Assembly: GCA_963833095.1 (NCBI GenBank)
Contig: CAWHWQ010000003.1
Location: 64,001-128,000, forward strand
Direction: 5' to 3'
Length of the DNA stretch: 64,000 nt
DNA from: Vulcanimicrobiota bacterium
GTDB lineage: Bacteria; Vulcanimicrobiota; Vulcanimicrobiia; Vulcanimicrobiales; Vulcanimicrobiaceae
Below, piece by piece: positions 1 through 64,000 of the stretch. Made by a program: the position numbers and the translations under genes. Every line of letters begins with the position of its first letter. Position 1 is the stretch's first letter. Below the pieces are notes generated by a model. It had not been told where the DNA came from. It searched no databases and was given only the letters and a program-made list of their open reading frames with translations.

Positions 1-1
1 G

Positions 2-847
2 ACACGCGCCTATCGGCTCAATTACATTCGGGCGGACGATGCAATCAAAGAACTCAAGATACTCACTGCGGATGGATCTTACATCGCCGACAGCGAGCGT
101 AACGAAGTGATCGTCGACGGGAACGACAACGTGCAGAGCACGGCGGTAAGCCTCTTTACGACGATCGATCGACCCGGTCCGCAGGTTATGTTTGAAGTCA
201 AAGTGGCCGACGTGACGCCCCAAAACGACACCAGCAACTTTGGATTGGAGTTCGGCGGAACGAATCTGCAGGGAACCGTAACACCGGGCTCGACCTCGTA
301 TGCGTTTACCGGCGGTATGATTCCGGTTAACATGACTCTCAACGCCCTCATCTCGCTGGGACGTGCGCAGATTCTCGCGACACCGAAGCTCGTAACGCTG
401 AACAATAGGGAAGCAGATTTGTTGGTCGGCGAGACGTACCCGATTGTGTTCAACACATCGGTGCTTGGCGGTCAGAACGTGCAATTCGTCGATGTCGGCG
501 TGAAGCTGCGGCTGACGCCGACGATCGGCGACGACGGCACCGTAACAGCCGAACTTCACCCGGAATACAGCGAGATCGAAGGGATCACGTCGACGGGCTA
601 TCCGATCATCACCAATCGCAAGATCGATGCCACGCTTCGGGTCAATGACTCGCAGACGATTGTGTTGGGCGGCCTTATGATGGATACGTCGAGCGAGACG
701 ATCTCGAAGGTGCCTTGGCTAGCGGATATCCCGATCCTCGGCAAGATCTTTGCGAACAAGCAAACCGCGCACGAGCGCGACGAGATCGTTTTCCTCATCA
801 CGCCGCACGTGATCTATCCGGAGCAACCACCTCCGAGGAGGCCCTAA
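2..847 (+). CDS. Secretin (PilQ/GspD family) C-terminal part, 5'-truncated by window edge
   Basis: Frame open from base 2; secretin motifs 'PQVMFEVKVAD', 'ILATPKLVTLNN', 'VGVKLRLTP', 'KVPWLADIPILGKIF', 'EIVFLITPHVI'. Confidence 0.9.
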   Translation, partial: TRAYRLNYIRADDAIKELKILTADGSYIADSERNEVIVDGNDNVQSTAVSLFTTIDRPGPQVMFEVKVADVTPQNDTSNFGLEFGGTNLQGTVTPGSTSYAFTGGMIPVNMTLNALISLGRAQILATPKLVTLNNREADLLVGETYPIVFNTSVLGGQNVQFVDVGVKLRLTPTIGDDGTVTAELHPEYSEIEGITSTGYPIITNRKIDATLRVNDSQTIVLGGLMMDTSSETISKVPWLADIPILGKIFANKQTAHERDEIVFLITPHVIYPEQPPPRRP

Positions 848-965
848 AGAAGGCTCGCTCGCGTCGAGCCGGGTCCCGCGCAAAAATGCCTATTTCCACA
901 AGGAAAGTGGGGCTTTTTCGATAATCGGCTTGGTCAATTAGTTGCCCTATTTCCGAAAGGACAGT

Positions 966-1388
966 ATGACCAAGAACGAGTTAGCTCGTGAGCTCGCCGA
1001 AGAGTTGGAACTCCCGCGCCGCCAGGTCGTCGACCTGATCGAAGCGATGCTGGAGAAGATCACCGACGTGCTCAAGTCGGGCGATAAGGTCCAGCTTACC
1101 CCCTTTGGCCAGTTCAAGGTTCGGGACCGCGCGGCTCGCATCGCGCGCAATCCGAAGACGGGCGAGCCGATCAAAGTCCCGGCCAAGCGCGTGCTCAAAT
1201 TCATTCCCGGCCGCGTGTTGAAGGAAGCCGTCGGTACCGCCAAGCGCGGTAGCGGCGCCGCGAAGAAGTCGTCGGCCAAGAAGCCGGCGGCCAAGAAATC
1301 GACGGCGAAAAAGGCTCCCGCTCGCAAGGCCGCGCCGGCTCGCAAAGCTGCCGCGAAAAAGACCACGACTCGCAAAAAAGGCCGGTAA
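966..1388 (+). CDS. hup: HU family DNA-binding protein with Lys/Ala-rich histone-like C-terminal tail
   Basis: 'MTKNELA..KVQLTPFGQF..RAARIARNPKTGE'; GAAAGG RBS before ATG 966; AAKK/PARK repeats in tail. Confidence 0.93.
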   Translation: MTKNELARELAEELELPRRQVVDLIEAMLEKITDVLKSGDKVQLTPFGQFKVRDRAARIARNPKTGEPIKVPAKRVLKFIPGRVLKEAVGTAKRGSGAAKKSSAKKPAAKKSTAKKAPARKAAPARKAAAKKTTTRKKGR

Positions 1389-1409
1389 AGCTCAGCGCTT
1401 CGTCCTTTG

Positions 1410-1435
1410 AAAAGCCGCCCGAAAGGGCGGCTTTT
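1410..1435. terminator. Bidirectional intrinsic terminator
   Basis: AAAAGCCGCCC-GAAA-GGGCGGCTTTT between convergent HU and PfpI genes. Confidence 0.9.
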
Positions 1436-1438
1436 GCG

Positions 1439-2005
1439 TTAGGAGGAGACGTTGAGCGCCGGTCGCGATTTTGCGAAGAGCGCAACCGTGGCCACATTAA
1501 AGGCAGGAATGTCGTCGGGTTTGCGGCTCGTGACCAGGTTACCGTCTTCCACGGTCATCCGGTCGACCCAATTTCCACCGGCATTACGGATATCGGTCCG
1601 CAGCGACGGCCATGACGTAAGCGTCCGATCCCGCACGACATTAGCCTCGACCAGCATCCATGGGCCATGGCAGATCGCCGCGATGGGCTTTCCCGCCCGA
1701 GCGAACTCGCGCACGAATTCGACCGCCTGCTCATTGAGTCGCAACGTGTCGGAATTGACGACGCCGCCGGGCAACAGCAGCGCGGCATAATCCGCGCCGT
1801 TTGCTTGTGCCAGCGGCAGGTCGACCGGGAAGACATCCGCCGGCGTCAGGTGCTTCCAGCCGCGCACGCCGTCATTGCGTGGCGATATCAGCACGGTTTC
1901 CGCGCCGGCTTCGTTGAGTGCTTCACGAGGAGCGGTCATCTCGATTTGTTCGAATGCGTCTTCGACTAAGATCGCGACGCGCAGTCCTTCTAATTCCTTT
2001 GCCAT
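1439..2005 (-). CDS. PfpI/DJ-1 family type 1 glutamine amidotransferase-like protease/deglycase
   Basis: 'VAILVEDAFEQIE', 'LLLPGG', 'AAICHGPW', 'LVTSRKPDDIPAF'. Confidence 0.92.
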   Translation of the reverse strand: MAKELEGLRVAILVEDAFEQIEMTAPREALNEAGAETVLISPRNDGVRGWKHLTPADVFPVDLPLAQANGADYAALLLPGGVVNSDTLRLNEQAVEFVREFARAGKPIAAICHGPWMLVEANVVRDRTLTSWPSLRTDIRNAGGNWVDRMTVEDGNLVTSRKPDDIPAFNVATVALFAKSRPALNVSS

Positions 2006-2106
2006 AGTGGACGCATCGTACCCGGCCATGCCGCGGATTACCGCTGGCAGGCGCTGCACTGCCCGCTCCGCAGGCGCAAGCTGCATATGCCGCTAAGAGA
2101 GCTTGG

Positions 2107-3271
2107 GTGTTCCGCTACCTCACAGCGGGCGAATCCCACGGACCCGCGCTCGTCGGGATCCTCGACGGGCTGCCCGCGCATCTCCGACTCGACGTCGAAC
2201 GCATCAACGAAACCCTGGCGCGGCGCCAGGGCGGCTACGGCCGCGGCGGGCGCATGAAAATCGAACGCGACGAAGTCGAATTTCTCGCCGGCGTACGCGG
2301 CAGCGAGACGCTCGGTTCGCCGATTGCCGTGATCGTGCGCAATCGCGATTACGAAAACGTGCGCGCGCTGATGGATCCGATCACCGGCGCCGGCAAACCG
2401 CTCACCAATCCGCGACCCGGCCACGCCGACTACGCGGGCGCGCTCAAATATCGTCAGCGCGATCTGCGCAACGTGCTCGAACGCGCGAGCGCGCGCGAAA
2501 CCGCGATGCGCGTCTGCCTCGGCGCGATCTGCGCGCAGTTTCTCGAAGCGCTCGGCATACGACGCGTAGCTACGTGCATCGCATCGGCGAAGTGGTTTCG
2601 CCGGAGCTAGAAGATTTGACGCAGGACGACGTCGAGGCGAGCGACGTGCGCAATCCCGACAGAGCCACCGAAGCAAAGATGATCGCCGCGATCGACGCAG
2701 CAAAAGCAGCCGGCGACACGCTCGGCGGTGTGTTCATGGTGCGCGTCGACGGCGTGCCGGTCGGCATCGGCAGCAATCGCCAGCCGCAAACGCGACTCGA
2801 CGGCGTGCTGGCCGGTGCGCTGATGGGCATGCAGACCGTCAAAGCGGTCGAGGTGGGACTTGGCGCGGACGTCGCCGCGCGACCCGGCTCGCAAGCGCAC
2901 GACGTCTTCGCGCTCGACGAACGGCGACGTCGTGCGCGGCAGCAATCGCGCCGGCGGCATCGAGGGCGGCATGAGCAACGGTCAGCCGATCGTGCTGCGC
3001 GTCTCGGTCAAACCGATTCCGACGTTGATGAAGGCGTTGCCGTCGGTGAATTTGCACGAACGGACCGATGCGCCGGCGACGATCGTGCGCAGCGACGTCT
3101 GCGTCGTGCCGGCTGCCGCTATCGTCGGCGAGGCGATGGTGCGCCTCGCGCTGGTCGCGCCGGTGCTCGAAAAATACGGCGGCGACTCGATCGAGGAGAC
3201 GCGCGACAACTTGCGCCGCAGCAAACGAGGCTGCGGCGTGCGCTCTTTTCCCGGCAAAGGAGGGCGTGTGA
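2107..3271 (+). CDS. aroC: Chorismate synthase (frameshifted, probably sequence error)
   Basis: '[11 protein letters not shown]', 'PRPGHAD', 'ERASARETA', '[14 protein letters not shown]', '[10 protein letters not shown]' spread across frames. Confidence 0.93.
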
Positions 3272-3795
3272 AACAGCACGTTGCGCTCGTCGGCTTTATG
3301 GCCGTCGGGTAAGTCGACGATCGGCAAACGCCTTGCGCGCAAACTCAAGTGCGCCTTCTTCGATACCGACGATTTGGTCGTCGCGCAGCATGGCCCCATT
3401 TCGGATATCTTCTACAACGAAGGCGAAGCCGCGTTCCGCAGCTACGAGCACGCCGCGCTCGCGCACGTGGTCGAGCGAGGGCGAACCGGGCATCGTGGCC
3501 TGCGGCGGCGGGGCGCTCCAGTTACGAACCCTCCGGGAAGCTGCTCAAGAAGAAGGCCTATCGCGTCTTCATCAAGGTCTCGCCCGAACTGGTGCTCGAG
3601 CGGCTGCGCAACAGCCGCAACGTGCGGCCGTTGCTCGGCCCCACCCCGGCCCTCTCGCGTATCAAGGCTCTCTACACCAAGCGCATGCCGCAGTACGCGC
3701 ACGCCGACTATGTCGTCGAAGCCGACGGCATGAGCACCGCGCAAGTCGTCGATGCGATCATCGAGTGGCTGCACAAGAAGAAGATCGAGATCTGA
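3268..3795 (+). CDS. aroK: Shikimate kinase (frameshifted)
   Basis: 'ALVGFM..GKSTIGKRLA', 'FDTDD', 'EGEAAFR', 'RPLL'; lies between aroC and aroB. Confidence 0.9.
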
Positions 3796-4870
3796 GCGCG
3801 CCGGAGCTTCGATCGTCAACGCCGATCTGCGGCTATCCGATCGCATCGGTGACGACGTGCGTCCGGCGATCGCCGCGTTCCTCAGCGAGCGTGCGCAGCG
3901 CTTTGTCGTGCTGACCGACGCCCAACGCGACGGTATCGAGGCTGGCTCGCGACATCGGTAGATTCCGGCGCGATGGGCGTGCTGGCGTTTCCGCTCGGCG
4001 AAGCGCGCAAGCGCTTTGCGACGGTCGAACACGTGCTCGAGGCGATGCTCGCCGCGGGCGCGGGGCGCGACGACGCTGATCGTCGGCGTCGGCGGCGGCG
4101 TCGCGAGCGACCTCTTCGGATTTTGCGCCGCGACGTACATGCGCGGCGTTCCGTACGCGCACGTCGCGACGTCGCTCGTCGCGATGGTCGATGCGGCAAT
4201 CGGCGGCAAGACCGGCGTCGACCTTCGCGCGGGAAAGAACATCGCCGGCGCGTTCCCCGATCCGGTTGCGGTCTTTGCGATATCGCGGCGCTGCAAACGC
4301 TGCCGTATCGGCAGCTGCGCGAAGGTTTGGCCGAAGATCGTCAAAGCGGCGATCATCGAAGGCGACGAGCTCTTCGAATCGCTCGAAACGCTCGCGCCGC
4401 ATCCGTTCTGGCGCTGGCCGTGGCTCGAGATCGTCGCCGAAGCGGTCAAGGTCAAGACGATGATCGTGCCGACGATCAGCCAGGAAGCCGGCATGCGCGA
4501 GCTGCTCAATCTCGGGCACACGTTCGCGCACGCGCTCGAACACGGCCAGCGGCTATCGCATCTCGCACGGCGCGGCGGTCGCGCTCGGGCTGCGCGCGGC
4601 CGGGCTGCTCGCGCTGCGCACGGAGCGGTTTTCCGAAGCAAGAGCATTTGCGCGTGCTGGCGCTGCTGGCGCTGCTGCGGCTGCCGCTGAGCACGTCGGT
4701 CGGCGTCGGACGCGGCGCTCGCGGCGATGCAGAGCGATAAGAAGAAGCGCGCCGGGAAGCTGCGTTTCGTCGCTGCCGCGCGACGATCGGCGACGTGGAA
4801 TACGGCGTCGAGGTTCCCGAGCGCACCGTGCGCGGCGTGCTCGCGTCGACTGCGCCGCTCGCCCGAATGA
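3792..4870 (+). CDS. aroB: 3-dehydroquinate synthase (frameshifted; ends approximate)
   Basis: 'GGGVASDL.GF.AATYMRGV', 'AMVDAAIGGKTGVD', 'LLNLGHTFAHALE', 'DKK'. Confidence 0.9.
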
Positions 4871-7306
4871 CGCCGGATAAGGCCATGCCCCGCGACGATC
4901 GATGCGCTCGCGGCGATTCGTTCGTCGCGCTTCGATCTGCCGCTGACCTACGACGCTGGGCGGGTTCGAGCTGCAGGTCGGCGACGTGGTGCGCGTGCCG
5001 CTGGGCACGCGCGAAGTCGTCGCCTATCGTCGTCTGCCGACGCGTACGAGGCGCCGCCGGATCCCAAACGCAAAACTGTGCTCGAACGGCTCGACGTGCC
5101 GCGCGCGTTCGATGAAAAGGCTTGCACCTCGCGCGCTTCGTCGCCGAGTACTACATCTGCACGCTGGGCGAAGCGCTCTGCGCAGTCGTGCTCGCGGGCG
5201 CGGTTCCGCGCATGCTCGACAGTTTCGTGCGCACGGTCGCGCAGCCCGAATCCGCAGCGCTATCCGTCGGTGCCGCCGCGCCTGGTGCGATTGATCTGGG
5301 AAGAGCTCGGCGACGGCTTTGCGCTCGAAACGCTGCTGCGCCATCCCGAAGCGCGGCGCGCGGGCGATCGCAGCGCGCTGCTGCGACATTTGCAGGCGCT
5401 CATGCGTAGCGGTGAACTTCGGCGCGAGCGCCGTTTCGATCGAGCCGAAGACGCAGCGAATATCGCGTCCGCGTGCTCGTGCCCGGGCGACGCGGAACAT
5501 TCGTGGAAGCAAGGCGCAGGCGCTCGTCGCGTTCGTGCGCGAGCAGCCGGGCGTGCCGCGCGCCGATGCGCTGCTCGCGGGTTTTTCGAACGCCGTGATC
5601 GCGCGCGCGGTCAAGGCCGGCGCGATGCGACGAGCGCGACGTCGAGCCGGCGCATGCGCGATCGTACGCGCCACTCGCGCGACGCGCCGTTTCCGCCGAC
5701 GCGCGAACAATCCGCGGCGCTGCGAGCGGATCGATGCGGCGCTCGACGCGCGCGCGTCTTCGCGGAATGCTGCTGATTCACGGCGTGACCGGCAGCGGCA
5801 AGACCTACGTCTACGTCGAGGCGATCGAGCGCGTGGTGCGCGAAGGCGGTCGCGCGATCGTGCTCGTTCCCGAGATCTCGCTCACGCCGCAGACGGCGCG
5901 CCGTTTCGAGGCGGCCTTCGGCGATCGCGTCGCGGTGCTGCATTCCGCGCTCTCCGAGCGCGAGCGCTTCGAAGCGTGGCAGGCCTGCGCGCGCGGCGAG
6001 ATCGACGTCGTCGTCGGCGCGCGCAGCGCGGTCTTCGCGCCGCTGCCGATGGCGTGCGGCTGCTGTGTCGTCGACGAGGCGCACGAGATCGTCGTACAAG
6101 CAAGAGACGGTGCCGCGCTATCACGCCGTCGCCGTCGCGCGCGAGCGGATGCAAGCGCGAGGGCGGCGTGCTTGTGCTCGGCAGCGCGACGCCGCTCGCT
6201 CGAAAGCTACGCGGCGGCGCAAGCGCGGCAAGGTCGAGTTGATCGAGCTGCACGAACGCGCGCACGGCGCAGCCGCTGCCGCGCGTGCGCATCGTCGATC
6301 TGGCCAAGGAGTTCGAAGCCGGGAACAAGCGCATCTTTTCAGCACCGCGCTGGTGCAGGCGCTTCGGCGAACGGCTCGAGCGCGGCGAGAAGAGCGTGCT
6401 GTTCGTCAATCGGCGCGGCAGCGGCGGGTTCGTGCTGTGCCGCAGCTGCGGCCACGTGCCGCAGTGCCCGCGCTGCAGCGTCTCGCTCACGGTGCACCGC
6501 AGCGAAGGGCTTGCTGCGCTGCCACTACTGCGATTATCCAAGAGCCGCTCCCGAAGGTCTGTCCCGAGCTGCGGGCTCGGAGACGATTCGCGAGTTCGGC
6601 GATCGGCACCGAACGCGTGGCAGAAGAAGTCGCGCGACTGTTTCCGGACGCGCGCGTCGTGCGCATGGATTCCGACACGACGACGCGCGTCGGCGATCAC
6701 GCGCGCCTGCTCGACGGAGTTCGGCGAACGCAGGCGACGTGCTGGTCGGCACGCAGATGGTGGCGAAAGGGCTCGATTTTCCGACCGTCACGCTGGTCGG
6801 CGTCGTCGCGGCCGACGTCGGCCTGCACATCCCGGATTTTCGTGCGTCGGAGCGAACCTTTGATCTTGATCGCGCAGGTGTGCGGGCGCAGCGGACGCGC
6901 GCGCGCCGGGCGAAGCGATCGTGCAGACGTACATCGCCGACCATCCAGCGATCGTGTTCGCCGCGCGCACGATTACGAGGGCTTCGCGCGCGGCGAGCTT
7001 GCGCAGCGGCGAGAACTGCAGTATCCGCCCTTCTCGCGCCTGGTCTATCTCGGTGTCATCGGCCGTAGCCGCAAAGCCGCGCACGACGCTGCGGAGCGCT
7101 ACGCTGAGCTGTTGAAGGCGGAGAACGTCGGCGAAGTCCTCGGCCCCGCGCCCTACCCAATCGCGCGCGTCAATAACGAATGGCGCTTCCGCGTGGCGGT
7201 CAAATCCCGCACCCCGAAGCCGTTGCGTGCAGCGATTCGAGAGAAGCTCTTGCCTCTCGCTCGCGGCGACCAAGACACGCGACTTGCAATCAACGTCGAT
7301 CCTTAA
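4867..7306 (+). CDS. priA: Primosomal protein N' (multiple frameshifts)
   Basis: 'GVTGSGKTYVY', 'LVPEISLTPQ', 'VDEAHE', 'NRRG..CRSCG..CPRC', 'GTQMVAKGLDFP', 'LGPAP', C-terminal 'INVDP'. Confidence 0.93.
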
Positions 7307-7364
7307 TTCACCCCGTCTATACCCGCGGCCATAGGAGGTCTCTGATGCCGAGCAGTATTTAGTC

Positions 7365-7390
7365 GAGTGGAGCAGTATATTGTTCCATTC
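7365..7390. promoter_or_regulatory. Imperfect palindrome, candidate operator
   Basis: GAGTGGAGCAGTATATTGTTCCATTC matches its reverse complement at 20/26 positions, just upstream of the serine hydrolase-mlrC-XRE operon. Confidence 0.45.
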
Positions 7391-7410
7391 GATTGCGTCT
7401 GGAGGTGCCC

Positions 7411-8555
7411 GTGGGCTCGCTGTTCCGTACCCGGTTTTCGGCCGCGTTTATCGCGCTTGCCCTCTCGATAAGCATCCCGGCAGCGGCACGGGCAGACGCG
7501 GTTTCGCCGGCGCAGGTTGCGAAGATCGACACCATTGTGCGGACGGCGATGGCGCAGCAGCATCTGGTCGGCGTCGAAGTCGCGGTGGGGCGCAATGGCA
7601 CAACGCTGTTCACGAAAGGGTACGGGCTGCGGGATCAGGCGAAGAGTCTTCCGGTAACCGCGAATACGGTCTTTCCGATCGGCTCGATCAGCAAGCAGTT
7701 CACCGCGGCCTGCGTGATGCTGCTGGTGCAACAAGGCAAAATCAATCTCGATGCCAGGCTCGCGACGTACCTGCCCGGCGTCGCGCATGCGCGGGAGATC
7801 ACCGTGCGTGAGATCCTCGACCAAATGTCGGGGCTTCACGATTACCTCGAGAACAAGCCGCTGATTTCGGCATTTTTGGAGGCACGTGGACGAAGCACGA
7901 GCCGTTCGCTTACTACGTCAATCTCACGCGCGGGGATCCCTTGACCTTCAAGCCTGGAACCAAGTGGGAATACAGCAACACCAACTACGCCGTGGCGGGG
8001 ATGCTAATCGAGAAAGTCAGCGGCGAACCCTACCGGACATTTCTCTCCCAAAACATTTTCGAAGCGCAAAACCTGACCTCGATGCAATACCTCACCTGGT
8101 CGATTCCCACGGGCAGCGACGTCACGCGCGGCTACAATTACGCGAAGGGCTCGTACACACTCGTGCCGCGGTACGACATGTCGTGGGGCGGTGCGGCCGG
8201 CGCAATCGCATCGAATGCGGCGGACCTCGTGAAGTGGGACGGCGCGTTCTTCGACGGCAAGGTGATCTCGCAAAGCAATGTGGAGATCGCGACCACGCCG
8301 CCGCGCGGCATAACCCTGGGCCTGCCTGCCGGTAACACGCAGAGCACAATCGGCGAGGGCTACGGTTTCGGGTGGGTCGCTGGGCACGACGAAGGGCGCC
8401 GGATCGTCTGGCACAACGGCGGTCTCATCGGTGCGCGCGCGATGAACGCGGTCTTTCCCGACGACGGCCTCGAGATCGTGATCCTTACCAACATGACGAC
8501 GGCAGATCCTGAAGCGATCTCACTGCGTATTGCCCGGCTGCTCTATGGTCAATAA
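7411..8555 (+). CDS. Secreted serine hydrolase, beta-lactamase/AmpC-like (one frameshift near 7890)
   Basis: Signal peptide; SxxK 'GSISKQF', 'YSNTNY', 'HNGG'; GGAGG RBS. Confidence 0.85.
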
Positions 8556-9987
8556 ACCGTTGCGCATCTTTACCGCGATGCTCCTGACCGAGACAAACAC
8601 GTTTTCGCCGCTCCCGACGGGCGCGAAGGCCTTCGATCGCGGCCGTTTGCAGTCCGACGTCGCGTCGTTGGTAGTCTGGCGTGAATCGGGCGAACGCGAT
8701 GGCCATGAGGTCATTGAGAGCATCGTCGCGATCGCGCAGCCGGCCGGTCGTACGGTCCGTGCCGTTTACGAGGGCCTTCGCGATGAACTCCTCGACGACT
8801 TGCGGCGCGCCTTACCGGTCGACGTCATCTTACTCTACCTGCACGGCGCGATGGTCGCGGAGGGCTATGACGACTGCGAGGGCGACGTGCTGCAGCGCGC
8901 GCGGGAGATCGCCGGCGACGCTGCAATCATCGGTGCCGAACTCGATCTCCATTCGCACCTCACACAAACGATGCTCGCCAATGCCAATGTGATCATCGCA
9001 TACAAGGAATATCCACATACCGACACCGTCGATCGCGCCCGCGACCTGTATCGGGTCTGCGTCGAGGCTGCGGACGGCCGCACTCGGCCGGCAATGGCCA
9101 CCTACGATTGCAAGATCGTCGGAATGTTCCCAACCACGGCGCAGCCGATGCGGGCACTCGTCGATGAGATGTCGGCGCGTGAGCGCGATGGCATTCTTTC
9201 GCTCAGCCTTATCCACGGATTTCCCTGGGGCGATGTGCTCGAGTCCGGTGTGAAGATGCTGGCCATTGCTGACGGCGACGCGGCCCTCGCGGCGCGTACT
9301 GCGCGGGAATTTGGAGAGCGCTTTTGGGCTATCCGCCAAGAGGCGTTGCTGCATGCCACCCCGCTTGACGAGGCACTCGATGCGGCGCTAGCGACGCCGG
9401 GCGGTCCGATCGTGCTCGCCGATGTCGCCGACAATGCGGGCGGCGGCGCGCCGGGCGACAGCACCTACGTGCTGCGCGCATTGCTCGAGCGCGGCATCGA
9501 GAATGTGGCGACCGGAACCTATTACGATCCGATGGCAGTCGACGCGTGCTTTGAGGCGGGCGAGGGCGCAACAATCGACCTGCGCTTTGGTGGAAAGCTC
9601 GGAATCGCATCCGGTGATCCGATCGATTCGCGCGTTGAGGTCATGCGTCTGCTCGACGCGCACGAACAGGATTACATGGATGATACGCGGCCGGTACCGC
9701 TCGGGCGCAGCGCTTGGATCCGCGCGCAGGGTATCGATATCGTGCTGGTCTCCGCGCGCACCCAGGTCTTTGCGCCCAGTGCCTTCACCGGCCTTGGCAT
9801 CTCGCTCGACGACAAGAAGCTCATCGTGGTCAAGTCCTCGCACCATTTCTGGGGGAAGTTTGCGCCGCTCGCGAAACGAGTAATTCACGTCAGTGCGCCC
9901 GGCGCGCTCGCGGTCGACTTTGCCGCGATCGCGTACGAAAAGCGCGATCTGAACTATTGGCCTCGGATCGATATGGAGATGAAGTGA
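8545..9987 (+). CDS. M81 family metallopeptidase (MlrC-like)
   Basis: 'ETNTFSP', 'LHGAMVA..DDCEGD', 'DLH', 'KEYPHTD', 'DNAGGGAPGD', 'VVKSSHHF'. Confidence 0.9.
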   Translation: MVNKPLRIFTAMLLTETNTFSPLPTGAKAFDRGRLQSDVASLVVWRESGERDGHEVIESIVAIAQPAGRTVRAVYEGLRDELLDDLRRALPVDVILLYLHGAMVAEGYDDCEGDVLQRAREIAGDAAIIGAELDLHSHLTQTMLANANVIIAYKEYPHTDTVDRARDLYRVCVEAADGRTRPAMATYDCKIVGMFPTTAQPMRALVDEMSARERDGILSLSLIHGFPWGDVLESGVKMLAIADGDAALAARTAREFGERFWAIRQEALLHATPLDEALDAALATPGGPIVLADVADNAGGGAPGDSTYVLRALLERGIENVATGTYYDPMAVDACFEAGEGATIDLRFGGKLGIASGDPIDSRVEVMRLLDAHEQDYMDDTRPVPLGRSAWIRAQGIDIVLVSARTQVFAPSAFTGLGISLDDKKLIVVKSSHHFWGKFAPLAKRVIHVSAPGALAVDFAAIAYEKRDLNYWPRIDMEMK

Positions 9988-10574
9988 TGCCACGACGGCC
10001 CGCAAACGAAGCCCCGAAAACCAAAGCGGTGCCCCTGCCTGACGTCGGCACGATTCTCAAGCGTCTGCGCGAGCGCAACAATGTGACCGTGCGCGATTTG
10101 GCCAAGGCCACGGATCTTTCGGCTTCGTTTATTCGCGCGGTAGAGCGAGGCGACTCCGACATCTCGCTCGGGCGCCTGGCGCGTCTGGCGCAGTTTTTCG
10201 AATACGATCTGGGCTCATTTCTCGGCTACTCGGCGCAGCTTTCGCGCCCGAACTTCGTGACGGCGGAAACCCGTAAAAAGGTCGCTCGCGGACGCGGCGT
10301 CGATTATGAGGCGCTCCATCTGCCCGGAATCGACCTGGACTTCATCATGGTGAAGCTCGAGCCGCGTTCCAAATTCAGGAATGAAATGACGCATGAGGGC
10401 ATAGATGTCGTCTACGCCGTCGAGGGTAACATCGTGTTGGTGGTGGACGGCGTTGACTACCCGATGGTGACCGGCGACTGTTGCGCGTTCTCCGCGGCGT
10501 ACCCGCATCTGCTGCGCAATGATTCAGGCCGGCGCGCTACGGCCGTGTCGATCACGACCGGTCGGATGTACTAG
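9987..10574 (+). CDS. XRE-family HTH regulator with C-terminal cupin domain
   Basis: 'LKRLRE..TVRDLAKATDLSASFIRAVERG'; cupin 'HEGIDVVY..GD..PH'. Confidence 0.85.
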   Translation: MPRRPANEAPKTKAVPLPDVGTILKRLRERNNVTVRDLAKATDLSASFIRAVERGDSDISLGRLARLAQFFEYDLGSFLGYSAQLSRPNFVTAETRKKVARGRGVDYEALHLPGIDLDFIMVKLEPRSKFRNEMTHEGIDVVYAVEGNIVLVVDGVDYPMVTGDCCAFSAAYPHLLRNDSGRRATAVSITTGRMY

Positions 10575-11538
10575 GGCGCTCGCACCTCGGAGACGACGGT
10601 GTTTATCGCGTCGATCACGGCGCCCGGGCGGTCGAACTGAATATAGTGGTCGCTCTGCACGAGCTCGTAGCGCCCACGCGTAGAGAGCGCGGCGATGCGC
10701 ATGTGCGCTTTGCGCCACGCGGGCTCGAACTGCTCAAGCGATGCGCGCAACGCCGGCGGCATTTGGTCTTCGCCGTGAGTCGGTGGCCGTCAGCACCACC
10801 AAGGGGAGATCGCCGAACGAGCGTTTCTGCGCTCGAACTTCGTGCTGGCTCTCCGCCAAGTTTTGCATTTCCGAGGCAACGGCGTCGTACGGCGCGGGCT
10901 CGCGCGCTTGCTTCTTAACCGCCGCAAGAAGTTGCGGCGTCACGCCGTTGTTCGGCTGCGAGCTGATGCCCCAGAGGCGAAGCAGCCGTAAAGGCGGCGA
11001 AGCGAACTCGCCGCGCGGGCGCGCGTCGCGCACGTTCTGAACGGCACGCGAGCTGGCCGTCCATCAACGACTTGACAGCGCCGCGGGGATCGCGACGTCG
11101 GGCGCGGTTCCGTCGACGAGAACGAGGCCGGCCACGTCGCGGCGATACAGCTCGGTGAACGCCAGCACATTGAGACCGCCGAACGAGTGTCCAACCAGGA
11201 CGTACGGCGCAGGCAGATTCGCGGCATGCAACAGATCGTGCAACTCGCGCGCATTCGCATCGGACGTGCGCGCCGAAGAAGCGGGATCGCTGAACCCGTA
11301 TCCCGCGCGGTCGTACGCACACACCGTCGTGCGTGACGCGAGCCGTAGTTGGATGCGTAATCCACGACGGCGACCAATCGCCGAGCCCCGCATCGAGCAC
11401 GACCACGGGACGTCCCGATCCGCGACAGACGAGGTTGAGCCGATGCCCGTCGACGCTGATGCGCCGGCCGGGCACTGCGTATGCGCTTGCCGCTGGAGCC
11501 GCCGTTGCGATCGCGGCGGCCAGCAGAACGTTAAGCAA
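10571..11538 (-). CDS. Secreted alpha/beta hydrolase (frameshifted)
   Basis: 'VVVLDAGLG', 'YDRAGYGFSD', nucleophile elbow 'GHSFGG', 'SDHYIQFDRP'. Confidence 0.85.
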
Positions 11539-11544
11539 CGTCGC

Positions 11545-13509
11545 CTAGAAGTTCGTTACGAAGTTCACGAACTGCATCGCAAAGAGGAACCAGATCGCGT
11601 AGAGCGCGGCGAGCGCGACGAGGATCTCACCGATGCGCACGAGCCAGCCGCCCGGTCCGCGCAACACGCGGACCACCGCCTCGGCGATCATCGCGAGGCG
11701 CCGATTGATGGCGATCACTCCGATGACGTAGAGCACGATCATCTTGCCGGGTAGCGACGGCGAGAGAATCGCGGCCTCGCGGATAGAGCAGCATCGGGCC
11801 ATCCGACCAACGCGATCAGGAACGCGATCGCGCCGATTCGCGCGACGGCATGGAGGAGTCTGCACGTTGCGCGGGAGTTGCAGCGAAGCTTGAGCTTGCG
11901 GCGCGCGATCCATGCGCCGAGCCGGATAAGCAGCGAGAGCATGATGATCGCCGCGCAGATCGTGAGCAGCATCTTGACCGATCGCTAGCGTGCGCAGGCC
12001 GGTGACGCGCTGTTCGACCGAGACCATGTTGTAAGTAGTCCGTCGCCCACGAGATCACGTTGCCGTTCGCATCGGTGCCGAAGACGACGTAGGCGTTGCC
12101 GCCGACCTGGCGGTAGCGCAGCGGCGCGACTTCGCGCCATTTGATACGGTCGCCGGCGGCGTTCTTTGAGCGGGCTGACTTCGATCGTGCCGTCGGCGAT
12201 TCGCCGATACATTCGCTCTGCGCAAGCGTGTAGACGAAGGCGAGCGCGCGTTCGACGCGGCGGCTGCTCTCATACCAGCCGGCGACGCGGGCGCGCGTCC
12301 TTCTGCGGATCGGCGAAGCGTCGGTTCGGTCGGTCGGCGTGTATGGATAATAGCGATCGAGGAACAGTTTGAAGAGGTTGTTGCGGACGTCTTCGACCGC
12401 GCCTTCCTTGCCGGGTGAGTTGAACGAGACGAACCAGCCGATGCCTTTGGATGGGATTAGGTGCAGATCGCTGTGGAACGCGACGGTGTCGCCGCCGTGT
12501 CCGATGATCGGCAAGACCGTTGAAGTCGTCTTGGTAGAAGCCGAGATCGAAGCTCGGCAAGCCCTTTTCGGGCGCGACCTGCGGCGTCCACATTTCTTTG
12601 ATCGTCGCGGGCTTGAGCAGCTGGTAGCCGTCGTAGGTGCCGCCGTTCAAATAGGCGAGCATGAAGTGCGCCATGTCGATGCCCGTCGAACTCGACGATC
12701 CGGCGGGCGCCGTATCGACGAACTCGAACGGCTTCGTTTTGCCCTCGGACGGCGTTGAGATAGCCCGTCGCCATCAGCGGCATGAGATTCGGCGGCAGCG
12801 GCTGCACGAACGACTTGAATGCGACCATCTTCAGCGGTGCGAAGATGTGCTTGGCGATGTAGTCTTCAAACTTCTCGCCCGAAATGCGCTGGACGATGTA
12901 GCCCGCTAGCGTCGCGCCGTAGTTCGAATAGGCGATGACCTTGCCCGGCGGAAAGATTCGGGTCGGTAAGCGGCGTTTCAGATACACGTCGATCGGCAAG
13001 CACTTGATCTTGGCGGTCGACGAGCAGGTCGCGCACGGTCTCTTCGAAGCCCGCCGAGTGCGTCATCAAATTGCGCATCGTGACCGGCTTGCCTTCGTAC
13101 GGCGGAATCGTGAAGTCGATGTACTTGTTCACGTCCGCGTCGAGATCGATCTTGCCGGCCTGCACGAGCTGCATGACCGCCGTCCAGGTGAAGAGCTTCG
13201 AGACCGAGCCCGGGACGGAAGATCGTCGTCGCCGGATCGACGCGGCCGCTTCGTCTTGATGTCGGCGTAGCCGTAGCCTTTGGCAAAGAGGATCTTGCCG
13301 TCTTTCACGATGACGATGACGCCGCCCGGGAATGTCGCCGCGATGTAACGCGTACGGCACGAGCCCGGCAGAAGAAGGTGTTGAGGTCTTCGCGCGGTCA
13401 TCGCGGGCGCGGCGTGGCGGTTCACCGCCGGTCCGAGCTTGCAGCGAGAGCGGGGACTGCCGGCAGCAGCGAAGAGTGCTGCCAGCAGCGCGGATGCAAA
13501 TAGTTTCAT
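11545..13509 (-). CDS. Serine hydrolase (beta-lactamase family) with C-terminal membrane segments (frameshifted)
   Basis: 'GSVSKLFTWTAVMQL', 'THSAGFEE', 'YSNYG', 'GHGGDT', hydrophobic C-terminus. Confidence 0.85.
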
Positions 13510-13516
13510 AATTTCC

Positions 13517-16500
13517 TAAAGATCCTGGATGAGGATGAGGCGGAAACTCATCGGCCCGTAGTTGCCGGCCGGCGTCGCGCGAGCGAGACCGGACCGGCGC
13601 GCCGGTGGTGAGGCTGGTCTGCGTGGCTCCCTCGACGAGCGGCAGCGGAATGCCGTTAAAGAAGCCGGCGTACGGATTCGCATACGCGCCGGTGAGGTTA
13701 TCGGCAGGAGAGCTGCAGCTGCGTGCCGTGGTCGTTGAGTTTGTAGCGCACGTTCGCCGAGAGCACGGCAAACGGCGGCTCGTTGAAGGCGTTATTGTTG
13801 CCGAAGAACGTCAAGCCGAGGTTGTAGTATTGGCCGTAGTGTCCGGCCCAGCTTAGCTCACCGTAGCCGCTCGCATACGGTACGCGGGCGCCGCGACCCC
13901 GTTTGGAGCTCCGGCACAGCGCCGTAGGCTGACCGCCGAAGTTCGTCTCGGGAAGGACCGCGAGGTTGGTGTTGTTGATGCAGCCGGGCCCCGGGGGTGG
14001 TGACGCCGGTCTTCGGATCGGTCGAGCCGGCGCAGTAGAAGTACTGCGGGAGATTATAGGTGAAGGCGCGCTGCAGCGAACCCTGCAGTCTCCAGCCGAG
14101 GCCGAACGCGGCACGTGATTGAGCGCCGAGCTCGATGCCTTCGTAGCGCGCTTGACCGAGGTTCGCCGTCTTGCGAGATCTCGCAGGGATACGGCTGGTT
14201 CGGACAGCTCGCTCGCGGCCGCCGCCGTGACGGTCGACGTCTCGGTCAAGAACAAATTGTGCAATTGCGTGTAGTAGAGATCGACCGAGACCGAGGTCGC
14301 TCGCGCGATACGGTGATCCATGCCGAGATCGTAGCCGAATGCCGTTTCGGCGCTGATGTTTCCGTTATTGGCATTTTGCGATCCAACCCGAGCCGCCGGC
14401 ACGCCGCCGATGATCTGGCTCCACGTTGGGCGCGCCCGACAGACGAGGCTGATGTACGGGGGCGCGACCGATCCGCCGGCCGAGAAGCGATAAGCTGGTA
14501 TTATTTTCCGGCCGCCAGCTGAGCGCCGCGCGCGGTTCGTTGTACGAGTGCGAGGAGTCGTCCCACGTCGTTCCGCCGTCGATCGAGTAGTGGCTGTTGT
14601 AGTTGAGGTCGTAGTCGCCGAGCGTTGAGCATCGCTTCGGCTCCGAGCACGATGTTGCCGCGCAGCGAGAACGTTTGAAGGTCTGACGTGACCGGCGACG
14701 GGGCTGTTGACGATGATGCCGACGGAGGGCTCGTCCGGCGTCTCGGACGACTTCTGCTCCGAGTCGTCGTACGCGAACGTAAGCGTATTATTCGCCAGCT
14801 GCTCTTGCAAGTTGGACCGACTCGCCGTTCATGTTGTCGTTCGAGGAAACAGATTCGCCAGAGCTGTCGGTATGGAAGGTGACGTGCTGATCATTGAACG
14901 TGGTCATCGTCGGTTGACGGCGACCGCCGTGACTGCACCCAGTCGCGACGTTATGGTACTGCCGCCGGCGGTGGGCGTGCTGGGAGCGAACGTGCCCACC
15001 GGGCAGAGCGGAACGTACCGGAGGCGTTGAGCGACTTCAACGCACGACGATCCCTCCGACGCGTAGCTGTTCAAGGAACCCGTGTAGTAGCGCGCGAGCA
15101 CGTTCCGGTCGTGCCGAGCGTCGTGCGGAACTCGCCTTGGAAGAGATTCTGCTGCGATACGTGTACCCGATGCCATTGAACGGAGCTGAGGTCGAACGGA
15201 ATCGACGAGCCGCACGCCGGTCCGGGACGAGCAGTTGTACGTTGCGCCGGTATACGGCGTTCCGGTTGCAAACGGATTGCAAGTCCCTAGCCGCTGCTCC
15301 CGCGGTGCCGCACGGGCGGAAGCCAGAACGGCGGGCCGGTGCCGGCGACGTTGTCCGTCGAGTATCGTATCCCGATCACATCGCCGTTGCCGCCATGGAC
15401 TGTCCGCCGAGATAGGAAAGCTTGAGCGACGTATTATTCGAGAAGTTGAAGACGAGCTTCGCCGAGCTCCGAGGTGGAGTGGTAGCCCGTGTCCGTTTGA
15501 TAACAACAGCCGACGAGCGGCTCGGCAAAGGTCTCCCATACCGCCGTACGGTGACAAGCTGCCGGTGGCGGCCCTTCGCCGAGCGGCGATCCTCCGATGA
15601 CTTGAGTTGCCGGGCCGGAATTGACGTTGTAGACGGTAAGGTTACCAGTGGGACCAACGGCGAGACCCGAGTTACCGTACAGCGGTATCGCTGAAGTCGA
15701 GAAGGTAAAATTCTTTAGCGGTCCGGGGGCGCCGTCGGTCACGTAGCCGGCGGCGTAGCCAATTTTGTGATTCTCCGTCTGACCCGTCATCTTGAATCCT
15801 GCCGAGACGCCGCCCCACTTATCGTCGGCGACATTCCCTGCGAACTTGTTCGTCAAGGTCGGATCGAGCGTGAGGTAGTTGACCGTTCCATTGATCGCAT
15901 AGTTGATCTCGACGGGCATCGAGCCCGGACCTTTGACGAGTTCGACGATTGTCAAGCAGGAACGGGTTGACGAGGGTTGGAGAAAACGTGCCCGACGAAC
16001 CAACCGAAACCGGGTGGCCGTCGATGAGCGACTCCGTTTCGTACGGCAGTGCGCCGCGAATCTGCGGCGTTTGGATTGAGCCCGGCGAGGCGCCGTTGTT
16101 CGGGTTGCCGTTATTAGGGTTATACGGCGTGGTGAAAATGCCGGGCGTTTCGTTGAGCACCTTCGTGACTTGCTCGGCTGCCCTGATTATCGAACACCGT
16201 CGAGCTGATCGTATCGATAGCCGCGGTCGACGTGTTCATTTGCGCGACGCCCGGGCTGTGCGTGGAGACCGACCCGATGGTTTTCAGCGAGGAGAACGAG
16301 GACTCGGCGAGCGTCACGTTTGCCGTTACCGTCTCGCCGATGAACGCGGCGACGGAGTCGTTGCGATAGAGCGTTGTAGCCGGCCTTGCTGACCTGCAGC
16401 GAATACATTCCCGTCGGGACTGCGGGGAAGTTAAACTTGCCTTGCGCGTCCGTGGTCATCGAAAGGCGGGTCGGGCCGGCCAGCTGCACTTGCGCGCCGC

Positions 16501-16634
16501 CCAGCGGCGCTCCACTCGACGCGTGCACGGAGCCGGTGACGACGGCAGTGGTTCGCGGCGTTTGCCCCGAGAGGTGTTATCGCAAAAAATGCGGCCAGCA
16601 TGAGGGTCGTTGCGCGAGAAATCAATTGACGCAT
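13517..16634 (-). CDS. TonB-dependent receptor with N-terminal carboxypeptidase-regulatory-like domain (many frameshifts)
   Basis: Signal peptide; 'TTDAQGKFNF..GMYSLQVSKAGY'; plug 'LNETPG..IRG..LIDGHP..ELVKGPG'; barrel 'AETAFGYDLG', 'NLT'. Confidence 0.8.
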
Positions 16635-16786
16635 CGCACTTGCTCCATAAACGGTAGGCAGGGTACCCAGATTAAATTTCGCCATTTAAGACCATATTAT
16701 GAGCTTCCTCCAAAAAATTGGCCCTGAGAGCAAAATTTTGCTGCATCGCGGGAGGGGCTGTTCGTGGAACCCCCGTAAAACGGCGC

Positions 16787-18385
16787 ATGAGGCAGTGCGC
16801 GGCGATGCTGGTGTGTTTGGTTGCGCTCGCATTTGCCGGGTGCACGAGGCAGGACGCCCGCGGCGTGCGCGCGGCTGGAACGCTCGTTTTCGCCGTGCAA
16901 AAAGAGCCGATCTCGCTCAATCCGCTGCTGCTCGAGGGCATCGACGCCTACATTTACAGCGAGGTTCTCTACGCGAACCTGACGCGTTACGATGCCGGCG
17001 GACGTCCGGAACCCGATCTCGCGGCAGAGGTGCCGACCCTCGCCAACGGCGGCGTAGCTACCGATGGTAAGCGCGTCACCTACCATCTGCGGCGCGGCGT
17101 GCGCTGGCAAGACGGTTCGCCGTTCACCGCGCAAGACGTCGTCTTCACCTATCGGGCGGTAATGAACCCCGCGAACAACTTGCCCGAGCGCTATGGCTAC
17201 GACCTGGTCTCATCCGTCGAAGCCCCCGACGCCTACACGGTCGTCGTGCATTTGAAGCGCGCGTTTTCGCCGATTATCAGTTTTTTCTTCGGCGGCGACA
17301 GCAACTACCCGGTGCTGCCCGCGCACCTGCTCGCGTCGCTGCCGAACGTGAACACCGCAGCATTTAACGCCGCGCCGATCGGAGAAGGCCCCTATCGCTT
17401 CGTGCGTTGGGACCGTGGCGATCGTCTGACATTCGATGCGAGCCCGTCGTACTTCGGCGGGAAGCCGCATATCGATCACCTCGTGCTCCCGTTTATTTCA
17501 CAGGATACCACCGCGATTAACGAACTGCAGACCGGCGAGATCGACGCGGCGATGCAACTGGATCCATCGCGCATCGCGGAGCTGCGCGCGATTCCCAATC
17601 ATCGCGTGATCGTCACCCCGGTGCCTTGGTACTACGCGCTCGGCTTCAACCTCGAAGATCCCGTGCTCTCCGATCACGCGGTTCGTGAGGGTATCGCGCT
17701 CGCAATCGACCGGCGCTCGCTCACTCGCAAGATCACCCAGGGTGTGTACGACGCCGATACGGCGATGCGCGGTCTGTTCACGTGGGCCTTCGATCCGCAT
17801 GCGGATACGATCGCCTACGATCCGAAACGGGCGGCCGCGCTCCTGACGCGCGACGGCTGGATTCCCGGTACCGACGGCATTCGTGTCAAGAACGGGCAGC
17901 GTTTGCACTTCCAACTGGCGTTTCCGACCGGGCTTTCGATCACGACGCACTTCGCGACCGCGATTGCCGCGGAACTCCGCGCGGTCGGCGTCGACGTCAC
18001 GTTACGGCAGTACCCGCGCACGCAATTCATCGGCAACGAAGGGCCCATCATGCAAGGGCACTATCAGCTCTCGCTCTATGACTATCAGGCGCAGGTCGAT
18101 CCTGACGTCTCGTGGCTGCTCGAGTGCGATCAACGTTCGCCGCACGGGTTCAATCTGTCGCGCTATTGCAATGCGTCCGTTGATACGCTCTTGAAGCGCG
18201 CGGCAGCGTCGTTCGATCGCGCCGCGAGAATTGCCGACTACGGCGCCATTCAGCGCCGGATTGTAAGCGATCTTCCCTACTATTTTATTTGCCAAGTCAG
18301 CGAGGTCGACGTCATCCCAATGAGCCTGCAAGGCTACCAGCGCCCGATGCTTTCGCCATTCAATTCGGTGGCGTCATGGAGATAA
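16787..18385 (+). CDS. Peptide ABC transporter substrate-binding lipoprotein (family 5, OppA/AppA-like)
   Basis: Lipobox 'AFAGC'; 'PDLA..P', 'LRRGVRWQDG.PFTAQDV.FT', 'PIGEGPY', 'VREGIALAIDR'. Confidence 0.9.
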   Translation: MRQCAAMLVCLVALAFAGCTRQDARGVRAAGTLVFAVQKEPISLNPLLLEGIDAYIYSEVLYANLTRYDAGGRPEPDLAAEVPTLANGGVATDGKRVTYHLRRGVRWQDGSPFTAQDVVFTYRAVMNPANNLPERYGYDLVSSVEAPDAYTVVVHLKRAFSPIISFFFGGDSNYPVLPAHLLASLPNVNTAAFNAAPIGEGPYRFVRWDRGDRLTFDASPSYFGGKPHIDHLVLPFISQDTTAINELQTGEIDAAMQLDPSRIAELRAIPNHRVIVTPVPWYYALGFNLEDPVLSDHAVREGIALAIDRRSLTRKITQGVYDADTAMRGLFTWAFDPHADTIAYDPKRAAALLTRDGWIPGTDGIRVKNGQRLHFQLAFPTGLSITTHFATAIAAELRAVGVDVTLRQYPRTQFIGNEGPIMQGHYQLSLYDYQAQVDPDVSWLLECDQRSPHGFNLSRYCNASVDTLLKRAAASFDRAARIADYGAIQRRIVSDLPYYFICQVSEVDVIPMSLQGYQRPMLSPFNSVASWR

Positions 18386-19452
18386 AGGTGCGCTACGCGA
18401 TCCTGACCGAGGGAATGCTTACCGGAACCAACGGGAAAACCGCGCATGGTGTGCTGCGCTACCGCAGCGACGCCGTTGTCGCGGTCATCGACTCGACCCA
18501 CGCCGGCAGGCGTGTCGACGAGGTGTTGCCGTGGCTGGGCTCGCGCGCCCCGATCGTCGCGTCGCTCGACGAGGCGATGGCCTACGCGCCGACTGCTCTG
18601 CTCATCGGCGTCGCCACCGAAGGCGGTCATTTGCCGCCGGCAATGCGTCCCACGCTGCTCGCCGCCGTCGATGCCGGATTGGAGATCGTCAACGGCTTGC
18701 ACGAGTTTCTGCGCGATGACGAAGAAGTGGTTGCTCGCGCGAAGGCATCCGGCGCGCGTTTGTGGGACGTGCGCATTCCCCCTGATGACATTCCGCTATT
18801 TAGTGGAGCGGCCTACGACGTGCGATCGCAAGTGGTGCTCGCCATCGGCAGCGATTGCGCCGTCGGCAAGATGACCGCCATGCTCGAAGTCGAGCGCTCG
18901 GCGAAGGCTCAGGGCGCGCGCATCGAGTTTCTGGCCACCGGACAGACCGGCATTCTGATCGCCGGCAAGGGGATTGCGGTCGATCGTGTGATCTCCGACT
19001 TTATCACCGGCGCAGCCGAACAGCTCGTCGTCGAGGCGGCGCCGGACGCCGACGTCTTATTGGTCGAGGGGCAAGGCGGCATTTTCCATCCGGCCTACGC
19101 GCCCGTCACCTTTGGCTTGCTTTACGGCAGCGCGCCCGATGCGCTCGTGCTCTGCCATCGCGCGAACAAGACGCACATCGACGGTTTCGACGTGAAGCTT
19201 CCCGACCTCGCGGAGTTGATCGCGGATCACGAAGCGCTGGTGCAGCGCATCAAGCCGGCCCGCGTGATCGCGGTCGCGCTTGATACCTCAGCGCTTACTG
19301 CAGATGAAGCGCGTCGCGTCATCGCGCAGGCAGCAAAGGAAACAGATTTACCCGTCGATGATCCGGTGCGTAACGGCGGAACCGGGCTGTGGCAGGCGAT
19401 CGAACAGGCGCTGCGCGCCACGCCGAAGGCTAGACGCGCGCTCGCGAGTTAA
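18376..19452 (+). CDS. DUF1611 family protein (DgcN-like D-glutamate N-acetyltransferase candidate)
   Basis: 'KTAHGVLRY', 'VNGLH', 'GSDCAVGKMT', 'ATGQTG', 'VEGQG..HPAY'. Confidence 0.85.
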   Translation: MEIKVRYAILTEGMLTGTNGKTAHGVLRYRSDAVVAVIDSTHAGRRVDEVLPWLGSRAPIVASLDEAMAYAPTALLIGVATEGGHLPPAMRPTLLAAVDAGLEIVNGLHEFLRDDEEVVARAKASGARLWDVRIPPDDIPLFSGAAYDVRSQVVLAIGSDCAVGKMTAMLEVERSAKAQGARIEFLATGQTGILIAGKGIAVDRVISDFITGAAEQLVVEAAPDADVLLVEGQGGIFHPAYAPVTFGLLYGSAPDALVLCHRANKTHIDGFDVKLPDLAELIADHEALVQRIKPARVIAVALDTSALTADEARRVIAQAAKETDLPVDDPVRNGGTGLWQAIEQALRATPKARRALAS

Positions 19453-20431
19453 CCCCGATTCCCGGTTTGTCGGTAAGGATGATCTTTCCGGTCGAGATGT
19501 CGACGCCGTCAAAAGGTGACGACGCGAGAAACAGCGGGCCGTCGATATCGGGCCAATCGACGAGCGGTGCGAGTTGCGCTGCGGCCGAGCAAAGCACTTC
19601 GGTCTCGAGCATGCAGCCGAGCATGATCTTGAAGCCCAGCGATCGCGCAGTGTGAATGAAAACCAGGCCGGCGCGAATACCGCCGGCCTTGGCGAGCTTG
19701 AGGTTAACGCCATCGACGCAGCCGATGAGCGCGGGCAGATCGGAGGCAACGATCGAATCCTCGTCGGCCACGATCGGAATCTTCACGCGTTCGCGGATGA
19801 AACGTAGTTGTTCTGGGTGGCCGGACGGAATCGGCTGTTCGCACAACTCGATTTCATAGCGATGCAGCTCGCGCAGCAATTGGACCGTCTGCTCGGCGTT
19901 CCATCCCTCGTTGGCGTCGAGGCGAATAGCCCCGCGATACGCCGTGCGAATCGCTTCGATCGTCTCGATCTCTTTGCCGGCGCCGAGCTTGATCTTAAGT
20001 ACCGGTACGTGGGCGAGGGCCCGCACGCGCTCGAGGGTGAGGTCGATGGTGTCCTCGATCCCGATGGTGTGCGAGGTCACGCCGGCCTTGGACGGATCCA
20101 GGCCGAGCAATTGCCAGATCGGCTTGCCGAGATTTTTGCCCATCCAGTCGTACAGCGCGATATCGAGACCGCAGCGCGCCGCTTCGGGAATGCCCTCGAG
20201 CAGTTCTTCCATACGATACGGATCGTCCGACGGCGGCTCGTAGTCGCGATAGAACGCCATCACGTCCTCGACGGTCGCATCGTAGCGCGCGACCGGCGCC
20301 GCTTCGCCGTAACCGGTGATCCCGCCGGCGTCCACTTCGACGAGCACCGTCGAAGAGTCGGTCATGACGCCCCGCGTAATGCGGAACGGACGGATCATCG
20401 GAAGATTCAGGAGGGACGTCTTGATCTGCAT
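19430..20431 (-). CDS. Dipeptide epimerase (L-Ala-D/L-Glu epimerase / DgcA-like, enolase superfamily)
   Basis: 'PFRITRG', 'GYGEA', 'KIKLG', 'DANEGW', 'EQP', 'ADED', 'NLKLAKAGG', 'GCMLE', 'DIDG'. Confidence 0.9.
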   Translation of the reverse strand: MQIKTSLLNLPMIRPFRITRGVMTDSSTVLVEVDAGGITGYGEAAPVARYDATVEDVMAFYRDYEPPSDDPYRMEELLEGIPEAARCGLDIALYDWMGKNLGKPIWQLLGLDPSKAGVTSHTIGIEDTIDLTLERVRALAHVPVLKIKLGAGKEIETIEAIRTAYRGAIRLDANEGWNAEQTVQLLRELHRYEIELCEQPIPSGHPEQLRFIRERVKIPIVADEDSIVASDLPALIGCVDGVNLKLAKAGGIRAGLVFIHTARSLGFKIMLGCMLETEVLCSAAAQLAPLVDWPDIDGPLFLASSPFDGVDISTGKIILTDKPGIGVNSRARV

Positions 20432-20484
20432 GCGTCAAGACTCCGGGGCACGGGCGACAATATCCTGTTTTAGAGAACGATATT

Positions 20485-21751
20485 TTAGCGTTCGCGTCCC
20501 GCCCCTCGTTGTAATTGCAGCGCCTTGGCCGGAAAGACGAGTTGCGAGAGAAGTAGCCCAGCGACGAGTTGCACCGCGGCGAACGTCGCGTTACTCGCAA
20601 ACGTAAACGCGCTCGAGATATTGTGCTGGAACGCAAAGAGCACGCTTTCGTAACTCAAGCTTCCCGGAACCAGCACCAGGAGCGCGGGCACGAGCATTAG
20701 CGCTTGCGGCACGCGTAGCACGCGGGCGCCCACGTTGGCTACCAGACCGCACAGAAACGCCGAGAGAAACGCGGAGATTTCGTGCACGCGCGTGCCGGCA
20801 AGCAGATGCGAGGTGAGCAGCGCAACAAAGCACGCGGCAAACACCCACACGAAATCACGCGCGCGCGAATCGAGATCGATCGAAATTCCGACCGCCATCA
20901 AGACGGCTGCGAGGATCCAGAGATGGCTGGGCACCGCGTGCGGCGTCACGTCCCCGGTGCGTAGCAGCGACGGCCCAATCACCGCAAATCCGAGAAATGC
21001 GCCGCAACCCAATTCCAAAAGTACCGAGAGCACGCGCCCGAGGCGCGCCATCCCGGCGACCAGATCGCCGTTCGCCAGTTCGTGCAAGGCAAGCGTGAGC
21101 GAGTATCCCGGCAGCAGCACGACGACCCCGGCGACAATTGAGATGAAGATGTTCGTCGGGCCGAAGATCGTCGAAAACGCCGCGACGATCAAGGTGGCCG
21201 CAAACGCCGCAATGGCCTCAAACAGGCGCGCGACGATCGGCACGCGTTCGGCGACGGCGGAAACGATGCCGGTGAAAAAACCGATGCACGCGGCGACGAT
21301 GAGCTCGCGCGCGCCACCGCCAAGCAAAATGGCTACGCCGACGGCGAGTAGGGTGAGCGCGGGAATTTCCCAGAGCGCGTTACGGCCGCGCGACCGCCGA
21401 TCCACGTCGCTGATGGCGACGCTAGCGTCGCGATAATCGATCTTCCCGGAGCGCAGTTGGTCGTAGACGGCGTTGAGCTGCGAGAGCTTACGCAAATTGA
21501 CGCGCCCGGGCGGCAAGCGCATGAGCACGATCTTTTGATTCCAAGGTCGGACCAACCGCGATCGTGATCTGCGTCGGCAGCGCGAAGATTTGGGTAGTCA
21601 ATCCAATCGCAGACGCGACGTCGGCGAGCGTTTCCTCGAGCGTGTCGGTCGCGACACCCGCCTGATGGAGTTCGCGCGCCATCGACGCCAGAAAAACGGC
21701 TTTGGGATCGTCAGCGATCGCGGAGATCGCGGCAGGCTGCTGTTCGCTCAT
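20485..21751 (-). CDS. Threonine/serine exporter family (ThrE) membrane protein (one frameshift near 21545)
   Basis: 'ARELHQAG', 'FALPTQI', 'NLRKL', 'LLPGYSLT', 'LVLVPG'; many hydrophobic segments. Confidence 0.8.
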
Positions 21752-21809
21752 ACAATCAAAGAGCGCTCTGTTCGTACAGAGCGCTCTTGGAAGCTTCGCG
21801 AAGAAGCGA

Positions 21810-22136
21810 CTACTTCTTCGTGGGGGCCTTGCGCGTGTTCTTCGCGGCTCCCGATTTAACCGTAGACTTGCCGGTTTTCACCTTGGCAGGCGCGACGGCT
21901 GCCTTCGCGAGCGCCTTGGCTAAGCGCGACTTCTTGCGCGCGGCCTTGTTCTTATGAATCACGCCGGTCTTGGCGGCCTTGTCCAATTCGCTCTCGACGG
22001 TTTTCGAGAACGCATCGTCCCGCTCGGCGAGCGCCTTCTTGAAGATGGTCTTCAAGCGCGTCTTACGGTCCTTATTGGCGACCGTGCGCTTTTCGCTCTG
22101 GCGGACCCACTTTACGGCGGCCTTGATATTCGGCAA
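21810..22136 (-). CDS. rpsT: 30S ribosomal protein S20 with Lys/Ala-rich extension
   Basis: 'PNIKAAVK..RQSEKR..N', 'DKAAKTGVIHKNKAARKKSRL'; AGGAG RBS before TTG start. Confidence 0.95.
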   Translation of the reverse strand: MPNIKAAVKWVRQSEKRTVANKDRKTRLKTIFKKALAERDDAFSKTVESELDKAAKTGVIHKNKAARKKSRLAKALAKAAVAPAKVKTGKSTVKSGAAKNTRKAPTKK

Positions 22137-22213
22137 AAGAAACTCCTACGTGCGCTAGACTCGGGGGCAACGGCTCGCAGTATAGCAGAGGGGCGGAGTC
22201 GCGCGCAAGCGCG

Positions 22214-23093
22214 CTATGGAGCCCCGAGGAGACTTTTGTAGCTGTGGTAGCGGCTCTCCGCGATGCTGCCATCGGCGAGAGCCGCCTGGACCCCGCATCC
22301 GGGCTCACGCAAGTGGGTGCAGTCGGTGAAGCGGCAGGCTGTCGCCGGCTCGCGCATCTCGCGGAAGCCCTGTGCCAATTCTGCCGGCATGATCGGCCCG
22401 AGGCCGAACTCGTTGACCCCCGGGCTATCTATAAGGAAGCCGTCGGGCATGCGGATAGAGGCGCGCGGCCGTCGTTGTCTGCCGGCCCATGCCGTGCCGC
22501 GACACCGCGCCGACGACCGCCTCGCCGCCCAGCGCACGGAAGATCGAACTTTTTCCCACACCCGAATTCCCGCTAAGCAACGCATGGCATCCGCCGAGCG
22601 CTTCGCGCAGGGCGTCGACGTTCTCGCCGGCCTTTGGATTGAGGACGAGTGTGCGATACCCCAAGCCCGCGTAGAGATCGTGCAGCGCTCGCGTTGCGGC
22701 CGGGTCACTCAAATCGGGTTTTGTGAGCACTACGATCGCTTGGATCGATTCGAGTTCGGCAAAAGCCAGGAGTTGGTCCAAAATGATCAAGCGCGGCGCC
22801 GGGTCGGCAAGCGCCGTCACCGTCACCATCGTATCGACGTTGGCAGCGATGGTCTTGGAGCGGCCACCCGCGCTTCGTCGCTCGAGGTGAAACGAACGCG
22901 GTTCGATCTGGTCGACCACAGTTTTCTCATCTTCGAGCACGCGAACGAACACGACGTCACCCGAAACCGGCATGAAACGTTTCCCGGTCTGGCGTCGTAG
23001 TTGAGCTAGGCGCGGCGCCGTTTCGCCGTCGAGGCAGACCCACGCCGCGTTTTTCCCCGTGGAAACAACTAATGCGCGGCGTAGGCCATTCAT
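22214..23093 (-). CDS. rsgA: Ribosome small subunit-dependent GTPase A (one frameshift)
   Basis: 'IAANVD', 'TKPD', 'GNSGVGKSS', 'GRQTT', 'DSPG', 'CRFTDCTHLREPGC'. Confidence 0.92.
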
Positions 23094-23147
23094 CACAATG
23101 ATTGCGAGCGCGTGGCGCCTAAAAAGGTATAAGGTATCGTGCCCACC

Positions 23148-23691
23148 ATGTCCGCCTTCACTTTGCGCTTCCAGCCCCAACTCGACGACTCAGAAGTCGC
23201 CGCGGCAGAGGCAATCGTGCGCCGATTCGGCGGCGCGGTGACGTGGCAGCACTCGGCGGCATGCAAGCGCACGTATGGCTTGGTCGAAAACGCCGAAGCC
23301 GCGTGCGCTTCTGCGCTGCGTGAAGCAACCGGGCAACGGTGTTCGATCGGCCTATCATCGCCCTTGCTGTTTTCCCTAGCGTGCAAGAAGCCTTGCCGCC
23401 TCTCGAGCGTGCGCTGGGAGGGCCGGGGGGCCCGGCGGGGGTGCTCGCGTGCGAGCCTTGCGGTGACGGCGCAATCGTCGAGTGGGATCTCGACGTCACC
23501 CCGTGCGATGTCGTGCTCAACCTCGTTGACATCGAAATCGCTCGTTTCCGCGGCGCGCGTGTGAACGCGCTGCTCACGCCGCTACCGCTTGCGTGGTGGA
23601 CGCGTATTGCCGCAAGCGGCCTGCAAGCGCCGGAGATACGCCCGATCGCGTGCTCGAAAAGCTACTCGAGGTGCACGGTGTCCTGGATTAA
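23148..23691 (+). CDS. Hypothetical protein upstream of cdaA (frameshifted)
   Basis: Fragments in successive frames; stop overlaps the cdaA start. Confidence 0.55.
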
Positions 23692-24591
23692 CGTCGTCTT
23701 CGGCTATATCGGCATCACCGACGTGATCGACATCGTCGCGACGAGCGTGTTGATCTACTACTTGCTGCTCTTGATTCGCGGCACGCGCGCGGTGCAGATT
23801 CTCACCGGCATCTTCGTGCTGGTCGGGACTCTCGGCGTCTGCCAACATCTTGCATCTGTACTTGCTCGGCGCGATTCTGCAACTGGTCGTTCTTCGGCGC
23901 CGCGGTCACGCTGCCGATCGTCTTTCAGCCCGAGCTGCGTCGCGCGCTCGAACAGATCGGCCGCGGCGGCTTGTTCCGCATCGGAAACCGAGACCGACGA
24001 GGCGATTGGATGCGTCCGGAGGACAAGTCGATCGCCGACGCTGGCGCACGCCGCGTTTTTGCTCTCGCGCAATAAGCTGGGCGCGCTGATCGTCATCGAG
24101 CAGCAGAGCGGGTTCAAAGAGTTTGCGAAAGCGGGACGGCATTCTGGATGCGCGAACTTTCCGCCGAGTTGCTGCTGGCGATCTTCATGCCGCGTTCGCC
24201 GATGCACGACGGCGCGGTGATCGTGCGCGAGAACCTCGATCGAAGCAGCCGGCTGTTTTCTGCCGCTCGCCGAGCAGTCGCTGGCGGAACGGCGCGTCGG
24301 AACGCGCCACCGCGCCGCGCTCGGGCTGAGCGAGCAGACCGACGCCGTCGTCGTCGTCGTTTCGGAAGAGACCGGCGCGATCTCGATCGCGCGCGAGGGC
24401 AAGCTCACGCGCCCGGTCGAAGACGAGGCGCGTCTGGTGAAGATGTTGCTTGCCGATCACGCGACCGCCGCGCGCGCGAACGTCAGTTCGCGCGCAACGA
24501 CCTGGTCTCCCACTTGCGCTCGCGCTTGCTCCCGCGCCGCAAAGAACCGGAAGAACCTCGTGCAGATCATCCGCAAGAACTTCGGACTTAA
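23678..24591 (+). CDS. cdaA: Diadenylate cyclase CdaA (frameshifted)
   Basis: N-terminal TMs '[14 protein letters not shown]', '[13 protein letters not shown]', DAC motifs 'HDGA' and '[22 protein letters not shown]'. Confidence 0.92.
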
Positions 24592-25255
24592 AGTTCTCGC
24601 GCTCACGCTGGCGATCGTCGGGTGGGCGTACTTTCGGTACGCCACCAATCCGATCGTCGCCGCGGCGCGCTTCGACCAGCAGATCTCGGTGCCGATCTAC
24701 CGCGGTGAATTTGCCGGTCGGCTACATCGCGCATTTCACCGATAAGGAAGCCGTGGTGACGGTCGCGGCCAAGCGCGGCGAAGCCGCCGATAAAGCCCGA
24801 CGAAATCAAGGCCGTGCTGGACCTGCAGAGCAAGGGCGCGGGCGTCTACAACGTGCCGATCGAACTGGTCGCGCCGGACGTCGTCGTGCAGAGTTTGAGC
24901 CCGGCGTCGGTGACGCTTGACGATCGAAAAGCATCGATCAGCGCACGTTTCCCGCTCGCAATGCACTACGTGGGGACCGCAACCGCCGGCTTGGTCGTCA
25001 AGAGCAATCCGCAACTGCAAGCCGGCGCGTCGTGACCGGTGCAGCGGCCCCTCAGACGCGCTCTCGCAGGTCGCGGACGTCCGCGTCGACATCGCGATGC
25101 CGCCAAGCGCCGAAGACGCTCGACGCGATGGTCCGGCCGGTTGCCGGTTGAACGCGCTGCGGCGCGAAATCGCCGGGCTGCGAGGTCGCGCCCGATCTGG
25201 TCCGCGTGCAGGACGCAGTTCGTGCACCGGCACGGGCGCGAAGACGCCGAAGTGA
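24560..25255 (+). CDS. cdaR: CdaR/YbbR-like regulator of CdaA (frameshifted)
   Basis: '[16 protein letters not shown]' N-terminal TM; YbbR-like 'IKAVLDL..G.YNVP', 'SGP'; position between cdaA and glmM. Confidence 0.75.
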
Positions 25256-26641
25256 GAGCCCATTTCGGAACCGACGGCGTTCGCGGCGTCGCCAACGCCG
25301 AGCTCACGCCGGAGCTGGCGTTTGCCATCGGGCGCGCCGGCGCGACGGTCGCTCGCGCATGAAAGCGAGCGGCCATCGAGCGCCGATCGTCGTCGGTCGC
25401 GACACGCGCCTCTCCGGCACGATGCTCGAGGCGGCGATCGTCGCCGGGCATCACCTCGGTCGGCCGCGACGTCGTGCCGCTCGGCATCGTGCCGACGCCG
25501 GCGGTCGCGTGCGTGACGCGTCGCGAAGGCGCGGCCGCCGGCGTCATGATCAGCGCGTCGCACAATCCGATCGCCGACAACGGAATCAAGTTTTTCGGAC
25601 CCGACGGATTCAAGCTCTCCGACGACGTCGAGCGAGAGATCGAATCGCTGCTGGACGATCGCGAGGACCTGCCGCGTCCGATCGGAACCGAGGTCGGCGT
25701 CGCGCGCATCGCGCAGAACCTCGGCAAGCACTACTACGACGAACTCTACGAGCAGCGGCGCTGAAGCTCGACGGCTTGCACGTCGTCGTCGATGGCGCGT
25801 ACGGCGCCGCGTACGCGATCGCGCCGTATGCGTTGCGCAAACTCGGCGCGACGGTGATCGAGATCAACTGCGAGAACGACGGCGCGCGCATCAACGTCGA
25901 TTGCGGCGCGACCGACCTTCGGCCGCTGCAAGCCGCGGTCGCGCGAGCGCATCGACGCGCGGCGAGCGCCGCGTCGTCGGCGTCGCGTTCGACGGCGATG
26001 CGGATCGCGCGCTGTTCGTCGACGAAACCGGCGCGATCGGTGAGCGGCGATCACGTGATGTACGCGATCGGCTGCGACGTTGCACGACGCGCGGCGAGCT
26101 TACGCGGCGAACGCATCGTCGGCACGGTAATGAGCAATATCGGCTTCGAGCGCGCGCTCGCAGCGACGCGGCATCGCGCTCGATGCGCGCGGCGGTCGGC
26201 GACCGCTACGTGCTCGAACGCATGCGCGCCGGCGGTTACGTGCTGGGCGGCGAGCAGTCCGGACACATCATCGATTTGCGCCGCAACACCACCGGCGACG
26301 GTCCGATGACGGCGGTGACGCTCTTTGGGATCGTCGCCGCGAGCGGAAGCGCACGCTGCACGAACTGGTGGGCGACGTCGTGAGTCGCTCCGCAGATACT
26401 GGTCAACGTGCGCACGCCGCATAAGGACGTGCTTGGAGGCGAGGCCGTGCGGGACGGCGATCGCCGAGGCCGAGCGCGGCTGGCGGGTGCCGGCACGGCT
26501 CTGATCCGCCCTTCGGGAACCGAGCCGCTGATTCGCGTCATGGCCGAGGGGGACGACCGCCAGACCGTCGAGGGATCGGCCGCGCGGAGTCGGCTCGCCG
26601 GATCGAGAAGGAACCGCGCGCGCTTTAAACCTAAAATCTGA
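25252..26641 (+). CDS. glmM: Phosphoglucosamine mutase (frameshifted)
   Basis: 'FGTDGVRG', 'GRDTRLSG', 'SASHNP..DNGIKFF', 'FDGDADR', 'GGEQSGH', 'RPSGTEP'. Confidence 0.93.
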
Positions 26642-26710
26642 CGGAGACGTCGAGCCATGGTAACCAAGAGGCCCATCGCGGCTATCTCGAGGACACTACG
26701 CCTGCACAAG

Positions 26711-26838
26711 ATCACTGAGTCCGGTGGCATTCCCGGAGCGGGGGATATCTAGGTAGGGGTGAATGAGCCGGTCGGCTCTAGGGCGATCTTTCCCGCCCGA
26801 ACCCGTCAACTAACCTCGCAAGTGTCGTGAAAGAGGAG
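26711..26838 (+). promoter_or_regulatory. Cyclic di-AMP riboswitch (ydaO/yuaA class)
   Basis: CACTGAGTCC..GGAGCGGGGGA..GGGGTGAAT..TAGGGC..CCCGAACCCGTCAACTAACCTCGCAAGTG, followed by GAGGAG RBS; upstream of a cell-wall hydrolase, the typical target. Confidence 0.9.
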
Positions 26839-26845
26839 CCGTTTC

Positions 26846-27489
26846 TTGCGCCATGCGTTAGCCATCGGGGCATTTGCCCTGTCGATCTGGCTTCGTCTGC
26901 GATCGCCAAAGCCGAGACCACACGACCAACCGATCAATATTACCGCCCTCGTACTGACGAACGTGCAGCGCGCTGACCAGCCCGGACGTCGCCGAGTGGA
27001 CGTCCCATCTCATGGTCATCACGAAATCGCCGCGCGGCATCAGAACGGCAGTCGGCCGTTTTGCCGGCGGCGTTCTCGCGCGAACGTCCAAGCTGGCAAC
27101 CAGCAACTGACCCGCAGCGCGCTGCGCTTCCTGGGGACGCCGTACGTCTTCGGGGGCAACAGCACGTACGGGTTCGATTGCTCGGCCTACGTCCAGCACG
27201 TCTTTGCGATGCTCGGCATCAGCTTGCCGCGCACCGCCGACGCGCAGTACGACGTCGGCCATCCGCGCCGTCGGCGGCCCGAGCCCGGGCGATCTGGTGT
27301 TCTTCCAGACCTACACGGACGGCGTCGTCGCACGTCGGGATCTATCTCGGCAACGGCAAGTTCGTCCATGCGAGCTCGAGCCACGGCGTGATGGTGTCCA
27401 GCCTTTCGGACTCCTATTGGCACGCGCGGTTCATTGGAGCCAAGCGTTTCATTAGCACCAAGCACCTGGTCGCCAAAACCGTAAATTAA
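26846..27489 (+). CDS. NlpC/P60 (C40) peptidoglycan endopeptidase (frameshifted)
   Basis: '[15 protein letters not shown]', 'LPRTA..Q', 'PGDLVFF', '[17 protein letters not shown]'. Confidence 0.9.
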
Positions 27490-27871
27490 TAGCCCGACGG
27501 AACGCGCTGCGGCGGAATCGCGCAGCGCATCACTGGCGTACCTCTTCTGGCCGACGGCGCTCATCGAGCAGATCACGCCGCGCCCCGAGACGTCGAGCTG
27601 GTTCCGTTTTCACATGCGGCAAGCCCTTGGGTTCGGCATCTTGTCGAGCGTCATCGGGCTTGCCGCTTTCCTGTGGCCCCTGATCTTGAGCCTGCTGGTG
27701 AGCAACGTCGTCGCGACCCTGTGGATCTACGCGATTGCGATGCTGGCGGATCTTGCCCTCTTGGTCTTATGGGTGCTCCTCGCGGTACGCTATAGTCAGC
27801 GGGCGGGGCGGGGCGAGCTCTTCGACGTGCCCTGGGTCGCGCGCCTGACAGGGACCTCGGTCCAAAAGTAG
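27485..27871 (+). CDS. Small membrane protein (DUF4870-like); start uncertain (first ATG at 27614)
   Basis: Frame open from 27485: '[18 protein letters not shown]', hydrophobic helices, 'GELFDVPWV'. Confidence 0.6.
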
Positions 27872-27885
27872 TATTCAGGGCCGTC

Positions 27886-28323
27886 GAGCCATGGGGTCGC
27901 CGCACGAAGCGGCGACAAAATTGCAGCACAGGATGTGCGTGCCCGCGCGGTAGCGAGGGAGCCATGGGGTCGCCGCACGAAGCGGCGACAAAATTGCAGC
28001 ACAGGATGTGCGTGCCCGCGCGGTAGCGAGGGAGCCATGGGGTCGCCGCACGAAGCGGCGACAAAATTGCAGCACAGGATGTGCGTGCCCGCGCGGTAGC
28101 GAGGGAGCCATGGGGTCGCCGCACGAAGCGGCGACAAAATTGCAGCACAGGATGTGCGTGCCCGCGCGGTAGCGAGGGAGCCATGGGGTCGCCGCACGAA
28201 GCGGCGACAAAATTGCAGCACAGGATGTGCGTGCCCGCGCGGTAGCGAGGGAGCCATGGGGTCGCCGCACGAAGCGGCGACAAAATTGCAGCACAGGATG
28301 TGCGTGCCCGCGCGGTAGCGAGG
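27886..28323 (+). repeat. Six identical tandem 73-bp repeats immediately 5' of tRNA-Gln
   Basis: Unit GAGCCATGGGGTCGCCGCACGAAGCGGCGACAAAATTGCAGCACAGGATGTGCGTGCCCGCGCGGTAGCGAGG starting at 27886, 27959, 28032, 28105, 28178, 28251. Confidence 0.97.
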
Positions 28324-28329
28324 GAGCAA

Positions 28330-28401
28330 TGGGGTGTCGCCAAGCGGTAAGGCAGCGGGCTTTGAATCCGCCATTCGTTGGTTCGAATCCAGCCACCCCA
28401 G
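28330..28401 (+). tRNA. tRNA-Gln (anticodon TTG), CCA not encoded
   Basis: Acceptor TGGGGTG/CACCCCA, D-arm GCCAAGCGGTAAGGC, anticodon arm GCGGG-CTTTGAA-TCCGC, T-arm GTTGG-TTCGAAT-CCAGC. Confidence 0.95.
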
Positions 28402-28444
28402 AGAAAGCCTCAGCCCGTCCTTGAGACGGGCTGAGGCTTTCTCT
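28400..28444 (+). terminator. Perfect 20-bp hairpin after the tRNA (terminator-like)
   Basis: AGAGAAAGCCTCAGCCCGTC-CTTGA-GACGGGCTGAGGCTTTCTCT. Confidence 0.7.
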
Positions 28445-28534
28445 CTTTGATATGGGGATGAGGACCAACGAAGTTGGCGCCGGCAGGATGCCGGTGGTGG
28501 GAACGCAGCGACAGGATGTCGCGGCGGCGTTCCC

Positions 28535-28586
28535 GTTCGAATCCAGCCACCCCAGAGAAAGCCTCAGCCCGTCCTTGAGACGGGCT
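28535..28586 (+). repeat. 52-bp direct repeat of tRNA-Gln 3' end and flank (copy of 28381-28432), att-like
   Basis: GTTCGAATCCAGCCACCCCAGAGAAAGCCTCAGCCCGTCCTTGAGACGGGCT present twice, 154 bp apart. Confidence 0.93.
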
Positions 28587-28810
28587 CCGCAGTTGGCGGA
28601 AAGCTGGGCGATCTACGTTCTCATAGACCGAGTCGACGAAAACGATTTAACCGGGAACGATGCAGCGAAGGCATTCACCTTTATCGAGCCGCTGTTGCCA
28701 ACAACGGGGTAACTTCCGGTGCAGGCGTGCATCGGTTGCCAACGGGATTTGAGCAGCACAGACGAGGGGCGGCTCTGGTGAGCGGCCTGGCTATCGAATC
28801 GGAGAAAGTT

Positions 28811-29050
28811 TTAGCGGCGGCGGGGCTTTTCCAGTTTTGCTACGCGTTCATCGAGCGATGCGAATCCGTCGATAACGCGCACCTCAACCCGGAATAGACG
28901 ATCCTCAACGCGGTCGAGTCGAAATTCAACGCGGTCGAGGCGCTCATCAATGCGATCGAGCCGTCCATCCACGCGCGTGAAGCCCGCGCCCACGGCGCCT
29001 GCCAGATCGGCGATCGCGCCGGAGAGTTGATTGTACTGAGCGTCTTCCAT
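28811..29050 (-). CDS. Small coiled-coil protein with heptad repeats
   Basis: 'LDRIDER-LDRVEFR-LDRVEDR-LFRVEVR'. Confidence 0.65.
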   Translation of the reverse strand: MEDAQYNQLSGAIADLAGAVGAGFTRVDGRLDRIDERLDRVEFRLDRVEDRLFRVEVRVIDGFASLDERVAKLEKPRRR

Positions 29051-29104
29051 TTGCCCCACGGTAGGCGGGCTTCGTTGCCGCGATGTCGCGGCCTTGTGGA
29101 CAAA

Positions 29105-29773
29105 TCAGCGGGCGCGGGTTTTTAGCGCTTCGATAACGGCTTTGGCGGTGCTGCCGCTAGACTGCGGGTTCTGACCTGTAATCCACGTCCCGTCGACTTC
29201 GATGTGATCGGTGAAGTTTGCACCGGTAACGACGTTTGCGCCCTGCTCGCGCAATTTCGATTCGAGTAAGAACGGCATCAGCGCGTCGAGCTTCACCGCG
29301 CGTTCTTCGTCGTCGGTGAAGCAGGTGATGCGCTTGCCCGCGACCAGCGTTTCGGCTTCGCCCGTACGAATTGCGTCGACGAAGGCCGCCGGGCCGTGAC
29401 ACACTGCCGCGATGATCTTGCCTTGCGCATCGAATTCGCTCAGCATCGTTTTGAGCGGGTCGAAGCTCGCAAGATCGAACATCGTGCCGTGTCCGCCCGG
29501 AATAAACACAGCGTCGTAATCTTCCGCATCGCCCGCTTCGCGGAGCGTTATCGTCAGGTCTAATTCTTTGCGCGCGGGATCGTTGGGATCGGAGGCTTCG
29601 AGACTGCGCGGGTCGATCGGCACCTTGCCGCCATGCGGCGTGACGGTTACGACCTCAAACCCGGCATCGCGAAATGCGTGCCATGGGATGCTGTACTCTT
29701 CGAGCCATAAGCCGGTTGGATGCTCGGCGTCGATCTGCGAGTGCCCGGTCACGATCATTAAAATTTTCGGCAT
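29105..29773 (-). CDS. DJ-1/PfpI family (Hsp31/glyoxalase III-like) protein
   Basis: 'TGLWLEE', 'IDPRS', 'FIPGGHG.MFDL', 'AVCHGP', 'ITGQNPQS'. Confidence 0.9.
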   Translation of the reverse strand: MPKILMIVTGHSQIDAEHPTGLWLEEYSIPWHAFRDAGFEVVTVTPHGGKVPIDPRSLEASDPNDPARKELDLTITLREAGDAEDYDAVFIPGGHGTMFDLASFDPLKTMLSEFDAQGKIIAAVCHGPAAFVDAIRTGEAETLVAGKRITCFTDDEERAVKLDALMPFLLESKLREQGANVVTGANFTDHIEVDGTWITGQNPQSSGSTAKAVIEALKTRAR

Positions 29774-29865
29774 AGTACCGACCATAGTACCCGAAAAGCA
29801 GGCCCGAGGAGTGCCGGAATCACGACATAAAGGGACCGACCGCCGGCAAGCCCAATCCGCGACGA

Positions 29866-32800
29866 ATGTCGATTGCACGTACGTTCGCACTCGCGGCCTT
29901 GCTATTGGGCGTGTCCTTTGTACCTGCCCGTGCCGCCGATCCGCTGATTCTTCAAAGTCCGACCGTCAGCCGAACGCAGATCGCGTTCGTTTACGGCGGC
30001 GACATCTGGGTGGTTTCGCATGAGGGCGGGGTAGCGCGGCGTCTGGTGACCGGATTCGGTCTCAACGGCGCGCCGTATTTCTCGCCTGACGGGTCGACGA
30101 TCGCGTTCAGCGCGAACTACGACGGCAGTACGAACGTCTACACCGTTTCCGCGTCGGGCGGCGAGCCGGAGCGACTCACTTACCACCCCGGCGCCGACGT
30201 CGTGACGGGCTGGACACCTGACGGCAGCAAGATTCTTTTTGCGTCGCACCGCGAGAGCCAGAACCGATGCGACGCAACTCTACGAAATTCCCAAAGGCGG
30301 CGGCATCCCGGCGATGCTGCCGCTGCCCGACGCAACCACCGCCTCCTTTTCGCCCGACGGTACCCACTTCGCGTACGTGCCGAACAGCCAATGGGAGTGG
30401 TACTGGCAGGGCTATCGCGGCGGACAAACGACACCGATTTGGATCGCGAATCTCGCCGATTCGTCGGTCATACCGATTCCACGAAATAATTCCAACGACC
30501 GTTTCCCGATGTGGATCGGTCACGAGATCTATTTCTTTCCGATCGCGGCGGACACGTTCACGCTGTACGCCTACGATCCGCAGACGCGCGCCTCGACGCA
30601 GCTCATCGAGAACCCGCATGGCTTTGACATCGTCTCGGCGTCGGCGAACAACGGCGAGATCGTCTACTCGAAATTCGATTCGATCCATCTCTATCGATCC
30701 GTCGTCGCGCACCGATCGCGAAGTGCCAATGACAATTGCCGCCGACATGCCCGATTTGCGTCCGCAGTGGGTTCCGGTCGCGAATCAAATTCAGAATGCC
30801 GCGATCTCGCCGACCGGCGTGCGCGCGGTTTTCGAAGCGCACGGCGACATCCTCACCGTCCCGGTCGAAAACGGTCGACGTTCGCAATCTCACACAGACG
30901 TCCGGGCATCATGGAGCGCGACCCGGCGTGGTCGCCCGACGGCAAGTGGATCGCGTATTTCTCGGATGCGTGCGGCGAGTACACGCTGCGCTTAAGGGAT
31001 CAGAAGGCCTGTTGCCCGAGCGCGTCTATCACACTCGAACCGAATCCGTCGTTTTACTACTCGCCGACCTGGTCGCCGGACAGCAAGAAGATCGCCTACA
31101 GCGATAAGCACTCGGCTATCTGTACTACATCGACTAAGCGCAAGAGCATCCGCAAGGCGGTCAAGTTCGCGCAGCAGCGCCTACGAGGTTTTCGGCCAGA
31201 ACACGTTCGGCGCGGTCATGGTCGCCGGACAGCCGATATATTGCCTATCAGCCGAGGAACTCACGAGCTTCATCCACGCGATCTTCATCTACGATACGCA
31301 GGACGGCCAAGCGCACCAGATCACCGACGGCATGAGCGATGCTACCAGCCCGCCTTCGATAAGAATCCGGAAAGTACCTGTACTTCCTTGCGAGCACCAA
31401 TACCGGCTTCACCGAGTACGGGCTCGACATGGAGAGCGACGAGCGCCCGACCTCGAGCAGCGTGTATGCAGCGTCCTGCCAAAAGCGATGCATCGCCGGT
31501 AGCGCCGCAAAGCGATGACGAACCGGTCACCAGCGACGAGCCGGTGAGCGGACCGCCGGCGGCAAGCACGACACCCAAGCCGGCAACCCGCCCGACGGCC
31601 GCGACATCAAAGATGCCGGCGATCGATTTCGACGAAATCGGTCAGCGCATCGTCTCGCTTGCCGATTCCCTCGGCGAACTACGCCGGCGTCGTGTCGGCA
31701 ACGGCGGGCACGATCTTCCTCGGCGCAGGCGCCGCTGGTGAGCGTCGATCCGTTGCCGCCGACGTTTACGATTTTTCGGTACGACAATGCTTCGCGAAAG
31801 GTGATGCCGCTATGCCGACGGCGTGAGCGCATTCGCCGGCGTCTCGTCTCGACGGGAAGAAAATGCTGATCGCGCGGGGCCGCTTCGTTCCGCAGTGGTC
31901 GATCGTGCCCACACAGCTTCCGGTTCCGCCGCCGCCCGGTTTGGGTGCGCTAGCAACGAGCGGACTCGAAGTGCGCAGCGTGCCGCGCGAAGAGTGGGCG
32001 CAGATGTTTCGCGAAACGTGGCGCATCGAGCGCTACTGGTTCTACGATCCGCACTATCACGGTCTCGACATCGGCGCCGCGGAAAAACGATTCGCGGCGT
32101 TCTTGCCGGGACTCGCTTCGCGGTCGGACTTCACCTATCTCACCCAGCAGATGATCGGGTATCTTTCGGTCGGGCATCTGTGGGTCTATCCGGGTGTCGC
32201 GCCGCCGAAAACCGCATCACGTGAACGTCGGCCTACTCGGCGCCGACTACACCGTGATCACAATGGCATTCCGCTTCGCCAAAATCTACAACGGTGAAAA
32301 TTGGAATCCGCAGCTGCACGCGCCGCTGACACAACCCGGCGTGAACGTGCACGTCGGTGACTACTTGCTTGCAGTCAACGGCTATCCCGTGCACGCGGAT
32401 CGCGAGGTCTCCGCCGACTTCCAAGAAACCGCCGGGAAGCAAACCACGATCACGGTCGGCCTCCAATGCCGAGCGGAGCGGCTCGCGCAACGTCGTCGTC
32501 GTGCCGCTTGCCGAGCGAAGCGGCCTTGCGCAACCTTGCGTGGATCGAACACAACCGCCGAGAAGTCGATCGCCTGAGCGGCGGCAAGCTCGGCTACGTC
32601 TACATGCCCGATACGGCGTACGGCGGGTTCACCAATTTCAATCGCTACTTCTTCGCGCAGGTCGGCAAACAAGGCATCGTCCTCGACGAACGCTACAACC
32701 ACGGCGGCCAAATCGCCGACTACGTGATCGACGTGCTCAGCCGCAAGCGACCGGCGATCATCAAAGGACGCGACGGGCATGCCGTACACCGATCCGCCGC

Positions 32801-33217
32801 TGGCGATCTTCGGGCCTAAGGTGATGATCATCAATCAGTACGCGGGCTCGGGCGGCGACGCGATGCCGTGGCTTTTCGAAAAGGCCGAACCTCGGTCCGC
32901 TCGTCGGCGTGCGGACCTGGGGCGGGCTCGTCGGCATCGGCGGTTATCCGACCCTGATGGACGGCGGCAGCGTCATGGCGCCGCGCGTGGCGATCGGCGG
33001 TCTTCACGGCCAGTGGGAGGTCGAGGGCCACGGCATTGCGCCGGACATCGAGGTGCAGCAAGATCCCAAACTCGTGCGCGAAGGCCACGATCCGCAACTC
33101 GAAGCCGCGGTCGCAACCGCGATGAAAGAGCTACGCGAGCATCCGATTCCGCACTATACGCCCCCGGCATTTCCGGATCACCATCCGGTCTTGCCGCCGA
33201 TCGTCCAAAAATCGTAG
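29866..33217 (+). CDS. Tricorn protease homologue (S41 peptidase, PD40 propellers, PDZ); many frameshifts
   Basis: 'IAFVYGGDIW', repeated 'FSPDG/WSPDG', 'YRGG', 'DERYNHGG', 'AGSGGD', 'RTWGGLVGI', 'EGHGIAPDIEV', 'DPQLEAA'. Confidence 0.9.
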
Positions 33218-33942
33218 GTGAGCTCGGGATCGGTGAAATAGGCGTCGGGTATGGAGAAGAAGCCGTTCTTCGCATAAGCGCTTCCCAGCGAATTGCGCGC
33301 GATGAACGTCTTTTTGGCGCTGTCGTAGCCGACGGCGATCAGCGCGTGGCCGCCGAACAGCGTGTCGGTCTTTCGCGGAAGGCGCAGGTATGCGGTTCGC
33401 GCCGCCTGCGTGAACGGTTCCTCGTAGGCTTGGATGCCAAAGATGAACGCGCTTCCCTGGGCGAGCGCCGCGCGCAGCGGGTCAAGCTCCTGAGCAATGC
33501 GGTGGTAACGGATCGGGCGAATCAGAGCGTCGCTGTAGCAGGCGCGCAAAGGACGCGTGGTGACCGCATCCTTGCGGTAGGGCCACTGCCGCTCCGGACA
33601 CGCGCCGTGGCGCGCGAGCGCTTTGATCGCGATACGAATCGTGGTGCCGCAATCCTTGCGCTGCGTCTTGGAGAACGCGCGCGCGTTGTAGTACATAAAG
33701 AGACGCGACAGAGGCGCCATTGGCTCGTCGAGCTCATTAGCGATCAGGGTCATCGCCGAAGCGAGGGCGTTGGCACTGCAGCTCTGGATGCGGTACTGTT
33801 GGTAGACTTTGCCGCAAAACTGCGAAAGATCGGCCAGTCGCGGAAGCCGCTCGAGCTTCGGGACAAAGCGCCGATCGCGCGAATCGGGCTCGTCACGATA
33901 GCCGCCGGGATGAAATTGCAACGCTGCCATGAACCGCTCCAT
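33178..33942 (-). CDS. C1 (papain-like) cysteine peptidase
   Basis: 'QQYRIQSCSANA', 'SRLFMYY', 'GGHALIAVGYD', 'RNSLG', 'DFWTI'. Confidence 0.85.
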   Translation of the reverse strand: MERFMAALQFHPGGYRDEPDSRDRRFVPKLERLPRLADLSQFCGKVYQQYRIQSCSANALASAMTLIANELDEPMAPLSRLFMYYNARAFSKTQRKDCGTTIRIAIKALARHGACPERQWPYRKDAVTTRPLRACYSDALIRPIRYHRIAQELDPLRAALAQGSAFIFGIQAYEEPFTQAARTAYLRLPRKTDTLFGGHALIAVGYDSAKKTFIARNSLGSAYAKNGFFSIPDAYFTDPELTYDFWTIGGKTGW

Positions 33943-33947
33943 TCGGT

Positions 33948-34885
33948 ATGAGCCCACAACAAGCCGCCACGCTACACGTCACCAACGGCGACGCCGTGGT
34001 CTATCTCTTTAAGAAAGCCGGAGTCGTGGGCACGCACGTGCCGTGGCGCGATATTTTGCACGAGGGCCCCGTGCCTGCCGGCGCTACGCTCGAGCAACTC
34101 AGCCGAGTTCGCGGCGAATATCTGGCCTCACGCGGCTTCGGCAAGCCGATCAAACTCTTGCACGATTTTTCCTCGCGCGACGCCACGCTTCGTCGCGCGC
34201 CCGAATTCTCCGAAGTGGTCTTGTGGTTCGAACACGATCTCTACGATCAATTGCAACTAGTGCAGGTGCTTGCCGAGCTCGATGCGATGGGTCTGGAGGC
34301 GGGGGCGTCAGCCTCGTGCAAAGCGACGTCTATCTGGGAAGCATGAGCGTGGATGAGTTGCTCGCACTGTATCCTCGGCGCAAAACGGTAAGTGCCGCGA
34401 CATTCGAGCAGGCGCGCGTCGCGTGGGATGCTCTGCGCGCAGAGGAGCCCGATGCGCTCCTCGCGTTCACGCAGCGCGACGCGCAAGGCCTGCCGCACTT
34501 GCGTAATGCGCTGCGCCGCTTATGCCAAGAGTATCCTTGGAGCGATGATGGTCTGTCTCGCTCGCAGCGCCACGCATTGCAAGCCGTCGCGCTCGGACCG
34601 ACGAATGCCGACGAACTTTTTCGGCGCGCGCAGTCGCGTGAAGAAGCGCCGTTCCTCGGCGATCTCGCCTTCGCGGCGATCGTGCGTGATTTGCAAAGCG
34701 GTCCCGCGCCGCTTATCGAGGGCGAAGATGGCGCGCTCGAGCCGACCGCGCGCGGCCGTTCGACTTTGGCCGGCGGCGAAGATTGGCTCGCGGTGCAGCC
34801 GCTGGATCGCTGGATCGGCGGCGTGCATCTCGCGACGGAGCACGCGTACCGATGGAACGACGACACCGGACGATTCGTGTCGTGA
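33948..34885 (+). CDS. DUF1835-like protein (one frameshift near 34300)
   Basis: 'LHVTNGD', 'WRDILHEGPV', 'VVLWFEHDLYDQLQL', 'GLSRS', 'FLGD', 'RWIGGV'. Confidence 0.75.
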
Positions 34886-35220
34886 CGCCGCGCGAGCTGA
34901 TCGAAGAATTGGTCGGCGCCTGGCAAAGCGGTGACGCGCATCGCGCTGCCGCATTTTTCGCACCGGATGCTGTGTATCACGAATCGGGCCAACAACCGAT
35001 CGTCGGACGCGCCGCGATTTTCGCGCACTTCGCGCGTTTTTTTCGCGATGGGCCCGCATGGCGCTTCGATATCGACGAGATGATCGTCGAGGGCGAGCAT
35101 GCAGCGGTCGGTTATCGTTTCGGTATAAATCGCGACGGTACGTGGACCACGAGCGGCGGTTGCGCTCTGGTGCATTGTAAAGAAAACCTTATTGCGCAAT
35201 GGCGCGAGTATCGCGGCTGA
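34882..35220 (+). CDS. NTF2/SnoaL-like protein
   Basis: 'AW..GD..AAFFAPDAVY..P..GRAAI', C-terminal 'WREY'. Confidence 0.8.
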   Translation: MTPRELIEELVGAWQSGDAHRAAAFFAPDAVYHESGQQPIVGRAAIFAHFARFFRDGPAWRFDIDEMIVEGEHAAVGYRFGINRDGTWTTSGGCALVHCKENLIAQWREYRG

Positions 35221-35365
35221 GGAGTGTTAGCTTTCCGAACGGTGCGACTGCAGGTGCACCCTGAGCCTGCGGTCGCCCTTAGTATGACGTAGAACTAGCG
35301 CGTCTGCTCGGGGCGTTAGCGGTCAAAGCTTCACTGAGCAACGTCAGCTAAGGATTAGAATTAAC

Positions 35366-35908
35366 TTGAACAGAGTACTTATGTCTCTACCGGCACTTGT
35401 GATGGCCGGAGTCTTCGCGGTGACAAGCCCGGCGATGGCAAGCAACCCAACCGCGAGCGGCACGCTCGCCGTGAGCGCCACGGTGGCGAGCTCGATCAGT
35501 ATGACTTTTGTAACCGACGCGTCGGGCATCGCGCTGGGCGGCTCGGGAACCAACGCTGCAACGCTCGCCTTTGGGTCGATTCAAGCCTACGGTGGAGTGG
35601 TTCCGACCGGCGCCACGCGCGTCGTCAACGGTACGACCAGTTTCACGTACAGCAGCCCGTTTGGCGTCAACGTCGCCGAAGAGAATTCGGCGAGCGCCAC
35701 CTATACGCTGGCTGCCCTGCTGAGCGCTACGAGCCCAGATACGTTCGCGGTCGATGCGGTTACACTTACGACCGCGTCGCAGACGATCACCGCAACCGGC
35801 GCCTACGGCGCCAACGCGACCCATACGCTTGCGCTAACGGTTCCGTTTAGCATCGCCAGCGGCACCGTGATCAATTCGAACGTGAATTTCACGGCCACCG
35901 CAAACTAA
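35366..35908 (+). CDS. Secreted pilin-like subunit 1
   Basis: Sec signal (..SPAMA); Ser/Thr/Ala-rich beta protein 'ASGTLAVSATV..ATLAFG'; C-terminal 'VNFTATAN'. Confidence 0.7.
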   Translation: MNRVLMSLPALVMAGVFAVTSPAMASNPTASGTLAVSATVASSISMTFVTDASGIALGGSGTNAATLAFGSIQAYGGVVPTGATRVVNGTTSFTYSSPFGVNVAEENSASATYTLAALLSATSPDTFAVDAVTLTTASQTITATGAYGANATHTLALTVPFSIASGTVINSNVNFTATAN

Positions 35909-35924
35909 AAGAGCGGTCGGGAGA

Positions 35925-35950
35925 GATACTCGCGCAATGGCGCGGGTATC
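35925..35950 (+). terminator. Hairpin after pilin-like gene 1
   Basis: GATACTCGCGC-AATG-GCGCGGGTATC; no clear U-tract. Confidence 0.4.
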
Positions 35951-36061
35951 GTGGCTAATGGTCATTCCTGGTTATAAACGCTTTTCATCGCGCGTAATCG
36001 TGTCGATTGTTCGCTTTGCGCGCGGTTCGACCGCAGAGGCACTAAAGGATCAATTCTTCTC

Positions 36062-36601
36062 TTGAACAGAGTTCGGATGTCTCTACCGGCAATCGTGATG
36101 GCCGGATTCCTCGCGGTCTCGAGTCCGGCACCCGCAGCGGTGAGAGCAAGCGGCGCGCTCAGCGTAAGTGCCACGGTGGCAAGCTCGATCGGTCTGACCT
36201 TCACCAGCTCCAGCACGGGCGTGACCTTGGGCGGCGCGGGCACGAGCGCAGCAACGATGGCTTTCGGCTCGATCTCTCCCCACGGCGGAACGATGCCGAC
36301 CGGCGCCAAGCGCGTCAATAACGGGACGACCAGCTACACCTACAGCAGTCCGTTCGACATCACGGTCACGGAGCAGAACTCGTCAAGCAGCTGCTATACG
36401 CTTGCTGCCTTGCTGAGCGCTTCGAGCACGGATACGTTCACCATCGATGCAGTGACACTCTCGACCACCTTGCAGACGATAACCGCAACCGGCGTCTATG
36501 CGAGGAGCGAACAACATACGCTTGCGCTGACGGTTCCGCTGAGCGTTGCGGGGGGCACTGCGATCAATGACACCGTGGATTTCACCGCGACCGCGAACTA
36601 A
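36062..36601 (+). CDS. Secreted pilin-like subunit 2 (paralogue)
   Basis: Colinear with subunit 1; ends 'VDFTATAN'. Confidence 0.7.
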   Translation: MNRVRMSLPAIVMAGFLAVSSPAPAAVRASGALSVSATVASSIGLTFTSSSTGVTLGGAGTSAATMAFGSISPHGGTMPTGAKRVNNGTTSYTYSSPFDITVTEQNSSSSCYTLAALLSASSTDTFTIDAVTLSTTLQTITATGVYARSEQHTLALTVPLSVAGGTAINDTVDFTATAN

Positions 36602-36634
36602 AAAAGCGTCTTTTATCGCACGAAAACCGCCGAC

Positions 36635-37320
36635 TGTTAGCTTTCCGAACGGTGCGACTGCAGGTGCACCCTGTGCCTGCGATCGCCCTTAGTATGAAGT
36701 AGAACTAGCGCGTCTGCTCAGGGCGTTAGCGGTCAAAGCTTCACTGAGCAACGTCAGCTAAGGATTAGAATTAACTTGAACAGAGTACTTATGTCTCTAC
36801 CGGCACTTGTGATGGCCGGAGTCTTCGCGGTGACAAGCCCGGCGATGGCAAGCAACCCAATCGCGAGCGGCACGCTCGCCGTGAGCGCCACGGTGGCGAG
36901 CTCGATCAGTATGACTTTTGTAACCGACGCGTCGGGCATCGCGCTGGGCGGCTCGGGAACCAACGCTGCGACGCTCGCCTTTGGGTCGATTCAAGCCTAC
37001 GGTGGAGTGGTTCCGACCGGCGCCACGCGCGTCGTCAACGGTACGACCAGTTTCACGTACAGCAGCCCGTTTGGCGTCAACGTCGCCGAAGAGAATTCGG
37101 CGAGCGCCACCTATACGCTGGCTGCCTTGTTGAGCGCGACGAGCCCGGACACATTTGCCGTCGACGCAGTTACCCTTTCGACCGCGTCTCAGACGATTAC
37201 CGCGACCGGCGTTTACGCTAGCAACGCGACCCACACGCTTGCGCTAACGGTACCGTTTAGCATCGCCAGCGGCACCGTGATCAATTCGAACGTGAATTTC
37301 ACGGCCACCGCAAACTAAAA
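36635..37320 (+). repeat. ~690-bp near-identical duplicate of 35225-35910 (leader plus pilin gene)
   Basis: Direct alignment at offset 1410 starting TGTTAGCTTTCCGAACGG. Confidence 0.95.
36776..37318 (+). CDS. Secreted pilin-like subunit 3 (near-identical to subunit 1)
   Basis: 180 aa, five substitutions relative to subunit 1; ends 'VNFTATAN'. Confidence 0.7.
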   Translation: MNRVLMSLPALVMAGVFAVTSPAMASNPIASGTLAVSATVASSISMTFVTDASGIALGGSGTNAATLAFGSIQAYGGVVPTGATRVVNGTTSFTYSSPFGVNVAEENSASATYTLAALLSATSPDTFAVDAVTLSTASQTITATGVYASNATHTLALTVPFSIASGTVINSNVNFTATAN

Positions 37321-37386
37321 GGCGCTCGCTTGCGAGGAAGCCGGCGCAGGCTGCGCCGGTTATATCCGCCAACATGGAGTCAATCT

Positions 37387-38403
37387 ATGGGTCGCCAATG
37401 CGCAATAACACTGCTCTTGGCGCTCCTTCTTGGCGGAGTGGGGCGGGCTGCTCCCGTTGCGCCATCGTCGCAAAGCACCGAGCTCATCCTTCAGGTCGGC
37501 GTCACCACGACGATCGCGCTGGTGCTCCTAACCAGTAGCGGCGGCTGCCCGCTGGTCAACTCGAATTCGAACGCGACGGCCATCGACCTCGGCCAGGCAA
37601 GCTTGAGCACCTATACGTCGTGCGCTAGCTACTCGAGCGGTCGCACCTATCAACTCTCAACGAGTCTGAGCGCCGAAGCGACCTGCTCGGGAACGTGCAC
37701 CAATTGGAACCTGAGCGCGCGCCTCAACTCCGCGGCGCAGGCGGGCACAACCTGGTTTGTTGGAACCTCCAATCTCACCACCACCAATCAGACGATTGGG
37801 AGTAACCTTTCCTACGGGTCGCTCCAAAACGGACCGGTCCAACTTACCGTCAATACGTCGACTGCCCCGACCGGCGCGCTCCAGCAGGGGATCACAATAA
37901 CAGCCACAGCAAACGGCGTAGCCGCGACGGCAAGCGCGACGCTGAACCTCGAGGAAATCAACCAGCCCGGAATCTCAATCTTTCTCGCGGCGGATGCGAG
38001 CGGTGCTCCCGTCACCGGCGGCGCCTTCAATGCGGCGCTGGATTTTGGTACGGTTTCAGCCGCCGGATCACTGCCAACCGGCGTGACGCGCCCGACGGTG
38101 ACCGCGTCGTCGTTCACGGTTGCGACGATCGTCGACATCGATGTAGAGAAGGGCGGCTATACGAGCAGCAACTACACGATGCGCGCGGCGCTAGGCGCGG
38201 CCGCGCCCACCGGACTGACGTATTTGGCAAATGGCGTGACGCTTACGACGTCCGCGCAGACGATTACCAGTACGGGAGCCTATAACACCAATCAAGCCTA
38301 CGCGTTGGACATCGTAATCAAGACGGCGGCACCCGCATCGGGTGGTCCAACCGTCGGTACGCTGCTCTCCGACACGATCGACTTTACGGCGACGGCGAAC
38401 TAG
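37387..38403 (+). CDS. Two-domain pilin-like protein (candidate tip adhesin)
   Basis: GGAG RBS, signal peptide; Cys-containing domain 1 ends 'ITITATAN'; domain 2 is homologous to subunits 1-3 and ends 'IDFTATAN'. Confidence 0.65.
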   Translation: MGRQCAITLLLALLLGGVGRAAPVAPSSQSTELILQVGVTTTIALVLLTSSGGCPLVNSNSNATAIDLGQASLSTYTSCASYSSGRTYQLSTSLSAEATCSGTCTNWNLSARLNSAAQAGTTWFVGTSNLTTTNQTIGSNLSYGSLQNGPVQLTVNTSTAPTGALQQGITITATANGVAATASATLNLEEINQPGISIFLAADASGAPVTGGAFNAALDFGTVSAAGSLPTGVTRPTVTASSFTVATIVDIDVEKGGYTSSNYTMRAALGAAAPTGLTYLANGVTLTTSAQTITSTGAYNTNQAYALDIVIKTAAPASGGPTVGTLLSDTIDFTATAN

Positions 38404-38900
38404 TGCGCAAGATCTGTTTCGTTCTGGCTTCATTGCTGCTTCTCGGGGCGGCAAAGTCGGCCGCCGGAATGCCCGCAACGAGCGGCTCGATTGCGGTGGC
38501 CGTGGTGCAACTTCCCGAGGGTGCAATTATTGCAGGGGCGGCAGGTACGGCGATCGCCGAACTCGGCACCGTTTCTTCGAATGTGCGCACTACGAGCCCG
38601 GGCGTTGCGATCGTCCGGCGCGCCACGTCGTACGTCGTGGTCACGCTCATTGGACTGCGCGCGACGAGCTCAGGTGCGCTTGGGACGGTCGCACTTGCGG
38701 CATATCTCAGCGCTCCGATTCCGGGCGTTTCCGTGCGGCTCGACGGGGTCGATCTCTCCACCTTTCCGCAGCTCTTTGCCGCGCACGTTCCACTGAACGT
38801 CGTTTCGCGTCACAAGCTCGAGCTCGAAATTCCCAACGGCATGAGCCCGCAACTAATTCCGTCCCAAATTCCGCTCGAATTTCAGGCACAGGAAGAATAA
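38403..38900 (+). CDS. Secreted minor pilin-like protein
   Basis: Signal peptide; 'TSGSIAVAV..AELGTVS..VRLDGVDLST..HKLELEIP' parallels the subunit pattern. Confidence 0.55.
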   Translation: MRKICFVLASLLLLGAAKSAAGMPATSGSIAVAVVQLPEGAIIAGAAGTAIAELGTVSSNVRTTSPGVAIVRRATSYVVVTLIGLRATSSGALGTVALAAYLSAPIPGVSVRLDGVDLSTFPQLFAAHVPLNVVSRHKLELEIPNGMSPQLIPSQIPLEFQAQEE

Positions 38901-38902
38901 TC

Positions 38903-39670
38903 ATGAAATTTGCGGCCGCATTGTTGTTCGTACTCGCTACGACGGCGCAATCGCTCGCTCAGAGCGCGCCGAGCCTCTCACTCTCGCCGTCGGTCGTGAT
39001 CCTCAAGGCGACGTTCGGGCAAACGATTAAACAATCGATCGGGCTCAACAACGGCACCGGCCAAGGCCTCGATTTCGAAATGATCGCCGACGACGTGGTC
39101 GTCAAGAACGGGAAACGCGTATTCGTCGCGGCCGGGGAACTGCCGCATTCGATCGCTGCCACGGCGGTGTTCTCCGAGCGGTCCGGGCACGTCGCGCCCG
39201 GCTCGAGCCAGGCGATTCAAGTACTCCTGACGATCCCAGACCAAACCACGATCCGTGCAGTAGCGATTTACTTCCGTTCCAAGCACGTAGCTGTCGAACA
39301 TGGCACTGTTTCGATCACGGCTACCGTGGGAGCGTTGATTACCTTTATTCTGAGCGACAACGCGGTCGTGCAGGCCGATCCCGTTCGCGTGCATGCGGCG
39401 ACCGCGAGCGAGAACTTGAAGATCGTCGAAGCGCTCAAGAACACGGGCAGCGAGCCGGTCGTGCCTGACGGCGTTGCCGCCTTCCTCGACGCGAGCGGTT
39501 CGCTCGTGGCCAAGATTCCTTTTCAATCCCAGCGGTTATTACCGGGCGAACGTCTCGATTTCTCCGCCGAGTACGCCGGACGTTTGAAACCCGGCACCTA
39601 TCGCGTCCTCTGCACGTTTTCGTATGAAGGCAAGGCGTTGACGAACAGCGCGGAGATGCGAGTGCGTTGA
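38903..39670 (+). CDS. Periplasmic two-Ig-domain chaperone-like protein (PapD/DUF916-like)
   Basis: Signal peptide; 'LSLSPS..G..IGLNN', 'VAPGSSQ.IQVLLTIP', 'LKNTG', 'LLPGE', 'LKPGTY'. Confidence 0.6.
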   Translation: MKFAAALLFVLATTAQSLAQSAPSLSLSPSVVILKATFGQTIKQSIGLNNGTGQGLDFEMIADDVVVKNGKRVFVAAGELPHSIAATAVFSERSGHVAPGSSQAIQVLLTIPDQTTIRAVAIYFRSKHVAVEHGTVSITATVGALITFILSDNAVVQADPVRVHAATASENLKIVEALKNTGSEPVVPDGVAAFLDASGSLVAKIPFQSQRLLPGERLDFSAEYAGRLKPGTYRVLCTFSYEGKALTNSAEMRVR

Positions 39671-42318
39671 AATATCTCGCCGCGACGCTGCTGATCCTGG
39701 CGCTTCTCGTGCCCAGGAGCGTTACGGCGCAAGAGATGTTAACCGTCGCCTACGACAAAACAATACATCTCAGCGTGCCGGGAGCGACCTCGGCCTATGC
39801 GGTGAATCCGTCGATTGTGGAAGCCGGCATTGTCGGCGGTACGGTTGCGATCCGCGGCGTCGGCACCGGCGTGACCAGCGTCGTCGTCTTGATCGGCGGC
39901 GGAGCGGTAACGACTTTCGCAGTGACCGTGACGGGTGCACCCGTGGTGGAGCTTGGCATTGGCGGAGCGGCAGCGCGTTTTTCCGCGGGCGGAAGCTACA
40001 ACGGCACGTACAACTCCGAGGCCGGGTCCGTGACTAACGCGTTCGATCTGTGGCAGCAAGAGGGACAGACTTTTCGGCAGGTGCTCGTAACGGAGGCGAC
40101 GTTCTTGTCGCCGAGCGCAGGACAAGCCGGCAGTGGCTTCCCCGTGCTCAGCTACGAAATCAGCCGGCCCGGGCAGCGAATCGTCTTTCTCGACGATGTC
40201 GTGACGATCTCGCCGTTGACGTTTAACGAATCGCTCGTTCGCGGGTTCCACCTTCAACAAGGCCCGTGGACGTTCCATATCGGCGCCTCGTCGGTCGGCG
40301 TCTTCGGCTCGTACTTCATTCCTACCAATCCGCAGTGGATAGGCGGTGTGACGCGCGCGTTCAAAATCTCTAGCAGCAGCATGATCTCGGCGAACCTTTA
40401 CGATATCGTGAACGCTCCCGGCCTGGTCAGTTCCACGAACGGCGGCGTCATCGGCTCGCTGCTCTATACCTATCAACCTCAACCGCATTTCATCGTACAG
40501 GCCGAAGTTGGCCTGAGCCGCGCGATCGGCTTTGATTTTTCGACGGTCTATGACGATCGCAAGCAGCACGGCGATGCATCGCTGGTTGCGAAGCCGGCAA
40601 CGTTCGCGTCGCTTGCGACTGACGCTCAACAAGGGTTGTTCGGTAACGCCGATTACAGCCGAACGTTCAGCGACGCGCTCAATGTCAACGCAACGGTCTC
40701 AAAGAGCGATTACAACCTCCCGACGTTTCATGAGAATTCGCTTACCAGCCAGGGGAACGCGAACTATCGGCTCAAAGGAGACTTCTCGGTCGGCGCTGGC
40801 GTGCTCTACTCGAGCTTCGATTCGATCTATCCAACCGTCTTTAACGTACGGACGCTGGCGATTCCGCTCTCGATCGCTTATAACGGCAAGCATTTTGTAG
40901 CGGGCCTTCAGGATCAGCCGACGAGCGACTTTCAGGGAACGCGCGCTAACGGTTACGGTGCCAACGTCGGGCTAAACTACCCGCGTTTCCAAATCAGCGC
41001 GCTCTACCAGCACAGTGTCGATATCCCGACGGTGTCATCGCTGTTCAACCAGGTTCCGGGATTGCAAGGTGCTCTTGAACAAGCCGGGATTACGATCACC
41101 AACCCGTCGCAGCTTGCCGCCCTGCTCAACAATACTGCGTTGCTCGCCAGCTTGGGTTTCACCGGGCTGGAGTTGAACGTCGCGCCGGCCCAAAACAACA
41201 TCGGAGCCAACATAAACTGGCTTTTCCCGGGAAAATCGCGAGGGGAGCTAAGCTTGAGTTTCCTGAACAGCGATGCGCAGCTTACCCAGGGAGCGTTCGA
41301 TTTCCGCCTCGCGACGCTGACGTATCTACGCCGGCTGAACGCCTCAACCGATATGACGGCGTCCGTGACGACCCTGCGCAGCAGCGAGTATTCGTCGGCC
41401 GCGGGATCAGGCCGGAGCGCACCGTCGGTCAGCTCGCAGGTGTCCTACGGTCTAACGTTTTCGCACCGCTTCTCGTCGGTTCCGGCGTTTCTCTTCCCAA
41501 CCCGACGCGGCAACATCGACGGCTATGTCTTTCGTGACGACGATTCGAGCGGGAGATTCTCGACCAGCACGCCGGGTATCGGCGGGGTGGAGGTAAAGCT
41601 CGATGGTGAGCGTTCGACGCGTACCGACTCGGCCGGGCACTACACCTTCGCCGGCGTTCCTTATGGCACGCATCAGGTGGAAGCGCAGATTCCGAGCACG
41701 GCGCCTTCCTACTTCACGACGGAGTCGCCCGCGTTGGCGCAGATCGGAAGCCGAGTCGATTTCGGCGTGAATTCCGTGCAGGGGAAAATCATCGGGGACA
41801 TCGTCAATGACGCGGGCCAAGGGATTGGCGGTGTTGTCCTTGCGATCCAAGGGTCAAAGCTAAGTGCCACGACCGGAAGTGACGGCGAGTTCGCGTTCGA
41901 GGGCGTCGGCCCGGGCCACTACACCGTAGCGGCTTCGCCGGACTCGTTTCCAACGGGATACGATCTTTCAAGCTTGTCGACGATGACAACCGACGTTACA
42001 ACCGGAGTACCCAAGCCGTTGACGCTGTCGGTTCGCGCGCTGCGCAGTGTCTCCGGCACGGTCACGATGTTCGATCCACGCCACTCGAAGCTTGCGCCGG
42101 CAGCCGGAATCGAAGTGTCAATTCCGCAGCTCAACATCGTTTCGAAGACGGACGGCAACGGCGTGTACGCGCTTCGCAATCTGCCGGCGGGTTCGTATAC
42201 GGTCCAAGTCGGTCATGGATCGTCGGCGCAGCGCCGCGCGATCTCGCTACCATCCGATCCGACGACCTTGACCGCTGTCGATTTCCGCGTGACCGCGGAG
42301 CAACTCCCGCACCGTTAG
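39667..42318 (+). CDS. Usher-like outer-membrane protein: N-terminal RcpA/CpaC-type domain, beta-barrel, C-terminal SdrD-B/carboxypeptidase-regulatory-like domains
   Basis: 'LTVAYDKT..NPSIVEA..IRGVGTGVTSVVV'; many amphipathic strands; 'IDGYVFRDDD..GIGGVEVKL..TDSAGHYTF', 'TDGNGVYALRNLPAGSY'. Confidence 0.6.
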   Translation: MKYLAATLLILALLVPRSVTAQEMLTVAYDKTIHLSVPGATSAYAVNPSIVEAGIVGGTVAIRGVGTGVTSVVVLIGGGAVTTFAVTVTGAPVVELGIGGAAARFSAGGSYNGTYNSEAGSVTNAFDLWQQEGQTFRQVLVTEATFLSPSAGQAGSGFPVLSYEISRPGQRIVFLDDVVTISPLTFNESLVRGFHLQQGPWTFHIGASSVGVFGSYFIPTNPQWIGGVTRAFKISSSSMISANLYDIVNAPGLVSSTNGGVIGSLLYTYQPQPHFIVQAEVGLSRAIGFDFSTVYDDRKQHGDASLVAKPATFASLATDAQQGLFGNADYSRTFSDALNVNATVSKSDYNLPTFHENSLTSQGNANYRLKGDFSVGAGVLYSSFDSIYPTVFNVRTLAIPLSIAYNGKHFVAGLQDQPTSDFQGTRANGYGANVGLNYPRFQISALYQHSVDIPTVSSLFNQVPGLQGALEQAGITITNPSQLAALLNNTALLASLGFTGLELNVAPAQNNIGANINWLFPGKSRGELSLSFLNSDAQLTQGAFDFRLATLTYLRRLNASTDMTASVTTLRSSEYSSAAGSGRSAPSVSSQVSYGLTFSHRFSSVPAFLFPTRRGNIDGYVFRDDDSSGRFSTSTPGIGGVEVKLDGERSTRTDSAGHYTFAGVPYGTHQVEAQIPSTAPSYFTTESPALAQIGSRVDFGVNSVQGKIIGDIVNDAGQGIGGVVLAIQGSKLSATTGSDGEFAFEGVGPGHYTVAASPDSFPTGYDLSSLSTMTTDVTTGVPKPLTLSVRALRSVSGTVTMFDPRHSKLAPAAGIEVSIPQLNIVSKTDGNGVYALRNLPAGSYTVQVGHGSSAQRRAISLPSDPTTLTAVDFRVTAEQLPHR

Positions 42319-43565
42319 CTTTGCACGGACGATGAATACGCTTCGTCCAGCAGTTCGACGATGTGCTTGACCGTCGCTGGAATGCCGGCGGCGCGTAAGC
42401 CCGCAGCGACTTGCATCGCGCAACCGGGATTGGCCGTGGCAACGATCGTCGCGCCGGTTGCCTCGATGTTGCCGACCTTGCGCGCTTGGAGGCGCTGCGC
42501 CATGTCGGGTTCGGTGAGATTGTAGATACCGGCGCTGCCGCAGCAGACGGCGCTTTCATTCATCTCCACTAACTCGAGGCCGGGGATCTTTTCCAGCAGC
42601 CGGCGCGGCGCGGCGCTGACGCGTTGCGCGTGTACGAGATGGCACGGCTCCTGGTAGGTGACACGCGCATCGATTCGCCCGCGCGGGCTCGATAACTCCA
42701 TCGCGTCGAGCACCTCGGTAATATCGCGCACGCGAGAGGAAAAGGCTTGCGCGCGCTCTCGCCACGCAGGGTCGTCGTCGAGCCACGCGCCGTACTCCTT
42801 GAGCGCGCTACCGCAGCCGGCGGCGTTGACCACGTAGACGTCGGCGCCACTGCGTTCGTACGCAGCAATATTCACACGCGCGAGCTCGCGCGCGAATTCC
42901 GGGTCACCCGCATGGATGGCCAGTGCGCCGCAACAGCCTTGCGCGCGCGGAACGACCACCGAGAGATGTGCGCGATTGAGCATGCGGACCGTCGCTTCGT
43001 GTACATTGGCAAAGGCCACCTGCATCACGCAACCGGTATGCAGCATGGCCGTACCGGCAGCACGCGAGACCGCATACTGCTGATCCTCGGGGGCAAAGAA
43101 ACGATCGGAGATTTGCGGTGCAAGACGGACGCTGTCGCGCAGACCAACGAGCGACGCAAGCGCAGTGAGGCCGGTGCGCTGCGCGAAACGCAGCAGCGAC
43201 GCCGCGCCGCGCAGGCGCGACGGCTTCGCGAAAAGCCATTGGAGTAGGATGTGGCGTGTCGTGCGCGCGCTCGCCGAGCGCGACGGGGCGCTTGCGCGCT
43301 CGATTCGGGCCCGCATTTCTTCGAGCATTGGCCCGTAGGGAACGGCCGACGGGCAGACGGCCTGACAGGCACGGCAGTCCAAGCATTCCGACATTTGCTC
43401 GACAAACCCAGGGCTGAGCAGATCGAGCTCGCCTTCGTCGACCGCCTTGATCAGACTAATCCGACCGCGAGGGCCGGAGGTTTCTGTCATAGTCTCCAGG
43501 TACGTCGGGCAGGCCGGAAGGCATAATCCGCACCGAACGCACGCTTCGTAACCCGTCATCGCCAT
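42315..43565 (-). CDS. glcF: Glycolate oxidase iron-sulfur subunit-like protein (4Fe-4S plus CCG domains)
   Basis: 'CVRCGLCLPACPTY', 'CLDCRACQAVCPS', 'CCGAL..HAG', 'NAAGCG', 'CHLVHAQ', 'CCGSAGIYN', 'ANPGC'. Confidence 0.85.
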   Translation of the reverse strand: MAMTGYEACVRCGLCLPACPTYLETMTETSGPRGRISLIKAVDEGELDLLSPGFVEQMSECLDCRACQAVCPSAVPYGPMLEEMRARIERASAPSRSASARTTRHILLQWLFAKPSRLRGAASLLRFAQRTGLTALASLVGLRDSVRLAPQISDRFFAPEDQQYAVSRAAGTAMLHTGCVMQVAFANVHEATVRMLNRAHLSVVVPRAQGCCGALAIHAGDPEFARELARVNIAAYERSGADVYVVNAAGCGSALKEYGAWLDDDPAWRERAQAFSSRVRDITEVLDAMELSSPRGRIDARVTYQEPCHLVHAQRVSAAPRRLLEKIPGLELVEMNESAVCCGSAGIYNLTEPDMAQRLQARKVGNIEATGATIVATANPGCAMQVAAGLRAAGIPATVKHIVELLDEAYSSSVQS

Positions 43566-43653
43566 CCTAATCACCAGCGCCAAGGGCCATCCCCTGCATG
43601 AGCGTGGATTCCCAGCGCGAAGGGTTAGGGTCACTATCTGGAGGTACACCTTC

Positions 43654-44745
43654 GTGGCCGAGACCGCCACCACCGAGTATAAGCTTTCGAGCGAATCCAA
43701 ACTCAAGGCGCTTACCGTCGAAATTCTTTCGAAGGTCGGCGTGGCGCGCGATCAAGCGCAAGTCGTCGCCGACGTGCTGGTCGCCGCCGATGAACGCGGC
43801 GTCGAATCGCACGGCGTAGCGCGCTTGAACTCGTATTACGTCGGTCGCATCCGCGGCGGCAAGCTCAATCCCAAGCCGAACTACGAGATCGTGCGCGAGA
43901 CCGAGACGACGGTGCTGTACGACGCGGACAACGGCCTCGGACATCCCGTCGGTAAGCTTACGATGGATGCCGTCATCGCCAAGGCGCGCAAGCATGGCTC
44001 GGCGTTCGGCGCGGTGCGCAACTCCAACCACTTCGGCATCGCCGGCTACTACGCGATGCTGGCGCTCGAACACGACATGATCGGCATGGCCTCGACCAAC
44101 TCGGTGAAATACGGCGCGCCCACCTTCGGCAAAGACGTATTGCTGGGTACCAATCCGCTCGCGTATGCGATTCCGGCAGGTAAGGAGCCGGCGTTTGTGC
44201 TCGACTTCGCCACGACCGTTGTCCCCAAGGGCAAGCTCGAAGTCTACAAGCGCAAAGGCTTGCCGCTCAAGGACGGCTGGGCCATCGACGAAAACGGCAA
44301 CGGCACGACCGACTCGGACGCCGCGCTGCGCGGCGCGCTCCTACCGCTCGGGGGTCTGGGAACCGATCACTCGGGACACAAAGGTTACGGCCTCGGCCTA
44401 CTCGTGGATATTCTTTGCGGTGTGCTCTCGGGCGGCGCGTTCGGACCGACGCTCCCGACGGTGAGCGAAAGCAAAGAAGGCGCGATCTCACATTGGTTCG
44501 GCGCGTTTCGCATCGATGGGTTCCGCGACGTTGCGCAGTTCAAAACCGACATGGATAAGGAGCTGCGTTATTTCAAAGAGAGCCAGAAGGCGCCGGGACA
44601 AGATCGTATCTACGTTGCCGGTGAGATCGAATACGAAAAGACGCTCGAAGCGCGCAAGAACGGCGTGCCGGTGCACGTCAAAGTCTGGGACGAACTCGAG
44701 AAGCTCAGCGGTGAGCTCGGGATCGCCTTTGATCTCGGCCGGTAG
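43654..44745 (+). CDS. Ldh_2 family oxidoreductase (type 2 malate/L-lactate dehydrogenase)
   Basis: 'RGVESHG', 'NSNHFGIAGYY', 'GTNPLA', 'LDFATT', 'HKGYGL'. Confidence 0.92.
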   Translation: MAETATTEYKLSSESKLKALTVEILSKVGVARDQAQVVADVLVAADERGVESHGVARLNSYYVGRIRGGKLNPKPNYEIVRETETTVLYDADNGLGHPVGKLTMDAVIAKARKHGSAFGAVRNSNHFGIAGYYAMLALEHDMIGMASTNSVKYGAPTFGKDVLLGTNPLAYAIPAGKEPAFVLDFATTVVPKGKLEVYKRKGLPLKDGWAIDENGNGTTDSDAALRGALLPLGGLGTDHSGHKGYGLGLLVDILCGVLSGGAFGPTLPTVSESKEGAISHWFGAFRIDGFRDVAQFKTDMDKELRYFKESQKAPGQDRIYVAGEIEYEKTLEARKNGVPVHVKVWDELEKLSGELGIAFDLGR

Positions 44746-44748
44746 TCG

Positions 44749-45210
44749 ATGAACGGCGGCCACGGGCATTCCGACGTCGATCTCGTGCACGTCAACGTCG
44801 CGTCGCCGGCCGGTGCTTACACGGTCGGCAACGCGTCGTTCTTTCGCTACATCGTGCGCTTGACCGAACTCGGGCTGCCCCTGACCGGCCTCGATCGCGA
44901 AGCAGTCGAAATCCTCGCCGCGATTCCGCATGCATTCGACGCCGACGACGACGTGCCGGCGCTCTCGGGCGCGGGCTGGCGCATCGTGCCGGCGCAAGGC
45001 GATTTGGATTGGCCGGTACTGGAAGTGACGCCGCGACGTCTGCGCACCGCGCTCGAACGCGCGCGAGCACTGCTGTGGAATCACGCCTCACGTTTTCCGG
45101 TTAGCGCCCGCGAAATCTCGGCCATCGAAGACGAGCTGGAATCGGTCTACGCAGTGCTTATGCGTGCTGAAGCTGCCGGCTTCGCGGTCAACGTTTCCTA
45201 CGTTTCGTAA
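44749..45210 (+). CDS. Hypothetical protein
   Basis: Clean ORF 3 nt downstream of the Ldh_2 gene. Confidence 0.6.
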   Translation: MNGGHGHSDVDLVHVNVASPAGAYTVGNASFFRYIVRLTELGLPLTGLDREAVEILAAIPHAFDADDDVPALSGAGWRIVPAQGDLDWPVLEVTPRRLRTALERARALLWNHASRFPVSAREISAIEDELESVYAVLMRAEAAGFAVNVSYVS

Positions 45211-45217
45211 GCGGGCC

Positions 45218-45649
45218 TCAACAGCCTGAGCCGCTGCGGTGGACGGGGTCATAAAGAATGAGCCGAGCCCTGTTTACCCCTTGGCGAAAGCAGAATGCAA
45301 CGTCACTGTGGCTCGCTGATCTCGCGGCCGTCCAGGGCGGAGGATTAATCTCGTCGTCGCCGTGTTTTCTAAACTCGATGTCGAGCCATTGGCCACTTGC
45401 GATCGACACGAACTTCATGTAGAAGATCCTGTCCCCGCAATTACCCGGATTGAACGACGCCACCCGCTCGCCGACCGTCGGCAACACCAACGCAGCGGGC
45501 ATCGTCTTCATGCAGTGTCCACCATTCGGTATCGCCTTGATCACTGTCCCGGTGTTATTGTTGAACCACAGCTCGTCTGCCGAAACGTTCGCGAACGTAA
45601 ACACAAAGGCAACGAGAACGAGCGAGGAGATATACAAAGACGTTTTCAT
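45218..45649 (-). CDS. Small secreted hypothetical protein
   Basis: AAGGAG RBS, signal peptide (..VSA-DE), four Cys. Confidence 0.6.
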   Translation of the reverse strand: MKTSLYISSLVLVAFVFTFANVSADELWFNNNTGTVIKAIPNGGHCMKTMPAALVLPTVGERVASFNPGNCGDRIFYMKFVSIASGQWLDIEFRKHGDDEINPPPWTAARSASHSDVAFCFRQGVNRARLILYDPVHRSGSGC

Positions 45650-45671
45650 CGCTTGCTCCTTACGGGAAGTG

Positions 45672-46022
45672 TTATTTTGCTTCAGAGACCTCAAAGGTGG
45701 ACGCGTCGCGCTGATGCATGTGGCACGTCATGCGATTTGACGACTCGTGCCAGACAGAAACGCGCTTGATCTCGCCTCCGGCGACCTCTGCTGCATACCT
45801 GCACCACGTTGTACTGCTTCGGCCTACGTCGAAGCGGAGCGGATGGCCCGGCTCGACCGCACAGCGAAAATAGACACCAAGGCTCTGACAATAGCCCGCC
45901 GGCATCGAGCCGATCAACTTCAATCCGCTCTGCGTGTAGACGGTTAGGTGGAGGATTTCACTTTGGGATGCGAGTGGCAGCAGCGCAAAGACCCCCATAA
46001 GAACCCAAGAAAGGAATTTCAT
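45672..46022 (-). CDS. Small secreted hypothetical protein
   Basis: GAGGGG RBS, signal peptide 'MKFLSWVLMGVFALLPLASQS', four Cys. Confidence 0.5.
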   Translation of the reverse strand: MKFLSWVLMGVFALLPLASQSEILHLTVYTQSGLKLIGSMPAGYCQSLGVYFRCAVEPGHPLRFDVGRSSTTWCRYAAEVAGGEIKRVSVWHESSNRMTCHMHQRDASTFEVSEAK

Positions 46023-46077
46023 AGCACGATTCCCCCTCGCAAGAGCAACGGACGGCTCTCTCGGTTGGTTCCCGAAG

Positions 46078-46965
46078 ATGATGAAGATTCCGCTGATCGG
46101 TGCGGGCGGCGAGCCGATCTCGTTCGTTCGCACGATCTTTTCGCATGGTTTGCCATTCTTGCCGCCCGGGCAGATCGATGAAGAGAAGAAGATCTACGAC
46201 CTTACCGTTCGTATCGGCGAACGTGTCCGCCGATTGCGCTTCGCCTCGGATGACGGTCAGTTAGACGTCGATCTCGACGGGCGCTCGAGCACGGCAGACC
46301 TGCGTGCCGCCGAGCGGATCACGCGCCGTGTCTTTCGCCTGGACCAAAACCTCGCTCCGTTCTACGCCACGATCGAGAATGACCCGCGACTGTCATGGGC
46401 GATCGGCGCGGGGCGATTAATCGCGAGCCCAACGGTTTTCGAAGACGTGATCAAGACCATTTGTACGACCAACACCACATGGGCCGGCACGCGGCGCATG
46501 ATCACCGCGCTGGTCGAACGCGGTGGCGGCGCGTTTCCCGATGCGGCGTTGCTCGCGAAGACGCCGGAGCGTTGGTTTGCCGATGTTGCCCGAATGGGGT
46601 ATCGCGGGCCGTACGTGCGAACGATCGCACGCGACGTCGCAGCCGGGCGAATCGACTTAGAAGCAATGCTGCCGAACACTGAGCGCGACGAGCTCGCGAA
46701 GGAAGAAATGGTGGAAGAAGCGCTGCGTGAGTTGCCCGGTGTTGGCCCCTATGCCGCTGCGCACATCATGCAGCTGCTCGGCTATCACCACCAACTGGTC
46801 CTCGACTCCGCAACGCGGCCGAAATACCTCGAACTGAGCGGCAAAAAGCGCGCTTCGGACAAGACCATCGTGCGCGCGTTCAAGCCATATGGGCCGTATG
46901 CCGGACTGGCGTTCTGGCTCTATATCACTCGCGATTGGATCGAAGACGTCCCCTTCGAGCGCTAA
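46078..46965 (+). CDS. HhH-GPD DNA glycosylase (AlkA/Ogg1-like)
   Basis: 'SPTVFEDVIKTICTTN', 'FP', 'GYRG', HhH 'LPGVGPYAA'. Confidence 0.85.
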   Translation: MMKIPLIGAGGEPISFVRTIFSHGLPFLPPGQIDEEKKIYDLTVRIGERVRRLRFASDDGQLDVDLDGRSSTADLRAAERITRRVFRLDQNLAPFYATIENDPRLSWAIGAGRLIASPTVFEDVIKTICTTNTTWAGTRRMITALVERGGGAFPDAALLAKTPERWFADVARMGYRGPYVRTIARDVAAGRIDLEAMLPNTERDELAKEEMVEEALRELPGVGPYAAAHIMQLLGYHHQLVLDSATRPKYLELSGKKRASDKTIVRAFKPYGPYAGLAFWLYITRDWIEDVPFER

Positions 46966-47053
46966 CCACTGAATATTGAAGACGCTGATGGCCCGGTGGG
47001 CTTCCGAATCGGTCGGACGCTTACACCGACGATTTGGGAAAGGCAGATAGCGT

Positions 47054-48307
47054 CTAGCGCACAAGCAGAACGCTTGCGATAAGCGCCGGGATCGTGATCG
47101 CGGCGCCGATGCGGAAGAATGTAAGCGGCCCGATGGCAAAGCCTTCGCGGCGCAAGGCGATGAGCCACAGCATCGTTGCGAGCGATCCGGTCACCGAAAC
47201 GTTCGGGCCGAGATCTACGGCGACGACGACAGCGTGCGCAAGCGTCGGCACGACGGGTGCCGATTGCAGCGCGAAACCGCTCGCCAACGCTACCGGCAGA
47301 TTGTTGAACAGATTGTCCGCGACGGTGATGACAAACGCGGCGAGCACATTTCCTCCCGCATAGCCCAACGTCTGCGCATGTTGGAGAAAGCCGCGAAGGA
47401 GATCCAGCACGCCGGCGCGGTCGAGCGCCGCGACCACAACGAACAAACCCGCCACCAGCGGCACGACCTGCCAGGCGACGTGCCGCGCCACAAACCGTGC
47501 TGCACTCCGTTCGCGTAGTGTGACGAACAACAGCACGACCGCCGCCGCGATAAGCGCGGTATAGCCCACGTCAACGCGCACGGCGGCGGCGACGAGTAAG
47601 GCGAGCGCCGCGGCGCCAATGGCGATCCCGCTCAATGCGGCAGCCGGCGATAGCGGCACCGGCGCGCCGTCCCGAAAACCCCAACGTAATTCGCCACGGA
47701 AGCAAAAGCGCAGCCCGAGATAGGTCACGAGTATCGCGGCAATCGCGGCGAGCCCGAACGCCCCCAGCCATACGTGCAGCGACGGTAGATGAGACCCGAA
47801 GACAACCAGATTGGCGGGGTTGGAGAACGGGAGCACAAACGAGGCCGCGTTCGCGACCAGGGCGCAGGCAAAAAGGTAGGGGAGCGGATCGGCGTCGGTG
47901 CGGCGCAGCGCGGCGGCAATGGCCGGGGTGAGGAGCACAGCGGTCGTGTCGTTGGAGAGCAGCGCCGTCACCCCCGCACCGACGAGAAAGAGCAGCGCGA
48001 AGAGGCGCCGCTGCGAGCCGCCGGCCGCGACCAGCGCATGCGACGCGAGCCAGTCAAAAAGGCCCTCGTTGCGCGCCAGCTCCGCAAGCGCCATGATCCC
48101 GACCAGAAAGGCATAGACGTCGGCCCCGCGCAGGATCGCCGCCCAAGCTTGGCGCGGCGCGATCGCGCCGATCAGGATCAGCAGAACCGCCGCCGCGACA
48201 GCCCAGACCCATTCTTGCGAGCGTTTCGGCCGAAGAATCATGCCCATCACGGCGGCGAGCGAAATAGCCAGAACCAGCCAGCTCGAAAGTGTCACGAAGA
48301 GGAGCAT
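47054..48307 (-). CDS. ArsB/NhaD (SLC13-like) permease
   Basis: 'EGLFDW', 'LSNDTTAVLLTP', 'ANAASFVLPFSNPANLV', 'NNLP', 'DLGPN..TGSLATMLW'. Confidence 0.85.
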   Translation of the reverse strand: MLLFVTLSSWLVLAISLAAVMGMILRPKRSQEWVWAVAAAVLLILIGAIAPRQAWAAILRGADVYAFLVGIMALAELARNEGLFDWLASHALVAAGGSQRRLFALLFLVGAGVTALLSNDTTAVLLTPAIAAALRRTDADPLPYLFACALVANAASFVLPFSNPANLVVFGSHLPSLHVWLGAFGLAAIAAILVTYLGLRFCFRGELRWGFRDGAPVPLSPAAALSGIAIGAAALALLVAAAVRVDVGYTALIAAAVVLLFVTLRERSAARFVARHVAWQVVPLVAGLFVVVAALDRAGVLDLLRGFLQHAQTLGYAGGNVLAAFVITVADNLFNNLPVALASGFALQSAPVVPTLAHAVVVAVDLGPNVSVTGSLATMLWLIALRREGFAIGPLTFFRIGAAITIPALIASVLLVR

Positions 48308-48415
48308 ACCCCACAAAGGCATTCGTCCACAGCCATTGTATATCCACAAACACTGATTTGGTGATGTGTGTGGCCTGTGGATGAGCGAGAGCGGCTACCT
48401 AGAATAGGTCGCTTG

Positions 48416-50740
48416 ATGGCGCGTTCGAACAGCGCCGATACCCTCCGTATCCGGCGACCGTGGTATTGGCTCGTCGTTCTTGCATTGGCAGCAATTGCCG
48501 CATCGTTGCTGATTGTGGCAAATGCTCGGCTGCAGATGGCGCAAGCGCGCCGCGGATTCGAGGCGGCGCAAGAATTGCGGTTGCAGCGCGTCGAGTTTCG
48601 GATCGATGATTATTTTGGCGAAGCGATTTCGCTGGCCAGCTTTGGGGCCCAATCGCTTGGCGATGCGCGCGGCAACTTACCCCTGACCGAGCGACTGACG
48701 CTTTCGATCTTGCGCTCGCGGCGTAACCCGGGCATCTACGGCGTGGGAATGTTTTACGCGCCCTACGCGTTTGAATCGAACCGACGGTTGGTGAGCGTCT
48801 ACGACCACGTCGGCCGGCCTGCGCTTCCGCCCTACGATAATGTTTTGTCCGACGGCATCGATCAGGTGCTGCGCGAGGTCAATAGCCCGCCGCCCGGTCA
48901 AGACTATACGGTAACCCCTTGGTATCGCAAGGCTGCCGCGCATGACTGGACCGTTTTTTCGGGCCCGTACACGGATGCGGGCCGCAGCTTCATCAGCACG
49001 TTGCGCGCCTTTCGCGCCGGGGGACACCTGATTGGCGTGATGAGCGTCGATACGCTTACGCCGACGTTTATTGCGCTGATGGCGTCGCCGCTAGCCGGCG
49101 GCGACGTCGCCTGGATTGAGTCGAGCCAACACGGTCGACGGCTTCTTGGGACCGGGTCCGTTCCGCCGGGCCCGCGGCTCGAACGGCGAATCCCACTCCG
49201 TTATACGCGCGCGTTTTTGCATATTTCGACCGATGCGGCGCCGCTGGAAGCCGCCAACCGCAGTCAGGTATCTTTAGCTGCGGGTCTTCTCGTCGGCATC
49301 TGGCTTGTTGCCGCGCTCCTCGCTGTCGGCCTCGTGCAGCGCTGGCGCTCGCAAGAGCGCCAAGACCTACTCGAAGGTGAACGGCGCACCCTGGCAGCCC
49401 AGGTCGACCTCGCCAAAACCGTCGAGGCCGAACTGCGCCGCGCCGCGTTTACCGACTCCCTTACCGGCCTTCCGAATCGGGCAGCCTTCATCGAGCACGC
49501 GCGCGCGATCGTTTCGCTTGGCGAGAGCGATGGACATGCCGTCTTCTTCATCGACCTCGACCGGTTCAATATCGTCAATGAGACGCTCGGGCACCTCGCC
49601 GGCGACGACCTCCTGCGCGCGATCGGCGCGCGCTTGCAAGCCCTGGTGGAGCCGACGGATTTAGTCGCGCGCCTCGGCGGCGACGAGTTTGTCGTTGTCG
49701 CAAAAGTCGAGTCGGGAGCGTTCGACGAAGCCGCTGCTCTGTTGCTCGTGCACTTAGGGGAGCCGATCGTTGTCGCCGGGCGCACGATTTATCCCGAGGC
49801 ATCCATCGGTGTCGTCGCTGTCGACGAATCGTATACGACCCCCGCTGAATTGCTTCGCGACGCGGACATCGCGATGTACGAGGCCAAACATCGCGGGCGC
49901 GCGCAGTTTGCGATTTTCGATTCGGCGATGCGTCGCCGAATCGCTGACGATTCCCAGCTCGAGGACGATTTGCGCCGAGCCATCGAACGCGGCGAGCTTG
50001 TCCCGTATTATCAGCCGATCGTGAGCCTTGGCACCCGCCGGATCGTATCGTTTGAAGCGCTTGCGCGCTGGCATCGGTCCGATGGATCGGTCACGCCGGC
50101 TTCGGAGTTCATGCATTTTGCCGAGCAGCACGGCTTCATCGAAACGATCGATGCGCTGATGTTTCGCGCCGTTTGCGCCCACTCCCAAGCGATCTTCGCA
50201 GCCTTTCCCTCCGCGCAGATTTCAGTCAACATTTCAGCCGCGGAGCTTGCGACATCCGGGTTGTGCGAAACGATCGAGACGCTGATTCGTCAGCATGACG
50301 TTTCGCCAGGCCGGATCAAGTTTGAAATCACGGAAACGGCGATGATGACGAGCTCAGACGGCGCGAGACGCGCCCTCGAACGCTTGCGCGATCTTGGAAT
50401 CGAGTTCGTGCTCGATGATTTCGGTACGGGGTATTCATCGCTTGCCTATCTGCAAACGCTCCCGATTGCCGGTATCAAGATCGACCGGTCGTTCGTCGAG
50501 CCCCTGTTGACCGATCTTAAGGCGGTCGAGATCGTACGCAGCATCGTCGTGCTGTCTCGCTCGTTCGGCCTCACGACGATTGCCGAAGGCGTCGAAAGCT
50601 TCGAACATTTTGAATTGCTCGCGAGCCTCGGTGTCGATCACGCGCAGGGCTTCTTTTTCTCGCCGGCCGTCGAGATCTCGTCGCTCGTGCGGCTCTTGGA
50701 CCAGCCGATTTCCGATTCGCCGCAGGCTGCCGTAGAATGA
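48416..50740 (+). CDS. Membrane sensor with Cache-like domain plus GGDEF and EAL domains
   Basis: Two TMs flanking 'PWYRKA..SGPYTD'; 'DSLTGLPNR', 'GGDEF', 'EAL', 'DDFGTGYSSL'. Confidence 0.92.
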   Translation: MARSNSADTLRIRRPWYWLVVLALAAIAASLLIVANARLQMAQARRGFEAAQELRLQRVEFRIDDYFGEAISLASFGAQSLGDARGNLPLTERLTLSILRSRRNPGIYGVGMFYAPYAFESNRRLVSVYDHVGRPALPPYDNVLSDGIDQVLREVNSPPPGQDYTVTPWYRKAAAHDWTVFSGPYTDAGRSFISTLRAFRAGGHLIGVMSVDTLTPTFIALMASPLAGGDVAWIESSQHGRRLLGTGSVPPGPRLERRIPLRYTRAFLHISTDAAPLEAANRSQVSLAAGLLVGIWLVAALLAVGLVQRWRSQERQDLLEGERRTLAAQVDLAKTVEAELRRAAFTDSLTGLPNRAAFIEHARAIVSLGESDGHAVFFIDLDRFNIVNETLGHLAGDDLLRAIGARLQALVEPTDLVARLGGDEFVVVAKVESGAFDEAAALLLVHLGEPIVVAGRTIYPEASIGVVAVDESYTTPAELLRDADIAMYEAKHRGRAQFAIFDSAMRRRIADDSQLEDDLRRAIERGELVPYYQPIVSLGTRRIVSFEALARWHRSDGSVTPASEFMHFAEQHGFIETIDALMFRAVCAHSQAIFAAFPSAQISVNISAAELATSGLCETIETLIRQHDVSPGRIKFEITETAMMTSSDGARRALERLRDLGIEFVLDDFGTGYSSLAYLQTLPIAGIKIDRSFVEPLLTDLKAVEIVRSIVVLSRSFGLTTIAEGVESFEHFELLASLGVDHAQGFFFSPAVEISSLVRLLDQPISDSPQAAVE

Positions 50741-50744
50741 TCGT

Positions 50745-51674
50745 GTGAGTTCATACATCCCCGCAGACCCCGCCATCGCGGAATTCGCAGCGTACCTGCG
50801 CCTCGAGCGCGGGCAGTCGCCTCGCACCTCTGAGGAATACGCGCGCGACGTCGAGCTTTTCGCGCAGTTTCTCGAGCCCGGACACGGCAAGGAAGCGCCG
50901 TTCACCAAACTCGCCGAGACAACCGTCTCGGACGTGCGCCGTTTCGTGATGGAACTCATGGGTCCGCGCAAATACTCCGCCAGTTCGGTGCGGCGCAAGA
51001 TCGCCGCGCTACGCTCCTACTTCTCGCTGCAAAAGCGCGAAGGGCGTCGGGCCGACAATCCCGCGCAGGACGTTCCGCCGCCGAAAGCCGCAAAACGCTT
51101 GCCTCACGTGATGAGCGAGCGGGAGGTCGGCAAGCTGTTACGCACACGCGTTGCCGGCAAAACCGAGTTCGCGCGTCTACGCGACCTGGCGATGATGGAG
51201 TTGCTTTATGCTAGCGGAATCCGTCGAGCGGAGCTCGTCGGACTCAACATCAGCGACGTCGATTTGGACCGGCGCTTGATGCGCGTGATCGGCAAAGGCA
51301 ACAAGCAACGTACGGTCTTTATCAATCAAGCTTCGGCCGATGCGATCCGCAACTATCTCGGGGTACGCTTGCGAACGCCGGATGAAGCGCTGTTCATTTC
51401 CCGGCGCAAGACGCGAATGTCACACCGGCAGGCTTGGGTGATCTTTCGGCAGTTTGCAGAACTCGCGGGGCTCACCCAGCATGTGACGCCGCATGTGATG
51501 CGTCATTCCTTCGCAACCCATCTTCTCGAAAACGGCGCGGACCTCATGACGATCAAAGAACTGCTCGGGCATGAGAGTCTTTCGACGACGCAGATCTACA
51601 CTAACGTCTCGCTTGAGCACATGCGACGCAGCTATGAGGAGGCGCATCCGCGCGACCGCAGCGAAGAACGCTAA
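50745..51674 (+). CDS. Tyrosine recombinase, XerC/XerD-like
   Basis: 'YLRLERG.S..T..Y..D', 'ELLYASGIR', 'GKGNKQR', 'PHVMRHSFATHLLENGAD..ELLGH..TTQIY'. Confidence 0.92.
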   Translation: MSSYIPADPAIAEFAAYLRLERGQSPRTSEEYARDVELFAQFLEPGHGKEAPFTKLAETTVSDVRRFVMELMGPRKYSASSVRRKIAALRSYFSLQKREGRRADNPAQDVPPPKAAKRLPHVMSEREVGKLLRTRVAGKTEFARLRDLAMMELLYASGIRRAELVGLNISDVDLDRRLMRVIGKGNKQRTVFINQASADAIRNYLGVRLRTPDEALFISRRKTRMSHRQAWVIFRQFAELAGLTQHVTPHVMRHSFATHLLENGADLMTIKELLGHESLSTTQIYTNVSLEHMRRSYEEAHPRDRSEER

Positions 51675-51675
51675 C

Positions 51676-52392
51676 GTGAAACGCTACGCTTCCTTCCTCG
51701 TTCTGGCTTTTGTCGCATGTTCAGCGGCGCCAACGCCGTATGCAACGATCGTCGGCGCGCTCAAACCCGGCTCAGTCATGACGGTCAACGTCGAAAGCGG
51801 CGTGGTCAACGCCTTTAAGCCGGCTCAAGGCGACCCGTCGGATCGTTACACGATTGCCCCGACGGCGACGGCCGGCGCGACCCCGCCCCCGCCGCCAATG
51901 ATCCACCCCAGCGGATCGGGTATCACGGTGGATGCCACCGGCGCGCTTGCAAATCTCCTCGTGCGCGTACCACAAGGCGTCGATCTCGTGGTGCACTCGA
52001 AAAGCGGCAACGTGAACGTGACTGACATCAGCGGAAATGTCAACGTACAAGCTGCGAACGGCGACGTGAAGATCATGGTCACCGGTCGCGCCGCGGCGAG
52101 CACGACCAACGGTTCTATCGATGCGACGATGGGAGCGACGTCGTGGCCCGGTACCTTGCACTTCTCGGCGCAAAACGGCGACGTCACCGTCTACGTTCCC
52201 GATACCGCGGCGTTCCACGCGCGCCTGCACACGGACGACGGAACGCTCTTTACCGATTTTAACCTGCGCGGAACTTCACGAGGAAACAACGAGACCATCG
52301 ACGCTCCGGTGCATAACGGGAGTGCGTTCGGTGTGGATCTTGAAAGTAAGCGCGGCACCGTCCGTCTCTTGCGCCTCACTCCTCAGGCGTAA
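51676..52392 (+). CDS. DUF4097 beta-strand-repeat lipoprotein
   Basis: Lipobox-like 'FVAC'; repeats 'SKSGNV', 'AANGDV', 'TTNGSI', 'AQNGDV'. Confidence 0.75.
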   Translation: MKRYASFLVLAFVACSAAPTPYATIVGALKPGSVMTVNVESGVVNAFKPAQGDPSDRYTIAPTATAGATPPPPPMIHPSGSGITVDATGALANLLVRVPQGVDLVVHSKSGNVNVTDISGNVNVQAANGDVKIMVTGRAAASTTNGSIDATMGATSWPGTLHFSAQNGDVTVYVPDTAAFHARLHTDDGTLFTDFNLRGTSRGNNETIDAPVHNGSAFGVDLESKRGTVRLLRLTPQA

Positions 52393-53782
52393 ATGGATCC
52401 TTGGCCAGAACGGCTCCGGGGTTCATCATGTCGCTTGGGTCGATTGCGCGCTTCACGGCGCGCATGAGCGCCATCTCTGTGGTGCTGCGATGTTCGTGCA
52501 GTTCGGCTGCGCGATAACGTCCGATGCCGTGCTCGGCTGTGATGCTTCCCGCGAACTCGCGGACGATCGCGTGCACGGTGCGATTGATCTCGCCTGGAGA
52601 ATGCTGCTCGCCCAGCAGCACGTTGAAATGAATGTTGCCGTCCCCCACGTGTCCGAAGGCGAGCACCCGCGCTCCGGGATGTTTTTGCTCGACCTCGCGC
52701 GTTGACCGTTCGAGAAATGCGGGGATTGCGGAAATCGGAACAGAGACGTCATGCTTGGCGCTACGGCCCGCCCGGCGTTCGTTCTCGGTGATCGTCTCGC
52801 GCCAACTCCACAGGGCGTCCGCTTGAGAGCTGCTCTCGGCCAACACGCAATCGACGGCATGACCGCGATCCATGGCAAGCGCCAGCGCCACCTCCGCGCC
52901 CTCGCGTAAGCCGGGCAAGGATGATGCGGCCTCGACGAGCAGGTACCATGGCTGTGCGGCGACCGGCCGGACGAGTTGCGGTTCGTGTGCCAGTCGTAAC
53001 TCGACTGCGCGATCGCTGAAGAGTTCACATCCAACCAGCGCTTCACCAAGGGCCTCTTGCACGTCGCCAAAAGCCGCTACGGCATCGTGCGCGCTGCGGA
53101 TTGCCAGCAATGCGGTCGCCCGGTGGGCCGGACGCGCGAAGAGTCGCAGTACCGCACCGGTCACGATGCCGAGCGTTCCCTCGCTGCCGATAAAGAGCTG
53201 CTTCCAATCGTAGCCGGCGTTATCTTTGCGCAGCGCGCGCATGCCCTCGGCGATCGCACCGTCCGGTAGAACGACTTCAAGACCGAGCACGAAAGCGCGC
53301 ATGGATCCGTATCGCAACACGGCGGTCCCGCCGGCATTGGTGGAAATCAAACCACCGATCTGCGCGGTGCCTTCGGCCGCGAGCGAGAGCGGAAAGAATC
53401 GCGCGGCCGCGTCGGCCGCAGCCTGCACGTCGGCAAGCACGCAGCCCGCGTCAACGGCAATAGTAAAGCCGGGCGCGTCGAGCGCTCGAATGCGGCGCAT
53501 GCGCGAAAGACTCAGGACGATCGCCGGCTCGAGACCGATCGGCGTTGCTCCGGCGGCAAGGCCCGTATTGCCGCCTTGGGGGACGATGGCTACGCCGGCG
53601 TCAGCGCATGCGCGCACGCATTGCGCCACACCCTGCGTTGTATCCGGGCGCGCAACGGCGAGCGCCGTGCCCGAAAATACACCGCGCCAGTCGGTAACGA
53701 ATGGTGCAACATCTGCGCTGTCGACAAGCAGCCCGCCCGGGCCGCAGACGTCCGCGAGCCGAGCGAGGAGCGAATCGCTCAC
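52376..53782 (-). CDS. FAD-binding oxidoreductase (D-2-hydroxyacid dehydrogenase/GlcD-like)
   Basis: 'PQGGNTG', 'TNAGG', 'RKDNAGY', 'GSEGTLG', 'HDVSVP', 'GHVGDGNIH', 'AEHGIG', 'NPG'. Confidence 0.9.
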   Translation of the reverse strand: MSDSLLARLADVCGPGGLLVDSADVAPFVTDWRGVFSGTALAVARPDTTQGVAQCVRACADAGVAIVPQGGNTGLAAGATPIGLEPAIVLSLSRMRRIRALDAPGFTIAVDAGCVLADVQAAADAAARFFPLSLAAEGTAQIGGLISTNAGGTAVLRYGSMRAFVLGLEVVLPDGAIAEGMRALRKDNAGYDWKQLFIGSEGTLGIVTGAVLRLFARPAHRATALLAIRSAHDAVAAFGDVQEALGEALVGCELFSDRAVELRLAHEPQLVRPVAAQPWYLLVEAASSLPGLREGAEVALALAMDRGHAVDCVLAESSSQADALWSWRETITENERRAGRSAKHDVSVPISAIPAFLERSTREVEQKHPGARVLAFGHVGDGNIHFNVLLGEQHSPGEINRTVHAIVREFAGSITAEHGIGRYRAAELHEHRSTTEMALMRAVKRAIDPSDMMNPGAVLAKDPFTPEE

Positions 53783-54711
53783 GCGTCAGACCGAGCGCGC
53801 TGAGTTTCCTTTGCCTTGACCAGGCGTACCATCGCATCGTTGTAGGGCGTTGCCACGCCGGTACGCCGTCCGAACGCGACCACGGCGCCGTTAATGTGAT
53901 CGATCTCGCTTGGATGCCCGGACTCGAGGTCAAACGCCATCGAGCTCTTCGAATCGGCGCCAACCTCGATTACTTGCGTGACGTACTGCCAAGGATTGAC
54001 GAACGGCAGATTGATCTTCAGCGCCGCGGCAACCGCGGCCGCTTCTTCGGCCAGCGATTCAGCCAAATGCGCCGCGTTAGGGTTTTTTGCAATCTCACCG
54101 GTGTCGCAATCCAACAGCGCCGAGATTGCGTTGATCGCTGCGTTGGCTACCAACTTGCCCCATAAATGCGGACGTATATCATAGACGACCGAGGCGCGCA
54201 GGCCCGAGCGCGTCAGCACATCGGCGATCGCGCGGGACGTTGCCGGAGCCGCTGAGGCCGAGCCGATGAGGGTTGTTCCGGTCACCGAGCTGCGCGCGCA
54301 GCCGGGCCCGACGGTGATTGACGACTCGGTGGTCACACCGAGCACCACAGGAACGGCTCCCCCCAGCGCGGTCTTGATCGCATCCTCGTTGCCGACTCCG
54401 TTTTGCAGCGAGATCACCGGCGTCGCGGGATTCAACTCACCGGCGAACGGTCGCAATGCGCGCAATGTGTCGACGGCTTTGACGAACAAAAAGAGCATCT
54501 GCGATCCGAAGAGTTCGCGCGCATTGCTTGCGACGTGGACGCGACGCGGCGTCTCCTCGTTGAGTTGCAGGCCGCGCTGGGCGATTGTATCGCTGGTTTG
54601 CGCGTTCGCTTCCAGCACGGTGACGTCGGCGTTCTGCGCCAAATGGTAACCGAAGAGGGTGCCCATCGAACCAGCCCCGATAATGCCGATCTTGAGTTGT
54701 TCGCTGCTCAC
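53779..54711 (-). CDS. panE: 2-dehydropantoate 2-reductase
   Basis: 'GAGSMG', 'VK', 'LQNG', 'WGKL..NAAIN', 'KSSM..D', 'SEIDHING'. Confidence 0.9.
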   Translation of the reverse strand: MSSEQLKIGIIGAGSMGTLFGYHLAQNADVTVLEANAQTSDTIAQRGLQLNEETPRRVHVASNARELFGSQMLFLFVKAVDTLRALRPFAGELNPATPVISLQNGVGNEDAIKTALGGAVPVVLGVTTESSITVGPGCARSSVTGTTLIGSASAAPATSRAIADVLTRSGLRASVVYDIRPHLWGKLVANAAINAISALLDCDTGEIAKNPNAAHLAESLAEEAAAVAAALKINLPFVNPWQYVTQVIEVGADSKSSMAFDLESGHPSEIDHINGAVVAFGRRTGVATPYNDAMVRLVKAKETQRARSDA

Positions 54712-54721
54712 CGAGTCACCA

Positions 54722-56329
54722 CTACGGGATCTTGGTTTGGAAGCCGTAGGTAAAACGACGCTCAGCATGATTGAGCGCGCGCTCGCCGATGAAGAGATCC
54801 CAGTGCTTGGCAATGTGGAAATTACCGTACACGTCGATGTCGGGCCGTTGCGGATTGTAGATCTTGGTATCAAAGCCGAATACGCCGTCATTGTACGCGC
54901 CCAGGAAGCCGAGTTGCGAATACAATACGCCGCCCCCGATACGGACGTTGGGCGAGAGCTTTTGAATCAGCGCCACGTTAGCCGTCGTGTGATAGCCGAT
55001 ATCGTTTGCGCCTACTAGCAAGCTGGTCCCATTATTGGGAAGGATCACCGCATTGAGATCGCTTTGCGGTCCACGATCGGCGCTGTAGAGCGGATTCGGA
55101 CAGCAGACGGTCTGCGTGGAGAGCTCGCTCATCCGCAGCTGAATCGAGATCAGGTTGCTCGCGATGTCGGCCAGCCGGTGCTGCAAGTGCAGCGACTTCG
55201 CCGTCGGCGTTGCCCGCGTCGGAGTGGACGACGATGACGACGCGTCAATCTGCGAGAGCGAGGGAAGCGGGGCCGAGGAACCGCCGGCGGAAAACGGCGC
55301 CGACGATCCGGCCGGTACGGGAGCTGTCGCCGCGGGATACGGCGTCGCATTCGCGTCTACACCGTAGACGCTGCTCGTGCCACCGAATTGGGCTAAGAGA
55401 GAATTGGCTCGCTGCATCGTCGCGTCGAGGTTGGCGATCGTGTTCTTGAGCTGCGCTTGCGTTTGCGGATCGCCGGTAACGTTGCGCAGGTCGTGAGTGA
55501 TGCCGGCGATGTTGGCGGTAGTGTCGGCGATGTTTTTGGTCGTCGCCAGCACGTTACCCCGCAAGTCTTTGTCGGTCGCAATCGACTCCAGCGAAGCCAT
55601 CGATTGGTTGAGCGCCTTCGAAGTCTGATCGAAGTTGGTCACGATGTCGCTGATTTTCCTAGAGTTGAGCTGCGTCGTGTCGTTCAACGTACCAGTGAGC
55701 GCGACTAAATTCTGGCTCGCCTGCGCGAGGCTGGACTGCAGCTGGCTCGTGAGCGAACCAATGGAGTTTTTCATCGAGAGCGTGAGTTCGTTGGCGTTGG
55801 TAAGCGTCGATTGCAATGTGTCAAGCAGCTTGGGCTCACGCTTCTCGAGCTGGCTGAGCATTGCGTCGAGCTTGACGACTTCGCCTTGGCCCTGTTCGAG
55901 TAGATCTGCGATGGTCGCCGTATTGGTGCCCTGCGGCTGCTGCTCGATCGGCAGAACCTCGCGCGCGAGCATCGGCAAGGGCGGCGCGCCCGGCACGGGG
56001 CGCGGGGGGACGATGATGAGGTTGGGATCCCCGGTCAAGGGCGCCTGAATCAAAAAGCGCGATGCCTGCGGAATGTCCACGTCGCGATTGACCGCCAGAA
56101 TCACGTCCACGGTGTTGTCGGGCAACAGCGTGATCGTATCGACCGTGCCCACCGTCACACCGCTGAAGTAGACAAGTGCTCCCGAGTGCAAACCGGCAGC
56201 CGAGACAAAGTGGATCCCAACCCGATACCCCGTGTGCCTCGTACCGAAGTCAGTAATCACATAGAACACGCCAAAAAGTAGCAGCAACGCGAGCAACGCG
56301 AAGGCTCCGACCTGTGCCTGTCTACTCAT
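54722..56329 (-). CDS. mlaD: MlaD/MCE family protein with long coiled coil and beta-rich C-terminus
   Basis: N-terminal TM 'VGAF', 'GL..GA.V.FSGV.VG.V', helical repeats; adjacent to mlaEF. Confidence 0.85.
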   Translation of the reverse strand: MSRQAQVGAFALLALLLLFGVFYVITDFGTRHTGYRVGIHFVSAAGLHSGALVYFSGVTVGTVDTITLLPDNTVDVILAVNRDVDIPQASRFLIQAPLTGDPNLIIVPPRPVPGAPPLPMLAREVLPIEQQPQGTNTATIADLLEQGQGEVVKLDAMLSQLEKREPKLLDTLQSTLTNANELTLSMKNSIGSLTSQLQSSLAQASQNLVALTGTLNDTTQLNSRKISDIVTNFDQTSKALNQSMASLESIATDKDLRGNVLATTKNIADTTANIAGITHDLRNVTGDPQTQAQLKNTIANLDATMQRANSLLAQFGGTSSVYGVDANATPYPAATAPVPAGSSAPFSAGGSSAPLPSLSQIDASSSSSTPTRATPTAKSLHLQHRLADIASNLISIQLRMSELSTQTVCCPNPLYSADRGPQSDLNAVILPNNGTSLLVGANDIGYHTTANVALIQKLSPNVRIGGGVLYSQLGFLGAYNDGVFGFDTKIYNPQRPDIDVYGNFHIAKHWDLFIGERALNHAERRFTYGFQTKIP

Positions 56330-56564
56330 CGAACCCCATCAACCCCATCTTTTTCATTTCTATCCGAGAGCCTTTGACGTGAGGGGCTGGGTGGGTCGTG
56401 CGGAGGGGCTACGTACGCACGACGTAGTCCCGATGGACCTGGGCGACGAGGTAACGTCATTTAGGCGCGCCCTTGGGGAATCAAATACTTGTCGCAATCG
56501 TGTGCGCGCCATAGTTCGGGGCTCCACGACGTGGGGGCGCGGAGCCCAAGGCGAAGCGCCTTTT

Positions 56565-57320
56565 TCATATGGGTATCGGCCCAACTTCGCTGCCCGCGAT
56601 AAACTGCTGGACGATGGGGTTTGGCGAGCGTTGTATTTCGTCGACCGTGCCATACGCGATGACCGCGCCTTCGAAGAGCATCGCCACGTAGTCGGACATC
56701 GCGTAGATCGATTGCAGATCGTGCGAGATGACGACGGCGGTCCCGTTGAGCTTCTGGCGCAAACGGATGATCGTGTCGGTGATGAGGTGCGTAACGATTG
56801 GATCGAGGCCGGTCGTCGGCTCGTCGTAGAGAATGAGATCCGGGCGCGTCACGATCGCGCGCGCGAAGCCGGCGCGCTTGATCATACCGCCCGAAAGTTC
56901 GCTTGGCATGCTGTCATAGGTGTGTCCAAGCCCGACCGAGTCGAGCGCGTCTTCGACCGTTTTAACGATTTTCGCATCACTCTCGTTCGTGTTCTCACGC
57001 AACGGCAGTGCCACGTTTTCTCCGACGGTCAGGCTGTCGAGCAGCGCTGCGAATTGAAACGACATGCTGATCGAGCGCCGGATGTCGTTGAGCTGGTTCT
57101 CGGGCATATGGCAGATGTCACGGTTGCGGACGTAGACATGCCCGGCATTTGGTTTGCTCAAGCCGTCGAGCAAGCGCAAAATCGTGGACTTCCCTGCGCC
57201 CGAGAGCCCGATGATGCACGTGATGGCGCCTTCGACGATATCGAGGCTGCAGTTCTTGAGGATGACGCGGTCGCCGTAGGCGAGCGTGACGTCTTCCAGT
57301 CGCGCAATGATTTCCGGCAT
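56565..57320 (-). CDS. mlaF: MlaF/Mkl ABC ATP-binding protein
   Basis: 'GLSGAGKS', 'FQFAALLDS', 'LSGGMIKR', 'YDEPTTGLDP', 'SHD'. Confidence 0.9.
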   Translation of the reverse strand: MPEIIARLEDVTLAYGDRVILKNCSLDIVEGAITCIIGLSGAGKSTILRLLDGLSKPNAGHVYVRNRDICHMPENQLNDIRRSISMSFQFAALLDSLTVGENVALPLRENTNESDAKIVKTVEDALDSVGLGHTYDSMPSELSGGMIKRAGFARAIVTRPDLILYDEPTTGLDPIVTHLITDTIIRLRQKLNGTAVVISHDLQSIYAMSDYVAMLFEGAVIAYGTVDEIQRSPNPIVQQFIAGSEVGPIPI

Positions 57321-57323
57321 CGC

Positions 57324-58100
57324 TCAGTGGGCACCGAAGAGGATAAACGAGAGAACGAAATTGGAGACGAAGATCAGGATGATCGAAATGACGACCGCTC
57401 CGGTCGTCGCCGCCCCCACGCCGGCGGCCCCGCCGCGCGTCGAGAGGCCCTGATACGCACCGACCAGTGCGATGATCGCTGCGAAGACGAGCGACTTGAT
57501 CAAGCCCTTGACGACGTCCTCGAAGCCGACCGTTTGGCGCGCTGAGGTGAGAAACGTGTCGAACGAAATGTGGGCGTAGGTTTGCGCAATCCACATTCCG
57601 CCGCCGATCGAAACGACGTCGGCGAAAATCGTGAGGAGCGGCAACATCACCAGCATTGCCAGGAGCCGCGGCAGCACGAGAAAGCGGGGAACCTCTAAAC
57701 CCATCGAGGTTAGCGCGTCGATCTGTTCGGTAACGACCATTGATCCCAGTTCGGCGGCAATTGCCGCCCCTGCGCGTCCGGCCACAACGACGGCAGTGAG
57801 CATGGGGCCAAGCTCACGCACCGAGCTGTATGCAACCGCGCCGCCGACGACGCTGCCGAAGCCGTACTGCACCGCCTGGACCGCGGACTCGAGTGAGATC
57901 ACCATGCCGGTGAAGAGCGACGTTAAAAGGACGATCGAAAGCGATTGAAAGCCCAGAAAATAGCACTGGTTGATGGTTTCGATGAACCGGATTCGCAGCC
58001 GAGCGAAAAATCCAAGCGAATCGGTCGCTAGGATCACGATCCCGCCGGCGTATTCGAAGAACTCGATTGTCGCTCGTCCGAAGCGATCGAGCACCTTCAT
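57324..58100 (-). CDS. mlaE: MlaE ABC permease
   Basis: 'RELGP..AGR.GAAIAAELGSM..EQIDAL..MG', 'GGAAGVG.ATT'. Confidence 0.92.
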   Translation of the reverse strand: MKVLDRFGRATIEFFEYAGGIVILATDSLGFFARLRIRFIETINQCYFLGFQSLSIVLLTSLFTGMVISLESAVQAVQYGFGSVVGGAVAYSSVRELGPMLTAVVVAGRAGAAIAAELGSMVVTEQIDALTSMGLEVPRFLVLPRLLAMLVMLPLLTIFADVVSIGGGMWIAQTYAHISFDTFLTSARQTVGFEDVVKGLIKSLVFAAIIALVGAYQGLSTRGGAAGVGAATTGAVVISIILIFVSNFVLSFILFGAH

Positions 58101-58432
58101 GCCAGGGGTCCAATGGCATCGAGTTCGTGCATCACCGCTTGGGTCGCTTCGATGCGCTTGACGGCGACGCCGCGCTCCGCGGTCAAATTGAACTGCACCT
58201 GGTTGAGGTGCTCGAGGCGACGGTCAACGTCGCGAAGATGGCCACGTGCCTCGTGCTCGAAGCCCGTAAAATAGCGCCGCACGGCCGCGAGATATTCGTC
58301 CAGCGCGCGGGCGTCGAGCCGGCCGGCCGCAAGCGCCTGCTGGGCCGCTTCTTGCGCCTTGCGCATTGCGCGATCGGTAATGTGGAACGCGCCGACGTGT
58401 GCGACCAGCGCGCTCACGCGTTCATCACTCAC
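58097..58432 (-). CDS. Hypothetical helical protein
   Basis: Clean ORF overlapping the rph stop and the mlaE start. Confidence 0.65.
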
Positions 58433-59154
58433 GGCGAGCTTGCGCCGATTGCTTCACGCTGGCGCTCGAACAACTCGCGAATGCCGGTTTCCGCGAGCGC
58501 CAGGAGGCGGTCGAGTTGCTCCCGGTCGAACGGCGCGGCTTCTGCCGTCCCTTGAAGCTCGACGTACTTGCCGGCGTCAGTCATGAAGACGTTCATATCG
58601 GTATGGGCGGTCGAATCCTCGTCGTAGGCAAGATCGAGCATCGGCACACCGCGGACAATTCCGACGCTCGTTGCCGCAACCATCCCGGTGAGCGGCCATT
58701 TCACCCCTTGCAGTTCGGGAATCGCGCGCAGTGCTAGGGCGAGGGCGACGTATGCGCCGGTGACCGATGCGCTGCGCGTACCGCCGTCTGCCTGCAGCAC
58801 ATCGCAGTCGATCCAAACGGTGCGTTCACCGAGTTTCGAGGTGTCGGTAACGGCGCGCAGTGCGCGTCCGATGATTCGTTGGATTTCGTGCGTGCGCCCG
58901 CCGATTCGGCCTTTGGCGGATTCGCGCTGCGTGCGCTCTTGCGTTGCGCGCGGGAGCATCGCATACTCGGCGCTCACCCAGCCCAGGCCCTTGCCCTTGA
59001 GCCATTGCGGAACGCGATCCTCAACGGTAGCGGCGCAAAGGACGCGGGTGTTGCCGGTGCTGATCAGGGCGCTGCCCTCGGCGTATTTGAGAAAGCCCGG
59101 CTCGATAGAAACCGGGCGTAGTTCATCGGGCTTTCGCCCGTCCGAGCGCATCAT
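58429..59154 (-). CDS. rph: Ribonuclease PH
   Basis: 'RSDGR..ELRP', 'AEGS', '[10 protein letters not shown]', 'GRTHEIQR', '[12 protein letters not shown]', 'QGTAE'. Confidence 0.95.
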
Positions 59155-59231
59155 ATGAACGCTTCTTTGGCGGACCGCGCAGGCATTCCGCCTACCAGGA
59201 AACAAACCGCCCGGTTGCCCGGAGGCATCTC

Positions 59232-59594
59232 ATGAAGCGCTTTTTCGCTGCTCTCGTTGCGACGTTGGCCCTCGTTCCGGCGGTCACTTCGGCGGCGGTG
59301 ATTTCGGTCTCTCCGCAAAAGCTCGTATTGGAAATCGGCGGTAGGGTCTTCGCAAAAGTCAGCGCGAGCGCGACGAGTTCGCATCTCGAGGTCTATCCAT
59401 CCAGCTGTTTCACGACCGCGGGCTCGCCGGGCGACATTCTCAAGGTGACTGGGCTGAACAAGTCTAGGTCAGGCAACTCCTCGACGCTAACCCTCGATGT
59501 GCGCGCGCAGCGCCCGGGAAGATGCACCATCAAGTTCCAGAGCGAGTCGGACGTTCGTTCGATCGACGTGAACGTCGAGCCGGAGCAACCCTGA
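59232..59594 (+). CDS. Small secreted Ig-like hypothetical protein
   Basis: GGAGG RBS, signal peptide, Cys pair. Confidence 0.65.
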   Translation: MKRFFAALVATLALVPAVTSAAVISVSPQKLVLEIGGRVFAKVSASATSSHLEVYPSSCFTTAGSPGDILKVTGLNKSRSGNSSTLTLDVRAQRPGRCTIKFQSESDVRSIDVNVEPEQP

Positions 59595-59599
59595 GGGGG

Positions 59600-59779
59600 C
59601 TATTCCGAGCGAGCTTCCTCGTTCTCGGTAAGCCGGTCGTAGATGTGGCGCGCGTACCAGTCCGGCCAGTCGGCGTCGGCATGCCCAAGCGACTTTTCGT
59701 AGATCCCGTGCGCATGCTCCGCGTCGCGCAGCAAATCGACAAGTCGCGCGACGGGGTCGCTGCCTAGATCAACCTGCAT
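59600..59779 (-). CDS. 59-aa protein with AH..E..G..D.DWPDWYA motif (not in the ORF track)
   Basis: Manual translation MQVDLGSDPVARLVDLLRDAEHAHGIYEKSLGHADADWPDWYARHIYDRLTENEEARSE, immediately after glmS. Confidence 0.65.
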   Translation of the reverse strand: MQVDLGSDPVARLVDLLRDAEHAHGIYEKSLGHADADWPDWYARHIYDRLTENEEARSE

Positions 59780-59794
59780 GAACCCAGTATAGCG

Positions 59795-61647
59795 CTATTC
59801 GACCGTGACGGTCTTGGCTAGATTGCGCGGCTGATCGACGTCTTTGCCCTCGATATCGGCGATATGATATGCCAGCAGCTGCAGCGGGATCACGTTGACG
59901 ATCGGCGAGAGCAACTCGTCGACCTTCGGAACCCAGAAGACGTGATCGGCGATCGCTTCCGCTTCTTCGTCACCGTGGTTGGCAACAACGATGATCGGTG
60001 CCTCGCGCGCTTTGGACTCCATGAGGTTCGAAAGGATTTTCTCGCGCACGCGCCCATCGGTCATCACGCCGATCACCGGACGCTCGAATCGAGCAGCGCG
60101 ATCGGGCCGTGCTTCATCTCGCCTGCCGCATAGCCCTCGGCGTGAATGTAGCAGATCTCTTTGAGCTTCAGCGCGCCCTCCAGGGCGGTCGGGAAGTTGA
60201 TGTAGCGCCCGATGAACAGGACAGCTCTTCGCATCTTGCGAATCTTGCGCGCGACTTCGCGAATTTGATCCGAGGTGTTGAGCACGACGTCGACGCTGGC
60301 GGGAAGCAACTGCGTGTTCTCGGCGATCTCGCGCAACCGTCGACGGCGCCGTCTTCCGCGCACGCGTGCAAGATACAGTGCGAAGAGTGTCATCGCGGTC
60401 ACTTGCGAAACATAGGTCTTGGTCGCCGCGACGCCGATCTCAGGACCGCCGCGGGTAAAGAGCGTGCCGTCGGCAATGCGGGTGAGATGCGAGCCGAGCG
60501 ACGTTGCAGATGCCCAGAATCGAGCTGCCTGCGCCCTTGGCGATGCTTCACCGCTTCGATCGTATCGGCGGTCTCTCCGGACTGCGACATGGCGATGACG
60601 AGCGTCGTCGGATCGATGACGGGATCGCCGTAGCGAAACTCGCTTGCAAGCTCCATCTCGACCGGCAATTTGACGAGCGAGCGCAGCAAATACATGCCGA
60701 CCATACCGGCATGGTAGGCCGTGCCGCAACCGGTGATCGCGATTTTGGAAATCTCGCTGCAGGCGCTGCGGTCGTGATATTCCCGATCTCACCGCTGCAA
60801 ATCGACGCTGCGCATCGTCGTCAATGCGGCCGGCAAGGGTCTCTTTGATCACGTTGGGCTGCTCGAAGATTTCCTTGAGCATGAAATGTTTGTAGCCGCT
60901 CTTCTCAGCGGAAGCCGCGTCCCACGTCACATTGATGACGTCGCGCACGATCGGCGTTCCGTCGTAATTCATGAGCCGGTAGCCGTCGCGATCGACCACC
61001 GCCATCTCGCCTTCTTGCAAGATGATTTCGTGCCGCGTGTACTGCAGAATCGCCGGCGTGTCGGAAGCGACGAACATCTCGCCCTCGCCGATCCCGATCA
61101 CGAGCGGGCTTGCGCCGTTGCGCGCAAAGATCAAATGCTCCGGATCATCGCTAGAGATGACGCCCAGCGCATAGGCGCCCCGCACGTCGGCAAGCGTCTT
61201 GCGCACGGCCGCTTCCAAGTCGCCGTCGTCGTAGCATTTCGATCAGATGCGCGAGCACTTCGGTGTCGGTCTCGCTCTTGAAGACGTGACCGAACTTCGA
61301 TCAGCTTCGCGCGCAGCGGGCGTAGTTCTCGATGATGCCGTTGTGGACGACCGCGATGCGTCCGGTGCAATCCATGTGCGGGTGGGCGTTGGCGTCGTTG
61401 GGTCGCCCGTGCGTCGCCCAACGCGTGTGCCCCAGGCCGACCGCTGCCGTGCGAGCGCTTCGCCGTTGCGCAGACGCTCGGCCAAACGCGAGAGTTTGCC
61501 TTCGGCCTTGCTCCCGGTCAGCGTCGCCGTTCGCGTCGATAACGGCGATACCCGCGCTGTCGTATCCGCGATACTCGAGCCGCGCGAGCGAATCGAGAAT
61601 GATCGGAACGCTATCGCGCTCACCGATATAACCAACAATCCGCACAC
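59795..61647 (-). CDS. glmS: Glutamine-fructose-6-phosphate aminotransferase (frameshifted)
   Basis: '(M)CGIVGY', '[10 protein letters not shown]', 'GHTRWATHG', 'HNGIIEN', 'SQSGETAD', 'EGALKLKE', '[13 protein letters not shown]'. Confidence 0.95.
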
Positions 61648-61717
61648 TGATTCACCCGCCAATCCTCGAGATTGCCCTTCGGGCGATTCCCGTGGCCTGC
61701 GAGACGACGGCATTGAT

Positions 61718-61991
61718 TTACTTGATGCCTTCCTTGGTGCGGTGGTATTCGATCGTGCCTTCGGCGATTTCGTCGAGCGCGATCGAGACCGGCTTGTTGG
61801 GGTTGATATCGTCCTGGTCGACGAGCGGTTCGCTGGCGAAGAATTCGCGACGATCCGCGGACGGCAGCTGCTGAACGCGGATCCAGTTGTTCAACTGGCG
61901 CGCGCGCTTGGTCACGATGTTGACCAGGCTGAACTTCGAATCTGGCGTGCTCGAGCAGCACATCGAGATCGCCAAAAATGGTCTTACTCAC
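61718..61991 (-). CDS. rpoZ: RNA polymerase omega subunit (frameshift near 5' end)
   Basis: 'SKFSLVNIVTKRARQL', 'KPVSIALDEIAEG'; follows gmk. Confidence 0.88.
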
Positions 61992-62022
61992 GATGTTCCT
62001 TTCTTCTGATCCCTTTTGGTAG

Positions 62023-62646
62023 CTAGGTGTGTTCGAGGTCCCGCGAGCGAATCGTCGCTGTACCGGTGGATCCGGAATCGTTCGGCCTGAACGATCGCCT
62101 GCAAATCCGCGGACCGCTTGGTCGGGCTTGGCCCTGTTCGTTGATCACGATGTAGTCGAAATTGCGGATATACTTCATCTCCTGGTGCGCGATCTCCAGC
62201 CGGCGCGCAATCTCTTCGTTTGTTTCGGTGCGCCGCGCAAGCAAGCGCTCGCGCAAGTGCGAGAACCGATCGGGCACCAGAAAGATCAGGACCGCGTCGG
62301 GATAGGCCGCTTTGACCGCCAAGGCCCCGTTGACTTCGGGCTTCATGATCACGTCGTAGCCCTGCGCGAGGGTTGACTCCATGAAGTCGCGCGGAGTTCC
62401 ATAGAGGTTCTCGTTGTACTCGCGCCACTCCAAGAAGCCGCCCGCTGCTTGGCGCTCCTCGAAGGCTGCGTGCGTCACGAAGAAATAATGCTCGCCCTCA
62501 GTCTCCCCGGGCCGCGGAGGCCGGGTGGTCGCCGACACGGAGTACCGCATGCGGGGCATGCGCTCGCGTAACGCATCGACCAGGGTATCCTTGCCGGCTC
62601 CAGATGGGCCGGACACCACGAATAAGAGCCCTGGGCCGGTGATCAC
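62023..62646 (-). CDS. gmk: Guanylate kinase (3' frameshift)
   Basis: 'SGPSGAGK', 'SVSATTRPPRPGE', 'YGTP', 'FDYIVIN'. Confidence 0.93.
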   Translation of the reverse strand: MITGPGLLFVVSGPSGAGKDTLVDALRERMPRMRYSVSATTRPPRPGETEGEHYFFVTHAAFEERQAAGGFLEWREYNENLYGTPRDFMESTLAQGYDVIMKPEVNGALAVKAAYPDAVLIFLVPDRFSHLRERLLARRTETNEEIARRLEIAHQEMKYIRNFDYIVINEQGQARPSGPRICRRSFRPNDSGSTGTATIRSRDLEHT

Positions 62647-62707
62647 TCGAACTCCTCTGGAAACGAAGCCTGAAGTGTTCCCATCCAATGGGGAGGTCAC
62701 CTGGTCC

Positions 62708-64000
62708 ATGTCACTACTTTCGCTCGCATCGATCCTTGCCGAGAGCGCTATGCGCCACCCCGAGCGGACCGCCCTCGTAGCCGGCCAGGAGCGGATCGGC
62801 TACGCCAGACTCTGGGAGGAGGCCCGGCGGTTCGCTGCCCACCTGCGGACCTTAGGCGTCGGCGCGGGCGACCGGGTGGCGATCCTCGTGCTCAACACCC
62901 CCGATTTCCCGCGTGCCTATTACGGCGTGCTGGCTCTCGGCGCGGTGGTGGTCCCGGTCCACGCCCTGCTCACCCCCGAGGAGATCGCCTTTATCCTGAG
63001 CGATTCTGGGGCAAAGGTCCTGATCTGCGGGGGACCGCTGATTCCCAACGGAACCGCGGGCGCCGCGGCTGCGGGCATCCAGGTCTTCGAAGCCCGTCTT
63101 CCAGCCGGTGTGCCGATCGCGGCTCTCGTCGAACGCGAGCCCGGCGACGACGCGGTCATTCTCTATACCAGCGGAACGACCGGCCGCCCCAAAGGCGCGG
63201 TGCTCTCGCAAAATAACATCATCCTCAACGCGTCGGTGTGCGTGAACGACCTCTTCTACGTCGTGCGCGACGACGTGTTCCTAGCCGCGTTGCCGCTCTT
63301 TCACGCGTTCGGTCAAACCGTCGTGATGAACGCCGCGTTTCGGGCCGGCGCGACCGTCGTGCTGATGCCACGTTTTGACGGCGCGGCCGCGCTCGATCTG
63401 ATGATCGAACATAACGTGACGGTTTTCGCCGGCGTGCCGACGATGTACATTGCGCTGCTGGAAGCAGCCAAAGCGCGCGCGCAACGTCCGGAGTTGCGCG
63501 TTGCGGATTGCCGGCGGTTCATCGCTGCCGCTCGTCGTGCTCGAGGCGTTCGAGGCGAGTTTCGGTGTCCAGATCTACGAAGGCTATGGTCTTTCCGAAA
63601 CGTCTCCGGTCGCAAGCTTCAACCAGCAAGATTTCGGACGCAAACCCGGGACGGTCGGCCGTGGCATCTGGGGCGTCGAGGTCGACGTCGCGCGCGCCGA
63701 GCTGGAGGACCACATCGAGCTGCTTGAACAGGACGAGCTTGGCGAGATCGTGATTCGCGGTCACTGCGTGTTCAAGGGGTACTTGAACAACCCCGAAGCG
63801 ACCCGTGCAGTCATCGTCGACGGCTGGTTCCGTTCGGGGGATCTAGGCACCAAGGATGCGGACGGATTCATTACGATCGTCGATCGCAAGAAAGACTTGA
63901 TCATACGCGGCGGATACAATGTCTATCCACGCGAGGTCGAGGAAGTGCTGATGCGCCATCCCGCGGTCAAACAGGTGGCGATTATCGGTATCCCGCACGA
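62708..64000 (+). CDS. Long-chain fatty-acid-CoA ligase (frameshift near 63515; runs off the window)
   Basis: 'YTSGTTGRPKG', 'LPLFH.FG', 'EGYGLSET', 'GWFRSGDLG', 'DRKKD.IIRGGYNVYPREVE'. Confidence 0.9.

Follow-up and report, generated by a model that had tools for sequence, protein, structure and literature searches.

Locus Layout and Conservation

What does a locus of seven genes for exported proteins build, when six of its products (g1–g6) have zero matches in Pfam or NCBIfam? The window, that is, the whole stretch of 64,000 nucleotides of Vulcanimicrobiota DNA analysed here, contains seven co-oriented ORFs (g1–g7) on the forward strand at 35,366–42,318, to which all coordinates below refer, and g4–g7 abut or overlap with gaps of −1, 2 and −4. 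All seven proteins (7/7) start with a signal-peptide-like leader, in which a basic residue is followed by a hydrophobic core (best 10-residue Kyte–Doolittle mean 2.6–3.1) and an AxA-like site. An earlier note on this DNA had described seven genes in one orientation, all with signal peptides, and this is confirmed from the ORFs, the signals being judged by a heuristic and by eye.

The C-termini which that note regarded as shared are indeed present: g1 and g3 end in NFTATAN, g2 and g4 end in DFTATAN, and g4 has an internal ITATAN at 37,897–37,914. In a six-frame regular-expression search, FTATAN-type C-termini were found at exactly four places in the 2.8 Mb genome, all of them at this locus, and the paralogues are clearly related (97% identity for g1/g3, 67–68% for g2 with g1/g3, 36–38% for the C-terminal half of g4), so the motif reflects paralogy and not chance. 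Ser, Thr and Ala together account for 46–47% of g1–g3, as expected from the description of these paralogues as Ser/Thr/Ala-rich.

The seven genes are a conserved operon. The chaperone gene (g6) is present in 39 of the 40 loci having at least 900 nt downstream, and the barrel gene (g7) in 27/27 loci having at least 2500 nt downstream, both counts including the window and some near-duplicate contigs; locus L028 has no chaperone match within 1307 nt downstream. That is to say, the proposed check on the co-occurrence of homologues with chaperone and barrel genes came out in favour of a common system. The three-copy pilin layout is also seen in loci L002, L017 and L020. The family comprises 283 clusters at 50% identity, its hosts are Eremiobacterota and, going by database labels, mostly Acidobacteriota, and the annotations of the relatives read hypothetical protein or carboxypeptidase-regulatory-domain protein. 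No relative was among the 171 pattern matches in viral contigs, and 1 of 72,556 plasmid records carries a remotely related chaperone (25% identity) from Deinococcus. In sequencing runs, g7 is covered without listed indels by four DNA runs, which come from one study, possibly include the source and are not independent; no run with RNA carrying the locus was listed. The four Rfam matches in the region are all far under the gathering score.

In addition, a 144-nt leader absent from the earlier note is common to g1 (35,222–35,365) and g3 (36,632–36,775), the two copies being 96.5% identical. The g1 leader contains a −10-like TAGTAT at 35,280–35,285, followed by a conserved 5′ hairpin at 35,295–35,319 and a weaker second hairpin. 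The TAnnAT columns are invariant in 11 leaders, and the consensus hairpin shows one- and two-sided changes, which is a weak signal from 11 close sequences. These features suggest that both copies would act as promoters of g1 and g3.

Putative Major Pilins and the Predicted Donor Strand

The putative major pilin g1 (35,366–35,908, 180 aa) is free of Cys, and its AF2 model, fold matches and homotrimer model point to an incomplete Ig fold with FTATAN as the C-terminal strand. The paralogue g2 (36,062–36,601, 179 aa) also has the donor strand, and g3 (36,776–37,318, 180 aa) is a near-identical duplicate of g1. In the g1 monomer model (pLDDT 90.6), residues 26–42 lie unpaired outside the sheet, which speaks against the subunits being complete stand-alone domains. 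The candidate donor strand is the N-terminal segment of the mature protein (residues 1–18, ...ASGTLAVSATV..., 35,441–35,494), in which G7 and A13 are invariant in 65 sequences.

Subunit–subunit modelling, proposed in the earlier note together with this donor strand, gave the expected picture. The g1 homotrimer scored 0.76 against 0.00 for the best of three controls; the mark was met by 20/30 solved pairs and 1/23 single chains in a calibration whose set-up differs from the trimer job (three copies, custom alignment). At least 91% of contacts recur between runs, the partner pLDDT is at least 90, and donor residues 5, 7, 9 and 11 touch strand 147–152 and residues 38–42 of the next copy (pairs 151:7, 149:9 and 152:5). 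The N-terminal strand is thus predicted to pair antiparallel with the FTATAN strand of the next subunit, that is, donor-strand exchange, and the passing score may stem from likeness to solved chaperone–usher fibres.

The best structural matches of g1 are pilins of the alternative (alpha) class, namely CFA/I (CfaABCE), CS1 and CS17 (8ehs, 3f83–3f85, 4hji), which are described as assembling by donor-strand exchange (PMC7531860). The top five VIA rows are the CS17 pilin, CfaB and CooA (Z 8.2–8.6, rmsd 2.9–3.7, 107–111 aligned residues, 12–14% identity), with the aligned g1 core beginning at model residue 43/44, and the best pilin Z of 8.6 is only about 1 above that of unrelated Ig domains (7.4). 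Foldseek gives CfaB/CS17 in its first seven rows (E 4e-3 to 8e-3, none at E ≤ 0.001), and a profile search of PDB sequences with the pilin profile gave no match. Moreover, the g1 donor strand shares 41% identity over 17 columns with that of the archaic pilin of the same genome, although the probability of this alignment is only 8%. Both likenesses would fit a far-diverged but ordinary alternative (alpha; CS1/CFA/I) or archaic member, whose usher would have the usual five domains, the plug having escaped both alignment and model. However, the Usher, PapD_N, SCPU and Fimbrial_CS1 models all miss the locus, whereas the first three find the canonical operon of the genome over the cut-off. Fimbrial_CS1 (PF04449) matches 0/111 pilins and nothing in the genome, and SCPU (PF05229) likewise matches none of the 111 pilins; the subunits of the locus show no canonical Cys pair. 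In Pfam and NCBIfam, therefore, no profile of a described pilus class recognises the locus.

Two absences claimed for the subunits need qualification. The N-terminal Cys pair is missing in that no Cys stands at the first canonical Cys position of the genome's own SCPU pilin, but g2 has one Cys and domain 1 of g4 has four. Similarly, there is no WxL Pfam match among the 111 pilins, but one W-x-L occurs in g4. The leading fold rows contain no WxL, SCPU or Pam structure, which excludes nothing.

The Fused Subunit g4 and the Tip Candidate g5

The gene g4 (37,387–38,403, 338 aa) encodes a tandem of two pilin domains and is a probable adaptor. It begins with a donor-like strand, and is built of a Cys-bearing domain 1, the ITATAN junction, a further donor-like strand and then domain 2 ending in DFTATAN. 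The Cys residues of domain 1 are at 54, 79, 100 and 104, with none at the first canonical Cys position of the SCPU pilin of this genome. The pilin profile matches each of the two halves (E 1.6e-18 and 6.9e-39), and the pair is fused in eight loci and encoded by two separate adjacent genes in seven, while it is missing from many loci. Judged by its sequence, g4 unites two genes of pilin type that each bring a donor-like strand, and it resembles the engineered in-cis pilin fusions 3f83–3f85 among the fold matches. The tip adhesin of the alternative class has two domains as well, but no donor strand. The earlier reading of this two-domain protein as the adhesin thus gives way to that of a pilin fusion, more likely an internal adaptor than a tip adhesin.

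The tip position is better suited to g5 (38,403–38,900, 165 aa), a divergent single-domain protein which ends in EFQAQEE and yet is a true member of the pilin family (profile E 6e-12). Its standing as a divergent minor subunit is therefore kept and its role is changed to candidate tip or initiator: only about 7 residues separate the signal peptide from the first core strand, too short a stretch for a donor strand, and g5 is a better tip candidate than g4. Among 46 g5-position genes, 17 bear a polar extension of 10–20 residues, possibly a degenerate donor strand. Since donor-strand scores below 0 also occur in 31/89 other pilin domains and the scoring profile was built from major pilins, the score alone cannot show that a strand is absent, and the strand-less genes were counted by eye, leaving out L030 (frameshift). 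On this sequence evidence the strand-less g5 is likely the tip subunit.

The Chaperone-like Protein g6

The product of g6 (38,903–39,670, 255 aa) is a putative subunit-binding periplasmic chaperone with two domains, as suggested by alignment, weak Pfam-clan matches and Atlas neighbours. R99 (39,254–39,256), R192 (39,533–39,535) and Y214, in mature numbering, are invariant in 81 sequences of the g6 family. Among these, weak PapD-like-clan matches are fn3_5 (38 sequences), Cep192_D6 (7) and HYDIN (3), and the Atlas neighbours include a PapD-named cluster (0.93) and, at 0.91, a cluster in which 27% of the members have PapD_N. A PDB-sequence profile search with the chaperone profile gave no meaningful match. 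In non-classical chaperones, an invariant Arg in strand F of domain 1 and a Tyr/Arg in domain 2 anchor the C-terminus of the subunit. An invariant domain-1 Arg is described for non-classical (archaic/alternative) chaperones (PMC4654587), which again favours an ordinary alpha or archaic member. The R192–Y214 spacing equals that of R174–Y196 in CsuC, and the three residues were considered as a CsuC triad on that ground; this assignment was dropped after alignment to the archaic chaperone of the genome placed R192 on its Tyr (probability 2%).

It is at g6 that a pilus of the WxL/DUF916 (Elr) or Pam type, transferred into a two-membrane cell, has to be weighed. WxLIP_PGBD weakly matches 4/81 chaperones (best E 0.002), and the Atlas gives WxLIP-bearing clusters at 0.91–0.93 for g6 and, at 0.87 for the pilin, a cluster in which 20% of members bear WxL. 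However, besides the lack of WxL matches among the pilins, g6 ends without a membrane helix, the operon has no sortase-type anchor gene, and the barrel gene follows in 27/27 loci. The hosts differ as well, Elr being found only in Bacillota in the account of bioRxiv 10.64898/2026.10.17.759780 and Pam reported only in CPR in that of PMC13278184, so this origin is extremely improbable. The parallel with WxL–DUF916 clusters drawn earlier holds for the mechanism, a donor-strand exchange that is guided by a chaperone and lies outside the classical families, but not for WxL pilins, the membrane-anchored chaperone or the sortase anchor; both Elr/WxL and Pam are described without an outer-membrane usher.

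The Usher-like Protein g7

The most unusual part of the locus, overlooked in the earlier note, is the build of g7 (39,667–42,318, 883 aa), for which the model (AF2, pLDDT 76.5, pTM 0.55) and sequence point to an outer-membrane usher. In Foldseek, the order of barrel and then C-terminal domains matches FimD (best, E 1.7e-15) and PapC (9.5e-13) over the whole protein, and VIA places the FimD barrel, 84–583 on 138–658, at Z 13.1 (rmsd 5.5, 356 residues). The three transthyretin-like C-terminal domains (41,506–42,315; Pfam CarboxypepD_reg in three stretches, E 2.3e-21) match 29 canonical ushers (HHalign probability 97%, E 5e-11), and matches in the PDB-sequence search with the usher profile are confined to them. 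The PF00577 profile finds the canonical usher of the genome and not g7, and neither PF00577 nor PapC_N is among the 25 families listed, out of 33, for 48 g7 homologues, the eight unlisted ones having at most one member each.

Studied ushers such as FimD and PapC are described as having five domains and a 24-strand barrel gated by an internal plug, and as becoming active when the plug is expelled (PMC8410936, PMC10418385). In g7, the barrel appears to have about 26 strands (DSSP elements of the model, with 371–377 merged with 380–385), and the strand 5–6 hairpin and the helix after strand 13 are at places matching FimD/PapC, but at the canonical plug site, the strand 6–strand 7 junction (40,240–40,284), alignments and contiguous model strands show a 2-residue turn. 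The plug-holding span is 15 residues in 48/48 homologues versus 102–105 in 29/29 canonical ushers, the alignment registers being weak: those locating the site have HHalign values of 3.5% and 14%, and undivided and global barrel alignments with canonical ushers failed. This weakness is a further point for an ordinary usher with a missed plug. However, the model strands are consecutive over 86–430 with no gap above 13 residues, which leaves no room for a sandwich plug of 75–90 residues, and the plug profile finds nothing in g7 residues 1–600 (0.5%). For the canonical plug span, a solved piece of the F1 capsule usher, 90 residues long, is a match (E 0.11). Taken with the profile results above, an ordinary alpha or archaic member is therefore unlikely, and g7 seems, from sequence and model, to be an usher without an internal plug between strands 6 and 7.

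Instead, an N-terminal Ig-like domain of the secretin N-domain type (39,730–39,933, model pLDDT 52–63) is a candidate mobile gate, with Pfam T2SS-T3SS_pil_N found in 25/48 homologues at E ≤ 0.1 (best 2.7e-05). A conserved helical insert of about 56 residues after strand 21 (41,020–41,187), with four helices at pLDDT below 50 and present in 48/48 rows, is a candidate lid that strand parity would place on the outer face. One or the other probably shuts the pore at rest.

The same features could be read as a passive export pore or transporter of the TonB-receptor kind, with the N-domain as cork and monomers assembling by themselves outside in TasA-type or chaperone-free archaeal style. VIA ranks TonB-dependent barrels (Z 16–19) above FimD (13.1–13.6), with FecA, FhuA and OprC first and ranges covering model residues 2–585; archaeal donor-strand filaments reach Z 6.8–7.0 for the pilin, and g7 has seemingly no plug and an N-domain not of the PapC type. 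Yet the homology of the C-terminal domains with those of ushers, the whole-protein domain order that fits FimD/PapC best, and an operon that retains both its own chaperone gene and a subunit lacking the strand make this less probable still. By model and sequence, g7 is an usher homologue of unusual build, and its family may belong to a larger group of plug-less ushers (L001, L136, L137, by eye).

Relation to Known Pili and Proposed Assembly

In view of the models, the co-occurrence and the negative profile results, which support the earlier suggestion of an undescribed donor-strand pilus family with a chaperone and an usher-like barrel, the locus very probably builds a chaperone–usher-type pilus of a separate, undescribed lineage. 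It differs from the alpha class in the low identity and missing Fimbrial_CS1 match of its pilins, in the order subunits–chaperone–usher with no adhesin gene after the usher, in a tip candidate that is single-domain and strand-less, and in g7, which appears to lack the plug described for CfaC (PMC7531860). With archaic (sigma) Csu/CupE (PMC4654587) and the SCPU–PapD_N–Usher operon of the genome it has in common the subunit-first order, similar donor-strand wording, the domain-1 Arg and homologous usher C-terminal domains, but its pilins have neither SCPU match nor canonical Cys pair, g6 has Arg at the domain-2 Tyr position (in a weak alignment), and g7 has seemingly no plug, three C-terminal domains and the helical insert. 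A search of literature outside subscription journals found no paper on this pilus family or on a plug-less usher. The published chaperone–usher range given in PMC4654587 covers only Proteobacteria, Cyanobacteria and Deinococcus-Thermus, and a cultured member of the present phylum is described as having an outer membrane (PMC9758169).

It is proposed that the subunits would cross the inner membrane via Sec, as their signal peptides suggest, and that g6 would complete each incomplete Ig fold and grip the FTATAN strand at its free C-terminus, the two invariant arginines of g6 probably making this contact. At the g7 barrel, the N-terminal strand of the incoming subunit is modelled to displace the chaperone strand and pair antiparallel with FTATAN. 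From tip to base, the order would be g5, g4 and then many copies of g1/g3/g2; in g4, the strand that follows ITATAN would complete domain 1 in cis and leave domain 2 open. With seemingly no plug between strands 6 and 7, gating would fall to the N-terminal Ig domain or the helical insert. By analogy, the job of the fibre is likely adhesion to surfaces, other cells or the biofilm matrix.

On balance, we lean towards a fuller picture: a separate chaperone–usher clade, frequent among soil Acidobacteriota and scattered among Eremiobacterota, with a plug-less usher of about 26 strands whose gate is either a tethered Ig domain of the secretin type at the N-terminus or a helical lid on the outer side, three C-terminal docking domains, a single-domain strand-less tip start, and in g4 a natural pilin–pilin fusion that fixes assembly order, a two-domain subunit in the making. 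If true, a natural plug-less family would show which parts of an usher are needed for catalysed strand exchange, and the small operon is suited to probing such exchange in a laboratory strain. Moreover, it names a likely adhesion organelle of abundant, mostly uncultured soil bacteria.

A Probable Pilus Operon and Its Surroundings

The locus consists of three major pilins ending in (N/D)FTATAN (g1, g2 and g3; 35366-35908, 36062-36601 and 36776-37318, + strand), a two-pilin-domain protein (g4, 37387-38403), a divergent minor pilin (g5, 38403-38900), a chaperone-like protein (g6, 38903-39670) and an 883-aa usher-like barrel protein (g7, 39667-42318). The seven genes, their order, their signal-peptide-like starts and the FTATAN ends agree with the description in the earlier note; all seven reading frames are intact despite frameshifts at other places of the same assembly, and the same pilus genes were found intact in other assemblies. 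The co-occurrence with chaperone and barrel genes was also checked and holds: a g6 homologue is present in 39 of the 40 loci with at least 900 nt beyond the last pilin gene, and g7 in all 27 loci with at least 2500 nt beyond it, counts that also take in close relatives, the window itself and some contigs that are near-duplicates. In the metagenome scan for such loci, 80 of 303 matches were kept. The order pilins, chaperone, barrel is invariable, the pilin genes number from 2 (smallest form) to 7 (largest), and conservation of the operon is established at the sequence level. Locus L087 carries an additional pilin-family gene on the opposite strand directly past the usher gene (8345-9043, −).

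Each g1-type gene is preceded by its own -10-like box and a conserved 5′ hairpin (35222-35365 and 36632-36775); Rfam gave no match for these leaders, and the hairpin may stabilise an abundant pilin mRNA. Both g1 and g2 have upstream of them one copy of a 25-nt direct repeat (92%; 35194-35218 and 35932-35956), which is retained in loci L017 and L020 and is a possible regulator site. Further upstream, tandem-repeat DNA (27651-28468), noticed through its repeated ORF translations, adjoins a tRNA-Gln gene (28330-28401), and a tricorn-like S41 protease gene, named by eye (29866-33217), is split across several frames, the breaks probably being assembly indels.

Major Pilin

The AlphaFold2 model of g1 (pLDDT 90.6) has a sheet beginning at residue 43, with residues 26-42 unpaired. 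In fold it comes closest to class 5 pilins, namely those of CS17, CFA/I and CS1 (Z 8.2-8.6; rmsd 2.9-3.7; 107-111 aligned; identity 12-14%), whose Z exceeds that of unrelated Ig domains by only about 1, and Foldseek also puts them first, at E 4e-3 or weaker. The predicted trimer of mature g1 scored 0.76, and the highest score among three controls was 0.00; solved pairs came up to the mark used in 20 of 30 cases and single chains in 1 of 23. Contact agreement between runs was at least 91%, and partner pLDDT at least 90. The groove of the next copy holds residues 1-18 (pairs 7:151, 9:149 and 5:152), and the N-terminal strand runs antiparallel to the FTATAN strand; the donor-strand exchange proposed earlier for this strand is thereby modelled, and the trimer result may reflect likeness to solved chaperone-usher fibres. 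The FTATAN motif would then be the edge strand receiving the donor, and its end the carboxylate which, as described in PMC4654587, chaperones anchor.

Among 111 aligned pilins, Pfam gave no convincing match (22 families, one member each). The SCPU, PapD_N, Usher and Fimbrial_CS1 models did not pick up the window locus, whereas the first three found, as a control, the canonical archaic operon of the same genome over cut-off (L128; SCPU, PapD_N, Usher, SCPU; G000:C1 898818-902845). The system does not match the family profiles of the alpha, sigma or WxL type. A WxL/Pam-type system is very unlikely.

Chaperone-like Protein

For g6, weak matches to PapD-like Ig families were obtained, and its Atlas neighbours include some named or annotated PapD. 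A search with the g6 profile hit the genes at the chaperone position both in a Deinococcus plasmid cluster (E 1e-21) and at a second locus of the host genome (E 7e-13). Across 81 g6-family sequences, R99, R192 and Y214 never vary, and an invariant domain-1 Arg is given in PMC4654587 as the hallmark of non-classical chaperones. The archaic chaperone of the genome aligns weakly with g6 (probability 2%); there, R99 lies within a few residues of the archaic Arg and R192 falls on the archaic domain-2 Tyr. Binding of subunits by g6 in the manner of a chaperone would be expected.

The Deinococcus plasmid cluster (L097 5827-11512, NZ_CP140100.1) encodes a secreted protein, the g6-like chaperone, a second secreted protein that is small, and a barrel protein of 1090 aa bearing the annotation carboxypeptidase-regulatory-domain protein; the cluster is a distant relative of the g1-g7 system.

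Usher-like Barrel and Its Apparently Missing Plug

In the g7 model (48 sequences, pLDDT 76.5, pTM 0.55), an N-terminal Ig domain is followed by a barrel (mature residues 86-581) and then by three domains of transthyretin-like type. FimD (1.7e-15) and PapC are the best Foldseek matches, while VIA places TonB-dependent barrels (Z 16-19) ahead of the FimD barrel (Z 13.1; rmsd 5.5, 356 aligned, 84-583 to 138-658). The VIA ranges of the TonB-dependent barrels begin at model residue 2-30, and these ranges, rather than coordinates, suggest that the model places the N-domain in the lumen. In 25 of the 48 homologues this domain is hit by T2SS-T3SS_pil_N, a secretin-type family, and a profile built from 29 canonical ushers of Eremiobacterota matches the C-terminal domains with 97% probability. 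The modelled barrel has 26 strands by our count, with a 56-residue helical insert past strand 21 that is kept in 48/48 rows and modelled below pLDDT 50.

Canonical ushers are described as having five domains and a 24-strand barrel gated by an internal plug (PMC8410936), and PapC without its plug as opening a large pore (PMC10418385). The alignment of g7 strands 4-6 and 8-13 with the canonical barrel is weak (HHalign 3.5% and 14%), and between these two anchors lie 15 residues in 48/48 g7 homologues versus 102-105 in 29/29 canonical ushers. In canonical ushers this stretch gives a hit (E 0.11) to a solved structure of 90 residues from the F1 capsule usher, a fragment taken to be its plug domain. 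As independent evidence, gaps between strands in the g7 model are at most 13 residues up to residue 430. By sequence comparison the plug span is missing in g7, which thereby departs from canonical ushers. A diverged alpha or sigma member whose plug has been overlooked is improbable, and a passive pore with self-assembly outside is slightly more improbable still.

Related usher-like proteins were observed elsewhere. Intact usher-like proteins of ~1000 aa in L136 (G130) and L137 (G273) are related to g7 over the C-terminal part; by eye, they lack the plug past the strand 5-6 hairpin as well as the N-terminal Ig domain, and perhaps represent a wider group of plug-less ushers. Of the 401 genomes searched, 11 more match at E ≤ 1e-30. 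The host genome also has a third pilus-like cluster, which is frameshifted (L001 5121-16000; G000:C1 about 517-528 kb) and adjoins a flagellin-like gene named by eye. It contains a g6-like chaperone (E 7e-13), an usher-like gene with similar C-terminal domains, in which strand 6 by eye passes directly into strand 7, a giant protein rich in Thr and Gly, and several secreted proteins of small size.

Minor Subunits

In 46/46 scored loci (L030 was dropped), the last pilin gene ahead of the chaperone is without the donor motif of the major pilins. By eye, 29 of the 46, including g5, have no room for a donor strand past the signal peptide, and the other 17 carry a polar extension of 10-20 residues. 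Since a subunit able to accept and not donate belongs at the tip, g5 is the putative tip subunit; Afa/Saf fibres are known to have single-domain caps that lack the strand. The gene for g4 is a fusion, fused in 8 loci and present as two adjacent genes in 7. In the fusion, the FTATAN-type strand of domain 1 passes through a two-residue turn into a strand resembling the second gene's donor strand, a junction geometry by which domain 1 would be completed in cis. Because g4 also begins with a donor-like strand, it is read as a probable adaptor linking g5 and the shaft.

Distribution and Proposed Assembly

Close relatives (78-94% identity) occur in records titled Eremiobacteraeota and Ca. Aquilonibacter; the cultured member of the phylum is described as having an outer membrane (PMC9758169). 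In clusters at 50% identity g1 has 283 relatives; at 90%, where 8000 candidates were scored, the count is at least 484. The closest Atlas clusters of pilin and chaperone are unnamed and labelled mostly Acidobacteriota, with one Pseudomonadota, and the NCBI labels of relatives include Ca. Angelobacter, Ca. Solibacter, Korobacteraceae and Terriglobales. Single bins labelled Alphaproteobacteria, Verrucomicrobiae, Saccharimonadales and Limnocylindrales also carry relatives, so the host range rests on few, unverified labels. Within the host phylum the system is patchy, the pilin being found in 2/201 genomes and full-length g7 in 7/401, compared with a canonical usher over the Pfam cut-off in 42/251 (a tally including two unpublished genomes, G231 and G233, used for no other claim). 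The chaperone-usher range listed in PMC4654587 omits this phylum. Literature searches found no description of this pilus family, and nothing on Acidobacteriota, usher and pilus.

The g1-g7 system probably builds a chaperone-usher-type pilus and would work like one. In the fibre, g5 would come first, then g4, then g1/g2/g3; the g7 pore would be gated by something other than an internal plug, and the pilus would presumably serve in adhesion.
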